From a virus: DNA of 64,000 bases. The position numbers were made by a program, and so were the translations under genes. Shown here one piece after another: positions 1-64,000 of the stretch. The stretch lies in IMG/VR virus record IMGVR_UViG_3300010370_000027; one strand, given 5' to 3'. The notes under the pieces were generated by a model that did no database searches, was not told the origin of the DNA, and saw only the letters and a list, made by a program, of their open reading frames with translations. The first letter of the stretch is position 1, and each line of letters begins with the position of its first letter.

Positions 1-1586
1 GAACCAGAAACTCCAAACACCTCTAGCGGCATATTGGGTGAATTGGTTCCTATGCCAAGACGACTATTGCTGCTATCCCAAAAAAGTCTAGAATTAGAAC
101 CTGTTATCAAGCCACCAGGTCCTGAAAAAACGATCGAACCAAGAGTAAGACCAGAGCCTGTTAAAGATCCGCTTATGTTAGCTGCAAAAATATTCCGCCA
201 ATTATTGTCCGTTGTTCCAATGTCGTAATTAGAATCAATACCTGGAGTTATGTTTCCATGAAATTGGGACGTGCCGTATGCTTCTAGATCGTTTGAAAAA
301 ACTTTCCATCGCTTGACGCTTGAACCAAGATTATAAGAAGCATCGAGGCCTGGTAAAAGTGATCCTGTGAGAGAGGAATCCCCAAGAACGGTGAACTTGT
401 CGCCTCCTGATACTGTTCCAATACCCACGGAAGATCCGTCATCGTATATGATGCTGTCAGTAAGGGTGTTGGTATCCTGCCACTTAGAGACGTAGTTGGG
501 AGATCCAAATCCATCGACGAGGCTTCCACCGTTGGTTCCTCCCACCGCATCAATTACGATGGTTCCATTAGAGCCAGTCGTAACGATGACGTTTGATCCG
601 CCTATGATAAAAGGGTCTCCGGACGAAAGTCTTGTAAGAGAACCTGTAAGACCAGCGTTAAATTTAACGACTCCTGAAAAAGTAGAACCGCTAAGAGTAG
701 CTACGACAGAATCATTTATGCTGAGTGTTCTATCGGAACTAAGATCTCCCCCACCGATGAGACCGTTTCCTGCTATGATTGATGTAGTCTTTAAAACCCT
801 GTTGTCGAGGCTACTTGTCAAATTGGTGACTTGTGTCTCAGCAATTTGGACAGACGTGAGTGATACGTTTGTTATTCTTCCTTGTAGATCAGTAGTAAAA
901 ACAGGGATTTGACTTTGACTTCCGTAAGTGCCTGCAGATCCCGTATTACTCAATGCTACGGTAATTCGTCCCGTAGATCCTGTAGTAACGTTAATTCCTA
1001 CGCCTGAAGCGATGTACGACGTCCCATCGGTAAGTCGCGTGAGAGAGCCGCTAAGTCCTGAATTGAACTTAATCGGACCCGTAAAAGTAGTTCCACTGAC
1101 TGTAGCAACAACAGAGTCGTTGATTCTCAAAGAGACAGAGCCGTCTGTCCCACCACCTAAAAGACCAGTGCCGGGCGATACACCGCTTATTGTGCCGCTG
1201 TTTATTGTCGAAAGAAAAATTGATCCATTGGAGCCTGTCACAACGGACATGTTTCCGCCGGCTATTATGAAGGAAGTTCCGTCAGAAAGTCTCGTGAGAG
1301 AACCGCTTATGTTGGTAGCTACAAGAGACCTTCTATCTCTGGCGAATTTGAGGTCCGAGGACGCAGAAAGAAAACCGAGATAGTTGTACTGTATCTCGGT
1401 GTCATAGCCTGCAGCAGAAAGTTGACTTCTAGGATTGAAAAGACCTAGAGAATCTCTGAAGCTGAACGCTCCGTTTACATACCTGATGCCACCAGCTGCA
1501 GTAGGATTATCACCGGGGGACCTATTTTCGAGGACTATGCCCTCTTCATCGGCCTCACCCGGTCTTCTATCTGGTGTCCTAGCCAT
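1..1586 (-). CDS. Tail fibre / virion fibre protein (runs off the window's left edge)
   Basis: Not in the ORF track because it is truncated. ATG at 1586 gives MARTPDRRPGEADEEG..., open to position 1. Gly/Ser/Thr-rich, with 3 copies of GSLTRLxxG...TTGSNG, repeats of INDSVVAT(V/L)SGxTF, and a C-terminal RLGIGTNSP typical of phage fibres. Confidence 0.75.
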   Translation of the reverse strand, partial: MARTPDRRPGEADEEGIVLENRSPGDNPTAAGGIRYVNGAFSFRDSLGLFNPRSQLSAAGYDTEIQYNYLGFLSASSDLKFARDRRSLVATNISGSLTRLSDGTSFIIAGGNMSVVTGSNGSIFLSTINSGTISGVSPGTGLLGGGTDGSVSLRINDSVVATVSGTTFTGPIKFNSGLSGSLTRLTDGTSYIASGVGINVTTGSTGRITVALSNTGSAGTYGSQSQIPVFTTDLQGRITNVSLTSVQIAETQVTNLTSSLDNRVLKTTSIIAGNGLIGGGDLSSDRTLSINDSVVATLSGSTFSGVVKFNAGLTGSLTRLSSGDPFIIGGSNVIVTTGSNGTIVIDAVGGTNGGSLVDGFGSPNYVSKWQDTNTLTDSIIYDDGSSVGIGTVSGGDKFTVLGDSSLTGSLLPGLDASYNLGSSVKRWKVFSNDLEAYGTSQFHGNITPGIDSNYDIGTTDNNWRNIFAANISGSLTGSGLTLGSIVFSGPGGLITGSNSRLFWDSSNSRLGIGTNSPNMPLEVFGVSG

Positions 1587-1589
1587 TTC

Positions 1590-2249
1590 TTATTTCTTCT
1601 GTTTCTTTGACTTGGTCTTAGCTGTTTGATCTACCACTTCTTCTGATTGATTTTCTATCTGTGTTTCTTCAGTTTTTTCTTTTGGGGCTTCTCCGTCTGG
1701 TTGAGCTGATGCGTCTTCAGAAAGTCTTCTTAGTTTTATTGAAGGACCCGGGCGTGTTCCAACAGACCTTCCTGCAGATTCAGCTTCATTTGATTCTTTT
1801 GCCTGATTCTCTTCTTCGAGGCTCCTTTCGAGCGCTCTTCTCAAGAGTTGCTGTCTATTGATCTCTTCGTCTCTATATTTTTTTGCAATGGAAACTGCCT
1901 GCTGAAATGCGCTTATCTTTCCTGCTTGCGCCTGCTTGTTATTTTCAGCAACATTTGCGAGATTGACAATGTTGTTTCTTGCTCTCTCAAGGTAAGACTT
2001 AATCATCTTTGATACTTCAAGGTCCGTCTCTTTTTCGTCGAGATCCCTGTGAACAACCTTGACAAGATTCTCGAGGGAGACTGCAGCGTTTCTCAATGCG
2101 CTAACAGCTCCCTCTTCCCTATACAAATCTTTTGTTGCACTTTCAAGGGCATCGTCAAGACGATTCCCAAGTTCATTAACTGCTGTAAGTTTTGCTTCGG
2201 ACTTTAATAAACTCATAACGCTCCTGCGAGATTTTTCAACATTATACAA
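1590..2249 (-). CDS. Coiled-coil hypothetical protein (start possibly at MSLLKSE)
   Basis: Long ORF in operon, helical E/K/A-rich, basic tail. Confidence 0.6.
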   Translation of the reverse strand: MYNVEKSRRSVMSLLKSEAKLTAVNELGNRLDDALESATKDLYREEGAVSALRNAAVSLENLVKVVHRDLDEKETDLEVSKMIKSYLERARNNIVNLANVAENNKQAQAGKISAFQQAVSIAKKYRDEEINRQQLLRRALERSLEEENQAKESNEAESAGRSVGTRPGPSIKLRRLSEDASAQPDGEAPKEKTEETQIENQSEEVVDQTAKTKSKKQKK

Positions 2250-2284
2250 TTATCTCGCAGGAGCGTTAATTAGCCTACTTTGTG

Positions 2285-3829
2285 TTATGCTCTAACATAA
2301 GGAACGACACAGATAACATCTCCAGTCTTGAGCGGGAACTCAAACTTAAGAGAGTTGGCATCGTTACCGGCATAGTAGTCGTTGCCAGATCCCGGGTAGA
2401 GAAGCTGGCCGTTAAGATAGACGTCGTAGTCCGATCCGAAAGTTCCTGCATCCATGTAAGGAAGTGCTACGTCGACGTTTGAATCTCCCAAGGAGACGTT
2501 AACGTCTGCGTTAAGATCACTCTGAACGATTGAGTACACCTTTGGACGACGCTTGGCCTGATAGATTCCTTGAACAAGTGAAACTTCTCCAAATGCTGTT
2601 TCAAACTCGTCCCACTCGGCGGTGGTGTCAGTGAGCTTTATGCTTGTCGCTGCCCAGGTAGAACCGCCCATGTTACCGTCGCTGAGGAGAAGCTCTCCAG
2701 CTCCGAGGAGCTTGAGATCGTCTGTAGCTGTTGTCTCGATGACTCCGGCTGTCACACCGACGTCAATTCTCGTTCCGGCCGTGTTGAACTTGGCGCCTTC
2801 TGAGAAATCGACATCAACTGCGTTGATGTCGAGATAGTCAACGTCGGACGAAACAGAAACGGTCGTGTCGTTGCTGCTGTGACCTTCGTCGATCTTGAAG
2901 ACTGTGGCATTGTTGCTGTCTCTAATTTCCCAATAGAAACCACCGTTGATGTCGAGAGTTGCGTTATTTGAAACCTCAACCGGCAAAGTTCCCTGGTTGT
3001 CATAAGCGTTTTGACGTGTCGTTGCGCTCGTCGAAGGGACGTCGATCTCAGCGCCGCGGAGGAAGTCCTGCTCGTTGAGGTCACCGAGGGCCTTACGAAC
3101 AGTTGAAACGTAGTTGATTACTTTGTTCTGTATCGATGAAGCAGGAGCTGCTATGAGGTCGTTACCTGCGACTGGGTCGACCATAACGAAAGATATCTGA
3201 GCTCTCTTGTCAACATCGTTGAGTGTGTGTCCGTTGGCGCCGTCCTCTGTCTGGAGGAGACCGTAGATGATGCTGTTCTCGTGAAGGAGCGGATCTCTGT
3301 TGGATCCTGTCACAATCATCAAGAGGTTCTTGGGGCTAATTGCAGTCGCGCCTTGAACTTCTGCGAGAGAGTGTGTACCAAAGGTTCCTGGGTGCTGAAC
3401 AGCAACCGATCCTGTGAACTCCGTTGCGCCGAGAGCAACAACTTTTCCAATTCCGGCTGGGTTGGGAGCCTGCGTTGCTGTCGAAAGAATGACCCAGTTC
3501 TGTCCATCAGGAACTGTGACGTCAGAGACGCTGACGTAGCTTGTGAGAACTCTCTTTCTCTCGAGGCTGTGAAGGTCGTTGTTGAGAGAGTCGATACCGC
3601 GCTGTCTTCCGTTTTCGAAAGATGTCGGTGTGTAGATGTTGTCATACCAGTTATCAGAGGGCATTGTGTCGCCGTCTCTGTTGAGCATGTTCTGTATCTG
3701 AGAGCGAAGATTATTTAAGTCTTCCTCGAGCGATGACGCCGACTCCCACAAAACGTCTGGTTCGAGCTGATCGTCATAGACGTCAGAGTTTTTGATCTGA
3801 ATTCCTTGCCTAATAAAAGTACGTGCCAT
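2285..3829 (-). CDS. Putative virion structural protein
   Basis: 514 aa with AGGAGA RBS; C-terminal DVYLNGQLL...DY...LKFEFPLKTGD module resembles the repeat in 3904..5082. Confidence 0.6.
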   Translation of the reverse strand: MARTFIRQGIQIKNSDVYDDQLEPDVLWESASSLEEDLNNLRSQIQNMLNRDGDTMPSDNWYDNIYTPTSFENGRQRGIDSLNNDLHSLERKRVLTSYVSVSDVTVPDGQNWVILSTATQAPNPAGIGKVVALGATEFTGSVAVQHPGTFGTHSLAEVQGATAISPKNLLMIVTGSNRDPLLHENSIIYGLLQTEDGANGHTLNDVDKRAQISFVMVDPVAGNDLIAAPASSIQNKVINYVSTVRKALGDLNEQDFLRGAEIDVPSTSATTRQNAYDNQGTLPVEVSNNATLDINGGFYWEIRDSNNATVFKIDEGHSSNDTTVSVSSDVDYLDINAVDVDFSEGAKFNTAGTRIDVGVTAGVIETTATDDLKLLGAGELLLSDGNMGGSTWAATSIKLTDTTAEWDEFETAFGEVSLVQGIYQAKRRPKVYSIVQSDLNADVNVSLGDSNVDVALPYMDAGTFGSDYDVYLNGQLLYPGSGNDYYAGNDANSLKFEFPLKTGDVICVVPYVRA

Positions 3830-3903
3830 GGCTTTCTCCTAAAATCGCAGTCGTCAGCGATTCGAGCTAATTATTATTTAGCTACTGAGTTTACACGTGA
3901 TTT

Positions 3904-5082
3904 TTAGTAAGGATAAGTTGCTAACAGGTTGGATCCGACCTTAGGAATGTAATTCATGGTTATCGACTTGCCTGCCAAAGTGTAGTCTCCTATCACGCCT
4001 TGTCGCTGCAAAACACCGTCGACGTAAAGCATCAAAGATTCAGGAGGATTTGGAGTCTCAGCAAGTTCAAATGAATAGTTGACACCATTTGATAGACCGG
4101 AAGGAACGTCCATCCATTTGGTCGTAGTGGGTAAGAAATAAAGGTAAGGATATGTTGCAAAAATATTTGAATTAGCTCTAGGGGCGTAATTAAAAACAAT
4201 TTGCTTGTTTGAAATGGTGTAGTCTGCGCTATATCCTTGCTTCTGAAGAACACCGTTGACGTATAAGAGAAGAGCTGATGGCGGCTCGGGTTTTTCCGCT
4301 AGATCAAAGACCATGTTTGCGCCGAGTGAGACATCGCCCGATGGGATTTCCATCCACGAAGTTTTTATTAGGACGTTAGTTCCGTAAGTCGTGTCGCCAG
4401 TGTTCGCAGCGGCATCGATTACTTCATTGGACATTCTGCCAACGTAAACAAAGGCTCTCGCAAAAGCAGGGATCTTTGAAGCGTTGTAGTCCTGTATGAA
4501 AAGAATTCCGTTGTAGTAGTCGACGTTCCAGTCGATATTGTCAAGAAGGGGTATTTCATCTCCAGCATTTCCTGCACCGTCATCCTTGAAGAGTGTGACG
4601 ATATACGGATTAGGAGCGGTCTGAGAGAAAAAAGGCGGCAAAAGCTGAGCCTGCCCGAGAGTCTCATGAAGATATTTGAGATTGTCAAAGACTCCATTTC
4701 CAGACTTGGTATTGTTAGTAAGCGTCTGGTAATTTTTAGGGAATCTAAACATGTAGGCATGTGGGCCTGCTGTTTGAGCAGCTTCTCCCGAATCAGAACC
4801 TGATCCACCTCCCGGGTTATTTGCATCGTAAGTAGTTCCAGCCACGGGAACTAATTCAAATTCAACATACTCTACGCTTGGGAACGCTCCAACACCCTGC
4901 ACCATATAGAGAGTCTGCGTTGGATTATTTGGTATTCTGTCGCCGAAAATGAGGTTAGTTGCAGCCTGAATGTTTGAACCGATGACCTCTTCACCGTCAA
5001 TCTTTAGGTTTGAGGTGTGCGCTTTGCCCAGAAGCTTCTTCTGGGCAAATAGCGTTGCGCTTGTATCGGATTTACCTGCCAT
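3904..5082 (-). CDS. Putative virion structural protein with two C-terminal ~80-aa beta repeats
   Basis: Two copies of WMxxPSG...FxLAExPxPPxxLxLYVxGVLQxQG...DYT...NYxP...SNxxATYPY. Confidence 0.65.
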   Translation of the reverse strand: MAGKSDTSATLFAQKKLLGKAHTSNLKIDGEEVIGSNIQAATNLIFGDRIPNNPTQTLYMVQGVGAFPSVEYVEFELVPVAGTTYDANNPGGGSGSDSGEAAQTAGPHAYMFRFPKNYQTLTNNTKSGNGVFDNLKYLHETLGQAQLLPPFFSQTAPNPYIVTLFKDDGAGNAGDEIPLLDNIDWNVDYYNGILFIQDYNASKIPAFARAFVYVGRMSNEVIDAAANTGDTTYGTNVLIKTSWMEIPSGDVSLGANMVFDLAEKPEPPSALLLYVNGVLQKQGYSADYTISNKQIVFNYAPRANSNIFATYPYLYFLPTTTKWMDVPSGLSNGVNYSFELAETPNPPESLMLYVDGVLQRQGVIGDYTLAGKSITMNYIPKVGSNLLATYPY

Positions 5083-5083
5083 A

Positions 5084-8000
5084 TCAGCTCCAGCTAATGC
5101 TTATCCTCTCGAGATATCCTGTCCAGTCTTTGTGAGCCATAATTCTAACAACAATTCTTTGAGCGCTCGGAGAAACTGTTCCATCAACTGTAACACCGTT
5201 GAAGGTACATGTATTAGTTGCACCAGCAGCAGTAACCGAAGATGTGAGGTCACCACTGAGACAGCCGGAATCTTCTGCCCAGTTACCTGATCCGGCGCTG
5301 GGTCTTGCAAGATCCATATAGCTTGTCTTGCCAGGAAGACTTATATGAACATATACATTTTTATTTGCGCCTAATATGCCTGAGTTGGGACCATTCTTGG
5401 CGACTATTGTTGCATCACCGTAGAGTGTGACTTTTATGCTGGGTCTGTCGTCCGTCGTGTTGTTTCTAAAGTATCTCAAATAAGATCTGTTTGAATTAAC
5501 GAGAGAGCTGTAATCGACGTTTCCAGCAGGAGACTCTATAGATCCGCCCTCTTTATGGTTTCTAAAATCTCCATTCTCGCCTCCATACTTGGGTGCCATC
5601 AAGAATCTGTCATAGATGAGCAATCCTGTCGAATAAGCAGGATAATTTGCAACATCATTCATTGACACAGCGGAGTTCCAAGCATTGTAACCTGCAACAA
5701 CAACAGACTGAGATGCATATGTAGTGTCAATGATTCTATAAGACTCTCCTGTAAAATAACATTCCGTATTCTCGTTGCTTCCTGCATTACTTGGTGTCCA
5801 AACTAACAGTTTAGTAGTTGATTGAACAGGAGTAGTGATGGGAGTCTTGAAGGGATGAACGAACGTCATTGCGCCGCCGCAGCCATAAGAAGTGGTGCGG
5901 GAGCCAGGCAAAGACTTACTTAATGTGAAGTTTATAGTCCCTTCAACTTCAATGTCTTCGTTCTGACTGTCAGTATTAGTATTTAGAATCTGCAAGCTAG
6001 CAGCGGAAGAATTAGTTGTTTTTGCGGAAGTTATACCGGGTCCACTCTGTACTATTTTTGCTGCAGAAGCATTGGTAAGAGAAGTGAATGATATCGCTGA
6101 AGCGCTGTTAGAATACACGTTTCTGTAAATGTTTGAAATCTTCGTGTGTATGCTACCAGAAGGAGAGTTGAAATATTTGACTCCGCTGACGTACGAGAAA
6201 GAATCGTCGCCAAAAATAGACAGAGAATTCTCACTTGAAGACATTGACGTAGAATCGACTTCATTTATCCATTCTACGTAGTTTGTGACTCTGTCGACAG
6301 CATCTACAGAATGAACCACTCTAAGATAATTCCATCCATTCCTCTGTTCAGCAGGTACAACTCTATATCGACCAGTGCGTTGTATCTCAGAGTATCTGGG
6401 AACTCCGTTGTCAAACATACCGGGAGACCAAGTGCTGACAGATATAAATCCAGAACCATTACCGTTCAAACTTGTTCCTGTACCTGCTCCTGGTGATCCG
6501 GCTCCAGAATAGCTCGATAGGTCTACTGAGTGAACAACACTTCCATTCACTTCAAGACGAAGAATTCCAATATTACCATCAGAAAAAGCATTATCTACAT
6601 AGTCTCTACCGGGAGAAACAACAGCTTCGTTCAGATCTCCCTCCATTGTCGGCACAGAGGTAAAAATACCTCTCCTGAGATTGTTTCCAGAAGTAGCAGC
6701 ACCGTAGGATTCATTTAGCCCTGTGGCAGGGAAACCAGCAGAAGTGTCTGGATTTGAATAGCCTGTTATTGACTTTGTAGAACCGAATGAAAGCACAGCA
6801 GTGGAGCCCAGATTGTCTGAGTCTATATTGTAGAGATCAGGGACTGGTGTAAGAGTTCCTGTACCTGCTCCGAACGTAACTGACATCAGCGATACGTTGC
6901 CTGTCCAGGTTGCGTCTGCTTCGATTTTTACGACAATGTATTCGTTGCTATCGATCGAAAGATTTCCAAGGTTTAGATAGTTTGTTGCATTTAACGTCGG
7001 GTTAAACGTAAGCACACCATTGCTTGTGTGCAAGCCTGCTCCATCTCCATAACTCGCCCCAAAGACATATGGTAAAGCTACATCCATCCATCCTGTCTTA
7101 CCAGGTATTTTTACTGATATTTTTATTCTAGATGCATTCAGAGATGTGGATGATTGAACTATTGTAGACGAGCCATTCAGTGAAATAGATAGATCATACT
7201 GATTCGCTCCAGAAGTATTTTGGAACTTTCTGTAGAAAGTCCTGGTTCCCGTGATAGTCGAGTAATTGGGGTTGCCAGAAGGCCCATTAGACATTCCGAG
7301 AAAGTTACCACCATTCACTGTGTTCTTTGGAGAAACGAGAAGCTGATTGTAGAACTGCAAGCCATCAGCGTACCCAGACGTGCTGAGCATGTGAACGCTT
7401 GAGTCCCAGACATTAGAGGCGTCTGACACGCTAGATTGCGTGTCGTACGAACCTGCTTTAATTCTGTAATTTTCGGCCCTGAATGTCTCAAGTAAATTAG
7501 TAGAAGTATTTGTAAGCTTATACAGGAGGATCTGAGAGACAGAATATCTTCCACCGTTTACGATTGAAGCCTTGAGTGGATGTGTGACATTAACTCCTAC
7601 TTCAATTCCACCGTTTAAAAAGTAGTCTGCACTTAGACTGCTTTGCGAAGATACGTTTATGATTTTAGTATGATCTTCACCTGCAGCTATGTCGATACCT
7701 GACCTTGACTGCGAAGGAAAAGAGTAGGAAAGATTAGCAGCAGCGTTAGAAGTATTTGTTGCAGTTAAAGTAATGGTACTTAGATCGTAAACATACTTGT
7801 AGGCGTTATAAACTTTTACTGCGTAACTGAGATTTCCTGCATTGTAGTATTCAACGCCCGAAAGTTTGGTAGATCCTGTGCCTGTAAAAGACAAACTTCC
7901 GCCTGAAGCTTGCAAGGTAGTAGAATCATCATCGTTGATCCATTCAACATAGTTTGTCTGGTATTGTGCTGACCCTACAACGTGGATAACTCTTGCGTAA

Positions 8001-8905
8001 TTCCAACCTCTTCTTTGATCAGCAACACCTATCTGGTATTTACCAGTTCTATGCTTAAATGCTGGGAACTCTACAGACGTCGAGAGATATGCGCTTCCCG
8101 TGGAAGAAAGATTGACAAATCCCGAACCATTGGCGTTAAGGTGAGATCCAGTTCCGGACCCAGGAGCACCTGCTCCTATTCCGGGCAATGTCAAATTTAT
8201 GCTGTGGACTAACGTATTGTTTACATACAGTCTTAACTCGCCTGCATCTGCATTTCCAAATGCCTTAGAAACGTAATTTACAACTCCTGTATTGAAAACA
8301 TTTGAAGTGACTGTATTGTTTAAGATTCCATTGATTATGGCGTCTTTTTTGTATATTCCTTTTCTTATGTTTGCACCTGATACCAGAGGTCCATAAGTGC
8401 CATTGACATCTACGGCTGTAAATCCCGCTGCTGTATTACTAGAAATGTAAGAAGGAAGATACCCGCTTCTATCATTTGAAGCGCCAAAGGAAAGATAGGC
8501 GGTAACACCTGCCGTATTCTCGCAGCTTACATTACTCAGATTAGGAGCTGGTGGTGGTGCAAGTGCAAGGAGAATCTCATTGAACCTATCTATCGGTGTG
8601 CCAATTGGTGTCGACGGGGTGAAATCCTTGAATAATCCGTCTTCATAAGTTCCATCTTCTGCAGGTCCTATTACACTCCCAGCAGCAGCAGTAGAAGAAA
8701 TTGTTATGGCTCCACCGGCACCTGCATCAGTAAGAGATATTCCTTCACCTGCAGTTAAAATACGTGCACTTGTAGGAACAATTGCACCTACAACCGGTAC
8801 AACTACAAATGGCGTATTGTTGACATGCTCATCGATTTGATCGTGAGTTGTCGTACCTATGTTGCCTAACTCTTTGTGGTCATCTATGACTCTATAGGCC
8901 GTCAT
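5084..8905 (-). CDS. Large Ser/Thr/Gly-rich structural protein with an internal tandem duplication
   Basis: 1273 aa; both halves share LSFG...AGF..., GAGxPGxGTGxxLNxNGSGF, QRxGWNYxRVxH...TNYVEWIN, SGVxY, PGKTxxMDxA. Confidence 0.7.
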   Translation of the reverse strand: MTAYRVIDDHKELGNIGTTTHDQIDEHVNNTPFVVVPVVGAIVPTSARILTAGEGISLTDAGAGGAITISSTAAAGSVIGPAEDGTYEDGLFKDFTPSTPIGTPIDRFNEILLALAPPPAPNLSNVSCENTAGVTAYLSFGASNDRSGYLPSYISSNTAAGFTAVDVNGTYGPLVSGANIRKGIYKKDAIINGILNNTVTSNVFNTGVVNYVSKAFGNADAGELRLYVNNTLVHSINLTLPGIGAGAPGSGTGSHLNANGSGFVNLSSTGSAYLSTSVEFPAFKHRTGKYQIGVADQRRGWNYARVIHVVGSAQYQTNYVEWINDDDSTTLQASGGSLSFTGTGSTKLSGVEYYNAGNLSYAVKVYNAYKYVYDLSTITLTATNTSNAAANLSYSFPSQSRSGIDIAAGEDHTKIINVSSQSSLSADYFLNGGIEVGVNVTHPLKASIVNGGRYSVSQILLYKLTNTSTNLLETFRAENYRIKAGSYDTQSSVSDASNVWDSSVHMLSTSGYADGLQFYNQLLVSPKNTVNGGNFLGMSNGPSGNPNYSTITGTRTFYRKFQNTSGANQYDLSISLNGSSTIVQSSTSLNASRIKISVKIPGKTGWMDVALPYVFGASYGDGAGLHTSNGVLTFNPTLNATNYLNLGNLSIDSNEYIVVKIEADATWTGNVSLMSVTFGAGTGTLTPVPDLYNIDSDNLGSTAVLSFGSTKSITGYSNPDTSAGFPATGLNESYGAATSGNNLRRGIFTSVPTMEGDLNEAVVSPGRDYVDNAFSDGNIGILRLEVNGSVVHSVDLSSYSGAGSPGAGTGTSLNGNGSGFISVSTWSPGMFDNGVPRYSEIQRTGRYRVVPAEQRNGWNYLRVVHSVDAVDRVTNYVEWINEVDSTSMSSSENSLSIFGDDSFSYVSGVKYFNSPSGSIHTKISNIYRNVYSNSASAISFTSLTNASAAKIVQSGPGITSAKTTNSSAASLQILNTNTDSQNEDIEVEGTINFTLSKSLPGSRTTSYGCGGAMTFVHPFKTPITTPVQSTTKLLVWTPSNAGSNENTECYFTGESYRIIDTTYASQSVVVAGYNAWNSAVSMNDVANYPAYSTGLLIYDRFLMAPKYGGENGDFRNHKEGGSIESPAGNVDYSSLVNSNRSYLRYFRNNTTDDRPSIKVTLYGDATIVAKNGPNSGILGANKNVYVHISLPGKTSYMDLARPSAGSGNWAEDSGCLSGDLTSSVTAAGATNTCTFNGVTVDGTVSPSAQRIVVRIMAHKDWTGYLERISISWS

Positions 8906-9026
8906 CCATCAATTTCCTGTGTCCAATATACTAACTTTTCTCAAATAGTATGGCCATGAAAGAAAAAATGACACCCTGCAAAAACAGAGGTCATTTTATT
9001 GACATGAAAATACTCGACGCTAAGTA

Positions 9027-9248
9027 TCACATACCTGAAACGATTGCCTGAATTGCAACCTTAATTCTCTCTTGAAGCTCTTTTGGAAGAGAAGACAGAA
9101 GAACGTAATCTTCTGCAGTAAGAGAAGTTTGAGGTACTCCTCCGCCAATGTAGCTGTTATTGTTAGAAATAATAGCTCTGATTACAAGTGGTGCAGGTCC
9201 TTGTGTAGCAGCAAAAACCGGATTATATAAATTTGCCTTGTTATCCAT
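9027..9248 (-). CDS. Hypothetical protein
   Basis: 73 aa ORF; ATG immediately after the upstream gene's stop. Confidence 0.55.
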   Translation of the reverse strand: MDNKANLYNPVFAATQGPAPLVIRAIISNNNSYIGGGVPQTSLTAEDYVLLSSLPKELQERIKVAIQAIVSGM

Positions 9249-9249
9249 C

Positions 9250-9429
9250 TTATCCCTTTAGGAGGGTCTTGCCCTCATTGAGAGTCTTATTCACAGTTGC
9301 AAGCTGTGCTCTAAGATTCTCTAGCTCGGTTCTTAAAAATTCAGTGGAACCACCTTCTTGCTCTGCCTTGAGGAGTGCTGCCTCATATACACTGATCTTC
9401 TCACAAATTATCTCGCGCGTCGCTGACAT
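9250..9429 (-). CDS. Small coiled-coil hypothetical protein (59 aa, below ORF-track cutoff)
   Basis: Read by hand: MSATREIICEKISVYEAALLKAEQEGGSTEFLRTELENLRAQLATVNKTLNEGKTLLKG*; AGGAG RBS upstream; fills the gap exactly. Confidence 0.7.
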   Translation of the reverse strand: MSATREIICEKISVYEAALLKAEQEGGSTEFLRTELENLRAQLATVNKTLNEGKTLLKG

Positions 9430-9449
9430 AAAAAATCTCCTTGATGAAA

Positions 9450-10199
9450 TTATACACCAAAACCAAGCTTTTTGATGGTGCCTGTTAAGCCATCCCAGTC
9501 TTTAATGGATTGTAAAACAAATTCTCTTTGTTGCTCAATCGTTGTGTTCTGGTTGTTCACGCGTATTAAAAGCACATTACGTTTAAGTGCTTCCTCTGCT
9601 TCAATTGAATCTCTTAGTTTCGTTGCCTCGAAGTTGTGCCCTTCATGAACTTTTTCAAAGTGCCAAATTCCATCAGATTCAATCCATACTTTTTTATCTT
9701 GTGAAACAATGTCAACATCAAAGATGAAGTCTTGGGTTTTGACAACATGGTGTCTTTTGAACCCAAGATCCCTAAGAGATTCTGCGAGTTTCCTTTCAGG
9801 TTTTGATGAAGATCTTCTACCTGAAGTGAATCTGGATATTACTGACTTCAATAGTTCAGGATTGTCCTCGTACGTCCTCTTGAGAGTCTCTCCTCTTTTC
9901 GTGTTTGATTCTTCTGTGAATTCTCTTGATTTCCAGCATTTTGGAGAACAGGTTGACCTTCCCTTGTAAGAACGCTCAGGAGAAAATGAAACATCAAATA
10001 ATGTTCCACATTTGCAAATTCTAGTCTCTGTGACAATTGTCTTTTCACCAAACCTTTTCAAGTTGGACGATCGAGTTGATTCTCTCATCCTTTCGAGACC
10101 ATCAGGAGAATATTTTTCCTCCTTGTGGTTCCACCTGACATGGTTGGCTTTCTGCTGAAAATTATTGAATTCTTGATTGCAAATCTCACACACTCTCAT
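9450..10199 (-). CDS. Free-standing homing endonuclease, PD-(D/E)XK Vsr/DUF559 type with zinc fingers
   Basis: True start likely MRVCEIC at 10199 (the ORF extension overlaps tmRNA). C2H2 finger CEIC..HVRWNH, CxC..CSPKC, NUMOD3-like TEESNTKRGETLK, Vsr-like SKPE...VDIV...IESDGIWH. Confidence 0.75.
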   Translation of the reverse strand: MRVCEICNQEFNNFQQKANHVRWNHKEEKYSPDGLERMRESTRSSNLKRFGEKTIVTETRICKCGTLFDVSFSPERSYKGRSTCSPKCWKSREFTEESNTKRGETLKRTYEDNPELLKSVISRFTSGRRSSSKPERKLAESLRDLGFKRHHVVKTQDFIFDVDIVSQDKKVWIESDGIWHFEKVHEGHNFEATKLRDSIEAEEALKRNVLLIRVNNQNTTIEQQREFVLQSIKDWDGLTGTIKKLGFGV

Positions 10200-10239
10200 A
10201 AGAGTAATTATACTCAACTTGAGTGGAGGTGACAAAAAT

Positions 10240-10619
10240 TGGTGGAGGTGGGGGGAATCGAACCCGCCGTCCGCCACACGTCTTCAAACGCCATCGTCCA
10301 CAAGCTTGGAATCCATTTATCGACAGGATCCTCGTCTAGATGGTTTCACGCTTCTTTTTTCTCGGGCCGTTGAACCATCACCTCACCCCAGCCCAGGCAC
10401 CACCCTCCTAGACGATCCACCCCTTACAATGGGGGTAACTACATTGTTCGGGACATTCTGTTTCTAGGTCGTCCCTGCCCATTACTCATGCCGCGAGGGC
10501 GAGAGCAGCGTAGCCGTTGTCGTTGGCAACTGAACGTCACTTGGGTTTTGGACCGGACCCTCGTGCACCGGTGCTTGCTGGTGTTCGCTTCTGTGCGCCG
10601 TCGAAACCTTTACACCCCC
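10240..10619 (-). ncRNA. ssrA: tmRNA (one-piece, ~380 nt); tag peptide ANDNGYAALALAA* at 10527..10486
   Basis: 5' GGGGGTGTAAAGGTTTCGAC pairs with 3' CACCTCC-ACCA, including the G3.U alanine identity pair; T-loop TTCGATT; encoded CCA; internal ORF GCC AAC GAC AAC...GCG GCA TGA ending in LAA. Confidence 0.95.
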
Positions 10620-10624
10620 AAATC

Positions 10625-10900
10625 TTACTTCTTGGGAGAAGCTTCCTCCTTCGTTTTTGGCATGCCTTTGATCACTTCCTCGTTCTGTTGCTCAAGATCC
10701 TTAATCTTCTTAGCTTGCATCTCCTCCCATGCCTGGAAAGACGATGCAACGTCTTCGTCGTGTAGCTTGCTCAAAGCCATGAGGATTCCTGTCCTGAACT
10801 TATTGAGAAGCTTCTCGTCGTCCTCGGGGAAGAGCATTTGGTTCTTTGTGAGGAGCTCAAAGGTGTGGAGAAGTTCGTGTGGATCGAAAGAAATGTTCAT
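10625..10900 (-). CDS. Hypothetical protein
   Basis: 91 aa; ATGA overlap with the upstream gene. Confidence 0.6.
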   Translation of the reverse strand: MNISFDPHELLHTFELLTKNQMLFPEDDEKLLNKFRTGILMALSKLHDEDVASSFQAWEEMQAKKIKDLEQQNEEVIKGMPKTKEEASPKK

Positions 10901-11466
10901 TCTTTCTCTCCCGTTGAGAATCCGACGACCTGACCAGACGGGAAGAATCTCTTCCAGTACTTAGAAAGTTTTACAACCTTAAAGTCGTGCCATTCCTCTC
11001 CGTCATACAGAGATACGCTCTTTTCATCGACAACTACTTTTACAACTGAGTCTACGATGACTGTTCCCTCATCTATTAGAGCATCTACCATGTCATCTTC
11101 TCCGACATATTCGAATTCGAGAGATACTGTAGATCCATCAGGAGAGACTACACTTAATGGCGAGAGATCAGCTGCATCTTTTGCAGCTACGAAGACATCA
11201 ATAGGATCTTCCTCCTCTTCCTCTTCCTCTTCCTCGCTCTCTTCATCATCATAATCATCATCATCATCATCATCAGATTCGTCGTAATCTTCTTCTGTGT
11301 CTGATGCTTCTTGACAATCTTCTTGAGAGTCTGTGATAAAATCTTGCAAGCGCTCTTGTAAAGACTGTAGATGTTCTACGTCAACAAAATCTAGATTAAC
11401 GTTAGAATTTACATACGCAAAAAGAACAGAATGTAGCATTAGAGCATCGGGCTTGTCGATTTTCAT
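10897..11466 (-). CDS. Highly acidic hypothetical protein
   Basis: 189 aa with a long D/E tract; GGAGA RBS. Confidence 0.65.
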   Translation of the reverse strand: MKIDKPDALMLHSVLFAYVNSNVNLDFVDVEHLQSLQERLQDFITDSQEDCQEASDTEEDYDESDDDDDDDYDDEESEEEEEEEEEDPIDVFVAAKDAADLSPLSVVSPDGSTVSLEFEYVGEDDMVDALIDEGTVIVDSVVKVVVDEKSVSLYDGEEWHDFKVVKLSKYWKRFFPSGQVVGFSTGEKE

Positions 11467-11484
11467 TTAAAGTTCTCCAGTTAT

Positions 11485-11510
11485 AAAAAAGGGAGGCCTT
11501 TCGGCCTCCC
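11485..11510 (-). terminator. Rho-independent terminator
   Basis: Minus strand reads GGGAGGCC-GAAA-GGCCTCCC-TTTTTT downstream of 11529..11795. Confidence 0.85.
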
Positions 11511-11528
11511 CTATGATTTCATCAATAA

Positions 11529-11795
11529 TCAGTAAGACTTGTCTGTCGCCTGATAGTGCTTCTGAAGCGTACGATAAAGAGTGCGAGCCGTTCGACCGTC
11601 GAACCGAAGAGTATTGCCTTCCGACGTATAGATCGAGAGACGAGTCGAATCATTGCGTGGATCAGTGCTGACTGTCACGTTAACACTGTCTTCATCGCGA
11701 CGGAAAGTCTCCGTGCGAAGGTTTCCCTTGCGGTCCTCGCGGGTACGAATCGATGCGTTCTTGTTCTGCGAAACGGTGTTCTTCTTGCTTGCCAT
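11529..11795 (-). CDS. Small basic hypothetical protein, possibly nucleic-acid binding
   Basis: 88 aa, R/K/T-rich; AGGAGA RBS; own promoter and terminator. Confidence 0.65.
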   Translation of the reverse strand: MASKKNTVSQNKNASIRTREDRKGNLRTETFRRDEDSVNVTVSTDPRNDSTRLSIYTSEGNTLRFDGRTARTLYRTLQKHYQATDKSY

Positions 11796-11841
11796 AGTCT
11801 AATTTCTCCTGAAGGCATATTAGTGATGCCTCGTTGGATTA

Positions 11842-11871
11842 ATCTTAGACACACGTAGCTGTCATGTTCAA
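11842..11871 (-). promoter_or_regulatory. Sigma70-like promoter TTGAAC-N18-TAAGAT
   Basis: Upstream of 11795; similar architecture recurs at 28900-28928, 29921-29950 and 52385-52414. Confidence 0.45.
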
Positions 11872-11884
11872 GAAAAAATTTTGT

Positions 11885-12187
11885 TTACTTCTTAGACGAA
11901 GTCGCGGCTGCAAGAACCTTCTTGAGGGCTGAAACAGCCTCTTGCTGAGAGATGCCCTTTTGAGATGCAATCTTCACAACATCTTGAATGAAAGAGGCAA
12001 GTGAATCAGTCGTAGTTATCTGATCCATCGTGGAGACTAAAGCCTTGTTTTGAACAAGCTTGCCAGTAGCCTTCTCAGCAGCTGTGTTTCCCTTGATGTC
12101 TTTCCCGACATTTGCCGAGTCCTCCTCGGCAAGCGCAGAAAGTTCTTCTCTTACTAATTTGCGGAGGGTAGACTCAGTTATCTTCAT
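11885..12187 (-). CDS. Hypothetical protein with MKITESTLRKLVREEL leader (candidate internal head protein)
   Basis: N-terminal motif shared with several head-module proteins. Confidence 0.6.
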   Translation of the reverse strand: MKITESTLRKLVREELSALAEEDSANVGKDIKGNTAAEKATGKLVQNKALVSTMDQITTTDSLASFIQDVVKIASQKGISQQEAVSALKKVLAAATSSKK

Positions 12188-12236
12188 GAGCCTTAATTAT
12201 ATGATACACATGAAATTAAAATTCTAGGATAGAGGC

Positions 12237-12704
12237 ATGAACATATTTGTCCTCTCAGAAGATCCAGAAGAGGCTGCACGGATGCAGTGCGATAAGCACG
12301 TGGTGAAGATGATCCTCGAGTCAGGTCAAATGCTGTGCGCAGCTCACGATCCAGGCTCAGCTCCCTGGAAGCGCACTCACTACAACCATCCGTGCACGGT
12401 TTGGACTCGTGCATCCACCGAGAACTACAAATGGCTGGCTGCACACGGTCTCACGCTCTGCGATGAATACACGAAGAGGTACGGAAAGGTCCACAAGGCT
12501 GAAGAGGTATTGGTGTGGTGTGCGGAGAATATTCCGAAGAATGTTCCTATCGGTAACCTCACGCCATTTGCAGTCGCAATTAAAGACACCAAATATCACC
12601 TAGGAGACGTTGTATCTTCCTACAGAGCCTATTACCTCGGTGAAAAAAGCAGATTTGCAAAATGGAGATATTGCGATCCTCCCGAGTGGTGGATTTCAGG
12701 GTGA
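12237..12704 (+). CDS. Pyrimidine-dimer DNA glycosylase / endonuclease V-like protein
   Basis: MNIFVL...CDKHVVKMILESGQML...THYNHPCTVW...YRAYY...W motif set typical of this phage/bacterial family. Confidence 0.75.
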   Translation: MNIFVLSEDPEEAARMQCDKHVVKMILESGQMLCAAHDPGSAPWKRTHYNHPCTVWTRASTENYKWLAAHGLTLCDEYTKRYGKVHKAEEVLVWCAENIPKNVPIGNLTPFAVAIKDTKYHLGDVVSSYRAYYLGEKSRFAKWRYCDPPEWWISG

Positions 12705-12734
12705 GACTATAAGTTCATGATCATACTTATGATC

Positions 12735-13397
12735 ATGAATGATGCTAAACGATGGCGGACGCTAATCAAGCGCCTCGCGTATCTCAGGGCGGAAGCGTCT
12801 GAGGCGGTTGAGTCATTCGAAGAATCTGTTAGTGAGATAGAGTCAAGAATAGAAGAAAAAGAAAGGTCAGTCGTCATTGATCCAGACGACATCGTAGAAG
12901 GAAGCAAGATACCAGTCAACGAAACCTCCAAGCACATGACAAAATTCACGGGCAAGAGTGAAGAGAAGTCGTCTGGTGCAACAGAGACGAAGCAGGAATC
13001 AAAGATTGAGACTCCATCGATGGACGACAGCGGTGATGAAGTGAAGCACCACTACAAGCGCCTCTGGCGGGTCGTGGCAAAGCTTACACATCCTGACGCT
13101 GTAGGAAACAACGACGAGCTAATCACACTTTACAAAGCAGCCGCATCGGCGTACGAAAAGGACAGAAGAGACGAGCTCTTAGACGTGGCGTCTGAGGTGA
13201 ACGCACAGTTAGAGAAGCCTCACCCAAAGATGTTTGAGGACCTCGACAAGAGGTGCAATCATTACGAGGCGATGTTAAGAAAGATAAGGGGTTCTGTGGC
13301 GTGGCAATGGAAGAACGCTCAAGAAGGAACGAAACAAGAGATTATCGATCTGATTAAGTCAAAGAGGGAAGAAAAGGTAAAGCAAACCACTGAATAA
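12735..13397 (+). CDS. J-domain-containing (DnaJ-like) co-chaperone
   Basis: KRLWRVVAKLTHPD...LYKAAASAYE (helix II-HPD-helix III); start at MNDAK chosen from the upstream ATACTTA motif (track start 12717). Confidence 0.65.
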   Translation: MNDAKRWRTLIKRLAYLRAEASEAVESFEESVSEIESRIEEKERSVVIDPDDIVEGSKIPVNETSKHMTKFTGKSEEKSSGATETKQESKIETPSMDDSGDEVKHHYKRLWRVVAKLTHPDAVGNNDELITLYKAAASAYEKDRRDELLDVASEVNAQLEKPHPKMFEDLDKRCNHYEAMLRKIRGSVAWQWKNAQEGTKQEIIDLIKSKREEKVKQTTE

Positions 13398-13427
13398 TTT
13401 TGTCTGTCGTGGAGATAATTAATCTTC

Positions 13428-14165
13428 ATGAATGAGAAGCTCTTAAAGAGATACGTTAGATCCATACTTCTAGAGATGTCTTACGAAGACGTCAAAACTT
13501 CTAAGGACCCGCTCGATTGGGTGGAAGCAGCTTTTCAAGATCCAGAAGAATGGAACACAAAAGATCCCTTCAGGGCAATGATAAGAGCTGCAAAAAGATT
13601 TGGTCTTGAAGAATTCGGAATGGGATCAAGCAGGTTCGTCTTCAACCTGAAAAACGGAAAAGTTCTAAAAATAGCAAGGAACAACAAAGGACTCGAGCAA
13701 AATAAGCTCGAAGCAGTAGCAGGTCGAGACCCACACGTTCACTCTATTTTGGCTTCTGTTTATGATACTTCACCAGAATATGCGTGGCTCGTGGCTGAAT
13801 TCGTAAATCCTCTCGAGGACGGAGAATATAAGGCTGCAGAACGGGTGTGCGGAGTTGTATGGTCAGAAGTAAGACGCGTCCTCGGCTTGTCGAATAAATC
13901 TGAGATTGAATCGACAGTATCGCAGATAACAAAGAAGCTTGAGCCAGAAGAATCTCGAAACAGCAAGACAAAAGGTCAAACAGGATCAGACTGTCCAACA
14001 GGCAAAGAATTTCTCGAGAGTCTCGGAAGCTTCTTGGATCGATATAGTGGAATGCTCACAGGAGACATCGAGAAGTTGTCGTCATGGGGAGTGAATGACA
14101 AAGGATGTCTCGTGTTACTAGATTACGGAATCACAAGAAAGAAGTTCGAAGAGCTTTATCGATAG
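13428..14165 (+). CDS. Protein kinase-like protein
   Basis: GMGSSRFVF (Gly loop), VLKIA (Lys), QNKLE (helix C Glu), WLVAEFV, GDIEKLSSWG (catalytic loop), LLDYG (DFG-like). Confidence 0.75.
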   Translation: MNEKLLKRYVRSILLEMSYEDVKTSKDPLDWVEAAFQDPEEWNTKDPFRAMIRAAKRFGLEEFGMGSSRFVFNLKNGKVLKIARNNKGLEQNKLEAVAGRDPHVHSILASVYDTSPEYAWLVAEFVNPLEDGEYKAAERVCGVVWSEVRRVLGLSNKSEIESTVSQITKKLEPEESRNSKTKGQTGSDCPTGKEFLESLGSFLDRYSGMLTGDIEKLSSWGVNDKGCLVLLDYGITRKKFEELYR

Positions 14166-14227
14166 AATTATCCGAGTGTCAGGACCGTCGAATTAGATCG
14201 AATATTCTTCTACAGAACAAAAACAAA

Positions 14228-14260
14228 AAGGAGGCCACCGAAAGGTGGCCTCCTTCTTTT
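14228..14260. terminator. Bidirectional Rho-independent terminator between the kinase and major capsid genes
   Basis: AAGGAGGCCACC-GAAA-GGTGGCCTCCTT 12-bp stem, A-rich on the left and T-rich on the right. Confidence 0.9.
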
Positions 14261-14276
14261 CTCCTATGAGACGTTA

Positions 14277-16130
14277 TCAGATAACGTTCATGTCGAGGAC
14301 GGTGACTGTTCCGTAGAAGTCCGAGCGAACGGTCTTCTTACCGTAGCGGGTCATGACGCCCTTGCGAGGTGTGAAGTCCTCAGGAGCGAAGATCGTCGGT
14401 GTGACGATGAGTGGGACGTATGGAGCGTAGACGTAGCCTGTCTCGAGGTAGCTGCCGCCCTTGTAGCCGACGAGGATCTTGTTACGTGAGAAGTAAGGAT
14501 CCTTATAGACCGTGAAGCGGTTCGAGAGGGTACCGACTGCCTCTGCGCCGATGGTGAAGGGCGATCCGACCTGGCCCTCGCCGTCGAGCGAGAACTTAGG
14601 CTTGTAGAGGACCGAGGCCTCGAGGATTGTGCAAACGTCTGGTCCTGTGACGAGGAAGTTTGCCGATCCGCGGAGCGTCTTGCGGTGGATGGTGTTCGCG
14701 ACGTCGATGATCGTCTCGATGAGTGTCTCGTACCACTCGCGAACTGTACCTGTGAACTGTGGTCCGATCTGGTACACGTCTGTGAGTGCCTGGCGAGCGC
14801 CTGTCACCTTGTTAACGAAGCGACCTGGCGAGCGGCTCCAGTAGTAGTTGGCGCCGTTGGCCTGCGACACGAGGTCGTTGAGGATCTCGCGGTCGATTTC
14901 GAGGGCGATCTGCTCCGAGAGGATCGATGTGAGCTCGACTTCAGCGTCCATCGAGTGATAGGCGTTGAGGTCCTGTGCGAGTTCCGGCGACCACTTGGCG
15001 CGGAGCTTACGGGTCTCAGCTGTGATGCTGATGGCCTCGATCTTGATGTCGATCTCAGGGATCACTGGGGCTGGTGTTGCACCGAAGTCCGACTCGAACG
15101 AGGGGACTGTGACTGTGGCGCCGCTGTTTCCGTCGACCGAGAGGGCTGACGAGAGCGAGTACGAAACTGTACCAGCTGCAGCACCGGCTGAAAGAGCTGC
15201 ACCGTTGGCGCCCTTGACGACCGTGAGGACGTGTGTGCCGTTGAGTGCGTCTGGGGTGAAGACCGAACCGCTCCAGTTACCGCGCTTGTTGAGGCGACGG
15301 AGGTTGAGGACTCCATTGCCACCCTGATATGTCTCTCCCCAAGCTGTCGCATTTGTGACACCAGCGAAGAGAGCGAGCTGGTTGACAGCAAGCTTGTCCA
15401 TGTTCGAAAGACCGCTAATATCGACGATTGCGAAGGCCATGTCGAGGTCGTTGTTTGCGAGAGCGTTCTCGACCTGACCGTCGAACTCGGCGAAGCGAGC
15501 GTTCGATCCCGAGAACATTGCAGCAGAAGAAACTTCGAGGTTAGCTGCCCAGGTGTCGCCGTTGACTCCGCCCCAAGCACCGACCGTGAAGGTGAGGCCT
15601 GTTGCAGAACCTGTCACGCGGCTGTAGCCTGTGTTGACGAGGTCGTACATACCACCGGTGGCGAGCGATCCGCTCTGGACGCCTTTGCCGGTCGGGTTGT
15701 TGTAGAGCGACTGTCCGCGTGTGTATGTCGAACCTGTCTCACCAGCTGGTGTTCCGACGTTCGAACCGTAGGTGTAGTCGAGATAGAAGATGAGTCCCGA
15801 TGGGAGGCTCATTGGCTGGATCGAGACGAGCTCGTTGGCAACGAGACCGCCGAAGACTCTGCGAACGATCGGGAAGGCGATGTTCGAGAAGCCCTGGATC
15901 TGACCCGAACCGGCGAGGTTTCCACCGCCGCTCGAGAGAGCGTTGCTCTCCTTGAGGACCTGAGCTGCCTGGTTCTCGAGGAGCTGGGCCATAACCTCGC
16001 GGCGTGTGCCGTCGAGGCCACGGAGGAGTCCTGTGCGGCTCCACTTCTCTGTAAGACGTGCGCGCTCGGCTCCGACGTGCTTCTCGCGGATGCCCTGAGC
16101 GAGTTGTTCAAGACTAAAGTGCTTTGACAT
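14277..16130 (-). CDS. gp23: Major capsid protein, T4 gp23-like
   Basis: LLENQ, FPIVRRVF, VSIQPMSLPSGLIFYL, TRKLRAKWSPELAQDLNAYH, EIDREIL, YAPYVPL, FTPRKGVMTRYG. Confidence 0.95.
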   Translation of the reverse strand: MSKHFSLEQLAQGIREKHVGAERARLTEKWSRTGLLRGLDGTRREVMAQLLENQAAQVLKESNALSSGGGNLAGSGQIQGFSNIAFPIVRRVFGGLVANELVSIQPMSLPSGLIFYLDYTYGSNVGTPAGETGSTYTRGQSLYNNPTGKGVQSGSLATGGMYDLVNTGYSRVTGSATGLTFTVGAWGGVNGDTWAANLEVSSAAMFSGSNARFAEFDGQVENALANNDLDMAFAIVDISGLSNMDKLAVNQLALFAGVTNATAWGETYQGGNGVLNLRRLNKRGNWSGSVFTPDALNGTHVLTVVKGANGAALSAGAAAGTVSYSLSSALSVDGNSGATVTVPSFESDFGATPAPVIPEIDIKIEAISITAETRKLRAKWSPELAQDLNAYHSMDAEVELTSILSEQIALEIDREILNDLVSQANGANYYWSRSPGRFVNKVTGARQALTDVYQIGPQFTGTVREWYETLIETIIDVANTIHRKTLRGSANFLVTGPDVCTILEASVLYKPKFSLDGEGQVGSPFTIGAEAVGTLSNRFTVYKDPYFSRNKILVGYKGGSYLETGYVYAPYVPLIVTPTIFAPEDFTPRKGVMTRYGKKTVRSDFYGTVTVLDMNVI

Positions 16131-16174
16131 GATTAAATTCTCCTAAAATAGTTGGTTGGTTTTAATTGAATCAA

Positions 16175-18163
16175 TTACTTGATTATTCCCGCCAAACGTG
16201 CCCAACGGTCAGACTCAAATCCCTCGTTGAGAGTATTGGTTGCCGATGCAGGACGTGCTGGGCGAGATGCTGAACCTATGACGCCACGATCGGTCGACTC
16301 CGTGATCTTCGTTGTCGATGCCGAGAGTGTCTTCACGAGGCTCTCATACACGAGCTTCACTTCACGCTCAGACTTAGCCTCGTCGAGTCTCTCTATGATT
16401 TCAGCCTTCTGGCGTTTTGTGAGTGACTCATTCTGGAGGAGCTTGTTTGTGAAGAGCAACTTCGCGTTGAACAGATTCGTTTCTGCCAACTTATTGCGGA
16501 GATCAGTCTCTGCCGCGGACGACTTCGGAGCGCCATTGAGGGCCTCTCCCTTGCGGGTTGCCTCTGCGAGCATACCCTTGAGCTTGTTGCAGCGAGCAAC
16601 AGACTCGTTAAACTTGGTTGCGAAGAAGTTGTAGGCCTCCTGCATCTTCTTAGCCTGCTTCTTAGCCTGCTGCTTCTCCTGCATCTTCTTAGCCTGGGAA
16701 GCCTTCTTCTGGGCTTCCATCTGCTTCTTCTTGGCCTGCGTAGCCTTCTTCTTGGCTTCCGTCTGAAGATTTGCCTCTGCAGCGAGCTTTCGCTTGATCG
16801 ATTCTACAGGCATATCAGGCTGAACATTTGGCTGCATAACCTTGGGATCATGTCCTGGGTGGGAGCGACGCTTCTCAGATTGATCCATGCCACCGTAGGC
16901 TTGATCCATCTCTGACTCATCCATCTCAGCTTCGTCTTGCTCGTCCATTTCTTCTGCCTCTGACCAAGCCTGATCAAGTTCGTCGAGTTCTTCCTGAGCG
17001 TCTTGCTCGTCCATCTTCTTGTCGTCAGAATCCTCTTCGGACTCTGTGGTTAGCTCGACGTCAGTGAAGGGATCACCAAGATCGTCGTCTTCAAAATCAT
17101 CAGAAACTTCGCCTGGACCGTGGCCCTTTTCAGCATTCTTTGGCATATCAGTCGCCTCGCGGATCGACTTCATGCGTGCAATCTCACGACGGAGCATTCC
17201 CTCGTCTATTTCAACGATTGTGTCGTCGCTGAGAGTCTTCGACTCGAGAGCAAACGATTCTTCCTGTGTCTCTTCTTCATCACCGCCGAGATCAAGGTCG
17301 GCATCTTCTGACTCATCAGAACTTTCGTCTCCGAGGTCAAGCTCTTCGCCGCCCTCGTCGCCACCTGCTTCTTCAGCTTCGGCGCCGGACTCCTCACCCT
17401 CTTCGTCACCTGTGATAAGATCAACGCCGAGAGATTCGAGATCCAGATCATCGGGCATGCCCGTGAGCTTTAATGTTACGTCTGCTTCTGAAAGTGTTTT
17501 GTGGTTTTTCTTCATTTTCTGCTCCGTGAGCTGCTTGAGGGTTGAATAATAATTTTCAAGAATCGACTCATAAGAGCTCTTCTTGGGGCAATCCTGCAGG
17601 TTATTCTGCAAGTACGAATACGTATCCTCTACTTCAGCAACAATTGAAGAAAGTACGTCTTCAAAACCTTTAGATTCTCTAACAAGCTTTCCAGTCTTGC
17701 TGACTAAATCAATTTTCTTGTTGAGACCTTCCATCTTGACGTCGAAATTCGAATCACCAGATGAAGCCATTAAAACTCCGAGAGAATTAGCAGATTCTAG
17801 ACTAAGCTCATACTCATTTCCGCAGCCATCGTCAGCCTTGAGTGCATCTAAGTCGAGAGTAACCTTTCCTTCCTCATCAGGAAGAGACATTGCTACCGCA
17901 GAAGAAGCTGCGTCTCCTACCTGAGGAGCTGCGGTGACAGGTGCAGTCTCAAAAGAATCAGGAGAAACAAGCGTGTTTTCGTCCTTTAAAATGTCTTCTG
18001 GGTCTGCTTCCATCTCTCCGAGCTCGCCGAGCAGTTGATTCTCGATGAGATCTCTTATTCGAGGTGTAACTGCCTCAAGAAGTGCTCTTTTTGCGTTATC
18101 TTCAGCTACTTCCTTCAGCTTCTTCACGTCTGCTAAGGCTTCTTCGTACAATTGCTTAGTCAT
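16175..18163 (-). CDS. Prohead core / scaffolding protein (T4 gp22 position)
   Basis: Immediately upstream of the MCP; very acidic and coiled-coil; many (L/I/V)-x-E sites; ends RWARLAGIIK. Confidence 0.7.
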   Translation of the reverse strand: MTKQLYEEALADVKKLKEVAEDNAKRALLEAVTPRIRDLIENQLLGELGEMEADPEDILKDENTLVSPDSFETAPVTAAPQVGDAASSAVAMSLPDEEGKVTLDLDALKADDGCGNEYELSLESANSLGVLMASSGDSNFDVKMEGLNKKIDLVSKTGKLVRESKGFEDVLSSIVAEVEDTYSYLQNNLQDCPKKSSYESILENYYSTLKQLTEQKMKKNHKTLSEADVTLKLTGMPDDLDLESLGVDLITGDEEGEESGAEAEEAGGDEGGEELDLGDESSDESEDADLDLGGDEEETQEESFALESKTLSDDTIVEIDEGMLRREIARMKSIREATDMPKNAEKGHGPGEVSDDFEDDDLGDPFTDVELTTESEEDSDDKKMDEQDAQEELDELDQAWSEAEEMDEQDEAEMDESEMDQAYGGMDQSEKRRSHPGHDPKVMQPNVQPDMPVESIKRKLAAEANLQTEAKKKATQAKKKQMEAQKKASQAKKMQEKQQAKKQAKKMQEAYNFFATKFNESVARCNKLKGMLAEATRKGEALNGAPKSSAAETDLRNKLAETNLFNAKLLFTNKLLQNESLTKRQKAEIIERLDEAKSEREVKLVYESLVKTLSASTTKITESTDRGVIGSASRPARPASATNTLNEGFESDRWARLAGIIK

Positions 18164-18210
18164 GTTTACTCTTTCTTGCGTCTAACTGTTAACCATCTCT
18201 AAGTATAATA

Positions 18211-18774
18211 TCAAATCGAGGATTTTCCAGGCGTAAGTGAATCTCCTAACACAGTATTGACACTTTCTTCACTTGGAGAACGTGTACCAGATCCCTCTGC
18301 TCCTGGTGTGTAGTTTGGTTTGATCTCACTTGGGGAAATATCAGGATTTGAATTTTTATCTATGCCGTCCACTCTAACAGTTCCAGGAGCTCCTGGGCCG
18401 GGGGATGTGACATCAGGTACGTATGGATTGGCAGGATCTCCAGGATTTCTCCAGGACACATCTGCGAGATTTGGCGCCTTTCCGTAAGTGAGATCAACAC
18501 CCGATGGGAACATGCCCAAATCACCTGTCTGCATGCCAGACTCAGGAAGAAGTCCGTTCTGGTTATCTCTCGCTCTTTTTACGACAGATTCTGCGGCTTT
18601 TCCGTTCTCAGTCTGTGGATTAGAAGACTCTCCATAAAAACTAGCAATTCCTGATCTAAGGGCATTTGCCTTTTGATTGAAGAGTTTCCACAAAAGAGAA
18701 TAGCGCGAACCAGCACTCGTAGTAGTGGCTGCGGGAACATAAGTTGTATATCTACCTTTACCTGGTGCGCTCAT
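18211..18774 (-). CDS. Pro/Gly-rich hypothetical protein in head module
   Basis: 187 aa with AGGAG RBS. Confidence 0.6.
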   Translation of the reverse strand: MSAPGKGRYTTYVPAATTTSAGSRYSLLWKLFNQKANALRSGIASFYGESSNPQTENGKAAESVVKRARDNQNGLLPESGMQTGDLGMFPSGVDLTYGKAPNLADVSWRNPGDPANPYVPDVTSPGPGAPGTVRVDGIDKNSNPDISPSEIKPNYTPGAEGSGTRSPSEESVNTVLGDSLTPGKSSI

Positions 18775-18795
18775 TGGACTGCTCCTGTTGACAAA

Positions 18796-19041
18796 TTAAA
18801 TCTTCTTCGAAAGACGCTTCTTCGTCTCTTCGATCTTCGCGAGACGACGACGAAGACGAGTCTCCTCGATCTTAAGCGCCTTCATAAAATCAATGTGCTT
18901 CGCTGCAACCTTTTCGCTTCCGACCTCGTCAGCGTCGACCTCTTCTGTGTCTTTTGCTCGTTCTTCTGTCGACTCCATGTCGCCGAACTTGGCAACTTCC
19001 TCTTCAATGATTCTACGAAGTAACTGGCTTGTAAGTTTCAT
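18796..19041 (-). CDS. Small head-module protein with MKLTSQLLRRIIEEE leader
   Basis: Start at MKLT (GAGAGGA RBS); acidic middle, basic C-terminal helix. Confidence 0.65.
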   Translation of the reverse strand: MKLTSQLLRRIIEEEVAKFGDMESTEERAKDTEEVDADEVGSEKVAAKHIDFMKALKIEETRLRRRLAKIEETKKRLSKKI

Positions 19042-19091
19042 ATCAAAAAATCCTCTCACTTAAACGGTAAGTATATTCAAGAAGAAAAAAT

Positions 19092-19526
19092 TTACTTTTT
19101 TAGAGGTGAATCCATGAAAGCAAGTGATGCCCACTTGGATGTTACATCATCTCCAAAAAGGTCTTCCGGGTTTGCCCTGGCGACGACCTGTTCAACTAAT
19201 CCCCCACCTGCTGCTGCAGGAACGGGTGATTTTCCGTCGTTCTGCAAAAATGCAGGAAGTGTAGAAGCTGCAGTATCTGCAAAGATGTCTTCCATCACTT
19301 TATTTCCTCCTGCCTCTCTCCTTATTGTCTCTTTTAAACTAGGAGAAAACATCTTTTGAGGAGGTGGTTGCCTTCTAAGATTGTCTGAAAGAGGCGCGCT
19401 TGGCTGACGATTCACAACACTTTTTGGAGAGTCAGCATTTAAACCCAGGCCTTCACCCAATATTTCAACAAGGCATTCTTTGACAATAGATTTTAATTCA
19501 GATTTTGTGATCTTCATCCCGTTCAA
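19092..19526 (-). CDS. Head-module protein with MKITKSELKSIVKE leader
   Basis: ORF directly downstream of the protease; shared leader motif. Confidence 0.65.
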   Translation of the reverse strand: MNGMKITKSELKSIVKECLVEILGEGLGLNADSPKSVVNRQPSAPLSDNLRRQPPPQKMFSPSLKETIRREAGGNKVMEDIFADTAASTLPAFLQNDGKSPVPAAAGGGLVEQVVARANPEDLFGDDVTSKWASLAFMDSPLKK

Positions 19527-19529
19527 CCT

Positions 19530-20150
19530 TTACTTCTTTAATGTCAAAATATCGTTAACAATTCTATCAATTCTATCCGACTTATTGAATATGTTTCTTA
19601 ATTCATTCGAATTAATGGTCCTACCCTCAGGAAGCATAAATGCTCCGGGCGTAGAAGGCTCTGAAACGTAGTCCCAACAGATTAGCTGGAAGTCATCTTG
19701 AACGATGTGATAGTCACCTTGCTTCTTGACTGATCCTACACCTCGCGAGGAGATTCCGAGCTTGACTCCGCTCTCGACGAGGGACTGAAGTATCTTGCCA
19801 GAAGGTGTATCCAATAGCTCCACAGTACCATAAACCACCCCTCGATCCAGGTATGCTTCCTTAATGACGTGAGACACGTTCTTGAGGTTGACCACGGATG
19901 AGTCCGGGTGGTCCAACTCACCGAGAGCGCGGTTCTCAGCGATGAACTTCTGATAGTTACGGACTTCACGCTCGAGAACAGCCATCGGGTAGATGCGACC
20001 GTTCTGGTTGAGTGTGTCGGCCTTCTGAAGGATTCCCTTCATCATGACCTTACCGTTGTTCTTCTCCCGCGACTCCTTGATCATTTCAGGAGTGTAGTCG
20101 AAGACTTCGTATGAATTGAGTAGCTTGAGGTCTTGTGCCATGGTGTTCAC
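19530..20150 (-). CDS. gp21: Prohead core protein protease, T4 gp21-like
   Basis: GILQKADTLNQNGRIYP, ALGELDHP, VSH, TPSGKIL, LGISSRGVGS, WDYVSEPSTPGAF. Confidence 0.93.
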   Translation of the reverse strand: MNTMAQDLKLLNSYEVFDYTPEMIKESREKNNGKVMMKGILQKADTLNQNGRIYPMAVLEREVRNYQKFIAENRALGELDHPDSSVVNLKNVSHVIKEAYLDRGVVYGTVELLDTPSGKILQSLVESGVKLGISSRGVGSVKKQGDYHIVQDDFQLICWDYVSEPSTPGAFMLPEGRTINSNELRNIFNKSDRIDRIVNDILTLKK

Positions 20151-21001
20151 TCCTTAGATGCCAGTTCGTCGTTGAGTTTTGCGTAGAGCATGAATCGGGT
20201 AACTGTCGAGTCGTCGATTGAATCAAGATTCTCTTCGAGGAGAACGTTCTTTGTCTCAGAGAGTTTGTTCTTGAGGTAATCGTTCTGCACTTCTGACTCG
20301 TAGCCATCGATGAGTCCAACAAGATCATTCTTTATTTCTTGCAGCTTCATCTTTATTGAAGTTTGATCGTCTGACGCTGTCGAATACGCGTAAGCTTTGA
20401 TGAGAGACTTCTGATGCTCGTTAAGAACACCGTTGTACTTCTCATTGAGCTTCTTGGTCATGACTTTCATGAGAAGTCTTGCAGATCCTGAAGTATCTTC
20501 TGAAATTGAAGTATCTGGTTTCTGTACCTTTTCTGAAACAAGATGCTTCATGATGTGGTCTTCATACTGAGCAACCCTGTAGAGGTCCTTGTCAGACATA
20601 GTCCACTCGTTAATGAGGGTCTGAATTGTGGCAAAGAGTCTGTATTCGCTGATGTGCTGATCATAAAAGTCTTCATCATTCAAAATGTGATTGATGTTTC
20701 GAATGAGAATTGACTTCTCCCTATCAAGTTTTTGAATATCAAAAGAACCTACTGCGTTTTTTGCTTCACTCAAAATTGAAGCCGCTGTGTGCTCAGAGGC
20801 AACTGTAGTCTTTACGAGAGCGTTCATTAGACGAAATTCTTTGTAAATTTCTGTGCCTTGTCTAAAGTGCTTCTTTAAGATCTTGAGGGCGGCGGAAGAC
20901 TTTTTCTTGTTATCTTCTATGATTGACTTAGAAATAGTCCTCACGAGAAACTCGTATATGAGGAGGCTGTTTCTTCTCTTGTTATGCTTATTTGCGGCCA
21001 T
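20147..21001 (-). CDS. Hypothetical protein between portal and protease
   Basis: 284 aa helical ORF, KHNKRRN N-terminus, coupled to neighbours. Confidence 0.65.
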   Translation of the reverse strand: MAANKHNKRRNSLLIYEFLVRTISKSIIEDNKKKSSAALKILKKHFRQGTEIYKEFRLMNALVKTTVASEHTAASILSEAKNAVGSFDIQKLDREKSILIRNINHILNDEDFYDQHISEYRLFATIQTLINEWTMSDKDLYRVAQYEDHIMKHLVSEKVQKPDTSISEDTSGSARLLMKVMTKKLNEKYNGVLNEHQKSLIKAYAYSTASDDQTSIKMKLQEIKNDLVGLIDGYESEVQNDYLKNKLSETKNVLLEENLDSIDDSTVTRFMLYAKLNDELASKE

Positions 21002-21002
21002 T

Positions 21003-23012
21003 TCATTTGCTCCCGTCGTCGTCTATTATGAGGACTTCTCTATGTTCGCGTGCGTCTGCCTCATCAAAATTATCTGATTCGCTGAGGACTTGTGGAGTTT
21101 GTGTAGAATTTTTAGTATTTTTTTGAAACTTTGAAGACAGAGACATGTTTCTCAAAGAAGAAATAACGTCATTTCCAACGGGCGTCTTATGTGATGTCTT
21201 GTTGGCAGATTCTCCAAAGGGATTTCTTACGTAAGAATTCATCCATTCTCTGTCGTAAGGATCAGAGTAATTTTTGTCATTTGCTCTTGTCATTCTATTG
21301 AAGTCAGGAGAATGAGTCTTAGAAGGTCCGTGATGTCTGATCCTAGATCTATTGTAGAGAGCTCGGTCGAGTTGCTTTTGAGCCTTCACAGGTACTTCGA
21401 CATCCTTTAAAGAAAATTTAACTGGGACGTCGTCGTCATCTGGGTCTTCTCCGGCAGTGAGGAGATCAAGATAAGGATTCTTCTGAGAAGCGTCGTCTCC
21501 TGCAAAGAGATCTTCTGCTTCCCCGCCTTCTTCCTCGCCTGCCTCAGGCTCTTCGGTATCTTCAGGCTCCTCTGATGATTCACTGCCAGAATCAGGCTCA
21601 GCACTTTCTATGGCCTGATCTACAAGTTTCTCTCTAAGGCGTTGATCATCAATTTCCTTGCACTGATCGTCATTAAGTCCCCAAATCTCCTTGCGGATAA
21701 ATTCCTTAGACATCTGACCTTCAGGTGCAGTACCTGCAATCTCGAACTTAGATCTCCACAATTCCAACTTCTGCTGCTGAGCAACAGTCGATGGATTGGA
21801 CATACGCAAAGCAAAATTCTGCAGATCTTCAGAATCAAAGCCATGTGCATAAAGATGAATTATTGCCAATTTATTAAGCTCAGCAACAATTGTCTTTTGA
21901 ATAACGTTGATAGTCCTGGAAAATCTGATGTCTTCCTGAGCAAGTGTTGCTTTGCTTGAAAGAGATTCGTCATAACCGAGATATGCACGTGGAATCTTAA
22001 GGGCTGCAAAGAGCTTCTTCTGAATGTAGGCCACATCTTCAACAGCCGCAGTGTTCTGACCGCCTGCAAGTGTATCGATTCTCGTACCGGAATCTCCGCC
22101 GCGGACAGGTATAAAATAGTCCTCATCGACAGAAAGTGGGTTGTAACGAAGATCGACTCGACCTGTTGAACGATCAATGACTTGTGAGGAACGAAGGTTC
22201 TTCCTTTGCTCCTCGACGTACATAGGAACGTTCTCAGGCGGTATGTTGGCCACGTCGATGTAGAAGACGCGCCTTTCTGGTGCGCGAACAACTCGGTAGA
22301 CCAGCATGGCGTCCTCGATGAGGATCAATTGACGCCAAATCCTGCGGGCGGGTTCGATCACTGAGGAGCCATAGGGAAGAAACATGTCGTTTCCCAAGAG
22401 CCTGAAGTGTGTAACCTCCCAGTTCTCCAGCGTTCTATTGCCGAGAGTGACCCATCGGTAACGAACTGCCATGGGATCGCTAGGATCGTAGTTCTCCTCG
22501 CGCTCGATCTCGTTCACCGGGATGGGGAAAGCACTGATGACACCATGCTCCGGTGACACGTCGTTATAGAGGAACATGTCACCGTACTTGACAAGATTTC
22601 TTACCCAGGACCTGAGGTTGAACTCCACATTGAGTGTGTTGTAGAAGAGGTCCTCAAGAATCTCTCTGATCTTCTCGTTATCCGAGTAGATGTGGAGGAC
22701 TCGTCCCTTCTCGTCCTGTGCACATGTCTCGTCAGCATAGATGTCCAGGGCCGCCGCCAATTCAGGAGTGTATTCCATCTCAGCGAAATCTTGATAACGC
22801 ATGAGACGCTCTGAAAGATTGTAGGCATTAGCCGTTATAGTGGCATATGTTGGCGCCATCGACTTCTGAAATAACAAAGCTCCACTGCTCTTTGTTTTAT
22901 CTGCCACAGCAACAGTAGTATCGAGCGCCCTGATCTTTCTCTTGACAACAGGACCACTTCGAAATAGCTTTGTTAATTTCTGAAAGATGTTTTGGTCTTC
23001 TTTTTTCGCCAT
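21003..23012 (-). CDS. gp20: Portal protein, T4 gp20-like
   Basis: LIEDAMLVYRVVRAPERRVFYIDV, EDYFIPVRG, IDTLAGGQN, DVAYIQKKLFAALKIP; long acidic C-terminal extension. Confidence 0.93.
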   Translation of the reverse strand: MAKKEDQNIFQKLTKLFRSGPVVKRKIRALDTTVAVADKTKSSGALLFQKSMAPTYATITANAYNLSERLMRYQDFAEMEYTPELAAALDIYADETCAQDEKGRVLHIYSDNEKIREILEDLFYNTLNVEFNLRSWVRNLVKYGDMFLYNDVSPEHGVISAFPIPVNEIEREENYDPSDPMAVRYRWVTLGNRTLENWEVTHFRLLGNDMFLPYGSSVIEPARRIWRQLILIEDAMLVYRVVRAPERRVFYIDVANIPPENVPMYVEEQRKNLRSSQVIDRSTGRVDLRYNPLSVDEDYFIPVRGGDSGTRIDTLAGGQNTAAVEDVAYIQKKLFAALKIPRAYLGYDESLSSKATLAQEDIRFSRTINVIQKTIVAELNKLAIIHLYAHGFDSEDLQNFALRMSNPSTVAQQQKLELWRSKFEIAGTAPEGQMSKEFIRKEIWGLNDDQCKEIDDQRLREKLVDQAIESAEPDSGSESSEEPEDTEEPEAGEEEGGEAEDLFAGDDASQKNPYLDLLTAGEDPDDDDVPVKFSLKDVEVPVKAQKQLDRALYNRSRIRHHGPSKTHSPDFNRMTRANDKNYSDPYDREWMNSYVRNPFGESANKTSHKTPVGNDVISSLRNMSLSSKFQKNTKNSTQTPQVLSESDNFDEADAREHREVLIIDDDGSK

Positions 23013-23070
23013 TTTATTCTCGCTGATCCATTAAGGGATCAGCCCTAAGTTTTTTTAAAATACAACAAAA

Positions 23071-23361
23071 TTACTTCTGCGCTTTAAGAGTTACTTTTTG
23101 CGCTGAAGGTTTTGTTGCATCGACATATTGCATCGGAGAGGCAACAATTCTATTGAGAATCTGCTCTAGGCCATCAAGATTTCCTCCAAGCTCGGCCTTA
23201 GCTTTTTCGCTAGCGCTCTCCTTAAAAGACTCGATAGCTCCTAAAAGTTTGGTAGCAGCTCCCATAATCTTAGAGGCAGAGTCATGGTCTGCGCCTTCAT
23301 TAAGAGACTCTATCTCTTCGCGAATTATTCTCTTAAGAGTATTTAGATTAATCTTTGACAT
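23071..23361 (-). CDS. Small protein with LKRIIREEIESLNE leader
   Basis: 96 aa; AGAGGA RBS; shared leader motif. Confidence 0.65.
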   Translation of the reverse strand: MSKINLNTLKRIIREEIESLNEGADHDSASKIMGAATKLLGAIESFKESASEKAKAELGGNLDGLEQILNRIVASPMQYVDATKPSAQKVTLKAQK

Positions 23362-23459
23362 GTTTCCTCTGATCAGATATGTTAAATAATAGATCTTCAG
23401 CCCTTTTAAACGAGCAATTTCTATTTATGAACTTAATCTTTAAAAACAACAACGACAAG

Positions 23460-25076
23460 CTATCTAAAAAGCCAAGAAAAGTCTGATACGTCGACGTGCT
23501 TTATGTCCTCGGGCTTTTTCGCTTTGTGTACATTTTCTGGTGTGAATCCCTGTATCTGGGCATTTGGGACAGGCCGCACTTGATTGACTCCGCCGGGCAG
23601 GTCATTCAAATTTCTATTTCCTACTGCTGTCGCTTTTAGCATTGCCATGGCCATTGCCATGCCCTGAGTATCTCCACCGCCCTCGCCTGCAGCGAGCCAA
23701 GTTCCAATAGCTAGACTCATGATAAGGTCGTCGTGGGCATCTTTGGAAGCCTGAGCTTTTGCACCATTCCAGATAAAGGCCTGCAATTGATCAAAAAGAC
23801 GTTGAGAGTAAGTTTTTAGCCTTGAATTTCTTATTGATTCTTCAAGCTTTGTCAGTATCTGAGTCCTAGTCTTGGTCTGTGTCGAGAATCCAGGCACTGA
23901 TTCTGGGTCTGAAGGCTTGTATCCAAACAAATCTCCCCCATTATTGTGATAGTACAAAGCAGGGTATCCTTCATCTCTAAGCTTGACACAAGTAAAGTAT
24001 CCGAACGTGTTTTGTTCTGGGCATATCAAGGCATTGTTGTAACGCCTTCCATAAGTAGAAAGAAGCTCTGCAAGCCTATCGGGAGGTATTTTCCCCATGA
24101 ATTCTGCACACACTTCGCACGATTCGTAGTCTATGACATGAAAAGTTGAATAGTCAGAAGCATCTCCTCTTGCGACATCTGCAGAAATTATATACTTGTG
24201 CCCTTGCTCTGGGTTCTTCCAGATCCAGACTCCATTCTGTGGCCCTTCTTTTAGATTTGGCGGTCTAATAAGACCTCGAAGTTTTTCAAACTCAGAAGGC
24301 TGTAGAAACGTGTCACCGGACGAAACGAAGTCACATAAAAACTCTTGCGCGATCTGACGCTTCGTGAGGTTTCTGGTCTCTTTGTTGAACCAATCTTGGT
24401 CGTGTTCTGGGTGGACGTCCCATGGGAGTCTTATAGGATTGAAGTCATTTGCACCAGTCTCGGCTTCTGTCCACAGCTTGTAGTACTGACCTCCCACGCC
24501 GTTTGGAGTGGACAGGATGATAGCAGAACCACCGGTTGAGAGTGTTGGATAAAGAGACGTCCAAATCTCATCGAAGTCTCTAATGAATGCTGCCTCGTCT
24601 ACGATAAGTAGCGCTAATGCTTCAGAACGACCGGCGTCAGGAGATGTTGGAACAGCAGTTATTGTTGAGCCATTATCAAAACGAATTGACTGCTTTGTAG
24701 GTTCAAACTTAGTCAACAGAAGCCAAGGAGGAAGACCATCAAGCATGGTCTTTACTTTCTTGATGAAGTTAATTGCTGTGTTAAGCTTAGTTGCAATGAC
24801 AAGAATGTTCTTGTCCTTTTTAAAAATTGCATACCAAACAACATAGGCAGCGGAGACCGTAGAAAGTCCCAACTGCCTAGACTTGAGAACAATGTTAAAT
24901 CGATGCTGTTGAAACTGTTTTACACAATCGTTCTGGAAATCATATGTGTCGAAGGGGATAAGACCTCTCAGCTGATGCTGAATCTTGCAGTACTTCTTCA
25001 TAAAGTACGTTGGATCTTTACCGCACTTTAGTATCTCTGCTACTACCGCCTGTCTTGAAGGAGTCGTTGTTGTCAT
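23460..25076 (-). CDS. gp17: Terminase large subunit, T4 gp17-like
   Basis: YDFQ, KSRQLGLST (Walker A), LIVDEAAF (Walker B), LSTPNG, ADVARG...DYS, HDDLIMSLAI nuclease motifs. Confidence 0.95.
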   Translation of the reverse strand: MTTTTPSRQAVVAEILKCGKDPTYFMKKYCKIQHQLRGLIPFDTYDFQNDCVKQFQQHRFNIVLKSRQLGLSTVSAAYVVWYAIFKKDKNILVIATKLNTAINFIKKVKTMLDGLPPWLLLTKFEPTKQSIRFDNGSTITAVPTSPDAGRSEALALLIVDEAAFIRDFDEIWTSLYPTLSTGGSAIILSTPNGVGGQYYKLWTEAETGANDFNPIRLPWDVHPEHDQDWFNKETRNLTKRQIAQEFLCDFVSSGDTFLQPSEFEKLRGLIRPPNLKEGPQNGVWIWKNPEQGHKYIISADVARGDASDYSTFHVIDYESCEVCAEFMGKIPPDRLAELLSTYGRRYNNALICPEQNTFGYFTCVKLRDEGYPALYYHNNGGDLFGYKPSDPESVPGFSTQTKTRTQILTKLEESIRNSRLKTYSQRLFDQLQAFIWNGAKAQASKDAHDDLIMSLAIGTWLAAGEGGGDTQGMAMAMAMLKATAVGNRNLNDLPGGVNQVRPVPNAQIQGFTPENVHKAKKPEDIKHVDVSDFSWLFR

Positions 25077-25456
25077 GCAATCTCGAAAATTACCTTGCGT
25101 CTATAATACGCGGTACGCTTCGGATTGTGAACGTTAAATCCTATGATTTCAATAGAGTCAGTAGCACTCTCTTCTTTTAGCGTTATCGAATCACCAGTCA
25201 GTTCCTTGTAAATTTCTTTGACGGACTTGACGTGTTCTGCGATGACGTCCTGAGACTCCTCTGCACACTGTCTCTTCATCTTAATCATCTCTCCCTCAGA
25301 AACGAAGTTTGTGATGACCTTGTAGGAAGCAAGAAGCCTGCTGTCACCGAGGAAAGTAAACTTGACCGAGTATGATGCTGTCTTCGGTGTAGATGACCTG
25401 CCCCAGGTCGTGTCTATTGCTTGGCCGAGGGCGTTGATGTTGAGTGTCTTGGGCAT
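25073..25456 (-). CDS. Hypothetical protein upstream of terminase
   Basis: 127 aa; ATGA overlap with terL; AGGAG RBS. Confidence 0.65.
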   Translation of the reverse strand: MPKTLNINALGQAIDTTWGRSSTPKTASYSVKFTFLGDSRLLASYKVITNFVSEGEMIKMKRQCAEESQDVIAEHVKSVKEIYKELTGDSITLKEESATDSIEIIGFNVHNPKRTAYYRRKVIFEIA

Positions 25457-25476
25457 ATGGAAAGACTCCTGTAACC

Positions 25477-25755
25477 TTAAGTATGATCGATCTTATATTT
25501 ATTCATTACTTCCTCAGAAGATGGTCGCCACCCTTGCATCCACTTTTCTTTGTTGGGGTACGCCCAAAATGTTGAACATGAATCACAGCATTCGAACTTT
25601 TCGTATGCTTCTTCATCCATTTCAGTTCTCATAATTTTCTCACACACCCCACAAAAAAGAGGAACAAATTTATCCCTTTCCTTGGGAATGATCACAAAAA
25701 AATTATCTCTGTCAGAAATGAGACGATTTCCTAAATAATTTTTCCAAGATGTCAT
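25477..25755 (-). CDS. Small zinc-finger protein
   Basis: CGVC...CCDSC; coupled to sbcCD by ATGA overlap. Confidence 0.6.
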   Translation of the reverse strand: MTSWKNYLGNRLISDRDNFFVIIPKERDKFVPLFCGVCEKIMRTEMDEEAYEKFECCDSCSTFWAYPNKEKWMQGWRPSSEEVMNKYKIDHT

Positions 25756-28700
25756 AGAAATTCTATCCTTGAGTCTTTTTCTGACTTAGTAATTTCCAGA
25801 ATATGATCTGCGCTGTCTTTGATTCCATCGACGTGAGTGATAACGATAACTGTCTTAAAATATTTCTTTAGAGAGGCTAAAAATCTACTACACGCTTCAA
25901 CGCCTGCACTATCCAAAGTTCCAAATCCTTCATCGATTATAAAAAAGTCGGACTTAGGCAAAGAAGAAACGTTGATCATTGCAACTCTCAGAGCAATTGC
26001 AGAAATTGTTTTTTCCATGCCTGAGCAAAGCTCTATGATTCTTCTTGAATCACCGTAATTAATGTAAATCTCTAGTGAATCTGTGTCCTCATCAGATTCT
26101 AGCTCTATAGTAAAATCAACAATTCCTTGCAAGATTTTTGAAACCTCTGCATTGATAAGCGGAAGCTGTGATTTAGTGACAAGAAGAGGAATTCCTTTCT
26201 TAGAAAATGCATTTGCAATTAATTCATGCATTCTAACGCTTTGAAGTAGTAAATCTCTAGTCTTCTTCTCTTCTTCCAGTTTTTCAATGCTGGATTGTAT
26301 TTTTCCGAGCTTGGCAGCAGCCTCTATCTTTTGAGTGTCATACAAGCTAGATAGTTGTGAAAGCTCAGTTATCTTATCTCTGATAGAGATGACCTCCTCT
26401 GCAACATCATTATCGAGTGAAAGTCGTAGATTCTCTAGCTTCTTCTTTGCCTCATCAAGCAATGTTTGACAAGAATCACAAGCTGTCTTGATCTTTGCTA
26501 TCTCTGTCTCTTTCTTTGAAATTTCAAGTTTCATCTTGTCCGACAGCTGAGAAGCTTTTTCGTACTTCGATATTTTCTCAGCAATAGTATTGTCTTCGAC
26601 GCTAGCAAGAGAGGCTCGTGCCTCCTCTAAGACGCTTAAAGCCTTTGAAACTTTTTTGATTTGATCAGGAAGATAATTCTTGTTAACGTGTGCGTCTTTT
26701 ATGAACTTGCACGTTGGATAATTGTCTCCACAAGGAACTTCATCCAAAATGACTAAAGATTTCTTCTGCTGCGAAAGGATTGTCTCTTCTTTTTCATGAA
26801 TATGTCTAAGCTCTGAAATTGCAGTCTGCAATTTGCGCTGTGTATCTTGACGATCCTTTAAGTCATTGACGTCTATTGAGTCGATAATCTGCTGAAGTGC
26901 ATCGACCTTCTCCTGCAAGGAATGGATCTCTTGCTCGAGTGAGCTTATACTTCCAAGACAATCTTCAGCTTTTTTCTCCAAAGAAGTTACTCTTCTCTCC
27001 TGAGATACAACGTCTTCTTTTGTTATGGGAGTTGCATTGTGCTTTAAGAGTTCAGACTTCAAGAGAGTGAGAGACGTCTGATTCTCAGAAATCATGTCAG
27101 TAAGTCGATTTATTTTATCTTCATTTTCTTTGGCAAGCGCCTCATTAGAAGACTTCAATTCAGACCAGTTCCTGTCTGGGAAGTTTTTTAACTGTGATTT
27201 AACAGATGAAACTTCTTTCGAAGAAAGCTCATGCATTCTATCGAACACATCGAGGTCAAGAAACTTCGTAAGAATAGATCTTCTCTTTGTAGAGCCCTGA
27301 GAGAGAAAGATGTTAGTTTCTCCTTGAGCTGACAAAGACGTTATTAAAAAATCATCAGAAATTCCTAGAAGAGTTCTTATGGTCTTCTCTGTATCATTTC
27401 TTTGCTCTCCGCAGAGATCGTCCATGTCTTCTTCATCTTCTCTCATTCTAAAAAGATTTAGAGAAGTAGAAGCGCTGACAACACCTTTCTTATTAGTGTT
27501 CTTTGCCGTCTGCCTTTCAATCACGTAGGTGGAACCATTGTGATCAAGAATAGCTCTTGCTGAGCAATAGTCCTTTCTGACGTTGCAGATATTAATGTTC
27601 TTGATAGGACCTCTATCAGTCGCATTAAAGAGTGCGTACATTAATGTTCCAACAATGGATGATTTACCAGTTCTATTGGGACCAAAAATTCCGACTATGC
27701 CGTTCAATTTTTCAAAATTGATAACGTTGCTTTCTCCATAAGAAAAGAGATTGTCCCACTCAAGCCGTCGGAGTGACCACTTAGAATTGCGTGCATGATC
27801 TTCAGAAGTAGAAACTTGCTTAAGATAAGACTTTGCAGTATCACTGAGTGACTCCATCTCTTTTTCAGAGAGATTTAATTCAGAGTAATACTCTCTCAGA
27901 AGCTTAGTAATAACTTCGGAAGATCTAAGGTCTGTTTTTGCAACAGAGGTTGTGCTAGTCTTTACTATCTCAGTGTTAACCTGTGCATCGATCTTATAGG
28001 TTACTTCTGAGGCATTCATCTCTGTCTTAAGAGACTCAGAAAGTATATGAACTTCATCTTGTGTAAGAGAAACGTTAGATCTAATCCTAAATCTAGTGCC
28101 TTGAGGGCAAGCCTTGGCAAGGCCAAGCGTCTTGTCAAGCTTCCCTGCCCAGTCAATTGTAATAAAAGGCTTTGGATTCGGAAGAGGCCTATTTACGACA
28201 GACCAGTCAGAAGAATTATTTATTTCCCAAAGATAGTATCCGTGGTTTAATTCTTCGGCATAATTCTGCTGAATCGGGGTGCCAGGATAGCCTATCCACG
28301 GCTTTCCATCCCTGTAGCCAAGGAACTGCTGTTTGTGAATGTCACCCAGCATGCAAAAATCATAGTCTTTAAAAAAGTCTGTCGTTATTCTATCTTCTTC
28401 AATCTCCCAGCCAGTCTCAGAATAGGAACCCTTAACACCACCGTGAAAAGTCGCAATGTTAATATCTCCTTGAACGGGCTTAAGATCATCCCACCCGTCC
28501 TCGTCGAAGCATGAGAAAACGCACCAGTTATATCCTGGTGAGAAGTTATAAACTCCCGACTTCTTGTAGAGGAAAACACGCGGATTCTTCATCGCCTCCA
28601 CGATGGGTGTGACAGCGTCTTGGCGGGACAGGTTCACGAGATTTCCATCGTGATTACCAAGGACCATGTGGACGGGTGCTACCTTCGCCATCTCCTCCAA

Positions 28701-28892
28701 CCACCACGTGAGGAGCTCGATGTACTCAGGTGAGATTCCTGTCACCTTCGTGTGGAAGATGTCTCCACCGATGAAGATATGATCTACCTTCTGTGCCTTA
28801 CAATCATCTATGAACGCCTTGAAGACTTGTCTGTACTCGTCGTGACGAGAAAGAGCCCTGATATGAATGTCGGCAGTATGAGCAATACGCAT
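25752..28892 (-). CDS. Fused SbcD(Mre11/gp47)-SbcC(Rad50/gp46) recombination nuclease-ATPase
   Basis: N-terminal ADIH, GGDIFH, GNHD, GDIH phosphoesterase motifs; then GPNRTGKSS (Walker A), coiled coil with PCGDNYPTC hook, CSGME signature, IIDEGFGTLD, ITH; start at MRIAH. Confidence 0.9.
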   Translation of the reverse strand: MRIAHTADIHIRALSRHDEYRQVFKAFIDDCKAQKVDHIFIGGDIFHTKVTGISPEYIELLTWWLEEMAKVAPVHMVLGNHDGNLVNLSRQDAVTPIVEAMKNPRVFLYKKSGVYNFSPGYNWCVFSCFDEDGWDDLKPVQGDINIATFHGGVKGSYSETGWEIEEDRITTDFFKDYDFCMLGDIHKQQFLGYRDGKPWIGYPGTPIQQNYAEELNHGYYLWEINNSSDWSVVNRPLPNPKPFITIDWAGKLDKTLGLAKACPQGTRFRIRSNVSLTQDEVHILSESLKTEMNASEVTYKIDAQVNTEIVKTSTTSVAKTDLRSSEVITKLLREYYSELNLSEKEMESLSDTAKSYLKQVSTSEDHARNSKWSLRRLEWDNLFSYGESNVINFEKLNGIVGIFGPNRTGKSSIVGTLMYALFNATDRGPIKNINICNVRKDYCSARAILDHNGSTYVIERQTAKNTNKKGVVSASTSLNLFRMREDEEDMDDLCGEQRNDTEKTIRTLLGISDDFLITSLSAQGETNIFLSQGSTKRRSILTKFLDLDVFDRMHELSSKEVSSVKSQLKNFPDRNWSELKSSNEALAKENEDKINRLTDMISENQTSLTLLKSELLKHNATPITKEDVVSQERRVTSLEKKAEDCLGSISSLEQEIHSLQEKVDALQQIIDSIDVNDLKDRQDTQRKLQTAISELRHIHEKEETILSQQKKSLVILDEVPCGDNYPTCKFIKDAHVNKNYLPDQIKKVSKALSVLEEARASLASVEDNTIAEKISKYEKASQLSDKMKLEISKKETEIAKIKTACDSCQTLLDEAKKKLENLRLSLDNDVAEEVISIRDKITELSQLSSLYDTQKIEAAAKLGKIQSSIEKLEEEKKTRDLLLQSVRMHELIANAFSKKGIPLLVTKSQLPLINAEVSKILQGIVDFTIELESDEDTDSLEIYINYGDSRRIIELCSGMEKTISAIALRVAMINVSSLPKSDFFIIDEGFGTLDSAGVEACSRFLASLKKYFKTVIVITHVDGIKDSADHILEITKSEKDSRIEFL

Positions 28893-28899
28893 TAGGTTA

Positions 28900-28928
28900 A
28901 TGATACCCCATGTGCAGAATAAGTTCAA
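28900..28928 (-). promoter_or_regulatory. Sigma70-like promoter TTGAAC-N17-TATCAT, 7 nt before ATG (leaderless candidate)
   Basis: Read directly upstream of the sbcCD start; no Shine-Dalgarno. Confidence 0.5.
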
Positions 28929-29914
28929 ATTCCAAGTGAAGAAGTACTAACAACCCTATTGAGCTTGATAAGAAAGTTATCGTTCCAGTCGAGATAGCGC
29001 GCCTCGGACAAGGCTATCTCGAACTCCGCACGAGACATGGAGCCAGGATCTCCCCAGGGGCGAACATCCACGATCTGGACATCCACATCGTACTCCTGGA
29101 GTTTCTTCGCTATCTTGGGAGTCTTCCTATCCCACATGTCTCCATCCAGTGCGAGGGCGACTGGTGTGTTGTTTAGGAGGATGCGATTGAAGAGTTCGTG
29201 GCGCTCATCCAGGTCAGAACCGAGGAGAGCTGTGGTGTTGTCCGGGCACTTGACGAGGTCGAAGGGACCCTCCACCAATGCCAATCTCTTCGTCCAGTCG
29301 ATGTTGATCTCGTTGAAGATAATGGGGTTCTTGTCCACCTCAGGGTTGTCGTACTTGGGTCGTCTGTCCTTGTCGATCGCCCTCGCGGTGAAATAGTTGA
29401 GTTCACCTTTGAAGTTAAAGGATGGCATGATCACACGCCTCTTCCATCGGGGTTCGTTAGAAATGCCGAGCTTGAAGTACCACGCGTCCTTCTCGGTGAG
29501 ACCTCGTCCGAAGAGGTATCGCCACATTGCCTTCACATCGGGATCGTTCTGATTGGAGAGTGGGAGGAGACAGAAGTCCTTTGGTAGCTCGAGACGCTGT
29601 TCCTCAACCTTCTCACCGGTGACCAGTTCGCCTGAACCACCATCGGCGATACCGAGGACCTCCTTGTACTTCGCTAGTTGTCCAGGCGTACCGTACTTGC
29701 GGATGAGAGGTACGAGATTCCTCGCCTTGAATCCACACACCCAGCAGTGACACCTGTCATCATCTGTCTTGATTGCCAGCTTCTTCTTCGTGACATCGGA
29801 GGGAGCACAGATGGGACACCGAACATCGAAGTTCTTTCCGTTTCCAGCGAGGTGACCCTTGCCGAAGACTGACTCGATGAACAGAAGTTTATCACTGATA
29901 CTGAATACGGCCAC
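28925..29914 (-). CDS. DNA primase (DnaG/gp61-like)
   Basis: CPIC...CHCWVC zinc domain, RVIMP, KYDNP, TOPRIM LVEGPFD and LDGD. Confidence 0.88.
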   Translation of the reverse strand: MAVFSISDKLLFIESVFGKGHLAGNGKNFDVRCPICAPSDVTKKKLAIKTDDDRCHCWVCGFKARNLVPLIRKYGTPGQLAKYKEVLGIADGGSGELVTGEKVEEQRLELPKDFCLLPLSNQNDPDVKAMWRYLFGRGLTEKDAWYFKLGISNEPRWKRRVIMPSFNFKGELNYFTARAIDKDRRPKYDNPEVDKNPIIFNEINIDWTKRLALVEGPFDLVKCPDNTTALLGSDLDERHELFNRILLNNTPVALALDGDMWDRKTPKIAKKLQEYDVDVQIVDVRPWGDPGSMSRAEFEIALSEARYLDWNDNFLIKLNRVVSTSSLGI

Positions 29915-29938
29915 AATACAACCGTATCACACCCAGGT

Positions 29939-30496
29939 TCACTTGTTCATTAGGCCAGCAGCACGAGCGATCACGTATGCATCAGTGGCATCTCTGCTCC
30001 ACCCCACGATAGCACCTGACTTGGGGGTGAGGGGCCACTCCACGTGGGACAGGTCGTGTTCGCACATGTACTTGAAGACCTGCTCCTTGTGTGGCATGCC
30101 TGCCACGGATGTTTTTTGAAGTTTAACACCGCATAGTTTCCTGGCCGATGCTGCGGGTATGTAGGTGGGTTCTACACCGAGGACCTCGCGCCCGATGTAG
30201 GACACAATGCCGTTGAATCTCATTAATGTTGTTATCGTAGCGGCTGAGCTCATTCCCTTCGAGAATCCGAGGAGTGGTTCCTCCAAGGCGAAAGTTGTGA
30301 TGGAAGGAAATCTGGTCTTGAGAAGAAGTAGTTCCTGTTTCACTCGATCGGCCTTGTCCCACAGCGTCACACACTTCTTGAACTCTATGCGGTCGAGATG
30401 TGAGATATTTCCACTGCCAGGATCAATAGTAGGATCTACTATGCACACACCCGTCACTGAGGTAGAAACGTCTAGCCCTAATATGAGATTCGCCAT
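29939..30496 (-). CDS. RuvC-like Holliday junction resolvase
   Basis: ILGLDVSTSVTG, ALEEP, DATDAYVIA acidic catalytic pattern of the RNase H fold. Confidence 0.75.
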   Translation of the reverse strand: MANLILGLDVSTSVTGVCIVDPTIDPGSGNISHLDRIEFKKCVTLWDKADRVKQELLLLKTRFPSITTFALEEPLLGFSKGMSSAATITTLMRFNGIVSYIGREVLGVEPTYIPAASARKLCGVKLQKTSVAGMPHKEQVFKYMCEHDLSHVEWPLTPKSGAIVGWSRDATDAYVIARAAGLMNK

Positions 30497-30536
30497 GGTC
30501 AGATTGTTACACCAGAATGAGTCCAGTAAAACTATC

Positions 30537-30941
30537 CTATAAAAGACCTAGTTCCTTCAATTGTATTTCTGTGACTATTCTATAGGTCATCCCGTGTTCA
30601 GCACACCACAGGAGAGCTGCAGCCATCTTCTTCTTAATAACAGCCTGTTCCAGCTTACGCTTCGGTTTCACTTCAATGAGTTCAGTTCGACCGTCCTTGT
30701 AACGAACGAGGAAGTCTGGGTAGTACTTACGCACCTTCTTTGTCCTCACGTTGGACACGTACTCGATCACCGTCTTCTCATAGGACCAGAACTCCACATC
30801 GGGATTCTCGTCCAGGTGTAACATGAGTTTGAATTCCCACCCAGATCGGAACTTACACTCACCAGCGATCGGAGAGGTATAGGTACCGCGGATATAGTGA
30901 CCCTTCCTCTTCTTCTTTCTCTTCTTCTTGAGTGTAGCCAT
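30537..30941 (-). CDS. Head completion nuclease, T4 gp4-like / TnsA N-terminal PD-(D/E)XK
   Basis: FRSGWE...WSYE...YYPDF...IEVKP. Confidence 0.8.
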   Translation of the reverse strand: MATLKKKRKKKRKGHYIRGTYTSPIAGECKFRSGWEFKLMLHLDENPDVEFWSYEKTVIEYVSNVRTKKVRKYYPDFLVRYKDGRTELIEVKPKRKLEQAVIKKKMAAALLWCAEHGMTYRIVTEIQLKELGLL

Positions 30942-30950
30942 GGCTAAGCC

Positions 30951-33461
30951 TCAGTAATCGAAAGCTACCTTGAAGAGAACCTTGTCGCCTTCTCGCTTTA
31001 TTATTGGTTGAGCGAGACGAGCTTTAGCAACAACATTCATGTTCTCATCATGGAAGTTGAGGCCGGAGATGTAAACAAAAGCTTCATCGTCTTTAGGGTT
31101 GCCTGAGGCCTTGAGATTTGAATAGTTCTCAATAAAGGATGGATTGGAAGAAGAATTCAACAACCCAGAACCGGCAACTATCTCATACTTCGAGGAGAAG
31201 ATGTTATAGACACCCCTGAATGAAACTTCATACTCATTCTTACCAAAGAAGTAGAGATGTGGACTCTTGATGACAACAACCCCCTCATCATAAAAAATAT
31301 TTCCAACAGAATTTTGCGTTGCGTGGGGAGTCAAAGAATCTGCTCTATAGAGATTTCCAAGAGAATCATCTTTCAAGGTTATCGAAACAGAGCCAAAAGA
31401 TCCTGAGACTGCAGGATCTCTAATTTCAAAAGACCCAGGCATAATCCTTCTTCCATAATAAAGGTTGCTTATGTTGAATATGGTGACCTGGTTAGAAGAG
31501 GGGTCTAGTGTACGCTGATAGATGGTGAGAGGAACGTTCTTTTGAACTCCCTTGTTGAACAGAGTGTCGTCGGTTATAGAAGACAGAGATGCAGTAACAG
31601 CCGCTATGTAATTTGTGTAAGCTAGACCGGGTTCTAGGCCGGGTTTTTCAGGACTTGCCCCGTAGAGTTGTTCAACGTAGTCCTCAGGAGCATCTGAGTT
31701 TATTCCACCGCCGTCAAGAGAAGCTGTTGAAACTAAACTGTCCAAGTTGATGTAGCTAAAATCAGAAAACCCGCTTGCTGAGAATTTGTCTGTATAGCTC
31801 TCTCTAGAGAGTATTTCATAGTTTGGATCAAAATTTCCATCGTCGCAGGGAAGAACAGTAAGATTTCTTTTTGCTACATTTCCATCTTCATACAAGAAAT
31901 AATTTGCCTCTTTTGCTTCTGACGTGTGGTCTATTGCAGAGGCTGTAAGATTTAGCAGTCTTGGAAATCTACCTGTTGAAAAGTCTTTAACGAAATTATC
32001 CAGATTAATGTAGTGTCCATTCACGCCGAATGCCATCGCCACATTGAAAGGATCATCTGTAGTGCCGTCAATTTCGAAGAACGGTGTCTGTAATATGCCA
32101 CCGTGGCCGTTCACATATCTCTTTATTGTAGTGTTTTCAACGAAAAACGGAGGAAGGTAAAAGGCTATATTTTTACTTGTGGCGTCGTATCCAATCCCTC
32201 TAGATCCCGTTAGCTGAATTTCTGCATCAGAAATATAGTATCTTCTGAAAACAAGATCATGTATTTCAGCTTTTAAAGGATGAGCAAATTTATAGGAAAC
32301 AGGTCCTCCATATTCTGGTTCTCCTGATTCGTTTGTTAGCTGGTCGACTCCGTCTCTTCTTGCATTTTCAGGATTGAAGAAGAGGCTCATTGCATCTACT
32401 CCTGAATTTGTTCCTTCGTAATAATTTCCAATACAAAGAACATCAGGGTTTAGAGAGTTAGAAAAAGAAGCAGGAAGAAGAGAAGCAGAGGGAATAACGA
32501 AGTTACCCCTATTGATTCCGTCTATAATGAACGAACCTGTTCCGTTATTTATAGAATTTGTTCCCCATCTAACAATGACATGGTGCCAATTGTTGTAGGA
32601 GAGAGAATTATCTGCGGATAGGAAGGTTAAGTTGTTAGGACAAGATCCAGGCAAAGCCTTAGAAGGAGAATAATCCGCGCTGTGACTCAACTGAAGCTGC
32701 AATCTAAATCCTTCCGGCAATCCATTAGGATCTTTCTTTGAGCCAGTTATCAGAGACAGACTGTAGCTAGAAGAGAGATGAAATATTGTTCCTGCTTTAA
32801 AGTGTCCTGCGTCGATGCCGTCTTCTTTGTACCTTGGATTTATGTAGAAATCAAAAGTAAATCCATCTTTAAAGACATAAGACCCAGATGTGAATCCTGT
32901 GGGAGAGACATTTTTGTCATCAGGCACGTTTGGATAGAGAAGAACAGAAGACGTTGGAACGAGTTGTGCAGTCCCGTCAAAAGCAGTAAAAAAATTCAAA
33001 GAATGATAGTTTGTATATGCCCAGTGACTTTGTGGATATTCAGCCCTGTAGTAAGGCATCAAAACATCTTTGATGTTATTTTTTATGAGTGTGTATTTCG
33101 TTAGTCTCGTGGTAGGAGTAAATCTCTCTATGTCAAGAACAGCAGCTTTTTTGCCGCTTGTCATCGACACAAGATCGAAGTAGCTATTTGCGACACCTTC
33201 TATGGACTGACCAAAAGATCTGTAAGTTCTCGCCTTATCAACAATCTTTTTTGAAGAGTTACTAAAATTAGTGTCCATAGCGACAGAAGCATCACTAAAA
33301 ACAAAAGAAGACTCAGAGTCCTTCTCAATAGAAGAGAGTCTCGGAAAAACTTTTACAGAGCCTGTAACACCTTGTGTAGAGCTAGAAACATAAACTCTGC
33401 TAGGAGTAGTAACTAACGTAAAGTTCTCGACATCATTCTTAGTGACACGGATAACCGACAT
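30951..33461 (-). CDS. Putative baseplate/structural protein with LamG-like domain
   Basis: FTFDFYINP, WHHVIVRW, FIIDG, LCIGN (LamG-like); C-terminal YISGLNFHD..VVAKARLAQPIIK..FKVAFDY shared with 33483..34781. Confidence 0.6.
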   Translation of the reverse strand: MSVIRVTKNDVENFTLVTTPSRVYVSSSTQGVTGSVKVFPRLSSIEKDSESSFVFSDASVAMDTNFSNSSKKIVDKARTYRSFGQSIEGVANSYFDLVSMTSGKKAAVLDIERFTPTTRLTKYTLIKNNIKDVLMPYYRAEYPQSHWAYTNYHSLNFFTAFDGTAQLVPTSSVLLYPNVPDDKNVSPTGFTSGSYVFKDGFTFDFYINPRYKEDGIDAGHFKAGTIFHLSSSYSLSLITGSKKDPNGLPEGFRLQLQLSHSADYSPSKALPGSCPNNLTFLSADNSLSYNNWHHVIVRWGTNSINNGTGSFIIDGINRGNFVIPSASLLPASFSNSLNPDVLCIGNYYEGTNSGVDAMSLFFNPENARRDGVDQLTNESGEPEYGGPVSYKFAHPLKAEIHDLVFRRYYISDAEIQLTGSRGIGYDATSKNIAFYLPPFFVENTTIKRYVNGHGGILQTPFFEIDGTTDDPFNVAMAFGVNGHYINLDNFVKDFSTGRFPRLLNLTASAIDHTSEAKEANYFLYEDGNVAKRNLTVLPCDDGNFDPNYEILSRESYTDKFSASGFSDFSYINLDSLVSTASLDGGGINSDAPEDYVEQLYGASPEKPGLEPGLAYTNYIAAVTASLSSITDDTLFNKGVQKNVPLTIYQRTLDPSSNQVTIFNISNLYYGRRIMPGSFEIRDPAVSGSFGSVSITLKDDSLGNLYRADSLTPHATQNSVGNIFYDEGVVVIKSPHLYFFGKNEYEVSFRGVYNIFSSKYEIVAGSGLLNSSSNPSFIENYSNLKASGNPKDDEAFVYISGLNFHDENMNVVAKARLAQPIIKREGDKVLFKVAFDY

Positions 33462-33482
33462 GATGGTCCACTAGAGTTACCA

Positions 33483-34781
33483 CTAGAAGTCTAGTCGAAC
33501 TCTAAAAGTAAGATCTCTTCCTGGATTTTTCTCGACGGGTCTGCTGAGCTTGGCGACAGCTAGAAGTCCGCCTGTATTGTCGTAAAGACCAATTGTCGTG
33601 ATATACGTAAAAGGCTCTTGTGTATCTTCAGGTACAGAGGGATCATAAATTGTTAGTCTTCCCTGATAATCACCTGTCGTCTCTACGTAAGTAGGATTTG
33701 ATGAATAGTTGAAGTCGTCGGGTAGAGCTCTGCAGAATATAAGAGAAGAGTTTATGTTAGTGACGTTCTGGAACGTCATGGCTGTCAGAGCTCCGCTTCC
33801 AAATCTTGAATAGCAGAAGTGGTCTACGATGTCATCTATGCTTCCCGATGTAACAAGATCAGGAATTACTTTTGCTTTCTTATCAGTCTCTGTTCCCCTG
33901 CCTCCGAGAGTAATTCTTCCAAGAGGATGCATTGCAGAAATGGTTCCAGAAACAAACTGAGAACCTGAAACTATCTTCGCAGCGTCAAGAACGACCATCC
34001 CTGAGTCATAATAAATAAGTCCAACTGCGTTAGAAGTGTTGGATGCGTTAACCAGGTATCCGTACTGACCGCCTACCTCAAAGTATCTTGAGTCTGAAGA
34101 GCCTATGTCAGTGAAGATTGCTGAGCCTGATGTTGAAGTAACATAAAGATTTGCAACTCCGTCGACGTCTGAACTTGGCGGAAGTGAAGGATCTGCACCA
34201 GTCCTGCTTACGTAAGAAGCAGACTGATAAAACCTCATTGCAAACGTCTCTCTTTTAATTTGGTCTCTTGCAAAGAGACGCTTAAATGCTATGAAAAGAG
34301 CAGCATCAATATCAGTTGTTGTGGTCGTGGTTGTCAAAGATGCGTCAATAGGCAACTTAAACATTGACTTTCTGTTACCAAGAAGAGACTGAGCAAACTG
34401 TCCATACACATCAGTCTTTTCTCTCATCATAAGCGAGCTGCTTGGATAGAGATATTTACCTGCCGTATCTTGCGCTGTAGATGTATAGCCAGCAATTCCG
34501 CTTGTATTGGAAGTTCCATCTCCTTTTACAGCGTCCACGGGAGCTAGTCCGAACGTGATGTCAAAAACAGGGTTTGCGGTCTGCAGTGTAAAGTCTTGAT
34601 CATATACAGTCTGGAAGAGCGAAGAAGTCACACCGGGACCAATACCGCCTGTTACGAATACCTGATATTTCCTTCTAGACACCGAAGAACTAATGTCTTC
34701 TTGAAGAACGTCGATCAACTGGTTGAGAAAAGATCGAGTTGTCTTTTTGTCGGAAGCTAAAATCTCTTTTGTTGTTGCCAT
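33483..34781 (-). CDS. Putative baseplate/tail structural protein
   Basis: FNYSSNPTY...YITTIGLYD..LLAVAKLSRPVEK..FRVRLDF C-terminus. Confidence 0.6.
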   Translation of the reverse strand: MATTKEILASDKKTTRSFLNQLIDVLQEDISSSVSRRKYQVFVTGGIGPGVTSSLFQTVYDQDFTLQTANPVFDITFGLAPVDAVKGDGTSNTSGIAGYTSTAQDTAGKYLYPSSSLMMREKTDVYGQFAQSLLGNRKSMFKLPIDASLTTTTTTTDIDAALFIAFKRLFARDQIKRETFAMRFYQSASYVSRTGADPSLPPSSDVDGVANLYVTSTSGSAIFTDIGSSDSRYFEVGGQYGYLVNASNTSNAVGLIYYDSGMVVLDAAKIVSGSQFVSGTISAMHPLGRITLGGRGTETDKKAKVIPDLVTSGSIDDIVDHFCYSRFGSGALTAMTFQNVTNINSSLIFCRALPDDFNYSSNPTYVETTGDYQGRLTIYDPSVPEDTQEPFTYITTIGLYDNTGGLLAVAKLSRPVEKNPGRDLTFRVRLDF

Positions 34782-34798
34782 TTTAGTTTAATTCCATC

Positions 34799-35551
34799 TC
34801 AGATTAATGACGCTCTATATGTGACAGGAATATCAAGCGTGCAGCCGTGTCTCTCTCCTACGACTGTAATATAGCTGTTGATTTGTCTAACAGAAGAGTT
34901 AGTTGAAATTCTTTTTCCGTAGACTGAAAGCGTTGTGTTATCAATGTTTCTGGCTCTGACGTTGAAAGAAATTGTAGTTTGTGTGCTAGAAGAAGCAGTG
35001 AAAGTGTAGGTTGCGATCTTATTAGGATCACCTGCATTTACAAGGTTTCTTGCAATGTCTGGTTGTGTTAGACTGCCTCCAACCGGAGAATCTATGGTGA
35101 AAAATCTGTCAGAAACTTTTATCTTGTAAATTGTCTGTATCAATTCCGCAGGAACTGATGCTCCTGTCGTGTTGTTAAAATACAGATCTACTTTAACAGA
35201 AACTGAAGAGTTTTGAGTTTTCTCTAAAGATACAGTTGAGGTAGTAGTCTTAAGGACTGGGAGGTATATGGTGGAGATAGATGTTCCATCGTTTTCTCTA
35301 CCTATGAGTCTATACTTGAGCGCGATTGAAGAATTGGTTAGCGCTTCAAAGATCGGTGTATTCTTCTCAATCTTTTCTTTCCCTACAGTTCTTCCATACT
35401 TCTTGACAATCCCGTAATCTACTTCATCATCTCCGAGAGAATAATGCGTAATGTTAAAAGCACTATTAGCTGTTGCAAGCCTTTGACGACCGTAATCTGT
35501 CAAGACTGCGTCCAGAATAATGTTGTTGGTGCTATGATCTAGATATCCCAT
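34799..35551 (-). CDS. Putative baseplate/tail structural protein
   Basis: MGYLD...DAVLTDYGRQRLA...ITHYSLGDDEVDY N-terminus, shared with 44213..45664. Confidence 0.6.
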   Translation of the reverse strand: MGYLDHSTNNIILDAVLTDYGRQRLATANSAFNITHYSLGDDEVDYGIVKKYGRTVGKEKIEKNTPIFEALTNSSIALKYRLIGRENDGTSISTIYLPVLKTTTSTVSLEKTQNSSVSVKVDLYFNNTTGASVPAELIQTIYKIKVSDRFFTIDSPVGGSLTQPDIARNLVNAGDPNKIATYTFTASSSTQTTISFNVRARNIDNTTLSVYGKRISTNSSVRQINSYITVVGERHGCTLDIPVTYRASLI

Positions 35552-35626
35552 GTTCCCTCAGGTTTGGTCTTCTACTGCTGTAATTATTCAAGGTCTTTTT
35601 TTTTAGCTTCAATTAGTTTTTAACAA

Positions 35627-37570
35627 TCAAGAAGATTCAGTTAGCTTCTCAGGATCTTTTATGGATATTTTTACTGACTGTACTTTCTGATTGTCGAGAT
35701 TGATGAATTGCAAAAGATAGTAGGAGTCTTTTTTGTCTGTTTGCGCTTCAACTACTTTATATGAAATATTTCTTTCATCCCTGACTTTAAGGTACTCGGG
35801 CGTAAAGTAAACGTCAAGCTTCTTAGAAGAGTCACCTGAGACGGAAATAACGTCTTTAAAAGCGTCCATCCTAAGATTCATGTTGGGGTATTGCCTAGGA
35901 GACCCAGTATCACAAATAACTTCTGAGACTATCTTGTTTTTATAAGGGTCGAAAGTAACCCTGTGCTGAGAAGAATAGTTGGATATCATTCCATGAGCAT
36001 CGATGCTGCATATTGCGTAGATGTAGTCCGAAGATATGAAAAATTCTGGGTCGACTGTAAAGTCTTCATCGACGTGCATGTAAACAGGATTTTCTGATAC
36101 TTTCACCAAGAATTTATTATCTTGTGACATTTGTCCCAAATTATTTGCATCTACGACTTCTCCTGTTTTATACCGAGTTGTTCCGCTACCAAAGTCTGTG
36201 TTGTCAAATCCGTACTGTGCAATTAGCTCAAAAGGTTCTCTTATCGTCTTTCTTCTAAAGACTTGAAATTGCTTTACATCTTTCTGAGGATTGACAGGCA
36301 TGTCCCAGTGAATTTTCAAATTTCTTTTCACGTAATCAAAAACAAATCTAATATTATTGGGCTCAGGAGGCGGAGAATATTCATAGCATTCTACAGGAAT
36401 TGAAACAGGTCTCGAGCTAACGTAGACAGTGGAAGAGTTAACAGAAGACCCGTCTGAATTGTAGGTAAGAAGCTTGACGCTTGAAACCACTCTAACGGTA
36501 TATACGTAAGTGACTCCGTAAAGAACAGAAACATCTTCAAGGTTTGTTTTTTGAATATCTTCTATGTAGAAGGTTTTTTCTTTTTCAAATCCTTCTCTGG
36601 TCACTTTGTATCTATCAACAATGTATCCAATCAATTTTACGGGTTGTGTGATCCTTGATGTCGACGTATCAGTGTAGTCATTTTGTACTGGGACCAGGCT
36701 CAGTCCTTCTCTATTTTTAAATCCTTTCAGCGCTTCAGAGTGAGAAACTCTTAGAGCTTCTAGATTCGTGGAGTTCTTCTTTACTTTAGAATTTTTAAAG
36801 ACGTCAGGTATTATTGTGTTGCTTATCTTCATCGACAAAGATACTGAGTCTGTTATTGATCTCAGAAGATCGTCTTCATCTACTTCAACTTTTCTTTCAT
36901 CATAGACTCTTAGACCAAGAGAAGTCTTTGGGAAATCAGCCAGCTTAGCATAAGTTTCGGTTAGGTCTGCGGCAATTCTATTGACATTCAAGTTGTTAGT
37001 AGTCAAAGACGGAGATATTTCTTGTATCTGTACTTTTGACATCTTAAAGAGACTTTCATCATCTCTTCTAGAGAGTCTACTGTAGTTCTCAATATCAGAG
37101 GCTCCCTGTTCTATTATCTCAACATTAGAGAACGTGTGATTGATGTAACCGGGATTGAAAAAGTTGTCTTCAGATATTATCTTTTCGGCATTTTTCTCTA
37201 TTGATAATCCTTTATTGCTTTGCTTTTCTAGGTCAAGTTTATCAATTTCAAGGTTAGAATTTTGAGGAGATGTCCATCTTATTGATACGTACCTCGGTAC
37301 TTTAGTGAGGTTATTTACAGAATTTTCAGCTGACGGACTAATTCTTTCGTCTTTGGTGTAGAAGTTGTATACAAATTCTCCTCTATAATCGGTCACTTCA
37401 GGAACATTAACGTGATCAATTGAGGTAGAAGGATCTGAAACTTTATTCTTAGAATACTGGTATGACTTCCCGATGTCTGAGGCAGGTATTCCTGACTCTT
37501 CGTAAAGGTCTACTATGTTTTGACCTGGGCTTTCAATTCTTCTAACGTCTGAAATTATTGATCGGACCAT
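35627..37570 (-). CDS. Large hypothetical protein with FN3-like C-terminal domains
   Basis: GYIVDRY...YVYTVRVV; PPPEP...IHWDMP...FQVFR...YIYAICSIDAHG...SNYS. Confidence 0.55.
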   Translation of the reverse strand: MVRSIISDVRRIESPGQNIVDLYEESGIPASDIGKSYQYSKNKVSDPSTSIDHVNVPEVTDYRGEFVYNFYTKDERISPSAENSVNNLTKVPRYVSIRWTSPQNSNLEIDKLDLEKQSNKGLSIEKNAEKIISEDNFFNPGYINHTFSNVEIIEQGASDIENYSRLSRRDDESLFKMSKVQIQEISPSLTTNNLNVNRIAADLTETYAKLADFPKTSLGLRVYDERKVEVDEDDLLRSITDSVSLSMKISNTIIPDVFKNSKVKKNSTNLEALRVSHSEALKGFKNREGLSLVPVQNDYTDTSTSRITQPVKLIGYIVDRYKVTREGFEKEKTFYIEDIQKTNLEDVSVLYGVTYVYTVRVVSSVKLLTYNSDGSSVNSSTVYVSSRPVSIPVECYEYSPPPEPNNIRFVFDYVKRNLKIHWDMPVNPQKDVKQFQVFRRKTIREPFELIAQYGFDNTDFGSGTTRYKTGEVVDANNLGQMSQDNKFLVKVSENPVYMHVDEDFTVDPEFFISSDYIYAICSIDAHGMISNYSSQHRVTFDPYKNKIVSEVICDTGSPRQYPNMNLRMDAFKDVISVSGDSSKKLDVYFTPEYLKVRDERNISYKVVEAQTDKKDSYYLLQFINLDNQKVQSVKISIKDPEKLTESS

Positions 37571-37581
37571 TTTTAAGCCTC

Positions 37582-40500
37582 TTATTGCTGAGCATAGTCA
37601 TAAGGTTCTATCGTGACAAAGTATTCGTCAAGAGTAACATCTCCGGGAGAAGTATCCCTGTGCTTGTAGGGAAAAGAGCTCTTTGATGTTCCTTGATCTC
37701 CTCCTACAAGCATTCCTAGATTTTTCAAAGACTCAAGCGTTGTCTTTGCAGAAACAGAATCGTCTACATAGAAATCATCTGGGTCGAAGATGACATTAAA
37801 GACTCTATCGAATTTTTTCATATAGCTCATTCTTCTCTTGATTGTCTCTACATTTGTAACAAATGTTTCGTTTTCAAAGTAAGAAAGAAGAGTGTTGTCC
37901 ATGGGGATAACATAAGACTTAGTGTTTGCTGAGGTAGTAGAGCTTGCTAATTTCTCGTCTACGTTAGGAGACTTTACAGAAATATCAAAAGTTTCACCGC
38001 TTGTAGGATCTGTAAATCTTGCTTTTACTTGCTGCGAGATGTCTTGACCAAGCGACATCTTTTTTGCAAAATTAACATAAGATTTAAACTGTTCTTCTGA
38101 AGCAGTAGAAGAATCCTTTATGTTGGAAAAATTGTTATATCTGCTCTCGTCAAAGTGAATATCTGTAAACCACCTAAGATATTCTTCGGAAAGAAAACTA
38201 ATGGAATGGTTGATGTATAGATGAAATTTTTCTTCATCTAGCAGTATGTTTCCGTAAATGTTTGAAGGAAATGCTTCAGTGAAATCTTTGTGAACAGAAA
38301 TATTTCCGTTCGGGGAGACAAGCTTGCTTGGCATGTTAAGCAAGTTAAAATCGTCTTCAATAAATGAAGAATAATTCCAGTTGCTAATAACTCTTGTTGG
38401 AAATCTATTCATTTCAAACAAGTAGGTCTTGGGCAAATACACCACGTCTGGATGGAGTCTATCCAGCTTATACACTTTGATCTTGATAAGGCTTTGCTTT
38501 ATTGCCTTCTCTCCCCCGGACGAAGATCTCAATATTGTTCTTAAATTTCTATTGAGCCTTGGAGGTATTCCTACTGACAATATCTTTTTATTGTTACCTT
38601 TCTCCTTTAAGAATTCAACTGACTTGAAGTAAGGAGAAAGCATCGTATAAGAGATTATGTCTGTTTCATTAATAGGTAAAAACTCAGTAAAACCTACAGG
38701 GAAATCTGTGAAAGAAGGAATTGACTTTAGCTTGCCTTCTAGATCATTAGATTCTTTTATCCTGTCTCCTATCTCGGACATAACGTAGCGAGAAAGCCTT
38801 ATTTGCTCCTCAGAAAAAGAAAGATTCAGCAAAGAAACTTTTTGATTTTTGTCAAGATTGTCATCTGCATCGTAAAGACTCTTGATGCTAGCAATGTGCG
38901 ACTCGAAATTATTCTTCAAGAACGTTCTAAAGAAATTAAGACTTGTACCCAGATCTAGCAAGTACTTTCTAAAGACTGCAACTTGCCTTATGATAGAGTC
39001 ATCTTCTGACTTCAAAAAACTGATAGCATCAGAAAGTTTCTTAACGTACTTTTTTGGCTTGTGTCCAGTTTTTATGTATCTTGCATTGTAGATCTCATTG
39101 AGCTGATTCTTAGCGACAGGGCTGATTAGAAATCCAGTCTCTGATATTGTAATCGTCTTAAAAGACGAACTATATTCATATGAAGTGCTATAAGATCCCA
39201 GCAGGTTCTCAGGAGTCTGAGAAGAAATTACTCTCAATATCAGGTCAAAGTATCCAAAGATATAGCCGATCTTTGATATTCCAGAGTATCCCGTGTAATC
39301 TCCCGTAAAAAAGAAATTTACGTTAAGTAACTCTTTAAAAATAGAGATAATTTCAGACCATAATCCTTTGTCTGCATCTAACTGGAATATTCTACTACTG
39401 ACCGACTGAACGTAAGTTATGAGAGCAGCTTTTTTCTCTCTAACAGCCTCTGTATCGTTAGAAGACTCCGCGTAAGTTCCTATGTCAGGTGAGTTTCCGA
39501 CAGAAAAAGGAAATGTTCGTGCTTCTTTTGATGCAGCTATTATTTCTTGACCTGTCGTATTTACAGTTATTGATGAAAAATAAGAAGAAATTCTATTCTT
39601 TAGATCACTTATAGTCGATTCATTGCCAATAGAAGGATCTAATTGCTTTAATGCAACGTTTAAAAGCCAAAGAAAGAGTAGTGACTTTAGCTTATTTGAA
39701 GTTCTTTCATAATTTTTAGTTGGATAAACTGCAGCTTTACAGATAAGAGAGACTAACCTTATACCAATAGACTCACTGGTGGTTAGACCGAAACCTGTTC
39801 TCATATAAGAAGCATCTAGAGAATTTATTTCATCAGCAGAAGAGATGACCATGCATTTTTGGTACGTGGTTGCAACATTAGAAAATCTGTCAACAAGACT
39901 TTCAAGAGATACTAGGCCTTCATACTTTCTCCTGTAGTCTTCATTAACTCCAGAGACATTAGAGTTTCTTTGTATGTTGTAGCCTAAAATGTCAATGATT
40001 GTCTTGGTTGTATCGTGTGCTTCTTTTGTTTTTCCAATTAATTTGTCAAGACGAGAAATATCAAAAGACGTCCCGTCTTGAGTCGTTAAAGAGCTATCAA
40101 TGTAATAGTTCGAACCAGGTGTAATACCTGATCCTTCGATCACGTTATTTTCAAAAGTTAAAACGTCGTAAGAGTCATCTCCTTGTGAGACAATCTCTTG
40201 AGAAAAAGAAGAAAGAGACTTTCCTTTTCCTGTCGGGTTTTTTGAAAATTCAAGAATAGACTTTGGAAATCTTCCAACAACGTAATCCCATAGCTGCAAG
40301 TTATCACCTACAGGTGAAGACCTGTATCCGAACTTGTACTCTATGTTAGATGAATTTTCCGGGTTTAGGATGTAAACTGAATAGATGGCTTCTTTAAAGA
40401 CTGAGTTTGAAGCTATCGATATGTCTCTTCCTGAGTCTGAATATGAACCCAGCAAGTTGTTTAAAACTTTTGCTGTTAAGCTCTTTGACTTGATGTTGTT

Positions 40501-41517
40501 AGTTACGTTGATCTCAGAAAGATTGACGTATTTTTTATCGTCAAACCTAGACATCTCAGTAATATTGTCTTCTATCTTTTCGAATGAAGTAACTTCCTGT
40601 AGACTTGGAAGGTCTGAATAGGGATTTAACCATATTCTTTTTATTCCTTCAGGTTGATTTTCTATGTCTGAAAGCTCGAATGGATCACTGTCTGTTTTTG
40701 TATTTTTTCTATTAACTTTCGTAGAAGTTAAGTCTGGGCTGTGTGTCAAGAGAGATCTTTTTAACTCTACGAGAGACTGATTCCAGAGCTTTGACTCTGT
40801 AAATTTAGCTATGTTTTCTGAGCTGTAGCCTGCTCTCTTCAGTATCTCATACAGACTACCAATTGAATCTCTGGTGGCGAAGCTTGGTATTGAATAAGAG
40901 CTTAAGTCTAGTGCTTCAAGTGCTTTTGAAGTAGTGTTAGAAAGCTGATTTAGAAAAGAGTCTTCTTTTGAGATATAGAAAGACAGCTCTTCTTTGTTAG
41001 ATTTGATAAATGACTTAGTATCAATGCTTTGAGAGAGAATATTGATGGCAGTCTTTGCATTAATGATCTTTGAATTTTCTTTTAAACTCAAAGCTTTTCC
41101 TTGATCACTTTTTTGATTACTGGAAAAGATAGGAATAAACTCGGACATCAGTATTACACTGGGTTCTGTCTCTACGATTCCCGTGTATTGAGAAAAAACT
41201 TTCTGATTTGAATTTGAAGGAGATGTTACCTCTAGATCAACGGAATCTTGAAAAAGATTTGGTATCTCTAACTGCTTGTGAAGTATTGGTGGTTTGATTG
41301 AAACTATGGGTAATTTATTAGCTACGCTACTTAAGCTAGAAGCAAATTCCTCTATTCTTGCAGAAGAAAATAAGCTCTGTGCATTCTGCTGATTAAAATT
41401 TGTCGAAGAATTGGCTTTCGAAGGTGTCGGAGAAGCACTCGTGACGGGGGTAGAATGAAGTGTAGTAGAAGGTATCTTCGATGCCGTTCCGCTAAACAAT
41501 TTTGAAGATTTAATCAT
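37582..41517 (-). CDS. Very large Ser-rich hypothetical protein (1311 aa)
   Basis: Uninterrupted ORF in the structural operon; no recognisable motif. Confidence 0.6.
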   Translation of the reverse strand: MIKSSKLFSGTASKIPSTTLHSTPVTSASPTPSKANSSTNFNQQNAQSLFSSARIEEFASSLSSVANKLPIVSIKPPILHKQLEIPNLFQDSVDLEVTSPSNSNQKVFSQYTGIVETEPSVILMSEFIPIFSSNQKSDQGKALSLKENSKIINAKTAINILSQSIDTKSFIKSNKEELSFYISKEDSFLNQLSNTTSKALEALDLSSYSIPSFATRDSIGSLYEILKRAGYSSENIAKFTESKLWNQSLVELKRSLLTHSPDLTSTKVNRKNTKTDSDPFELSDIENQPEGIKRIWLNPYSDLPSLQEVTSFEKIEDNITEMSRFDDKKYVNLSEINVTNNIKSKSLTAKVLNNLLGSYSDSGRDISIASNSVFKEAIYSVYILNPENSSNIEYKFGYRSSPVGDNLQLWDYVVGRFPKSILEFSKNPTGKGKSLSSFSQEIVSQGDDSYDVLTFENNVIEGSGITPGSNYYIDSSLTTQDGTSFDISRLDKLIGKTKEAHDTTKTIIDILGYNIQRNSNVSGVNEDYRRKYEGLVSLESLVDRFSNVATTYQKCMVISSADEINSLDASYMRTGFGLTTSESIGIRLVSLICKAAVYPTKNYERTSNKLKSLLFLWLLNVALKQLDPSIGNESTISDLKNRISSYFSSITVNTTGQEIIAASKEARTFPFSVGNSPDIGTYAESSNDTEAVREKKAALITYVQSVSSRIFQLDADKGLWSEIISIFKELLNVNFFFTGDYTGYSGISKIGYIFGYFDLILRVISSQTPENLLGSYSTSYEYSSSFKTITISETGFLISPVAKNQLNEIYNARYIKTGHKPKKYVKKLSDAISFLKSEDDSIIRQVAVFRKYLLDLGTSLNFFRTFLKNNFESHIASIKSLYDADDNLDKNQKVSLLNLSFSEEQIRLSRYVMSEIGDRIKESNDLEGKLKSIPSFTDFPVGFTEFLPINETDIISYTMLSPYFKSVEFLKEKGNNKKILSVGIPPRLNRNLRTILRSSSGGEKAIKQSLIKIKVYKLDRLHPDVVYLPKTYLFEMNRFPTRVISNWNYSSFIEDDFNLLNMPSKLVSPNGNISVHKDFTEAFPSNIYGNILLDEEKFHLYINHSISFLSEEYLRWFTDIHFDESRYNNFSNIKDSSTASEEQFKSYVNFAKKMSLGQDISQQVKARFTDPTSGETFDISVKSPNVDEKLASSTTSANTKSYVIPMDNTLLSYFENETFVTNVETIKRRMSYMKKFDRVFNVIFDPDDFYVDDSVSAKTTLESLKNLGMLVGGDQGTSKSSFPYKHRDTSPGDVTLDEYFVTIEPYDYAQQ

Positions 41518-41540
41518 TTTTATTGCCCTGATGTTTCTCT

Positions 41541-44216
41541 TTAAAATTTCTTTATCAATTTATTTTGCATAATCGAAGAAAGCAACGACTTGTTCTTCTC
41601 TGCACTAAAGAGACCGTCTTTTACTTTTGAAACCGTGTCATTTGATAAAGAAGTGCCTGAGGTCGTCGCCTTAATTCTAGGTGTTATTCCTTCTGGAGAG
41701 ATGTAAATTACATCTGAATAACCGGGAGAGTCTATGTCAAATTCCGACATGATCGGAACTATTATGTAGTACAAGGATCCAACATCATTCTCTGAAAGTT
41801 GATGATAGATGTAATTTTTGCAGGTTCTTCCAACAAAACTTCTTACACCATTTACTACTTTCATCACAATGAATGAATCAATCAAATCTTGTGAATTATT
41901 TTCAGATGTCCAGCTTAGCTTCACTGTATTGACATCCACCCTATCGAGATTTATTTGACTTATTGAAAAATATTGGGTAGAACCATCTGTTTGGTACTGT
42001 GCAGTTATTCCGAAAGGCTCTGAAGTAAAATTATCGTATGCATCCACGACAGGTGTTCCCTGTGTGTCATCGGCATATAGCTTCCCGAGCTTAACAACAG
42101 GCTGTTTCCATTTGTAAGGAAGATAAAACCATTCTCTTCCTTTCACGTCTATTCCTCTTGCAACAAATTTTTTGAAGATTTCTATAGGATTCTTCTTGTA
42201 TGTGAAAACTTGATAGCTGTAAACATGCTGAGGATTTATGGGCTTTATGTTTGAAAGTATCTGAGTTTCTTGATTATCTTTGAAAGTTCCATCAGATACA
42301 AGCTCAAAAGTCTCCCTCTCAGAAGTATTTAAGTTTGTTCTTACAACCTCATGAAAAAATAAATTCGAATACTGCGGAATTCCCTTGTCTCCCTCTCCAA
42401 GAGGCGAGGATGAGTTAGTAGCAGGATTCAAATATTGATCATAAACTTCACCTAATTGATCCTTTAGAGTTTGAGTTATTTTTTCATTTTCAGACTTTGA
42501 AATGCTTGTCGACAAATCAAATGTAACTTCGTAAGACTCTCCTGAATTTTTCATAGAAGGATTGGACAATTTTACGTTTATTGATCCTTCTGAAAATGAT
42601 CCGTGAGAATTTCTAAAAATAGCATAATTTGAAAAATTAGGCTTTTCTTCTTTCGTTTCATTAGAAAGACTGATTGCTATAACGTAATACTCGTATGTTC
42701 TTCCAATCTCTGTTGACTGGTCTGTGATAACAGCATTGACACCGGGTTTGTCAAATTTTATAGATTCAATAGCATAGAAAGAACCGTCAATGTTGTCGGT
42801 ACAGTCTCTTCTATACAAAGTCAAAGAAATACAGTCATTTGGAATGTTAAGAACATCTATTTTTATCTGATTTTTCCCAAAGTGACTGGGTAATATCGTT
42901 AGATTTCCGATGCTTTTATGCCCAGAACCTACAACTATATTCGTAAAAACATTTGACTCTTTATTCTGAGAATCGGTTGGTATCACCCTGATAACTGAAA
43001 GTTTAGACTTAGCAAAAAATTTATACTCAGTTATCTTTTCGTTTTTTACCTCTCCCAGCTTCTGATAAGAACTAGCAGAACCTTGTTCATCTACTGATTT
43101 TATGTAAATATTGTATCCTTGAATTTTGCCAGGTACTTCTCTGTCAACTATTGTTAGAACGTGGATATTCTTATTTTGATAAGAAACTTTTAAGTCGGGA
43201 GGTGTTGAAATACATTCAAATGCTTCGACATGACTTGGTACAAACAAGTCTGTGGAGTAAGTTTCTTCAACTACATTAGATCCAATTCTATAAAGATCAA
43301 ATCTTACTGTTAGATTTAGATTCTTATTTCCTTTTAAGATTGGAATTAATTGACTTACTTCTAAGTCTTCAACATTTTTTGTTGTAACTCTCTTGTCGTA
43401 CCAAACCGCTGTTTCTTCAACTGTTCCCGGTGGAACGTCATTTAAATAATATTTTGCAATATCGAAGAAAAGAGCAGGTCTACCCTTTGATATTTCAGAC
43501 ATTCTTAGTCTGGGATTGTCAATAAGGGACTCAGACGTAAGACCTTTTATAGTGTCTTCAGTGACTGGCTGTGTTATGTCACAAAGCTCAGAATTAATTC
43601 TTCCAATGACAAAGAAAGGATTTATCCTTGAAGTATCTTGATCATTAACTGTGGAGGAATTTTCGTCTGCAACAAGTTCATTTCTGAGTTTTGAATCTCT
43701 GTTTCTTGCTTCCTGTATGTTTCTTTTATATGTGTCTGCATATAGTTCAACAAAACTGTATTTTTCAGTGAGGGCTTCACTCACAAGAGAAGAAATGGGA
43801 ACGTTAGTCTGAGAAATAAACTGTTCTTTTTTCTGTATGTCTTTGACTAATTGCAATCCTGAATATAGCTTTTTAGTAACTTTGCTGGGTAGAGATGGAG
43901 AAGATAATGATTGATTAAGCCCAGATGTCATTCTGTTTTTCAATGAAACATTTGGTACTTTTTCCATCACTGAATTGGCAACACTAGAAAACATAGAAGA
44001 AGCAGAAGCTTCTTCAGTTTCTTTTCTTTTGACAGTTATTACTACTTTTTCATAATCTTCAGGATTTTTCCTTGTATTTGTAAGAGAAATTCTAAAGGAA
44101 AACTTGAAATTGAAAAATTCTTCGGTTTGTCCAACTATCTCTGCAAATGTATCATTATTGATCTTCAGAATAGAAGAAGATGTATCAAATACGGCAGGCT
44201 TTTGAAAAATTTTCAT
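41541..44216 (-). CDS. Large hypothetical protein with FN3-like repeats
   Basis: GYNIYIK, LYRRD...YEYYVIA, VKLSW...YYIIVP. Confidence 0.55.
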   Translation of the reverse strand: MKIFQKPAVFDTSSSILKINNDTFAEIVGQTEEFFNFKFSFRISLTNTRKNPEDYEKVVITVKRKETEEASASSMFSSVANSVMEKVPNVSLKNRMTSGLNQSLSSPSLPSKVTKKLYSGLQLVKDIQKKEQFISQTNVPISSLVSEALTEKYSFVELYADTYKRNIQEARNRDSKLRNELVADENSSTVNDQDTSRINPFFVIGRINSELCDITQPVTEDTIKGLTSESLIDNPRLRMSEISKGRPALFFDIAKYYLNDVPPGTVEETAVWYDKRVTTKNVEDLEVSQLIPILKGNKNLNLTVRFDLYRIGSNVVEETYSTDLFVPSHVEAFECISTPPDLKVSYQNKNIHVLTIVDREVPGKIQGYNIYIKSVDEQGSASSYQKLGEVKNEKITEYKFFAKSKLSVIRVIPTDSQNKESNVFTNIVVGSGHKSIGNLTILPSHFGKNQIKIDVLNIPNDCISLTLYRRDCTDNIDGSFYAIESIKFDKPGVNAVITDQSTEIGRTYEYYVIAISLSNETKEEKPNFSNYAIFRNSHGSFSEGSINVKLSNPSMKNSGESYEVTFDLSTSISKSENEKITQTLKDQLGEVYDQYLNPATNSSSPLGEGDKGIPQYSNLFFHEVVRTNLNTSERETFELVSDGTFKDNQETQILSNIKPINPQHVYSYQVFTYKKNPIEIFKKFVARGIDVKGREWFYLPYKWKQPVVKLGKLYADDTQGTPVVDAYDNFTSEPFGITAQYQTDGSTQYFSISQINLDRVDVNTVKLSWTSENNSQDLIDSFIVMKVVNGVRSFVGRTCKNYIYHQLSENDVGSLYYIIVPIMSEFDIDSPGYSDVIYISPEGITPRIKATTSGTSLSNDTVSKVKDGLFSAEKNKSLLSSIMQNKLIKKF

Positions 44217-45664
44217 TTAACGACCTCGACCGACTTCCTGTCATCTCTTGAAAAAATCAGAGTAAACATGTTAACAAAACAAGTTGTCCCTCTGTTGTCC
44301 AAGAACGTCTTTCCTACAAAGAAGACTCTATTGTTATCAGGAGAACTTTCTTGCATATCATTTGAAATGTTTCCAAAATCAACGATGTCTAACTTGCTGA
44401 CGTTGTTGCTTGTAACTTCAAAAAATTGCCCAATAATTCTGTTCTTCTTAGAAGTTACGTTAAAGTATACGGGTATTTGAGTCTCTTCATACGATTTAAC
44501 TTCTTCCATAAGCTTAGAAAACGTAAGCTTCTTCTCATTGTCTCCCCAAGACGGGTAATTACCAAGAAAATAAGGAGATAAATTTTCTATCTTTGACTTG
44601 TCTGGTAGTAACGAGTCTGAAGTCTTGACAATCGGCGGGAGATACATAAAATTTTCTAAGTGGCTCATCTTGTTATCGTTAAAAAGAGAGTCAATAGAAT
44701 TGAGTGTGGGAGGTGATTCTTTAAAAGATTTTAAAACTTTTGTAGAAGATCGAGAAAGATCAAAAGTCAAATCTTCCGTAGATAGAATGAATTGATCGTC
44801 TTCAAAAAGTCTATCGATGCTTGCTATCGTCTGTAAATCTAGGAAATTGTCCAATGATGAAGTTAAGATGCCCTTTATCTGTGTGGCAAAAGAAGCATTT
44901 TCAATTTCATCAACAAGTAATTTTCCACCAATTGCACCCTCTTCTATCAAGAGAGGAGAAGAAAGTGTACCTGTTGCAAAAATTTTTGTTCCAACAAAAG
45001 TGTCTAAGACATCAAGATAGACAGAATCATTTACAGCCCTGCAAGAAACATTTGGACCACCTATGTTCTTTAGACCATCAATCGCTCCTGAAATAGCAGT
45101 AGAAAATTCTTTTGGACCAACTCCTCCACGAGTTCCAACATAAGCTACGAAAGGTCCGCCCAGTGCGGGAGAAATAACTTGGTATGATCCGCCTTGAAGA
45201 CTTGATCTGACTAAGATACTTCCTGTTATTCCCAGAGTATCTGAATAAATGAATCCTTTGTTGTCATCATTGACATTTTCAGATATTAAAGAAGTCTTTA
45301 CTCTTCTTCCGTGATGGTATTGATAGGCAGTCAATCTTCCGTTGACTATGGAGCCTTCAGAGTATTCTGAAGGTATATTTCCTCCAAGATTGCTAACTTT
45401 AATGTCATGAGATCTGAAAGGTACTAGCTTACCTTCATCATTCGCTTCAAAAGTTATTTGGTCTTGGGGGAGATTGCAAGCTTCAAAATAAATTCTTCCT
45501 GTTGGATCTTGATGACCATCCATTAAATCAGGAACATAAGATACACCTGAATCTGTAAAAGTGACATAAGAAACCTCAAATGTTCCTTCTGCCATTTGTC
45601 GTCTACCTTCAGACGTAAGGATGGCATCAATTATTCTCGACTTGCTATCTAAAATTCCGCTCAT
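44213..45664 (-). CDS. Putative baseplate/tail structural protein
   Basis: MSGILD...IDAILTSEGRRQMA...YVTFTDSGVSY, paralogous to the N-terminus of 34799..35551. Confidence 0.55.
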   Translation of the reverse strand: MSGILDSKSRIIDAILTSEGRRQMAEGTFEVSYVTFTDSGVSYVPDLMDGHQDPTGRIYFEACNLPQDQITFEANDEGKLVPFRSHDIKVSNLGGNIPSEYSEGSIVNGRLTAYQYHHGRRVKTSLISENVNDDNKGFIYSDTLGITGSILVRSSLQGGSYQVISPALGGPFVAYVGTRGGVGPKEFSTAISGAIDGLKNIGGPNVSCRAVNDSVYLDVLDTFVGTKIFATGTLSSPLLIEEGAIGGKLLVDEIENASFATQIKGILTSSLDNFLDLQTIASIDRLFEDDQFILSTEDLTFDLSRSSTKVLKSFKESPPTLNSIDSLFNDNKMSHLENFMYLPPIVKTSDSLLPDKSKIENLSPYFLGNYPSWGDNEKKLTFSKLMEEVKSYEETQIPVYFNVTSKKNRIIGQFFEVTSNNVSKLDIVDFGNISNDMQESSPDNNRVFFVGKTFLDNRGTTCFVNMFTLIFSRDDRKSVEVVK

Positions 45665-45713
45665 TGCTCTTTAGGAAAATATGGCGAGACATCAATATCT
45701 AGCCACCTTTAGA

Positions 45714-47117
45714 TCAAAGAATCTTAGATGCAAGTGTTGCCAGCTCACTTCTCTCTCCCTTCAAGAGGGTCACGTGCCCAGAAATATCATATTCTTTGAA
45801 CTTCTCTACAGCGTGTGTGAGTCCGTTTGTGAATGTATCTACGTGGTTATTGTCAATCTGCTCAACGTCACCAGTAAGGACAATCTTCGTTCCCTCCCCG
45901 GCTCTCGTTACAATAGTCTTGAGCTCATGCATCGAGAGGTTCTGAGCCTCGTCTATGATGATAAAAGCGTTAGGAATAGAACGACCACGGATGAAGGTAA
46001 TGGCCTCGACCTCGATGAGTCCCTTAGACTGCATGAGCTCAAGGAACGGGTCTTTACTGAGACCTGAAACACCGCTTCCTCCCATGAGTTCATCTGACTT
46101 CTTTCTTCCTCGAGATTGTCCCTTCTTTCCTGACTTACTGCTTAGAAGGTACTCTAGATTGTCTCTAATGGGAGCAATCCAGGGTTCCATCTTTTCTGCA
46201 AGAGTACCTGGAAGGAATCCAATGTCTCTACCTACAGGTTGGACGGGGCGTGAAACAATCAGTTTCTGATATGGTCCATCATTTCCCATTGCTTCGAGCT
46301 GCTCTAATCCGGCGGCAATAGCAAGAAGAGTCTTGCCGCAGCCAGCCTTTCCCGTAAGAGTCAAAAGCTTGATGCTAGGGTCCATCAGAAGCTCAATAGA
46401 GAATGTTTGCTCTTTGTTACGTGGTTTTACCCCAAAGACTTGATCTATTTTTCTGCAGTGGTGGAGCATATCTCCCTTAACACGACAGATTGCAGACTTA
46501 AGGGTATTTCCTTCTGAATCTACAGACTTGATCACGAGAATCTGGTTGGGGTACAACTTTTCTGAGGTTACGTTGTCTACGTGTATCGAATCTCTCGCGT
46601 AAAACATTTCCACTACTTCGTAGGGAACGACAAACACCTTGACTCCCGTGTAGAGATGCTCGGCTGAATCCGTAGCCCTGTTAGACAGATAATCCTGTGC
46701 CTCGATGCCAAGAGAAGAACACTTAACTCTAACGTTAATGTCCTTCGAAACCAGCACTGCATCAGGATGATCTTTTTTCATCATCAGAACGAATCCGATG
46801 ATCATGTTATCAACAGAAGAACCAAGAACGAGCTCCGGCGGGAGAAGAGCGCTGTATCCCGTAGGCGAAGACATTACTCTAAGTGTTCCTCCGCACGGGA
46901 GAGAGACACCGTCTCTTAGAGATCCTGATTCGCTTATCTTGTCGAGAATTCTGTTTACTTCTCGAGCAGCTCTTCCGACCTCGTCAGACCTTCCCTTATG
47001 TTTATCCAGCTCTTCAAGAACAAGGATAGGAATTATTAAATCATTGTCTTGAAAGTTATTGAAGCAGTTTGGATCGCTTAGGAGGACGTTGGTGTCTAGG
47101 ATGTAAGTTTTTTTCAT
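45714..47117 (-). CDS. phoH: PIN-domain PhoH family ATPase (PhoH2/YlaK type)
   Basis: ILDTNVLL PIN start, ELDKHK, VSKDINVR; RNKEQ, GKAGCGKT, IGFLPG, RGRS, IIDEAQN, GDVEQID, ERSELA. Confidence 0.9.
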   Translation of the reverse strand: MKKTYILDTNVLLSDPNCFNNFQDNDLIIPILVLEELDKHKGRSDEVGRAAREVNRILDKISESGSLRDGVSLPCGGTLRVMSSPTGYSALLPPELVLGSSVDNMIIGFVLMMKKDHPDAVLVSKDINVRVKCSSLGIEAQDYLSNRATDSAEHLYTGVKVFVVPYEVVEMFYARDSIHVDNVTSEKLYPNQILVIKSVDSEGNTLKSAICRVKGDMLHHCRKIDQVFGVKPRNKEQTFSIELLMDPSIKLLTLTGKAGCGKTLLAIAAGLEQLEAMGNDGPYQKLIVSRPVQPVGRDIGFLPGTLAEKMEPWIAPIRDNLEYLLSSKSGKKGQSRGRKKSDELMGGSGVSGLSKDPFLELMQSKGLIEVEAITFIRGRSIPNAFIIIDEAQNLSMHELKTIVTRAGEGTKIVLTGDVEQIDNNHVDTFTNGLTHAVEKFKEYDISGHVTLLKGERSELATLASKIL

Positions 47118-47178
47118 GTGATTTAGAAGTTGACTTATACAAAAATCATTCCTTACTAAAATATCTTACACAAGATCC

Positions 47179-47448
47179 ATGAGTAACAATCAACAAAAAA
47201 TAAAGTTAAATGTGTTGCAAGATAATAAGTGCTACGAAGCAGTTGAAAAAAGCACATGTGCATGTGAAAGAAAGTCATGCAAACAGTGGATCGATTTCCC
47301 GCAAGGTAAAAATTGCACACTAATAACGACTCAAGCCGGACCTTTAACCCTAAGTGAAATAGGAAAGATCTACGGCCTGACGAGAATGCGTATTTGCCAG
47401 ATAGAAAAGAACATCTATCAGAAGATTAGAAGTTTTATTCAGTGCTAA
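47179..47448 (+). CDS. Stand-alone sigma-70 region 4 HTH protein with Cys-rich N-terminus
   Basis: LTLSEIGKIYGLTRMRICQIEK matches region 4.2 (TLEEVG..F.VTRERIRQIE); C..CxC..C..C upstream. Confidence 0.75.
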   Translation: MSNNQQKIKLNVLQDNKCYEAVEKSTCACERKSCKQWIDFPQGKNCTLITTQAGPLTLSEIGKIYGLTRMRICQIEKNIYQKIRSFIQC

Positions 47449-47732
47449 CTGATTGGATCTTCTTCTTTTTTCTTCTTTGGGAAAGGCTTCTTCTTGCTGG
47501 AAGAAGTCTTCTCTTCAGATGCCAAAGGAGTTGTTTCAGTGTTTTCTTCTAGAGATTCAGGAATACTCTTTGCTGTCTCAGAAAGAATAAAATCTTCACT
47601 TGTCTTAACTGGGACATTTTCAGACTTTTCAGAAAGAAAGGCGGCAGGTTTTTCCACCGCCTTTCTTTTCTTTTTAGAATCCTCTCGAAGTTTTTTTGCT
47701 ACAACTCTTCGAAGTAATTCAACATGTCTCAT
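47445..47732 (-). CDS. Basic low-complexity hypothetical protein
   Basis: Likely start MRHVE at 47732, right after the upstream stop. Confidence 0.5.
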   Translation of the reverse strand: MRHVELLRRVVAKKLREDSKKKRKAVEKPAAFLSEKSENVPVKTSEDFILSETAKSIPESLEENTETTPLASEEKTSSSKKKPFPKKKKEEDPIS

Positions 47733-47733
47733 G

Positions 47734-47937
47734 TCACTTCTCTTGCTTCTCTGACTTTTCAGTTTCAAGTGTAAGCTTGACAAGTTCCTTAGACTTTGCC
47801 TGAAGCAATCGAAGTCCCTTGCGAGCTCTCACGCCCGCGGCTGCAACGCCCTTTGCGTTCTTAGCAACATCAGCCTCGAGGCTCTCCACGAGGGTCTTCA
47901 ATTCATTCCACTTCGCTACGATTGGGTTATCACTCAT
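47734..47937 (-). CDS. Histone H1-like (Hc1 family) nucleoid protein
   Basis: KGVAAAGVRARKGL matches the Hc1-family GNKAAxxRxR motif; 67 aa; AGGAGG upstream. Confidence 0.7.
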   Translation of the reverse strand: MSDNPIVAKWNELKTLVESLEADVAKNAKGVAAAGVRARKGLRLLQAKSKELVKLTLETEKSEKQEK

Positions 47938-47991
47938 TGGTTAATGTGACCTCCTGATTCAGGAATATATGGTGGCAAATAAAAAAGTAAA

Positions 47992-49641
47992 CTACTTGAC
48001 GAAGGATGACCTAAATTCCTGCGGGAACATGTGAAGATTGCGAGAATAGAATCGATCCCAGTCCGCGTCTAGAATGTAGGAAACCGCATGATCTTTCTCG
48101 TTTCGGATGGATCGACCGAAAGCCTGGATTACTGACTTCGCTGTGGTGTATGGGTACCACATTTTGTCTTTCTCCATTCGCTTCTTGATCACGAGGTCAC
48201 CGAGGTATGGGAAGGGAACCTTGCACAGTATCTGAAACCGCGAGGCATCATCAGCGAGGTCGACGCCTTCCATCATCGAGGGAGACAGGAGTACAGTGGG
48301 TTCTGAAGAGTTCACGTGGAACTTAAGAATCTCATCGCGGTTGGCGGACTCGTGGGTGAGGAAACGATTTGTCTTCACGTTCTCCACGAGGTACTTCGCC
48401 ACCTTGTAGTTCGCGGTGTGAATGATTCCCTTCTCATTCGGATGTTTATCGAGGATCATCTTGACCGCCTCCGCCATGACCGGTAGGGTCTTGTCGATTG
48501 AATCCTTTCCCATTGATCCTACGGGGATGTAGTGGGCAGGTCTGTTCTCCACTGGGAAGGGTGATCCTATGCGGAGGTAGGCCACTTCTGCAGGATCCAG
48601 TCCAATCGACTTACAGAATACTTCGTGGTCCACCACAGTGGCACTCATCATCAGGGTGCGGGCACCGGACTTGAGGAATACCTTCTGAGAGTACGGTCCT
48701 AGATCTACAGGCTTGAACTCGAACTTTCGAGCGCCTCTCCGGTTACCCTCCTGAGGATAAGCCACGTTCATGACCCAGTTAGTAGGGTTATACACCTCGA
48801 TGAACTGATCGATCTTTCCCGTGTGTTTCTCCAGCATCTCGTACTGTTTAGAGAACTCGTTGTGGCCCTCAGAATCAGAAAGTTTCACGAGGTTCTTCTC
48901 AAGTTCACGAACGTACTTGTTTACTGCCTTGCGATAAGGTCCCTTCACCCATTCGAGGACGGCCTCTTGAGTATCTAGCTTGGGAATCTTACACTTGAGG
49001 ATGTCACGAGCAAACTTCTCAGAGAAACTCACCTCGATGAATTTACCCAGTTCCGTTTCTGTGTTGTGGCACTCATCCACCACTAGGAGAGATCTAGGAG
49101 TCAACTTTCCGGCGTACGTGGTCTCCGCCAGAAAATAAGAGAAATTCGTGATGGAGATGGGACACTCGATAAAGTCCTGTTTTTCTAGGGAGTACGTGCA
49201 CTCGTTCTTGCAGGTCTTCGCGAAGTCGGTTCCGGCAACCTGCTTGCCGAGCTTCTGTAGCAGGCGCTTAGACTCAGCGCAGGAGTTATCAGAGTAGTGC
49301 TTACACCGGTAGTTGGAGGAGGACTTGATGGTCCTGATGAGGTTCCTCCCTGACTGTGGCCCGAAGTCGTCCATGTACTGTTCCTGGAGTATCTTCTGTG
49401 TAGTGATCACGTAGGCTCCGGTGAGGGGCATTCCCTCCTCGTCCTTAACCACGGGAGCGTGGGCCTCCATGTAACGGGCAATACAGATACCGGTGGCAGA
49501 TTTGCCCGTGCCGGTTCCCATCTCTAGTAGAACTGCTTTCTTACCCGACTCGTATGCATCGAGTGCGAACTCAATCGCCTTGCGTTGTTCAGGACGGATC
49601 CTGTCAAATGGAAAATACCTCACGTAGTCATGTTTAGGCAT
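47992..49641 (-). CDS. DinG/Rad3(XPD)-family SF2 helicase
   Basis: RPEQ Q-motif, GTGTGKS, four Cys of the Fe-S domain, DECH, SAT, EGVDL, QAFGRSIR. Confidence 0.88.
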   Translation of the reverse strand: MPKHDYVRYFPFDRIRPEQRKAIEFALDAYESGKKAVLLEMGTGTGKSATGICIARYMEAHAPVVKDEEGMPLTGAYVITTQKILQEQYMDDFGPQSGRNLIRTIKSSSNYRCKHYSDNSCAESKRLLQKLGKQVAGTDFAKTCKNECTYSLEKQDFIECPISITNFSYFLAETTYAGKLTPRSLLVVDECHNTETELGKFIEVSFSEKFARDILKCKIPKLDTQEAVLEWVKGPYRKAVNKYVRELEKNLVKLSDSEGHNEFSKQYEMLEKHTGKIDQFIEVYNPTNWVMNVAYPQEGNRRGARKFEFKPVDLGPYSQKVFLKSGARTLMMSATVVDHEVFCKSIGLDPAEVAYLRIGSPFPVENRPAHYIPVGSMGKDSIDKTLPVMAEAVKMILDKHPNEKGIIHTANYKVAKYLVENVKTNRFLTHESANRDEILKFHVNSSEPTVLLSPSMMEGVDLADDASRFQILCKVPFPYLGDLVIKKRMEKDKMWYPYTTAKSVIQAFGRSIRNEKDHAVSYILDADWDRFYSRNLHMFPQEFRSSFVK

Positions 49642-49684
49642 GTTGGCCCAACATTATACCACGTGAGGCATACTTTGCATTATA

Positions 49685-50281
49685 TCAGTCACCAATGATC
49701 TTGTCGACAATACCAAGCTTAACAGCTTGGTCCGGAAGGAGGTAGAAGTCATGTCCAGACTTCATGATCTTTTCGATCTCAGTCTTTGAAGCCTTTGTTT
49801 CACGAACAATTGCATCAACCATCTGGTCCTGCATGCGCTTGTGCTCCTTAGACTCGTTAATGACCTCGAATACGTTACCTCCGACTCCTCCGGAGATGGG
49901 ATGGATCATCACACGAGCATTACGTCCAATCATCCTCTTACCCTTAGCTCCAGTGGCGAGAAGTAGAACTCCTGCACTCATAACTTTGCCAAGAGCAATG
50001 GTATGGACTGGGCACGGGAGAAACTTAATAGTGTCATAGAGAGTAAACATCTCGTCCACTGATCCGCCGTACGTAGAGATAACTAGATGGATAGGCTTAT
50101 GGTTTTGAGATGCTAAATGGAGTAACTGAGCTACCACGAGTGAGATCGATGCCTCATTGACATCTCCGTGGAGAACAACGAGGCGCTGCGAGTCTCCCAT
50201 TGCTATCCCCATCGTAGTAGAGGACTCTTCGCTGTTATTCTTAGAAATTTTTGCTGAATTTGTTACAGATCTTCCCATCAC
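49685..50281 (-). CDS. clpP: ATP-dependent Clp protease proteolytic subunit
   Basis: ISTYGGSV, YDTI, GKVMSAG (Ser), VMIHP (His), HDFYL (Asp), AVKLGIVDKI. Confidence 0.9.
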   Translation of the reverse strand: MMGRSVTNSAKISKNNSEESSTTMGIAMGDSQRLVVLHGDVNEASISLVVAQLLHLASQNHKPIHLVISTYGGSVDEMFTLYDTIKFLPCPVHTIALGKVMSAGVLLLATGAKGKRMIGRNARVMIHPISGGVGGNVFEVINESKEHKRMQDQMVDAIVRETKASKTEIEKIMKSGHDFYLLPDQAVKLGIVDKIIGD

Positions 50282-50526
50282 TCGTCTCCTTCGCTTGCGC
50301 CGTAGATTCTGGAGATGAAAAGGTCTTTACCCTTAGTCTCCTTGACATAGCCTGTTAGTTCTTTCATTTCGTCCACGTTCTCTAGTTCAAGAGCCAAGTA
50401 GTAAATCACTAGCCATCTCTGGCGATCGTTTATGCCAAATTGGTTTATCTCTCTAACGATTTCGTGTGCTACTTTATTGTCAGCTGCGAGTTTTTCAGAC
50501 TCGAGTTGTCCATATATTTCTGACAT
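50278..50526 (-). CDS. Hypothetical protein
   Basis: 82 aa, coupled to clpP. Confidence 0.6.
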   Translation of the reverse strand: MSEIYGQLESEKLAADNKVAHEIVREINQFGINDRQRWLVIYYLALELENVDEMKELTGYVKETKGKDLFISRIYGASEGDE

Positions 50527-50528
50527 GC

Positions 50529-51002
50529 TTACTCCGATGGAACTGCTACTTCTTCTCGGGAAAATGACTCCACCTTGAAGAAGGTCTCACTCATGATCCT
50601 AACATACTTTCCTTGCTTTGTACCAGACTCTTCTTCTTGAGCTAGGATAACAAAGTTTCCCCATTCTTTATTTTCAAGTATAAACTGAGCAGATTCCCAG
50701 GTCGCAATATCAACATTATTTCTCTCTAGTATGTCTGCAAGGTTAGCAGGCAGAGAGAGTTTAATGTCTTCTATTTTAACGATGGATCCCATCGCTTCTT
50801 TTCCAGAAAGTATCTCAGAGGTACAAATGTCAATTACTTTGTGAATTATTCCACAGTTATTGCACTGAGAGTATTTAGGCTTGACAGAGTTATCATCAGA
50901 AATAACTGAAAATACGACAAATTGATGGGCAGGAGGATTTACAACCCCTTTAAATTGGGGGAGTACACACCTGCACTTGACAAGATGTCTTTGTCCTCTC
51001 AT
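50529..51002 (-). CDS. Cys-rich putative zinc-binding protein
   Basis: CRC...CNNCG..H...C. Confidence 0.6.
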   Translation of the reverse strand: MRGQRHLVKCRCVLPQFKGVVNPPAHQFVVFSVISDDNSVKPKYSQCNNCGIIHKVIDICTSEILSGKEAMGSIVKIEDIKLSLPANLADILERNNVDIATWESAQFILENKEWGNFVILAQEEESGTKQGKYVRIMSETFFKVESFSREEVAVPSE

Positions 51003-51235
51003 CAGAGATGCTTCTTGATAGTATTCTGATAGTAAGGAAGCGCCTTTTGGTATCCTTCATCAAGAGAAATATTTATAAGATTCAATAGCTTTTCAACCTG
51101 AGCAGGCTCTAAGTTGATCTCTTTATTTGCTACCAAAGAAACCAAATTTGAGTTAATTGAATCCTTGGCGCTCTCGATAAGAATCTTTGAATCTTTTGAA
51201 ATTTTATCAATGCTGTTCATGATTTTTTTATACAC
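51002..51235 (-). CDS. Hypothetical protein
   Basis: 77 aa in operon. Confidence 0.55.
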   Translation of the reverse strand: MYKKIMNSIDKISKDSKILIESAKDSINSNLVSLVANKEINLEPAQVEKLLNLINISLDEGYQKALPYYQNTIKKHL

Positions 51236-51244
51236 AAGTAAGGT

Positions 51245-52378
51245 CTAAAGTAAAAGTTTTGCAGAATTTTCAAAATTATCCTGAAAAGATCTGTAAAAAA
51301 ATTTTGAAGTCTCGTAAGGATCATATGTGTTGTTCATGACAGAAGAAATTATCCTTATGCCTTCATCGATCTGGCTTGACCTAGAATAGTAATTGATGTC
51401 ATCTGGTATGCAGATGTCTACACAAGAAGAGGAAAGAGATCTTACTCTTTTGTACAGAAGAGAAGATATCTCAGGTCTTTCCTCTGCTGTTTTTCTTAGA
51501 TTCCTGACGTGATTTTTTATAGAGGCTGTGTGAAAGTTAGATTTTGCTCTGACAGACAAATTTGAAAATGTACAGCTCTTCAATTCTCCGAGATCTTCTG
51601 GTTTGATTGTGGAGATTAGATTTCCTTTTGTAGTTGAAACTACGTCGTTTCCTGACGCAATTGCAACATCTACAAGGGTATTCACACTTTCTACGTCAAA
51701 CGGACTTCTATACGGAAAAACAGAGAGTGTCTTTCTATCGTTATTTACCTTGATGGTATTTAGAACATCATTTGACATACCGCGAGATACCAAAAGGCAT
51801 GTCCTTCCAGATTCAGAAAGATAGCTTAGCAGATGATGAATCTCAGAAATGCTTTCAATATAACCGTCTATGCAAGCAACTTTTACGTTGAAAGATTCTT
51901 GATTTTTAAGATTTAGCAAAGACGTTATGTCGAAATTGTAACCCTCTGAAAGCTCAACGTAAGAGTTACTTGTTGAAGACTTCTTCAACAAAATTCTAGT
52001 ATTAGATGAAGACAAGTTCATTGCCTCTTCCAATAAGTCGACTACAACGTTCGAATAATTCCTATCTTTTAGAATTTTTATAACTGATTTTTTGTCTCTT
52101 GGTATTCTGTGGAGCGTTGGGTCTACAGAAAAACCACAAAACATCTTTAGAAATAAAGAACCGGAAAGCGGACACTTAGTTTCTGCTTGAAAAGCATAGC
52201 TCAAAAGACTGTCTAAGACAATTTTTGTAGATTTCTCTTTAGGATTTAGACAAGACAAGTGTTGAAAATTTCTTCTAGTTCGTATCTCTTTAGAGAGTAG
52301 ATCTAAAGAAAGATTTACTTCTAAATTTTCTCTAACTATGTCTTTTACCTTCGACAAGGTTTCATCTTGAAGTAACAC
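51245..52378 (-). CDS. Divergent GroEL/chaperonin-derived protein (apical domain kept, ATP-binding motif absent)
   Basis: ELSEGYNFD~VVEGMQFD; DGYIESISEIHHLL~DKKISNIREMLPVL; LVDVAIASG~LQDIATLTG; PEDLG~LEDLG; KRVRSL~ERVAKL; no GDGTTT. Confidence 0.65.
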   Translation of the reverse strand: MLLQDETLSKVKDIVRENLEVNLSLDLLSKEIRTRRNFQHLSCLNPKEKSTKIVLDSLLSYAFQAETKCPLSGSLFLKMFCGFSVDPTLHRIPRDKKSVIKILKDRNYSNVVVDLLEEAMNLSSSNTRILLKKSSTSNSYVELSEGYNFDITSLLNLKNQESFNVKVACIDGYIESISEIHHLLSYLSESGRTCLLVSRGMSNDVLNTIKVNNDRKTLSVFPYRSPFDVESVNTLVDVAIASGNDVVSTTKGNLISTIKPEDLGELKSCTFSNLSVRAKSNFHTASIKNHVRNLRKTAEERPEISSLLYKRVRSLSSSCVDICIPDDINYYSRSSQIDEGIRIISSVMNNTYDPYETSKFFYRSFQDNFENSAKLLL

Positions 52379-52384
52379 ATCAAG

Positions 52385-52414
52385 ATTCTAACAACTTATA
52401 CTTGTTTTGGTCAA
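52385..52414 (-). promoter_or_regulatory. Sigma70-like promoter TTGACC-N18-TAGAAT, 6 nt before GTG start
   Basis: Near-consensus hexamers directly upstream of the GroEL-like/ClpP operon. Confidence 0.55.
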
Positions 52415-52932
52415 TTAAATCTCTTTTGAGCCCAATCAAAAATAAAAGTAACTAGAGCTCCTCCCACAGCAACAAAGAGCCAGCGAAGTATTGACCAGGC
52501 TGCTTCTTTGCTCTTTGAAAGAGAATTAACAGAGTTCTCAAGAACAGCAATTTTTTTAGTTGCAATTTCCACTGCTCTGTCATCTCTCATATCGTCTCTT
52601 TCAGAGTGAATCTTCCAGACTTGAAGTTCTGTTATTTTTTGTTTAACGTCGTTTACTTCATTCGTATTGTTAAGTCTGTACTCTGAGAGTTTAGAAAAAA
52701 TACCATCCTGAGGATCATAGATTGCTTCGTGTATCTTGTCAACCTTTGTAACCAGGTTACCTTGACTTTGTTCAATCTTGTCGATCTTAAATAAAAGAGT
52801 GTCAAATCCACCGTTCAGAGCTGCACTACTAGCAAGCTTTTTCTGAATCTCACTGAGAGTTTGCTTATGATTTGTAGAAGAACTGTTTGTAGATACAGGA
52901 TTCTTCGCAGTTGATTTTTTCTTCATATACAT
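52411..52932 (-). CDS. Coiled-coil protein with a single C-terminal transmembrane helix
   Basis: WSILRWLFVAVGGALVTFIFDW hydrophobic segment; AGGGAG RBS. Confidence 0.6.
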   Translation of the reverse strand: MYMKKKSTAKNPVSTNSSSTNHKQTLSEIQKKLASSAALNGGFDTLLFKIDKIEQSQGNLVTKVDKIHEAIYDPQDGIFSKLSEYRLNNTNEVNDVKQKITELQVWKIHSERDDMRDDRAVEIATKKIAVLENSVNSLSKSKEAAWSILRWLFVAVGGALVTFIFDWAQKRFN

Positions 52933-53001
52933 TTCTCCCTGGGACAGTAATTTCTATCTCTGTTAAATAGAAATAAATTTAGAAATTTGAGAAATGAAAT
53001 T

Positions 53002-54909
53002 ATGAATTTTAAAGATCAGATCTTTATAAATCCAAATAAACTAATCAGAGATGATACAGAAGTAGTATTTGTAGCTGATCTATTTGAAGAAGATTACGCT
53101 GGTGGTGCAGAGATGACATCGGAAGCGATAATTCAAAGATCACCCTACAAGATTCAAAAGATCTACGCAAAAGATGTCAATCTTTCAGTATTGAATCAAG
53201 GACTTAAAAAGTTCTGGTTATTTGGTAACTTTTCTCAAATGAACCCAGAGCTAATTCCAAGCATCGTTGCAAATCTCAAATATTCTATTCTTGAGTACGA
53301 CTACAAGTATTGTAAGTTTAGATCTCCCGAGAAACATCAGGTTTCTACAGGACTTCTTTGCGACTGTCACAATCAGATGAATGGAAAACTGATATCAGCT
53401 TTCTACTACGGCGCTCAGTCTATGTGGTGGATGTCAGAGAAGCAAAAAGAAAGATATCACACTCTTTTTCCTTTTCTTGCTGAAAAAGACAACATCGTTT
53501 TATCTTCTGTATTCTCCAGAAAAACTCTTGGAATTCTTAAACTTTTGAGAGAGACTATCAAAGAAGATGAACGTAATGGTTGGATTGTTTTGGGATCTCA
53601 GTCGTGGGTAAAAGGATTTGAGGCAGCAAAGACTTGGTGTGAAGAAAATAAGAAAAACTATGAAATAGTTTGGGATGTTCCTTATGAACAGCTCTTGGCA
53701 AAAATGGCTGCGGCAGAAGGATTTGTCTACTTGCCTTCAGGCGGAGACACATGTCCAAGAATGGTCATAGAAGCAAAACTTTTGGGATGCAAACTTCATA
53801 TTAATGAAAACGTTCAGCACAAAGATGAAACATGGTTTGCAACAGATGATTTGGATTCGATCGAAGAGTACCTAAGTGTATCACCAGATCTTTTCTGGAA
53901 AGCGATAACTAAAATTATGAACAAGAAGCCTACGATTAGTGGTTACATCACTACTTATAACTGTGAAAAGCAGGGATACCCATACGAGCAATCTATCAAA
54001 TCCATGCTTGGATTTTGTGACGAAGTTTGTGTTGTAGACGGCGGTAGCACTGACGGAACTCTAGAAAATCTCGAGAAGATCTCCAGACAAGATCCTCGTC
54101 TAAAAGTAAAAAAGGTACAAAGAGACTGGTCTCACCCAAGACATGCTGTTTTTGACGGTATGCAGAAGGCAGAAGCAAGATCTATGTGCACGTCTGAATT
54201 TTGCTGGCAGATGGACTCTGACGAAGTTGTTCACGAAGAAGATTATCAAAAGATTGTAGACCTCTGTAGCAAATTCCCCGCCAATGTAGAAATTCTTTCA
54301 CTTCCAGTCATAGAATACTGGGGAGGACCAGAAAAGGTTCGAGCAGACATTCAGCCCTGGAAATGGAGACTGAGTAGAAATCTTCCTCATATCACGCACG
54401 GAATACCCTCACACTTGAGGAGAGAAGATAAACTAGGTGTTTATGCTTTGCAAGGTACCGATGGCTGTGACATGATTCACAAGGTAACCGGAGAAATTAT
54501 CAATCATTTGACTTTTCATACGGAGGAGTCAGAAAGAGTAAGAATTGCTGCTGTCTCTGGAAATTTGGAGGCAATCTCTGTTTATCAAGACTGGTTCAAC
54601 AGAGTTGTTGAAAATATACCTGGTGTTCATCACTATTCTTGGTATAACATGTCAAGAAAAATGAGACTCTATAGAGACTACTGGACACGTCATTGGAATT
54701 CTCTTTTTAATGGTTCTCTTGAAGACACATCTTCAACGAATATGATGTTTGACGTGCCTTGGTCAGAAGTCACCGAAGAAATGATAGAAGAAAGAGCAAA
54801 ATTACTCACTGAAAAAACAGGCGGATGGATTTGGCATAGAAAGTGGGATGGTCGATCAACACCACACATTGTTGTAAAAAAGACGCAACCAAAGATAATG
54901 TCAAGCTAG
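53002..54909 (+). CDS. Two-domain glycosyltransferase (GT-B/GT4-like plus GT-A/GT2)
   Basis: N-half GGAE...DTCPRMVIEAKLLGC; C-half ITTYN...VVDGGSTDGT...MDSDE; ATG start at 53002 (track start 52987). Confidence 0.8.
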   Translation: MNFKDQIFINPNKLIRDDTEVVFVADLFEEDYAGGAEMTSEAIIQRSPYKIQKIYAKDVNLSVLNQGLKKFWLFGNFSQMNPELIPSIVANLKYSILEYDYKYCKFRSPEKHQVSTGLLCDCHNQMNGKLISAFYYGAQSMWWMSEKQKERYHTLFPFLAEKDNIVLSSVFSRKTLGILKLLRETIKEDERNGWIVLGSQSWVKGFEAAKTWCEENKKNYEIVWDVPYEQLLAKMAAAEGFVYLPSGGDTCPRMVIEAKLLGCKLHINENVQHKDETWFATDDLDSIEEYLSVSPDLFWKAITKIMNKKPTISGYITTYNCEKQGYPYEQSIKSMLGFCDEVCVVDGGSTDGTLENLEKISRQDPRLKVKKVQRDWSHPRHAVFDGMQKAEARSMCTSEFCWQMDSDEVVHEEDYQKIVDLCSKFPANVEILSLPVIEYWGGPEKVRADIQPWKWRLSRNLPHITHGIPSHLRREDKLGVYALQGTDGCDMIHKVTGEIINHLTFHTEESERVRIAAVSGNLEAISVYQDWFNRVVENIPGVHHYSWYNMSRKMRLYRDYWTRHWNSLFNGSLEDTSSTNMMFDVPWSEVTEEMIEERAKLLTEKTGGWIWHRKWDGRSTPHIVVKKTQPKIMSS

Positions 54910-54924
54910 AAAGTCTAAAAAGAA

Positions 54925-55638
54925 ATGAAGATTATCGACATAAGAAAAAAGCTGATTGATCTAGGGACTTCTGTAGAGAATGTTGCTCTAGGAGATTTCG
55001 ATATAATTGGAAGATTTACTGCTGAAAGAAGTAGAGGTCAAGAAAGTGAGCTCTATAGAAAAGTCGGTGCTTTCTATAGATCAAATTACGAGAGAGGAAT
55101 TCTAATAAGCGAGCTTATCAAGAAATACAAGATAGAGTCAATGCTTGAGATAGGATTCGGAAGAGGATATTCAACTTTTTGCGCAGCAAAAGCTTTTAGC
55201 GATGCGGGAATAAAGGGAAGAATTGTAACGGTTGACCCTAACTTCGATGAGAATCACATAAGAAACTTACAGTCTGTATTCCCTTCAAGCTGGTTTGATT
55301 GCATTACTTTCATGAAGGGTACTTCCACTCAAGCACTCCCGCAAATCAATGAGAAATTTGATCTTGTCTATATCGATGGAGATCATTCGTATGAAGGGAC
55401 TAAATTTGACTGGGAGATGACTAAGGACAAGTGGAACAAGTGCATATTGTTCGACGACTATCATATGCCCACAAAAAATGATCCCGGCATACAATGCAGA
55501 GATCTAATAGACAGTATTGAAGATGCTACAAAAGAGCTGATCATAATGGATAGAAGAATATTCTTCGACGACCGAAGAATACCGGACGATCAAGTCGATT
55601 ATGGTCAAGTTTTGATGACAAAACCGGAGCTACTATGA
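54925..55638 (+). CDS. Class I SAM-dependent methyltransferase (Methyltransf_24-like)
   Basis: LEIGFGRGYST, VTVDP, FDLVYIDGDHSYEG, LFDDY. Confidence 0.85.
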   Translation: MKIIDIRKKLIDLGTSVENVALGDFDIIGRFTAERSRGQESELYRKVGAFYRSNYERGILISELIKKYKIESMLEIGFGRGYSTFCAAKAFSDAGIKGRIVTVDPNFDENHIRNLQSVFPSSWFDCITFMKGTSTQALPQINEKFDLVYIDGDHSYEGTKFDWEMTKDKWNKCILFDDYHMPTKNDPGIQCRDLIDSIEDATKELIIMDRRIFFDDRRIPDDQVDYGQVLMTKPELL

Positions 55639-56360
55639 AGTCTAACAACTTCGTTTTTGTAGCACCGATGTTCAATGCATCGGAAACTCTACCTAGAATG
55701 ATGCACTCCTTGTATGGTCAGTCTTACGATAACTGGAGATTGGTACTAATAGATGATGTATCTAACAAGGATCATAGCGAAGCTGCAAAAGAAACAGTCA
55801 GAAAATTCGAAGAATTAAAACCAGGTAAAACAACAGCCATTTGGAACGACACTAAAGAATGGGAAGTCTCTAATGTTCTAAAAGGAATATCGATGTGTAA
55901 TGATGAAGACATAGTCTGCAGAATAGATGCGGATGATTGGCTTACAGACTTAGACGGTCTTGCTATCATCAATTACACTTACGAGAACACAAAGTGTGAC
56001 ATTGCCTGGACTGCACATCGATGGAGTTTTTCAGATAAGAACATTAGCGGACCAATGTCAAATGATGCAGATCCTTATTCTCACCCGTGGGTATCAAGTC
56101 ATCTAAAAACATTTAGAAAGAAACTTTTAAGAGACGTTAAGGACGAAAACTTTAGGGGCGAAGACGGAAATTACATAAGGCGAGCAGGTGATCAGGCAAT
56201 TTATTTGCCCGCCTTAAGAAATTCTAGCAATAGAGTTTTTATTCCAAGAGTAATGTATCACTACACGATTAAAGACGTTCCTGAAACTTATCAGACTGAT
56301 GATGCAAGGTTTCAAAGAGACGAAGCTGTCTTCCTAAGAAGCAGAGGCTACGTAGAATGA
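55635..56360 (+). CDS. Glycosyltransferase family 2
   Basis: APMFNA...LIDDVS...IDADD. Confidence 0.85.
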   Translation: MKSNNFVFVAPMFNASETLPRMMHSLYGQSYDNWRLVLIDDVSNKDHSEAAKETVRKFEELKPGKTTAIWNDTKEWEVSNVLKGISMCNDEDIVCRIDADDWLTDLDGLAIINYTYENTKCDIAWTAHRWSFSDKNISGPMSNDADPYSHPWVSSHLKTFRKKLLRDVKDENFRGEDGNYIRRAGDQAIYLPALRNSSNRVFIPRVMYHYTIKDVPETYQTDDARFQRDEAVFLRSRGYVE

Positions 56361-57262
56361 AAGTCTACATAAACAGAAAGCCTGTTGTTGGTCCATGGGG
56401 AGGTGGAAATATGTGGGTACAATCTATGTACAGCATTCTTCCAAGCCTTGGAATATCTCTTGTAGAGATATCGGAATCACCAGATGTTATTTTAATCGCA
56501 GGAATAGGCAGAGAAGGCAACTGTATATCAGCTGATGAAGCGATTAGATACAAAGAAATGTCAGCATCTCATGGAAGAAACGTAAGACTTGTCATGAGGG
56601 TAAACGAGAATGACGCAAGAAAATCTACTACAGGTGTAGATGATTCAATAAGAAGAATTGCAAGACATTGTGATCACGTAGTTTTCGTTTCCAGATGGCT
56701 ATACGATTACTTTCAAGCAGAAAGCCTGGGTGAAAAAGCCTCCTATATCTACAACGGTGTCGACAGTCAAATCTATAGAGAATCACCAAAATTACAGAAT
56801 GAAAAGATAAACATTGTGACACATCACTGGTCCGACAATGTTATGAAAGGATTTGACATCTATGATTTAATAGATGAGTGGACTTTAAAGAATCAGGACT
56901 TTACTTTCACATACATCGGCAGAGAAAGAGGAACTTTCAAGAATGCTAAAGTTGTAAAGCCTTTATTTGGAAAAGAGCTAGGAGAAGAACTTGGTAAATA
57001 CGATGTTTATGTATCTGCTTCAAGATTTGATCCTGGTCCCAATCACATCATAGAATCTATATCTTGCGGATTACCAACTTATGTTCACAAAGATGGCGGT
57101 GGATGCGTGGAATTTGCAGGTCAAGATCACGTATACCAAGACGTCAATCAGCTATTAAACATCTTGTCAAGCAAATCATATTCTAAGAACACTTGTTGGC
57201 TACCTAAGAATTGGGAAGCTTGTGTAAAAAGTTTCTATGAAGTTTTAAAGAAAGTGAATTGA
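56357..57262 (+). CDS. Glycosyltransferase family 4-like (GT-B)
   Basis: GGG N-motif, FVSRW, IYNGVD, KGFD, DPGPNHIIESISCGLP. Confidence 0.85.
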   Translation: MKVYINRKPVVGPWGGGNMWVQSMYSILPSLGISLVEISESPDVILIAGIGREGNCISADEAIRYKEMSASHGRNVRLVMRVNENDARKSTTGVDDSIRRIARHCDHVVFVSRWLYDYFQAESLGEKASYIYNGVDSQIYRESPKLQNEKINIVTHHWSDNVMKGFDIYDLIDEWTLKNQDFTFTYIGRERGTFKNAKVVKPLFGKELGEELGKYDVYVSASRFDPGPNHIIESISCGLPTYVHKDGGGCVEFAGQDHVYQDVNQLLNILSSKSYSKNTCWLPKNWEACVKSFYEVLKKVN

Positions 57263-57619
57263 ATGAAAAGCATACACGAAGCAGTTACTAAACTTTTAAA
57301 TGATAGACTTCAAAGAAGGCTAGAGCAGAAATTTGATAAGTCTACGTGTATGGAAATTTATGGAGACATTTTTTACACCATATCTGAACTTGTCAAAGAG
57401 ACACAAACTCCACTTAGCAATGAATCGGTCAATCTTCTTTCTCAGATGTATTATGACAGCGTAACAGTTAACGGAAACCAGGAGTTAGATCCCTCAATCT
57501 TCACGAAGCGAGCAACAACGACTGAAATACCGACAAAAGAGTTGGCTTTGTTGGCAACTATGATGAATGGAACGGTATTCGGTGATGTGTTCATTTCTGC
57601 TGTCAAGAGAAGATCATGA
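57263..57619 (+). CDS. Hypothetical protein within glycan operon
   Basis: 118 aa, coupled to both neighbours. Confidence 0.6.
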   Translation: MKSIHEAVTKLLNDRLQRRLEQKFDKSTCMEIYGDIFYTISELVKETQTPLSNESVNLLSQMYYDSVTVNGNQELDPSIFTKRATTTEIPTKELALLATMMNGTVFGDVFISAVKRRS

Positions 57620-58548
57620 AAATACATCTAGACAATGTTAACTTAAGCTCTAGATCAGGTCCTAATTCATTTGCAAAAAGATTTTCTGAAAAAGTGATTG
57701 AGCTGGGTCATGAAATCACTTTTTCTGGTAAAGATGCTGATATTTCTCTGGTTTTTATAGAAAAATCAGGAAGACCGCTTGCACCGAAAGTAGTACAGCG
57801 GATAGATGGTATTTGGTTTGCTCCTAATCAATTTTATACCAACAACACGGGTATAAAATCAACATACCAGTCCGCTGATTACGTGGTATGGCAATCAGAA
57901 TTTGATAAAAGTATGATTACTAAGTGGTGGGGGATTCCTAAGCTAGGATCAGTGATAAGGAATGGATGTCCACAGCCAAAAAGCTTTAGTCAAGAGACTG
58001 AAAATGCCATAAAAAATCTAAGAGAAAGACATGAAAAAATTTTTGTGTCTTCTGCTAACTGGCATCCTCAAAAAAGGTTAAAAAGCAATATAGAGCTTTT
58101 TAACTACATCAAGAATAACTTTCACAAGAATTCTTGTCTCGTGATAATGGGATCTTTAGATGGAAGACTTAATGAAAAAGACGTGTATGTTACAGGAAAC
58201 ATACCGCATGATGTCTGTATGCAAATATTCAAAGAATCAGACTGGATGATTCATCTTGGTTGGTTGGATCATTGCCCCAATACAGTTGTCGAAGCACTAT
58301 CTGTAAGAACACCAGTCATATGCTCCGAAGACGGAGGCACAAAAGAACTTCTTGGAAGTTTTGGAATAGTCTTAAAAGAAAATATTCCTTACGAATATCA
58401 GCTTACGGATTACGATAATCCACCAGATTTAGACGTTACTCAGCTAAAATATCTTCCTGAAAAGAAAGACCTTACTTACGACATAGACGTCTCTATTGAA
58501 TCTTGTGTCAACAAGTATCTAGACATATTTGAAAGACTATTGAAATGA
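57616..58548 (+). CDS. Glycosyltransferase family 4-like (GT-B)
   Basis: WQSEF, IRNG, HPQKR, DHCPNTVVEALSVRTPVI. Confidence 0.85.
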   Translation: MKIHLDNVNLSSRSGPNSFAKRFSEKVIELGHEITFSGKDADISLVFIEKSGRPLAPKVVQRIDGIWFAPNQFYTNNTGIKSTYQSADYVVWQSEFDKSMITKWWGIPKLGSVIRNGCPQPKSFSQETENAIKNLRERHEKIFVSSANWHPQKRLKSNIELFNYIKNNFHKNSCLVIMGSLDGRLNEKDVYVTGNIPHDVCMQIFKESDWMIHLGWLDHCPNTVVEALSVRTPVICSEDGGTKELLGSFGIVLKENIPYEYQLTDYDNPPDLDVTQLKYLPEKKDLTYDIDVSIESCVNKYLDIFERLLK

Positions 58549-59474
58549 TCTACTACGTTTTTAAAGACTCTCAAAAAGATTACACGTGTAAATCAAGCGG
58601 ATCAGATTTGATATCTACGTTTGAAAAAAACGGATGCATAGCACTTACTGAATCAAATTTTCTTAATAGCAATTTCAATCCATCAGATGAAGACGTAGTA
58701 GTCGTCTATATCTCAGTAGAATCTCAAAAGAGTCTAGAGAAACTTAAGTCTTTAAACTGTGTAAAAGTTTTACATTCAATAGACGAAAGCAAAAGTGATG
58801 CAATTCTGTACAGAACTCAGCTAAAATTTCTAGAAGAAGTAGGATCTAACACTATCATAAATGCTTATCCCTCTAAGAGAAATTTAGATTTCTTATCGTC
58901 TAAAGGGCTGGAAGTTATTACTCTACCGCTTTGTGGATCTAAAAGAATGGTAGACATATCAAACAAAGATATCGATGTGCTTGTTTCGGGCCAAATGGAT
59001 GCGTCTTATTATCCAACAAGAACTAAGATTCTAAGTGCATTGAGCAAGTCGGATGTAAAATTTGCCTATCTACCTCACTCAGGTATGGAAGCTTCAAAAG
59101 CAACACACCAGTATCATGGAGAAAAATTTCTAGAACTGCTAGATAGATGCTGGCTGGGCGTAACTTGCAAAGCAGGAAATTTTAGAGACAGATTAGTTGC
59201 CAAATATGTTGAGTTTGGATTTTCGAAAGTTTTGCCCGTGGGAGATGTACCCACTTACATGGACAAGAGAATGTCAGAGAGTATGCTATCAATAGAAGAA
59301 AGCGACTCAGAAGAAAAAATAATAAGCAAAATAAAAGAATGTCTAAGCAACAAAGAAAGCCTCATCAGAAGAATAGAGACATATTCATCAGCAACTGAAG
59401 AGATCCATGACATGGAAGAAAATGTTAGAAGAGTTGTACATCTTCTGCAGAAGTTAAAGACGAATACAAAGTAG
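58545..59474 (+). CDS. Putative GT-B glycosyltransferase
   Basis: KDIDVLVSG..YYPTR...LLDRCWLGVT...KYVE pattern of the GT-B C-terminal domain. Confidence 0.65.
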   Translation: MIYYVFKDSQKDYTCKSSGSDLISTFEKNGCIALTESNFLNSNFNPSDEDVVVVYISVESQKSLEKLKSLNCVKVLHSIDESKSDAILYRTQLKFLEEVGSNTIINAYPSKRNLDFLSSKGLEVITLPLCGSKRMVDISNKDIDVLVSGQMDASYYPTRTKILSALSKSDVKFAYLPHSGMEASKATHQYHGEKFLELLDRCWLGVTCKAGNFRDRLVAKYVEFGFSKVLPVGDVPTYMDKRMSESMLSIEESDSEEKIISKIKECLSNKESLIRRIETYSSATEEIHDMEENVRRVVHLLQKLKTNTK

Positions 59475-59498
59475 AAGATTGTTAATATAGTTACTTTT

Positions 59499-60398
59499 AT
59501 GCCCAAAGTCTATGTTCTTCCACCAGGAGAGGGATGGATAGTTGATAGAATGGTCAAGGAGTGGACCGAAGACAATGCTGATATGTGTGTAGACAACCCA
59601 CATAATGCAGATGTTATTTGGCTTTTAGCAGATTGGTGCTGGAGGAACGTTCCACCTTCCATTTTATCCACTAAGAAAGTAATAACGACAGTTCATCATA
59701 TAGTTCCCGAAAAGTTTGGGGAAAAAGAAAAAGATGATTTCGCTTTAAGAGATAGCATTACTACTGTTTATCACGTCTATAATCAGTCTACTTTAGACTT
59801 CATAAGACCGCTTACTAGCAAACCAATACACCTGATACCCTACTGGGCTAATCAGAAAATTTGGAAAAAAACAGAAGATAGATTAAGCCTAAGAGTAAAA
59901 TATAATTTACCTGCTGGCGCTTACCTGGTTGGATCTTTTCAAAGAGATACAGAAGGTCATGATTTAAAAAGCCCAAAGCTAGAAAAGGGACCTGATATTC
60001 TAGCTGACTACTTGGAGAAACTATTCCTTAAAAGGAAAGATTTGTTTGTAGTTTTAGCGGGCTGGAGAAGACAATACGTCATATCCCGCCTGGAGAAGGC
60101 AGGAATTCCTTATGCTTATTTTGAAAGACCACCCCACGACACAATAAATGACTTATATCAGTGTCTTGATCTATATCCAGTTACTGCAAGAACAGAGGGC
60201 GGACCTCAATCGTTAATAGAATGTGGCCTTCTTGATATTCCTGTAATATCAAGAAATGTCGGAATTGCAAGCCAAGTTTTACCTTTGGACTCAATAAACG
60301 ACAACATATCTGAGGCAATACCAAACATACCGGATGTATCTTCCTGGAAATTGCCAGAAGGTTATGTTCAATATAGAAGATTAATTTCTAATTTGTGA
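59499..60398 (+). CDS. Glycosyltransferase family 4-like (GT-B)
   Basis: TVHH, EKGPD, EGGPQSLIECGLLDIPVISRNVG. Confidence 0.85.
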   Translation: MPKVYVLPPGEGWIVDRMVKEWTEDNADMCVDNPHNADVIWLLADWCWRNVPPSILSTKKVITTVHHIVPEKFGEKEKDDFALRDSITTVYHVYNQSTLDFIRPLTSKPIHLIPYWANQKIWKKTEDRLSLRVKYNLPAGAYLVGSFQRDTEGHDLKSPKLEKGPDILADYLEKLFLKRKDLFVVLAGWRRQYVISRLEKAGIPYAYFERPPHDTINDLYQCLDLYPVTARTEGGPQSLIECGLLDIPVISRNVGIASQVLPLDSINDNISEAIPNIPDVSSWKLPEGYVQYRRLISNL

Positions 60399-60404
60399 GA
60401 AAAA

Positions 60405-61514
60405 ATGAACGTATTAATTTTTCCAACAAGCGATCGTCTCGGCCTTGCGTCAGCTATTGCTCACTACAACAAGCTTGGACATAAAGTACACGTACCAAAG
60501 CATGGAACGCTAGGTCTGGACTGGTCTACAGGAGCACAGTGGCCAGCTCTTTTGTGTCTTGATCCTGACTCGGGAAAGAGAAATTTGGAGCTTCATGGTC
60601 TTCGTAAAGAAGGTGCTTTTTTTGGAGAAGATGCTTTCATAGAAGTGCAAAATATACCCACATCTAAAGATGTTCCATTAGTAAGAATTTGCTCTGAAGA
60701 AGAAATAGCAGACACAGAAATTAACATCTATCACACGTTACGTGGAGGCGAAAATCATCTACTTCACTACAAGAGCCTAATGGAGAAAAAGAAGGCTGTC
60801 TGGGTATCCTCAACGGTTAATGCCTGGGAAGACAAACCAGGAGGTCTATCGCCTAGAAACGTTGCAAAAATATTGCCTGCTCGCTATGAAAGTACAAAAT
60901 ATGAAAATTCTTTCAATATGTGGTGTCTAGACATAGAATATGACTTGTTTTCTCTCAGCAAAGAAGAACAAAATCGTCAAAAATGCTTTGCATCTTTTAA
61001 TCATAATTTTCATGTTAGACAGCCCGATGACTACGATCTTTTTTGCAAGATGAACGAGATTTTATCAAAGAAAGGCATTCAAAAAGTTACCAATTACGGA
61101 GGCAACATAAGAGCGATGGGCGCTGATATTCGCTATAGCAACGGAGGCCCCGTAGGTAACTATGAAACGCTTTCTCCCATAGAGACAATTAAGAAATACA
61201 AGACTTTAACTGGAGTGGTACATTTTAAACAGACAGACTGGGGCGGTGGAGTATTCTTTCACTCACTTTTTAGTCATACTCCCGTAGTCACAACCAGGAG
61301 ATACGTTGAGAAATCTAATTCTGGGAAGTATCTTGTTGACGGCGTAAATAGCATTCATATTAGCTCTCCAGAAGAAGCTGCAAATTCAATAGAAAGACTT
61401 CTAGATGAGAAAGAATTTTCAAAGCTTTCGGCAGGAATGAAAGACATGAAGAATAGTCTCATAAATGAAGCTTACTGGGAAGGATGGAGATCTTTCTTGG
61501 AGAAGGTGTCGTGA
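60405..61514 (+). CDS. Putative divergent GT-B glycosyltransferase
   Basis: LGHKV N-terminus; SLFSHTPVV...YLVDGVNSIHI...IERLL C-terminus like GT4; operon context. Confidence 0.55.
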   Translation: MNVLIFPTSDRLGLASAIAHYNKLGHKVHVPKHGTLGLDWSTGAQWPALLCLDPDSGKRNLELHGLRKEGAFFGEDAFIEVQNIPTSKDVPLVRICSEEEIADTEINIYHTLRGGENHLLHYKSLMEKKKAVWVSSTVNAWEDKPGGLSPRNVAKILPARYESTKYENSFNMWCLDIEYDLFSLSKEEQNRQKCFASFNHNFHVRQPDDYDLFCKMNEILSKKGIQKVTNYGGNIRAMGADIRYSNGGPVGNYETLSPIETIKKYKTLTGVVHFKQTDWGGGVFFHSLFSHTPVVTTRRYVEKSNSGKYLVDGVNSIHISSPEEAANSIERLLDEKEFSKLSAGMKDMKNSLINEAYWEGWRSFLEKVS

Positions 61515-62341
61515 AAGAAGTACCAAAGAACACTCTTTTCGTATTGGTAACTTGCTCTCGAGATAAAATTCGAGATGAAATAGCTGAAAAAGTTGTCAAT
61601 TCCATACAAGATCTACCAAAAGACAGAGTAATCGCTTTTGATAATTCTTCAGTTTACCAAAACACTAAAGAGAAATTAAAAAGCCTGACTAAAAATTCCT
61701 TCTTCTCTTCTACGAATTATGGATTTTGGACTGCAGTAGACTGGTGCTTGCAAAATTATGAGTCTATACTGAAAAGTAAGCTAGATTACGTCTATGTCAT
61801 AGAGTCGGACGCAATACACTTCCCAGGATACGTAGAGTCAATCGTTGAATGCGAAAAATATTTAGAAAATAATGCCGACGTAGGATCCATTAGACTGCAA
61901 GAGTTTTCAGTAAAAGAAAAGCATCTATACGACAAAAACTTTCCCACGCAAGACTCAAGAAAATGGGCGTGGATGAGACAGTCAAACCATTTCACTAATC
62001 AGAAAGCTTACTTTGAGAGACCTGAAGGAAGCATCTACAGAACAAATTTGTCACCTCAAGTTTGTTCATTGAACAGAATAAGTTTTATGGAAAATGCTTT
62101 CTGTGAACTCAGAAAAATGGGAAAATTTACAGAAATTGACTTTCAAGAACAATACTTTAAGTTTTATAAAGAGTCAGCCGTATATGACGGAGGCATCTTT
62201 AACACAAAAGAATCTTTCGAGTCAGATACACTTACAGGCAGCTGGAGTGACAAGAACAAGCTTCAGCAACACGGATATAAAATGACTAGAGAAGACTCTA
62301 TTCAGGCTGTTAACGAAGAAAATTTCGTGAACGTCGGATAG
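61511..62341 (+). CDS. Putative GT-A (GT2-like) glycosyltransferase
   Basis: FDNSS, NYGF, YVIESD (DxD-like); GTG start overlapping the previous TGA (track start 61484). Confidence 0.6.
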   Translation: MKEVPKNTLFVLVTCSRDKIRDEIAEKVVNSIQDLPKDRVIAFDNSSVYQNTKEKLKSLTKNSFFSSTNYGFWTAVDWCLQNYESILKSKLDYVYVIESDAIHFPGYVESIVECEKYLENNADVGSIRLQEFSVKEKHLYDKNFPTQDSRKWAWMRQSNHFTNQKAYFERPEGSIYRTNLSPQVCSLNRISFMENAFCELRKMGKFTEIDFQEQYFKFYKESAVYDGGIFNTKESFESDTLTGSWSDKNKLQQHGYKMTREDSIQAVNEENFVNVG

Positions 62342-62363
62342 AAATAGTTTATACTTAGACAAA

Positions 62364-63395
62364 ATGTCTGAGTCAAAAAACATTCTTATTTTTGGTGGTA
62401 CTGGTTCTTTAGGGAAGACGCTTATAAAGAGATTTATGGCGGATAACAAAGTCTATGCTTACTCAAGAGATGAGGCCAAGCATTGGACTATAAGAAATGA
62501 ACTTTCTACTGTTGAAGGTTTTAAAAATGTCAACTTTATTGTTGGCGACATTAGAGATAAACAAAGAGTAACTCAAGCTCTTCATCAAACCGATGCCGAT
62601 ATCGTAATTGTTGCTGCAGCATTAAAGCAAGTTGATACTTGTGAACTCTCTCCCAGAGAAAGCGTCCTTACAAATTTGCAAGGAACACAAAATGTTGTCG
62701 AGTCCGTTTATGAGCTTGAGAAACTTACAGGAAAGACTAGGACGCTTCTCTTTGTGAGTACTGACAAGGCATGCTCTCCAATAAATGTTTATGGAATGTG
62801 CAAGGCAGTCTCAGAAAGACTTGTAACGAGCATGTCTTTCGATACTCAAACAAAATCGAGATACATCGGAGTCCGATACGGAAATGTGCTTGAGTCAAGA
62901 GGAAGCATCATTCCACTATTCAAATACCAGTCAGAAAATCTACCGCATCTCACCGTAACTGACCCAGAGATGACTAGGTTTGTTATGACACTTGATGAGA
63001 GTGTTAACCTTATAGTCAGCGCAATCAACGGTGCAGAATCAGGTCAGATATTTGTTCCTCGACTTCCGTCAATGAGAATTGGAGATCTAGCTGAAATATT
63101 TTCAAAGAGATCTGGCAAACCTATAAAGGTGGTAGGACTAAGGCCTGGAGAGAAGATGCACGAAGCATTGATCAATGCTTCAGAATCCGTCAGATGTACC
63201 ATCAAGGATGAGGTTATAGCAATCTCTTCTTCTCTGACGCCGGGAGATGAAAAGGCTTTTGAATATACGTCTGCTGACGATGTAATGACTGCTGAGCAAC
63301 TTGAAGACAAGCTAATGAAGCTCGGAATACTCGATATGGGTCTTGAAAAGTTTGAAGGTAGAACTATTGAAGAGATTGACGGAGCTAAGCAATGA
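62364..63395 (+). CDS. pseB: UDP-N-acetylglucosamine 4,6-dehydratase (PseB/FlaA1-like SDR)
   Basis: GGTGSLG, YSRDE, GDIRD, AAALKQV..CE, STDKA, YGMCK, RYGNV..SRGS, MTRF, RPGEKMHE. Confidence 0.85.
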   Translation: MSESKNILIFGGTGSLGKTLIKRFMADNKVYAYSRDEAKHWTIRNELSTVEGFKNVNFIVGDIRDKQRVTQALHQTDADIVIVAAALKQVDTCELSPRESVLTNLQGTQNVVESVYELEKLTGKTRTLLFVSTDKACSPINVYGMCKAVSERLVTSMSFDTQTKSRYIGVRYGNVLESRGSIIPLFKYQSENLPHLTVTDPEMTRFVMTLDESVNLIVSAINGAESGQIFVPRLPSMRIGDLAEIFSKRSGKPIKVVGLRPGEKMHEALINASESVRCTIKDEVIAISSSLTPGDEKAFEYTSADDVMTAEQLEDKLMKLGILDMGLEKFEGRTIEEIDGAKQ

Positions 63396-64000
63396 AATCA
63401 TATCCACTCTTTAAAGTTCATGTCGATGTAGAGAATGCAATCTCTTCAATAAGAGAAGTTCTTGAGTCTGGTTATATCAACGAAGGAATACAAGTCAAAA
63501 ACTTCGAAGAAGCTCTAGGCAAAATTTTCGGAACAAACGTAGCATTGTTAAATAGCTGCACAAGTGCGATTACACTTTCTCTTAAGCTGTGCGGTGTTTC
63601 ACACGGCGATGATGTAGTAACGACCCCCATGACTTGTGTTGCAACAAATACACCTGTTGTAACATCAGGTGCAAATATAGTTTGGACAGACATAGATCCC
63701 GAAACAGGCATGCCAGGCCCAGACCAGATCCTTAGCGCGATAACAGAAAAAACTAAGGCTGTCATTTACGTTGCGTGGGCAGGAAATCTAGGAAGAATCG
63801 AAGAAGTATATGAAGTCTGCAAGAGCAAAGGAATACCTTTGATCTTAGATGCAGCTCATTCTTTTAACGCAAAATATAAAGGCGTAGATCCTTCGCTGAA
63901 TGTCGCAGACTATGTTTGCTATAGCTTGCAAGCTATAAAGCACGTCACGACCGGCGACGGTGGAATACTAACTTCAAGGCACGCTGATTCTTTTGCAAGA
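63392..64000 (+). CDS. DegT/DnrJ/EryC1/StrS PLP-dependent sugar aminotransferase (runs off the right edge)
   Basis: Not in track. ATG at 63392 gives MKSYPLFKV...NSCTSAI...GDDVVTTPMTCVAT...KTKAVI...LDAAHS...SLQAIKHVTTGDGG (PLP lysine motif). Confidence 0.9.
   Translation, partial: MKSYPLFKVHVDVENAISSIREVLESGYINEGIQVKNFEEALGKIFGTNVALLNSCTSAITLSLKLCGVSHGDDVVTTPMTCVATNTPVVTSGANIVWTDIDPETGMPGPDQILSAITEKTKAVIYVAWAGNLGRIEEVYEVCKSKGIPLILDAAHSFNAKYKGVDPSLNVADYVCYSLQAIKHVTTGDGGILTSRHADSFAR

Follow-up and report, generated by a model that had tools for sequence, protein, structure and literature searches.

The locus

The window analysed here is the whole 64-kb stretch (64,000 nucleotides) of DNA from an uncultured large T4-like phage. 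A 16-residue peptide, which we call the leader, opens four otherwise unrelated small proteins encoded in it. The leader-bearing genes, their neighbours and the associated features are as follows.

11885..12187, minus strand: 100-aa ORFan, a stand-alone gene, canonical leader at residues 1-16 (leader HMM E 4.7e-8, the ATG at model position 1)
12194..12200, minus strand: ATAATTA box preceding the 100-aa leader gene, 6 nt from its ATG
13415-13421, plus strand: a second ATAATTA box, 6 nt ahead of the kinase-like gene
13428..14165, plus strand: 245-aa protein with a protein-kinase-like fold (AF2 and Foldseek) and a class-2 terminal peptide
14277..16130, minus strand: gp23-like major capsid protein (Pfam Gp23 E 2.4e-77)
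16175..18163, minus strand: acidic, scaffold-like protein of 662 aa, some segments loosely resembling the leader, its gene between the protease and capsid genes
18796..19041, minus strand: 81-aa leader protein, a second conserved head-module family (leader HMM E 1.6e-7)
19092..19517, minus strand: 141-aa leader protein, a conserved head-module family (leader HMM E 1.3e-7)
19530..20150, minus strand: T4 gp21-type prohead serine protease (Peptidase_S77; PF03420 E 1.2e-26; phrog_207 E 5e-51)
21003..23012, minus strand: T4 gp20-type portal protein (Pfam Portal_T4 E 4.3e-76)
23071..23361, minus strand: 96-aa leader protein, leader shifted by one residue (M-S-K...; leader HMM E 8e-6)
23460..25076, minus strand: terminase large subunit (Pfam Terminase_6N E 1.7e-15)

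An earlier note on this DNA had proposed that a gp21-like protease is encoded here, and this is confirmed. The protease is 31% identical to T4 gp21 (E 9e-23), and its conserved His- and Ser-containing blocks, G-E-L-[DN]-H-P and S-S-R-G, align with the T4 blocks that hold the catalytic His and Ser. T4 likewise has a gp21-type S77 protease, a gp20-type portal and a gp23-type capsid protein in one module. The scaffold-like protein belongs to no Pfam or PHROG family; its N-terminal 42 residues resemble those of its counterpart in Flavobacterium phage immuto (E 4e-6).

The 141-aa gene directly follows the protease gene. The correct start codon is an ATG both in this gene (19517) and in the 81-aa gene (19041), as opposed to an upstream TTG and GTG. 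The two families have 42 (141 aa) and 39 (81 aa) members in related loci, and the most conserved block of the 141-aa family, residues 11-20 at a conservation of 0.89, is the leader itself. The 96-aa gene sits between the terminase and portal genes and has 15 family members in related loci; its product has no Pfam or PHROG family, no match in cultured phages and only hypothetical viral clusters in the ESM Atlas. The 100-aa ORFan has no Pfam family and no homologue among 80 related loci.

A leader shared by unrelated proteins

The leader profile reads M-K-[IL]-T-x3-L-[KR]-x-[IL]-[IV]-x-E-[EC]-[LVI]. An 18-column HMM of it finds four matches in the window, all at an ATG, with E-values from 5e-8 to 8e-6, while the next match has an E-value of 0.57. 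The strict motif L-[RK]-x-[ILVM]-[IV]-x-E, sought in all six reading frames of the 64 kb, also occurs four times, always at residues 8-10 of an ATG ORF. The earlier note had counted five such ORFs and had pointed to similar segments inside the scaffold. The sequence contains the five N-termini and the two scaffold segments as quoted there, and four of the ORFs hold up by HMM and motif. The fifth, the kinase-like protein, can be ruled out as a member of the canonical class: its N-terminus fails the strict motif and is not among the 30 best leader-HMM matches. The scaffold segments are not significant by the leader HMM.

The remaining parts of the four leader proteins, their cargo, have no mutual BLASTP match at 1e-4, in agreement with the claim that the proteins are unrelated. 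The likeness of the leaders lies at the protein level, the same residues often being encoded by differing codons. A DNA repeat or recombination cassette is ruled out: the four leaders share 38-54% nucleotide identity, and codons differ for identical residues. The earlier description of the leader as amphipathic is weakly supported, as hydrophobic moments of 0.26-0.46 fall within the range of shuffled sequences (median 0.24, 95th percentile 0.49).

The leader across relatives

The earlier note had staked its proposal on the motif being enriched at N-termini, and this enrichment is strong. Among some 1,500 genes of related phages, 107 of 115 matches to the core motif fall within the first 25 residues, a zone that holds 9.9% of all residues (binomial p ~1e-96). 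Together with the HMM and motif scans of the window, this rules out a chance origin. The canonical class is never C-terminal in the relatives. Its cargo falls into at least 39 unrelated clusters, one of which is a DnaJ+WGR protein with a canonical leader, and most bearers are small proteins without domains. The leader is therefore a protein-level, strictly N-terminal module on many unrelated small proteins of a large uncultured T4-like clade.

Two genomes illustrate its use. In G001, a complete 298-kb relative, about 17 genes start with the leader, compared with a handful of genes that use the CTS-type peptide in T4, and all of the G001 leader genes have the same orientation as the head genes (p 0.004). 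A further ten leader proteins of G001 gave nothing significant in Pfam or PHROGs. In LR756508.1, a 484-kb phage with 39% capsid identity, there are at least 13 leader genes. Tandem pairs and arrays occur among leader genes, and those of LR756508.1 resemble the T-even IP locus; internal-protein genes of T4 and leader-cargo genes are alike in being variable and often tandem. Cultured relatives were sought among 50,697 phage records, by megablast with the module and by tblastn with two leader proteins; neither search gave a match.

The end of the leader as a predicted processing site

The leader ends in hydrophobic-hydrophobic-x-Glu. In a set of 72 distinct leaders, chosen by the motif and its constant distance from Met1, only I or V occurs at position 12, and position 11 holds I, L or V, with a single M; Glu14 is invariant in an alignment of 43 sequences. 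The N-terminal region of the major capsid protein aligns to the T4 gp23 propeptide, and a maturation cut is predicted after Glu61 (V-L-K-E/S, about 15948-15959). The pattern at this predicted site, Q-[VL]-[LI]-[KR]-E-[SATV], is kept in 80 of 80 relatives and has the same hydrophobic-hydrophobic-x-Glu shape as the end of the leader. The leader end fits the [ILV]-x-E pattern of gp21-type proteases.

In T4, gp21 cleaves after L/I-x-E and a 10-residue capsid-targeting sequence (CTS) is enough for packaging (PMC9026906, PMC3012670). The T4 CTS of the internal proteins IPI, IPII and IPIII, which gp21 removes as it does the short N-terminal propeptides of Alt and gp24, is likewise a short N-terminal peptide on unrelated proteins that ends in hydrophobic-x-Glu. 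The first 10-residue stretch of T4 gp24 ends in Glu, and the protein is annotated as gp21-cleaved.

Because the Glu-ending leader matches the shape of the capsid-protein site and an S77 protease is encoded in the window, we favour the reading that the 16-residue peptide is a candidate head-targeting propeptide of the T4 CTS type. We think this probable, and infer both packaging and cleavage from the comparison with T4. Late in infection, the leader would bind to the scaffold core while the prohead is growing and carry its protein inside; the gp21-type protease would then cleave after the invariant Glu14 and release the mature part. A preference of the window protease for Glu at P1 is assumed from T4.

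Some observations speak against this reading. The leader profile finds no match in the T4 genome at an E-value of 0.01, so that the likeness to the T4 CTS is limited to the M-K start and the hydrophobic-x-Glu end. The mature parts of several leader proteins are acidic (pI 5.1-5.3), whereas T4 internal proteins are basic. The amphipathicity, as noted above, is no greater than expected from shuffling.

Not all leader proteins need have the same fate. Two conserved families of acidic proteins, those of 141 aa and 81 aa, are encoded at the position of T4 gp67/gp68. They are probably prohead-core components rather than delivered cargo, analogues of the T4 proteins by position. Homology is not the basis of this comparison, as no similarity was found between the 141-aa protein and T4 gp68 or between the 81-aa protein and T4 gp67. 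The variable ORFans, the 100-aa protein among them, are candidate internal proteins that would enter the host along with the DNA.

The position and character of these two families could be extended to all leader proteins, which would then enter the prohead as transient parts of the core or scaffold, to be degraded and expelled, the host receiving nothing. The three stacked [LIV]-x-E sites that follow the leader of the 141-aa protein, predicted cut sites in that family, would suit such a fate. We find this very unlikely for the leader proteins as a whole, since the lineage-specific, variable ORFans and the DnaJ+WGR cargo are unlike scaffold and resemble the polymorphic internal proteins of T-even phages (PMC3012670).

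A kinase-like protein with a second terminal peptide

The earlier note had named a kinase as leader cargo. The kinase part of this claim stands as a kinase-like fold, and the peptide that the protein carries proves to be of another class. The AF2 model of the 245-aa protein (mean pLDDT 80.4) has a bilobal kinase fold. Nearly all of its top 50 Foldseek matches in the PDB are kinase-like, including OSR1, CDK2, APH(2''), Rio2 and MTR kinase, with probabilities of 0.97-1.0 and weak scores (E ~1e-3, TM ~0.35). By sequence there is no Pfam match at an E-value of 1 and no match in the PDB. Four residues, K81, E95, D213 and D232, are invariant in 28 sequences of homologues, and by inspection they are candidates for the canonical Lys, helix-C Glu, catalytic Asp and metal-binding Asp. 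The loop G-D-I-x-K-L-S-S-W-G has a Ser where the catalytic-loop Asn is expected, five residues after the Asp.

Residues 1-16 of this protein form the class-2 peptide, L-L-[KR]-x-Y-[IV]-[KR]-x-[IV]-L-x-E, a second terminal peptide that is related to but distinct from the canonical leader. It occurs at either terminus: in longer homologues of the kinase-like protein it is C-terminal, and metabolic enzymes (an NT5C nucleotidase, a nucleotidyltransferase) carry it as well. In one AAA_33 fusion it is internal, still adjoining the kinase-like domain.

The kinase-like protein may take the same head route as the leader proteins. We rate its status as capsid cargo as possible, at a little less than an even chance, because the class-2 peptide is also present at C-termini and on metabolic enzymes. 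A broader proposal is a two-class terminal address code, in which the N-terminal class would mark small internal proteins and the either-end class would load whole enzymes (the kinase-like protein, the deoxynucleotidase and the nucleotidyltransferase), so that an enzyme kit including a protein kinase would be injected at infection. Taken as a whole, this is doubtful.

Peptides at either end of metabolic enzymes also fit an explanation without head loading, namely that these peptides act as degrons at the protein ends, or as helices that dock on a chaperone hub or a proteolysis hub (phage ClpP with an unfoldase of the host), and time the removal of their proteins. ClpX reads N-terminal as well as C-terminal motifs, and the window encodes both ClpP (Pfam 6e-41) and a tmRNA whose tag ends in L-A-A. 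ClpP was present in five of five leader-bearing relatives tested and also in one of three leader-less records, a co-occurrence that is uninformative about degrons and comes from a sample confounded by relatedness. Microcystis phage Mel-JY01 encodes ClpP and has no such leader. Also against a degron are the location of the 141-aa and 81-aa genes, whose families are the best conserved of the leader proteins, between the protease and scaffold genes, a leader end that copies the predicted maturation site of the capsid protein, and a canonical class that is never C-terminal. We regard this explanation as very unlikely.

Slightly less remote, though still improbable, is that the helix serves permanently for structure or oligomerisation in fast-evolving, paralogous small head or core proteins, neither removed nor acting as an address tag. 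The small, domain-free nature of most bearers would be expected, the tandem pairs and arrays suggest duplication, and the AAA_33 fusion keeps its internal peptide with the kinase-like domain. Paralogy is hard to reconcile with cargo parts that show no detectable similarity across their 39 clusters and with the differing folded domains attached (DnaJ+WGR behind a canonical leader; the kinase-like fold and NT5C with class-2 peptides). A constant distance from Met1, with an invariant Glu where leader and cargo meet, suits a processing site, and the N-terminal helix of the kinase-like protein is modelled with low AF2 confidence (pLDDT 58-66), unlike a packed core element.

Comparison with known systems

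The head-targeting propeptide remains our preferred reading, and on it the leader system would be a variant of T4's CTS. The load-and-clip principle of T4 has been known since the 1990s, so the principle itself is not new; what surprises is the scale and the variety. In this clade the peptide has a length of 14-16 residues as opposed to 10 in the T4 CTS, and a second peptide class that can also be C-terminal is a feature of this clade that differs from T4.

Giant phages offer a second comparison. In phiKZ (gp175), 201phi2-1 and SPN3US (gp245), head or ejection propeptides are processed by a diverged gp21 homologue; many head proteins (~19 in 201phi2-1) are cut after Glu, with redundant cut sites in the propeptides (PMC9026906). 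These phages are not close relatives of the leader-bearing clade and, unlike the leader, their propeptides are long, share no single short tag and are cut at S/A-x-E. A search of the literature for the leader motif, and for enlarged CTS systems among uncultured phages, yielded only papers on T4 and on giant phages.

The cargo-loading peptides of encapsulins are also short and portable, and direct unrelated enzymes, from either end, into an HK97-fold shell. Encapsulins differ from the leader system in that they lack a proteolytic step, a scaffold and DNA.

Should the tag act as it does in T4, some 5% of the genes in the leader-bearing clade, a widespread and uncultured set of 100-480-kb phages, would encode proteins that travel in the capsid. 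Likely injected proteins of unculturable phages could then be listed from sequence alone; injected phage proteins frequently act against host defence. Engineering would gain a second packaging tag, longer than that of T4, and the either-terminus class-2 peptide would add enzymes to the few internal proteins known as cargo from T4.

The ATAATTA box

The ATAATTA boxes before the 100-aa gene and the kinase-like gene are putative promoter elements. The earlier note had proposed a check for co-occurrence of leader and box, and G001 shows such an association: the box lies at most 25 nt upstream of 5 of the 17 leader genes and of 14 of 366 other genes (Fisher p 7e-4).

A leader peptide shared by unrelated proteins

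Several otherwise unrelated proteins of this uncultured phage begin with the same 16-residue peptide, M-K-[IL]-T-x3-L-[KR]-x-[IL]-[IV]-x-E-[EC]-[LVI] (the canonical leader). This observation is real for four ORFs of the window and general for the clade. The leader is probably a head-targeting propeptide resembling the T4 capsid targeting sequence (CTS), only longer and used far more widely than in T4.

A six-frame search of the whole window for the strict motif L-[RK]-x-[ILVM]-[IV]-x-E gives four occurrences, always at residues 8-10 of an ATG ORF (12187, 19517, 19041 and 23361). With an 18-column profile, made by aligning 43 leaders from this phage and related ones, the same four ORFs score E-values of 5e-8 to 8e-6 and the next match 0.57. 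The four proteins are mutually unrelated past residue 22, and their leaders resemble each other at the protein level, not the DNA level. The earlier note had assigned the leader to five unrelated ORFs, one of them a kinase, and had seen similar internal segments in the scaffold. Four ORFs stand by both tests, while the kinase N-terminus is missed by both; the quoted scaffold segments exist in the window but are not significant by the leader profile.

The phage is a distant T4-like one, and the surrounding region is its head module, encoded on the minus strand.

Head module of the window, in module order
23460-25076, minus, terminase large subunit
between terminase and portal, minus, 96-aa ORF of a leader family
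21003-23012, minus, gp20-type portal (Pfam 4e-76)
between portal and protease, minus, conserved 284-aa ORF
19530-20150, minus, gp21-type S77 protease (Pfam 1.2e-26)
between protease and scaffold-like protein, minus, ORFs of 141, 81 and 187 aa, in that order
after the 187-aa ORF and before the capsid gene, minus, acidic 662-aa scaffold-like protein
14277-16130, minus, gp23-type capsid protein (Pfam 2.4e-77)

A capsid protein search of 50,697 phage records found no close cultured phage; the top matches are a 484-kb uncultured phage (LR756508.1, 39% identity), Flavobacterium phage immuto and Microcystis phage Mel-JY01. Relatives in IMG/VR number in the hundreds, on contigs of up to 298 kb.

Distribution of the leader across the clade

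In 80 related loci the strict motif occurs 153 times (six frames), in 74 cases with a Met exactly seven residues upstream; the approximately 42 occurrences without a nearby Met are close to chance expectation. We also searched 1,537 genes with a core profile that omits the M-K-x-T start (cut-off of at least 9 bits). This gave 115 matches, none of them C-terminal and 107 within the first 25 residues, a zone that holds 9.9% of all residues, so the N-terminal enrichment on which the earlier note had staked its claim is borne out. The eight "internal" matches are mostly miscalled starts.

Three leader families (141, 81 and 96 aa) are conserved in the head module, and at least 30 further ones are lineage-specific, e.g. 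a 366-aa protein with DnaJ (E 1.7e-19) and WGR (E 3.4e-16) domains (L052:10663-11763, plus). In a complete relative of 297,894 bp (G001), approximately 17 genes start with the leader at the ATG, all in the orientation of the head genes and often as neighbouring pairs; two more copies are internal. A 308-aa protein of this genome (L090:12339-13265, minus; G001 192339-193265) has two full copies of the leader, one N-terminal and one at residues 86-96, and may be two tagged units in a single chain. LR756508.1 has at least 13 leader genes, some of them arranged in tandem with four to seven genes per array.

Searches of T4, immuto and Mel-JY01 did not find the canonical leader. In immuto, two ORFs upstream of the terminase (333 and 99 aa; L096:2736-4036, plus) share the N-terminal peptide N-F-x-L-[RK]-x-F-L-x-E-N-K-L-T, which differs from the canonical leader, is similar in shape and may be that lineage's own tag. 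Our literature search found no paper describing such leaders in uncultured T4-like phages.

A proposed link between the leader and the prohead protease

The T4 prohead protease gp21 cleaves after L/I-x-Glu (PMC9026906; PMC3012670). In T4 IPIII the first ten residues suffice for packaging; targeting depends on residues 4 and 7, processing on 8 and 10 (PMC9026906; PMC3012670). The window protease shares 31% identity with gp21, and the alignment covers the conserved blocks in which T4 has its catalytic His and Ser. The capsid protein can be aligned over its N-terminal region with the T4 gp23 propeptide, and its predicted maturation site, Q-[VL]-[LI]-[KR]-E plus a small residue, is retained in all 80 relatives. 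The leader end, [IL]-[IV]-x-E, has the same shape. Glu14 is invariant in the leader alignment (n=43), and each of 72 distinct leaders, themselves selected by the motif, has I or V at position 12. From these sequence arguments we infer that the protease would cut at the leader Glu. The 141-aa family has two additional [IL]-[IV]-x-E-like sites right behind its leader, which recalls giant-phage propeptides with their redundant sites (PMC9026906).

Terminal degrons are another reading that may apply, above all to the class-2 peptides described below. It is kept alive by the ClpP gene (49685-50281, minus; Pfam 6e-41) and tmRNA of the window, and by ClpP in all five leader-bearing relatives tested, but it leaves unexplained the position of the best-conserved leader genes between the protease and scaffold genes, and the likeness of the leader to the predicted capsid maturation site. 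For some members, a permanent structural helix or a purely transient core protein is possible in place of a head-targeting propeptide.

ClpP also occurs in Mel-JY01 and is absent from T4 and immuto. The tmRNA gene (10240-10619, minus; ARAGORN) has a tag peptide ending A-A-L-A-L-A-A. The C-terminal 48 residues of the protease (19530-19680, minus), conserved in approximately 35 relatives, contain the leader-like segments E-L-[RQK]-x-[IV]-F-N-K and R-I-D-R-I-[LIV]-N-D-I-L, which may be the protease's own means of docking in the core.

The kinase-like protein and a second terminal peptide

Pfam and PDB sequence searches gave no match for the kinase-like protein (13428-14165, plus; 245 aa). Its AlphaFold2 model (28 homologues, pLDDT 80) matches nearly only protein-kinase-like folds among the top 50 Foldseek hits in the PDB, with weak scores (E about 1e-3, TM about 0.35). 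K81, E95, D213 and D232 are invariant in the 28 homologues and a Ser replaces the catalytic-loop Asn; given these fold matches and residues, the label "kinase-like" seems fair.

Its residues 1-16 carry a different peptide (class 2), L-L-[KR]-x-Y-[IV]-[KR]-x-[IV]-L-x-E, conserved in 26 of 28 aligned sequences and also found at the N-termini of unrelated proteins. In homologues of 380-420 aa the peptide lies at the extreme C-terminus, immediately behind a Glu, where E-[ST]-[LI]-[LIV]-R-x-x-[IV]-[KR] mirrors the N-terminal peptide of the window protein; some have a copy at each end.

Long-form homologues with the C-terminal peptide (proteins P0037-P0051)
L074:19841-21103, minus
L018:13880-15052, minus

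Three homologues (P0024-P0026, 387-388 aa) join an AAA_33 P-loop kinase domain to the kinase-like domain, with the class-2 peptide between the two (residues ~155-170), like a polyprotein joint. A class-2 profile gives 16 matches at E <1, 11 N-terminal, 4 C-terminal and 1 internal, the N-terminal share being partly by construction since the profile contains the initial Met. Among the proteins with a class-2 peptide are an NT5C nucleotidase and a nucleotidyltransferase. The two peptides look related, because a profile of the C-terminal tails has its best window match in the canonical leader at 12187, which begins a 100-aa protein (E 0.03).

T4 Alt, too, is processed at both ends (PMC9026906). 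The class-2 distribution fits a portable docking peptide, whose target could be something besides the prohead. The kinase-like protein is a possible, still tentative, candidate for capsid cargo.

A sequence box upstream of leader genes

The earlier note had proposed to test whether the leaders co-occur with an ATA-n-TTA motif. In G001, 5/17 leader genes have ATA[AT]TTA in the 25 nt upstream, versus 14/366 other genes (p 7e-4). Within the window, ATAATTA stands 6 nt ahead of both the kinase-like gene and the gene of the 100-aa leader protein, and 5 nt ahead of a third gene.

ATAATTA boxes in front of three window genes, with 5-6 nt from box to ATG
10205-10211 and 12194-12200, minus
13415-13421, plus

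None of the three has a Shine-Dalgarno sequence between box and ATG. The box suggests shared regulation and is at most a candidate late promoter; if it were a promoter -10 box, the three mRNAs would be nearly leaderless.

Two other genes lie just ahead of the kinase-like gene: a DenV-like pyrimidine-dimer glycosylase (12237-12704, plus; Pfam 2.5e-8) and, next after it (12717-13397, plus), a 226-aa protein that lacks a Pfam match and has an H-P-D motif and a J-domain-like look.
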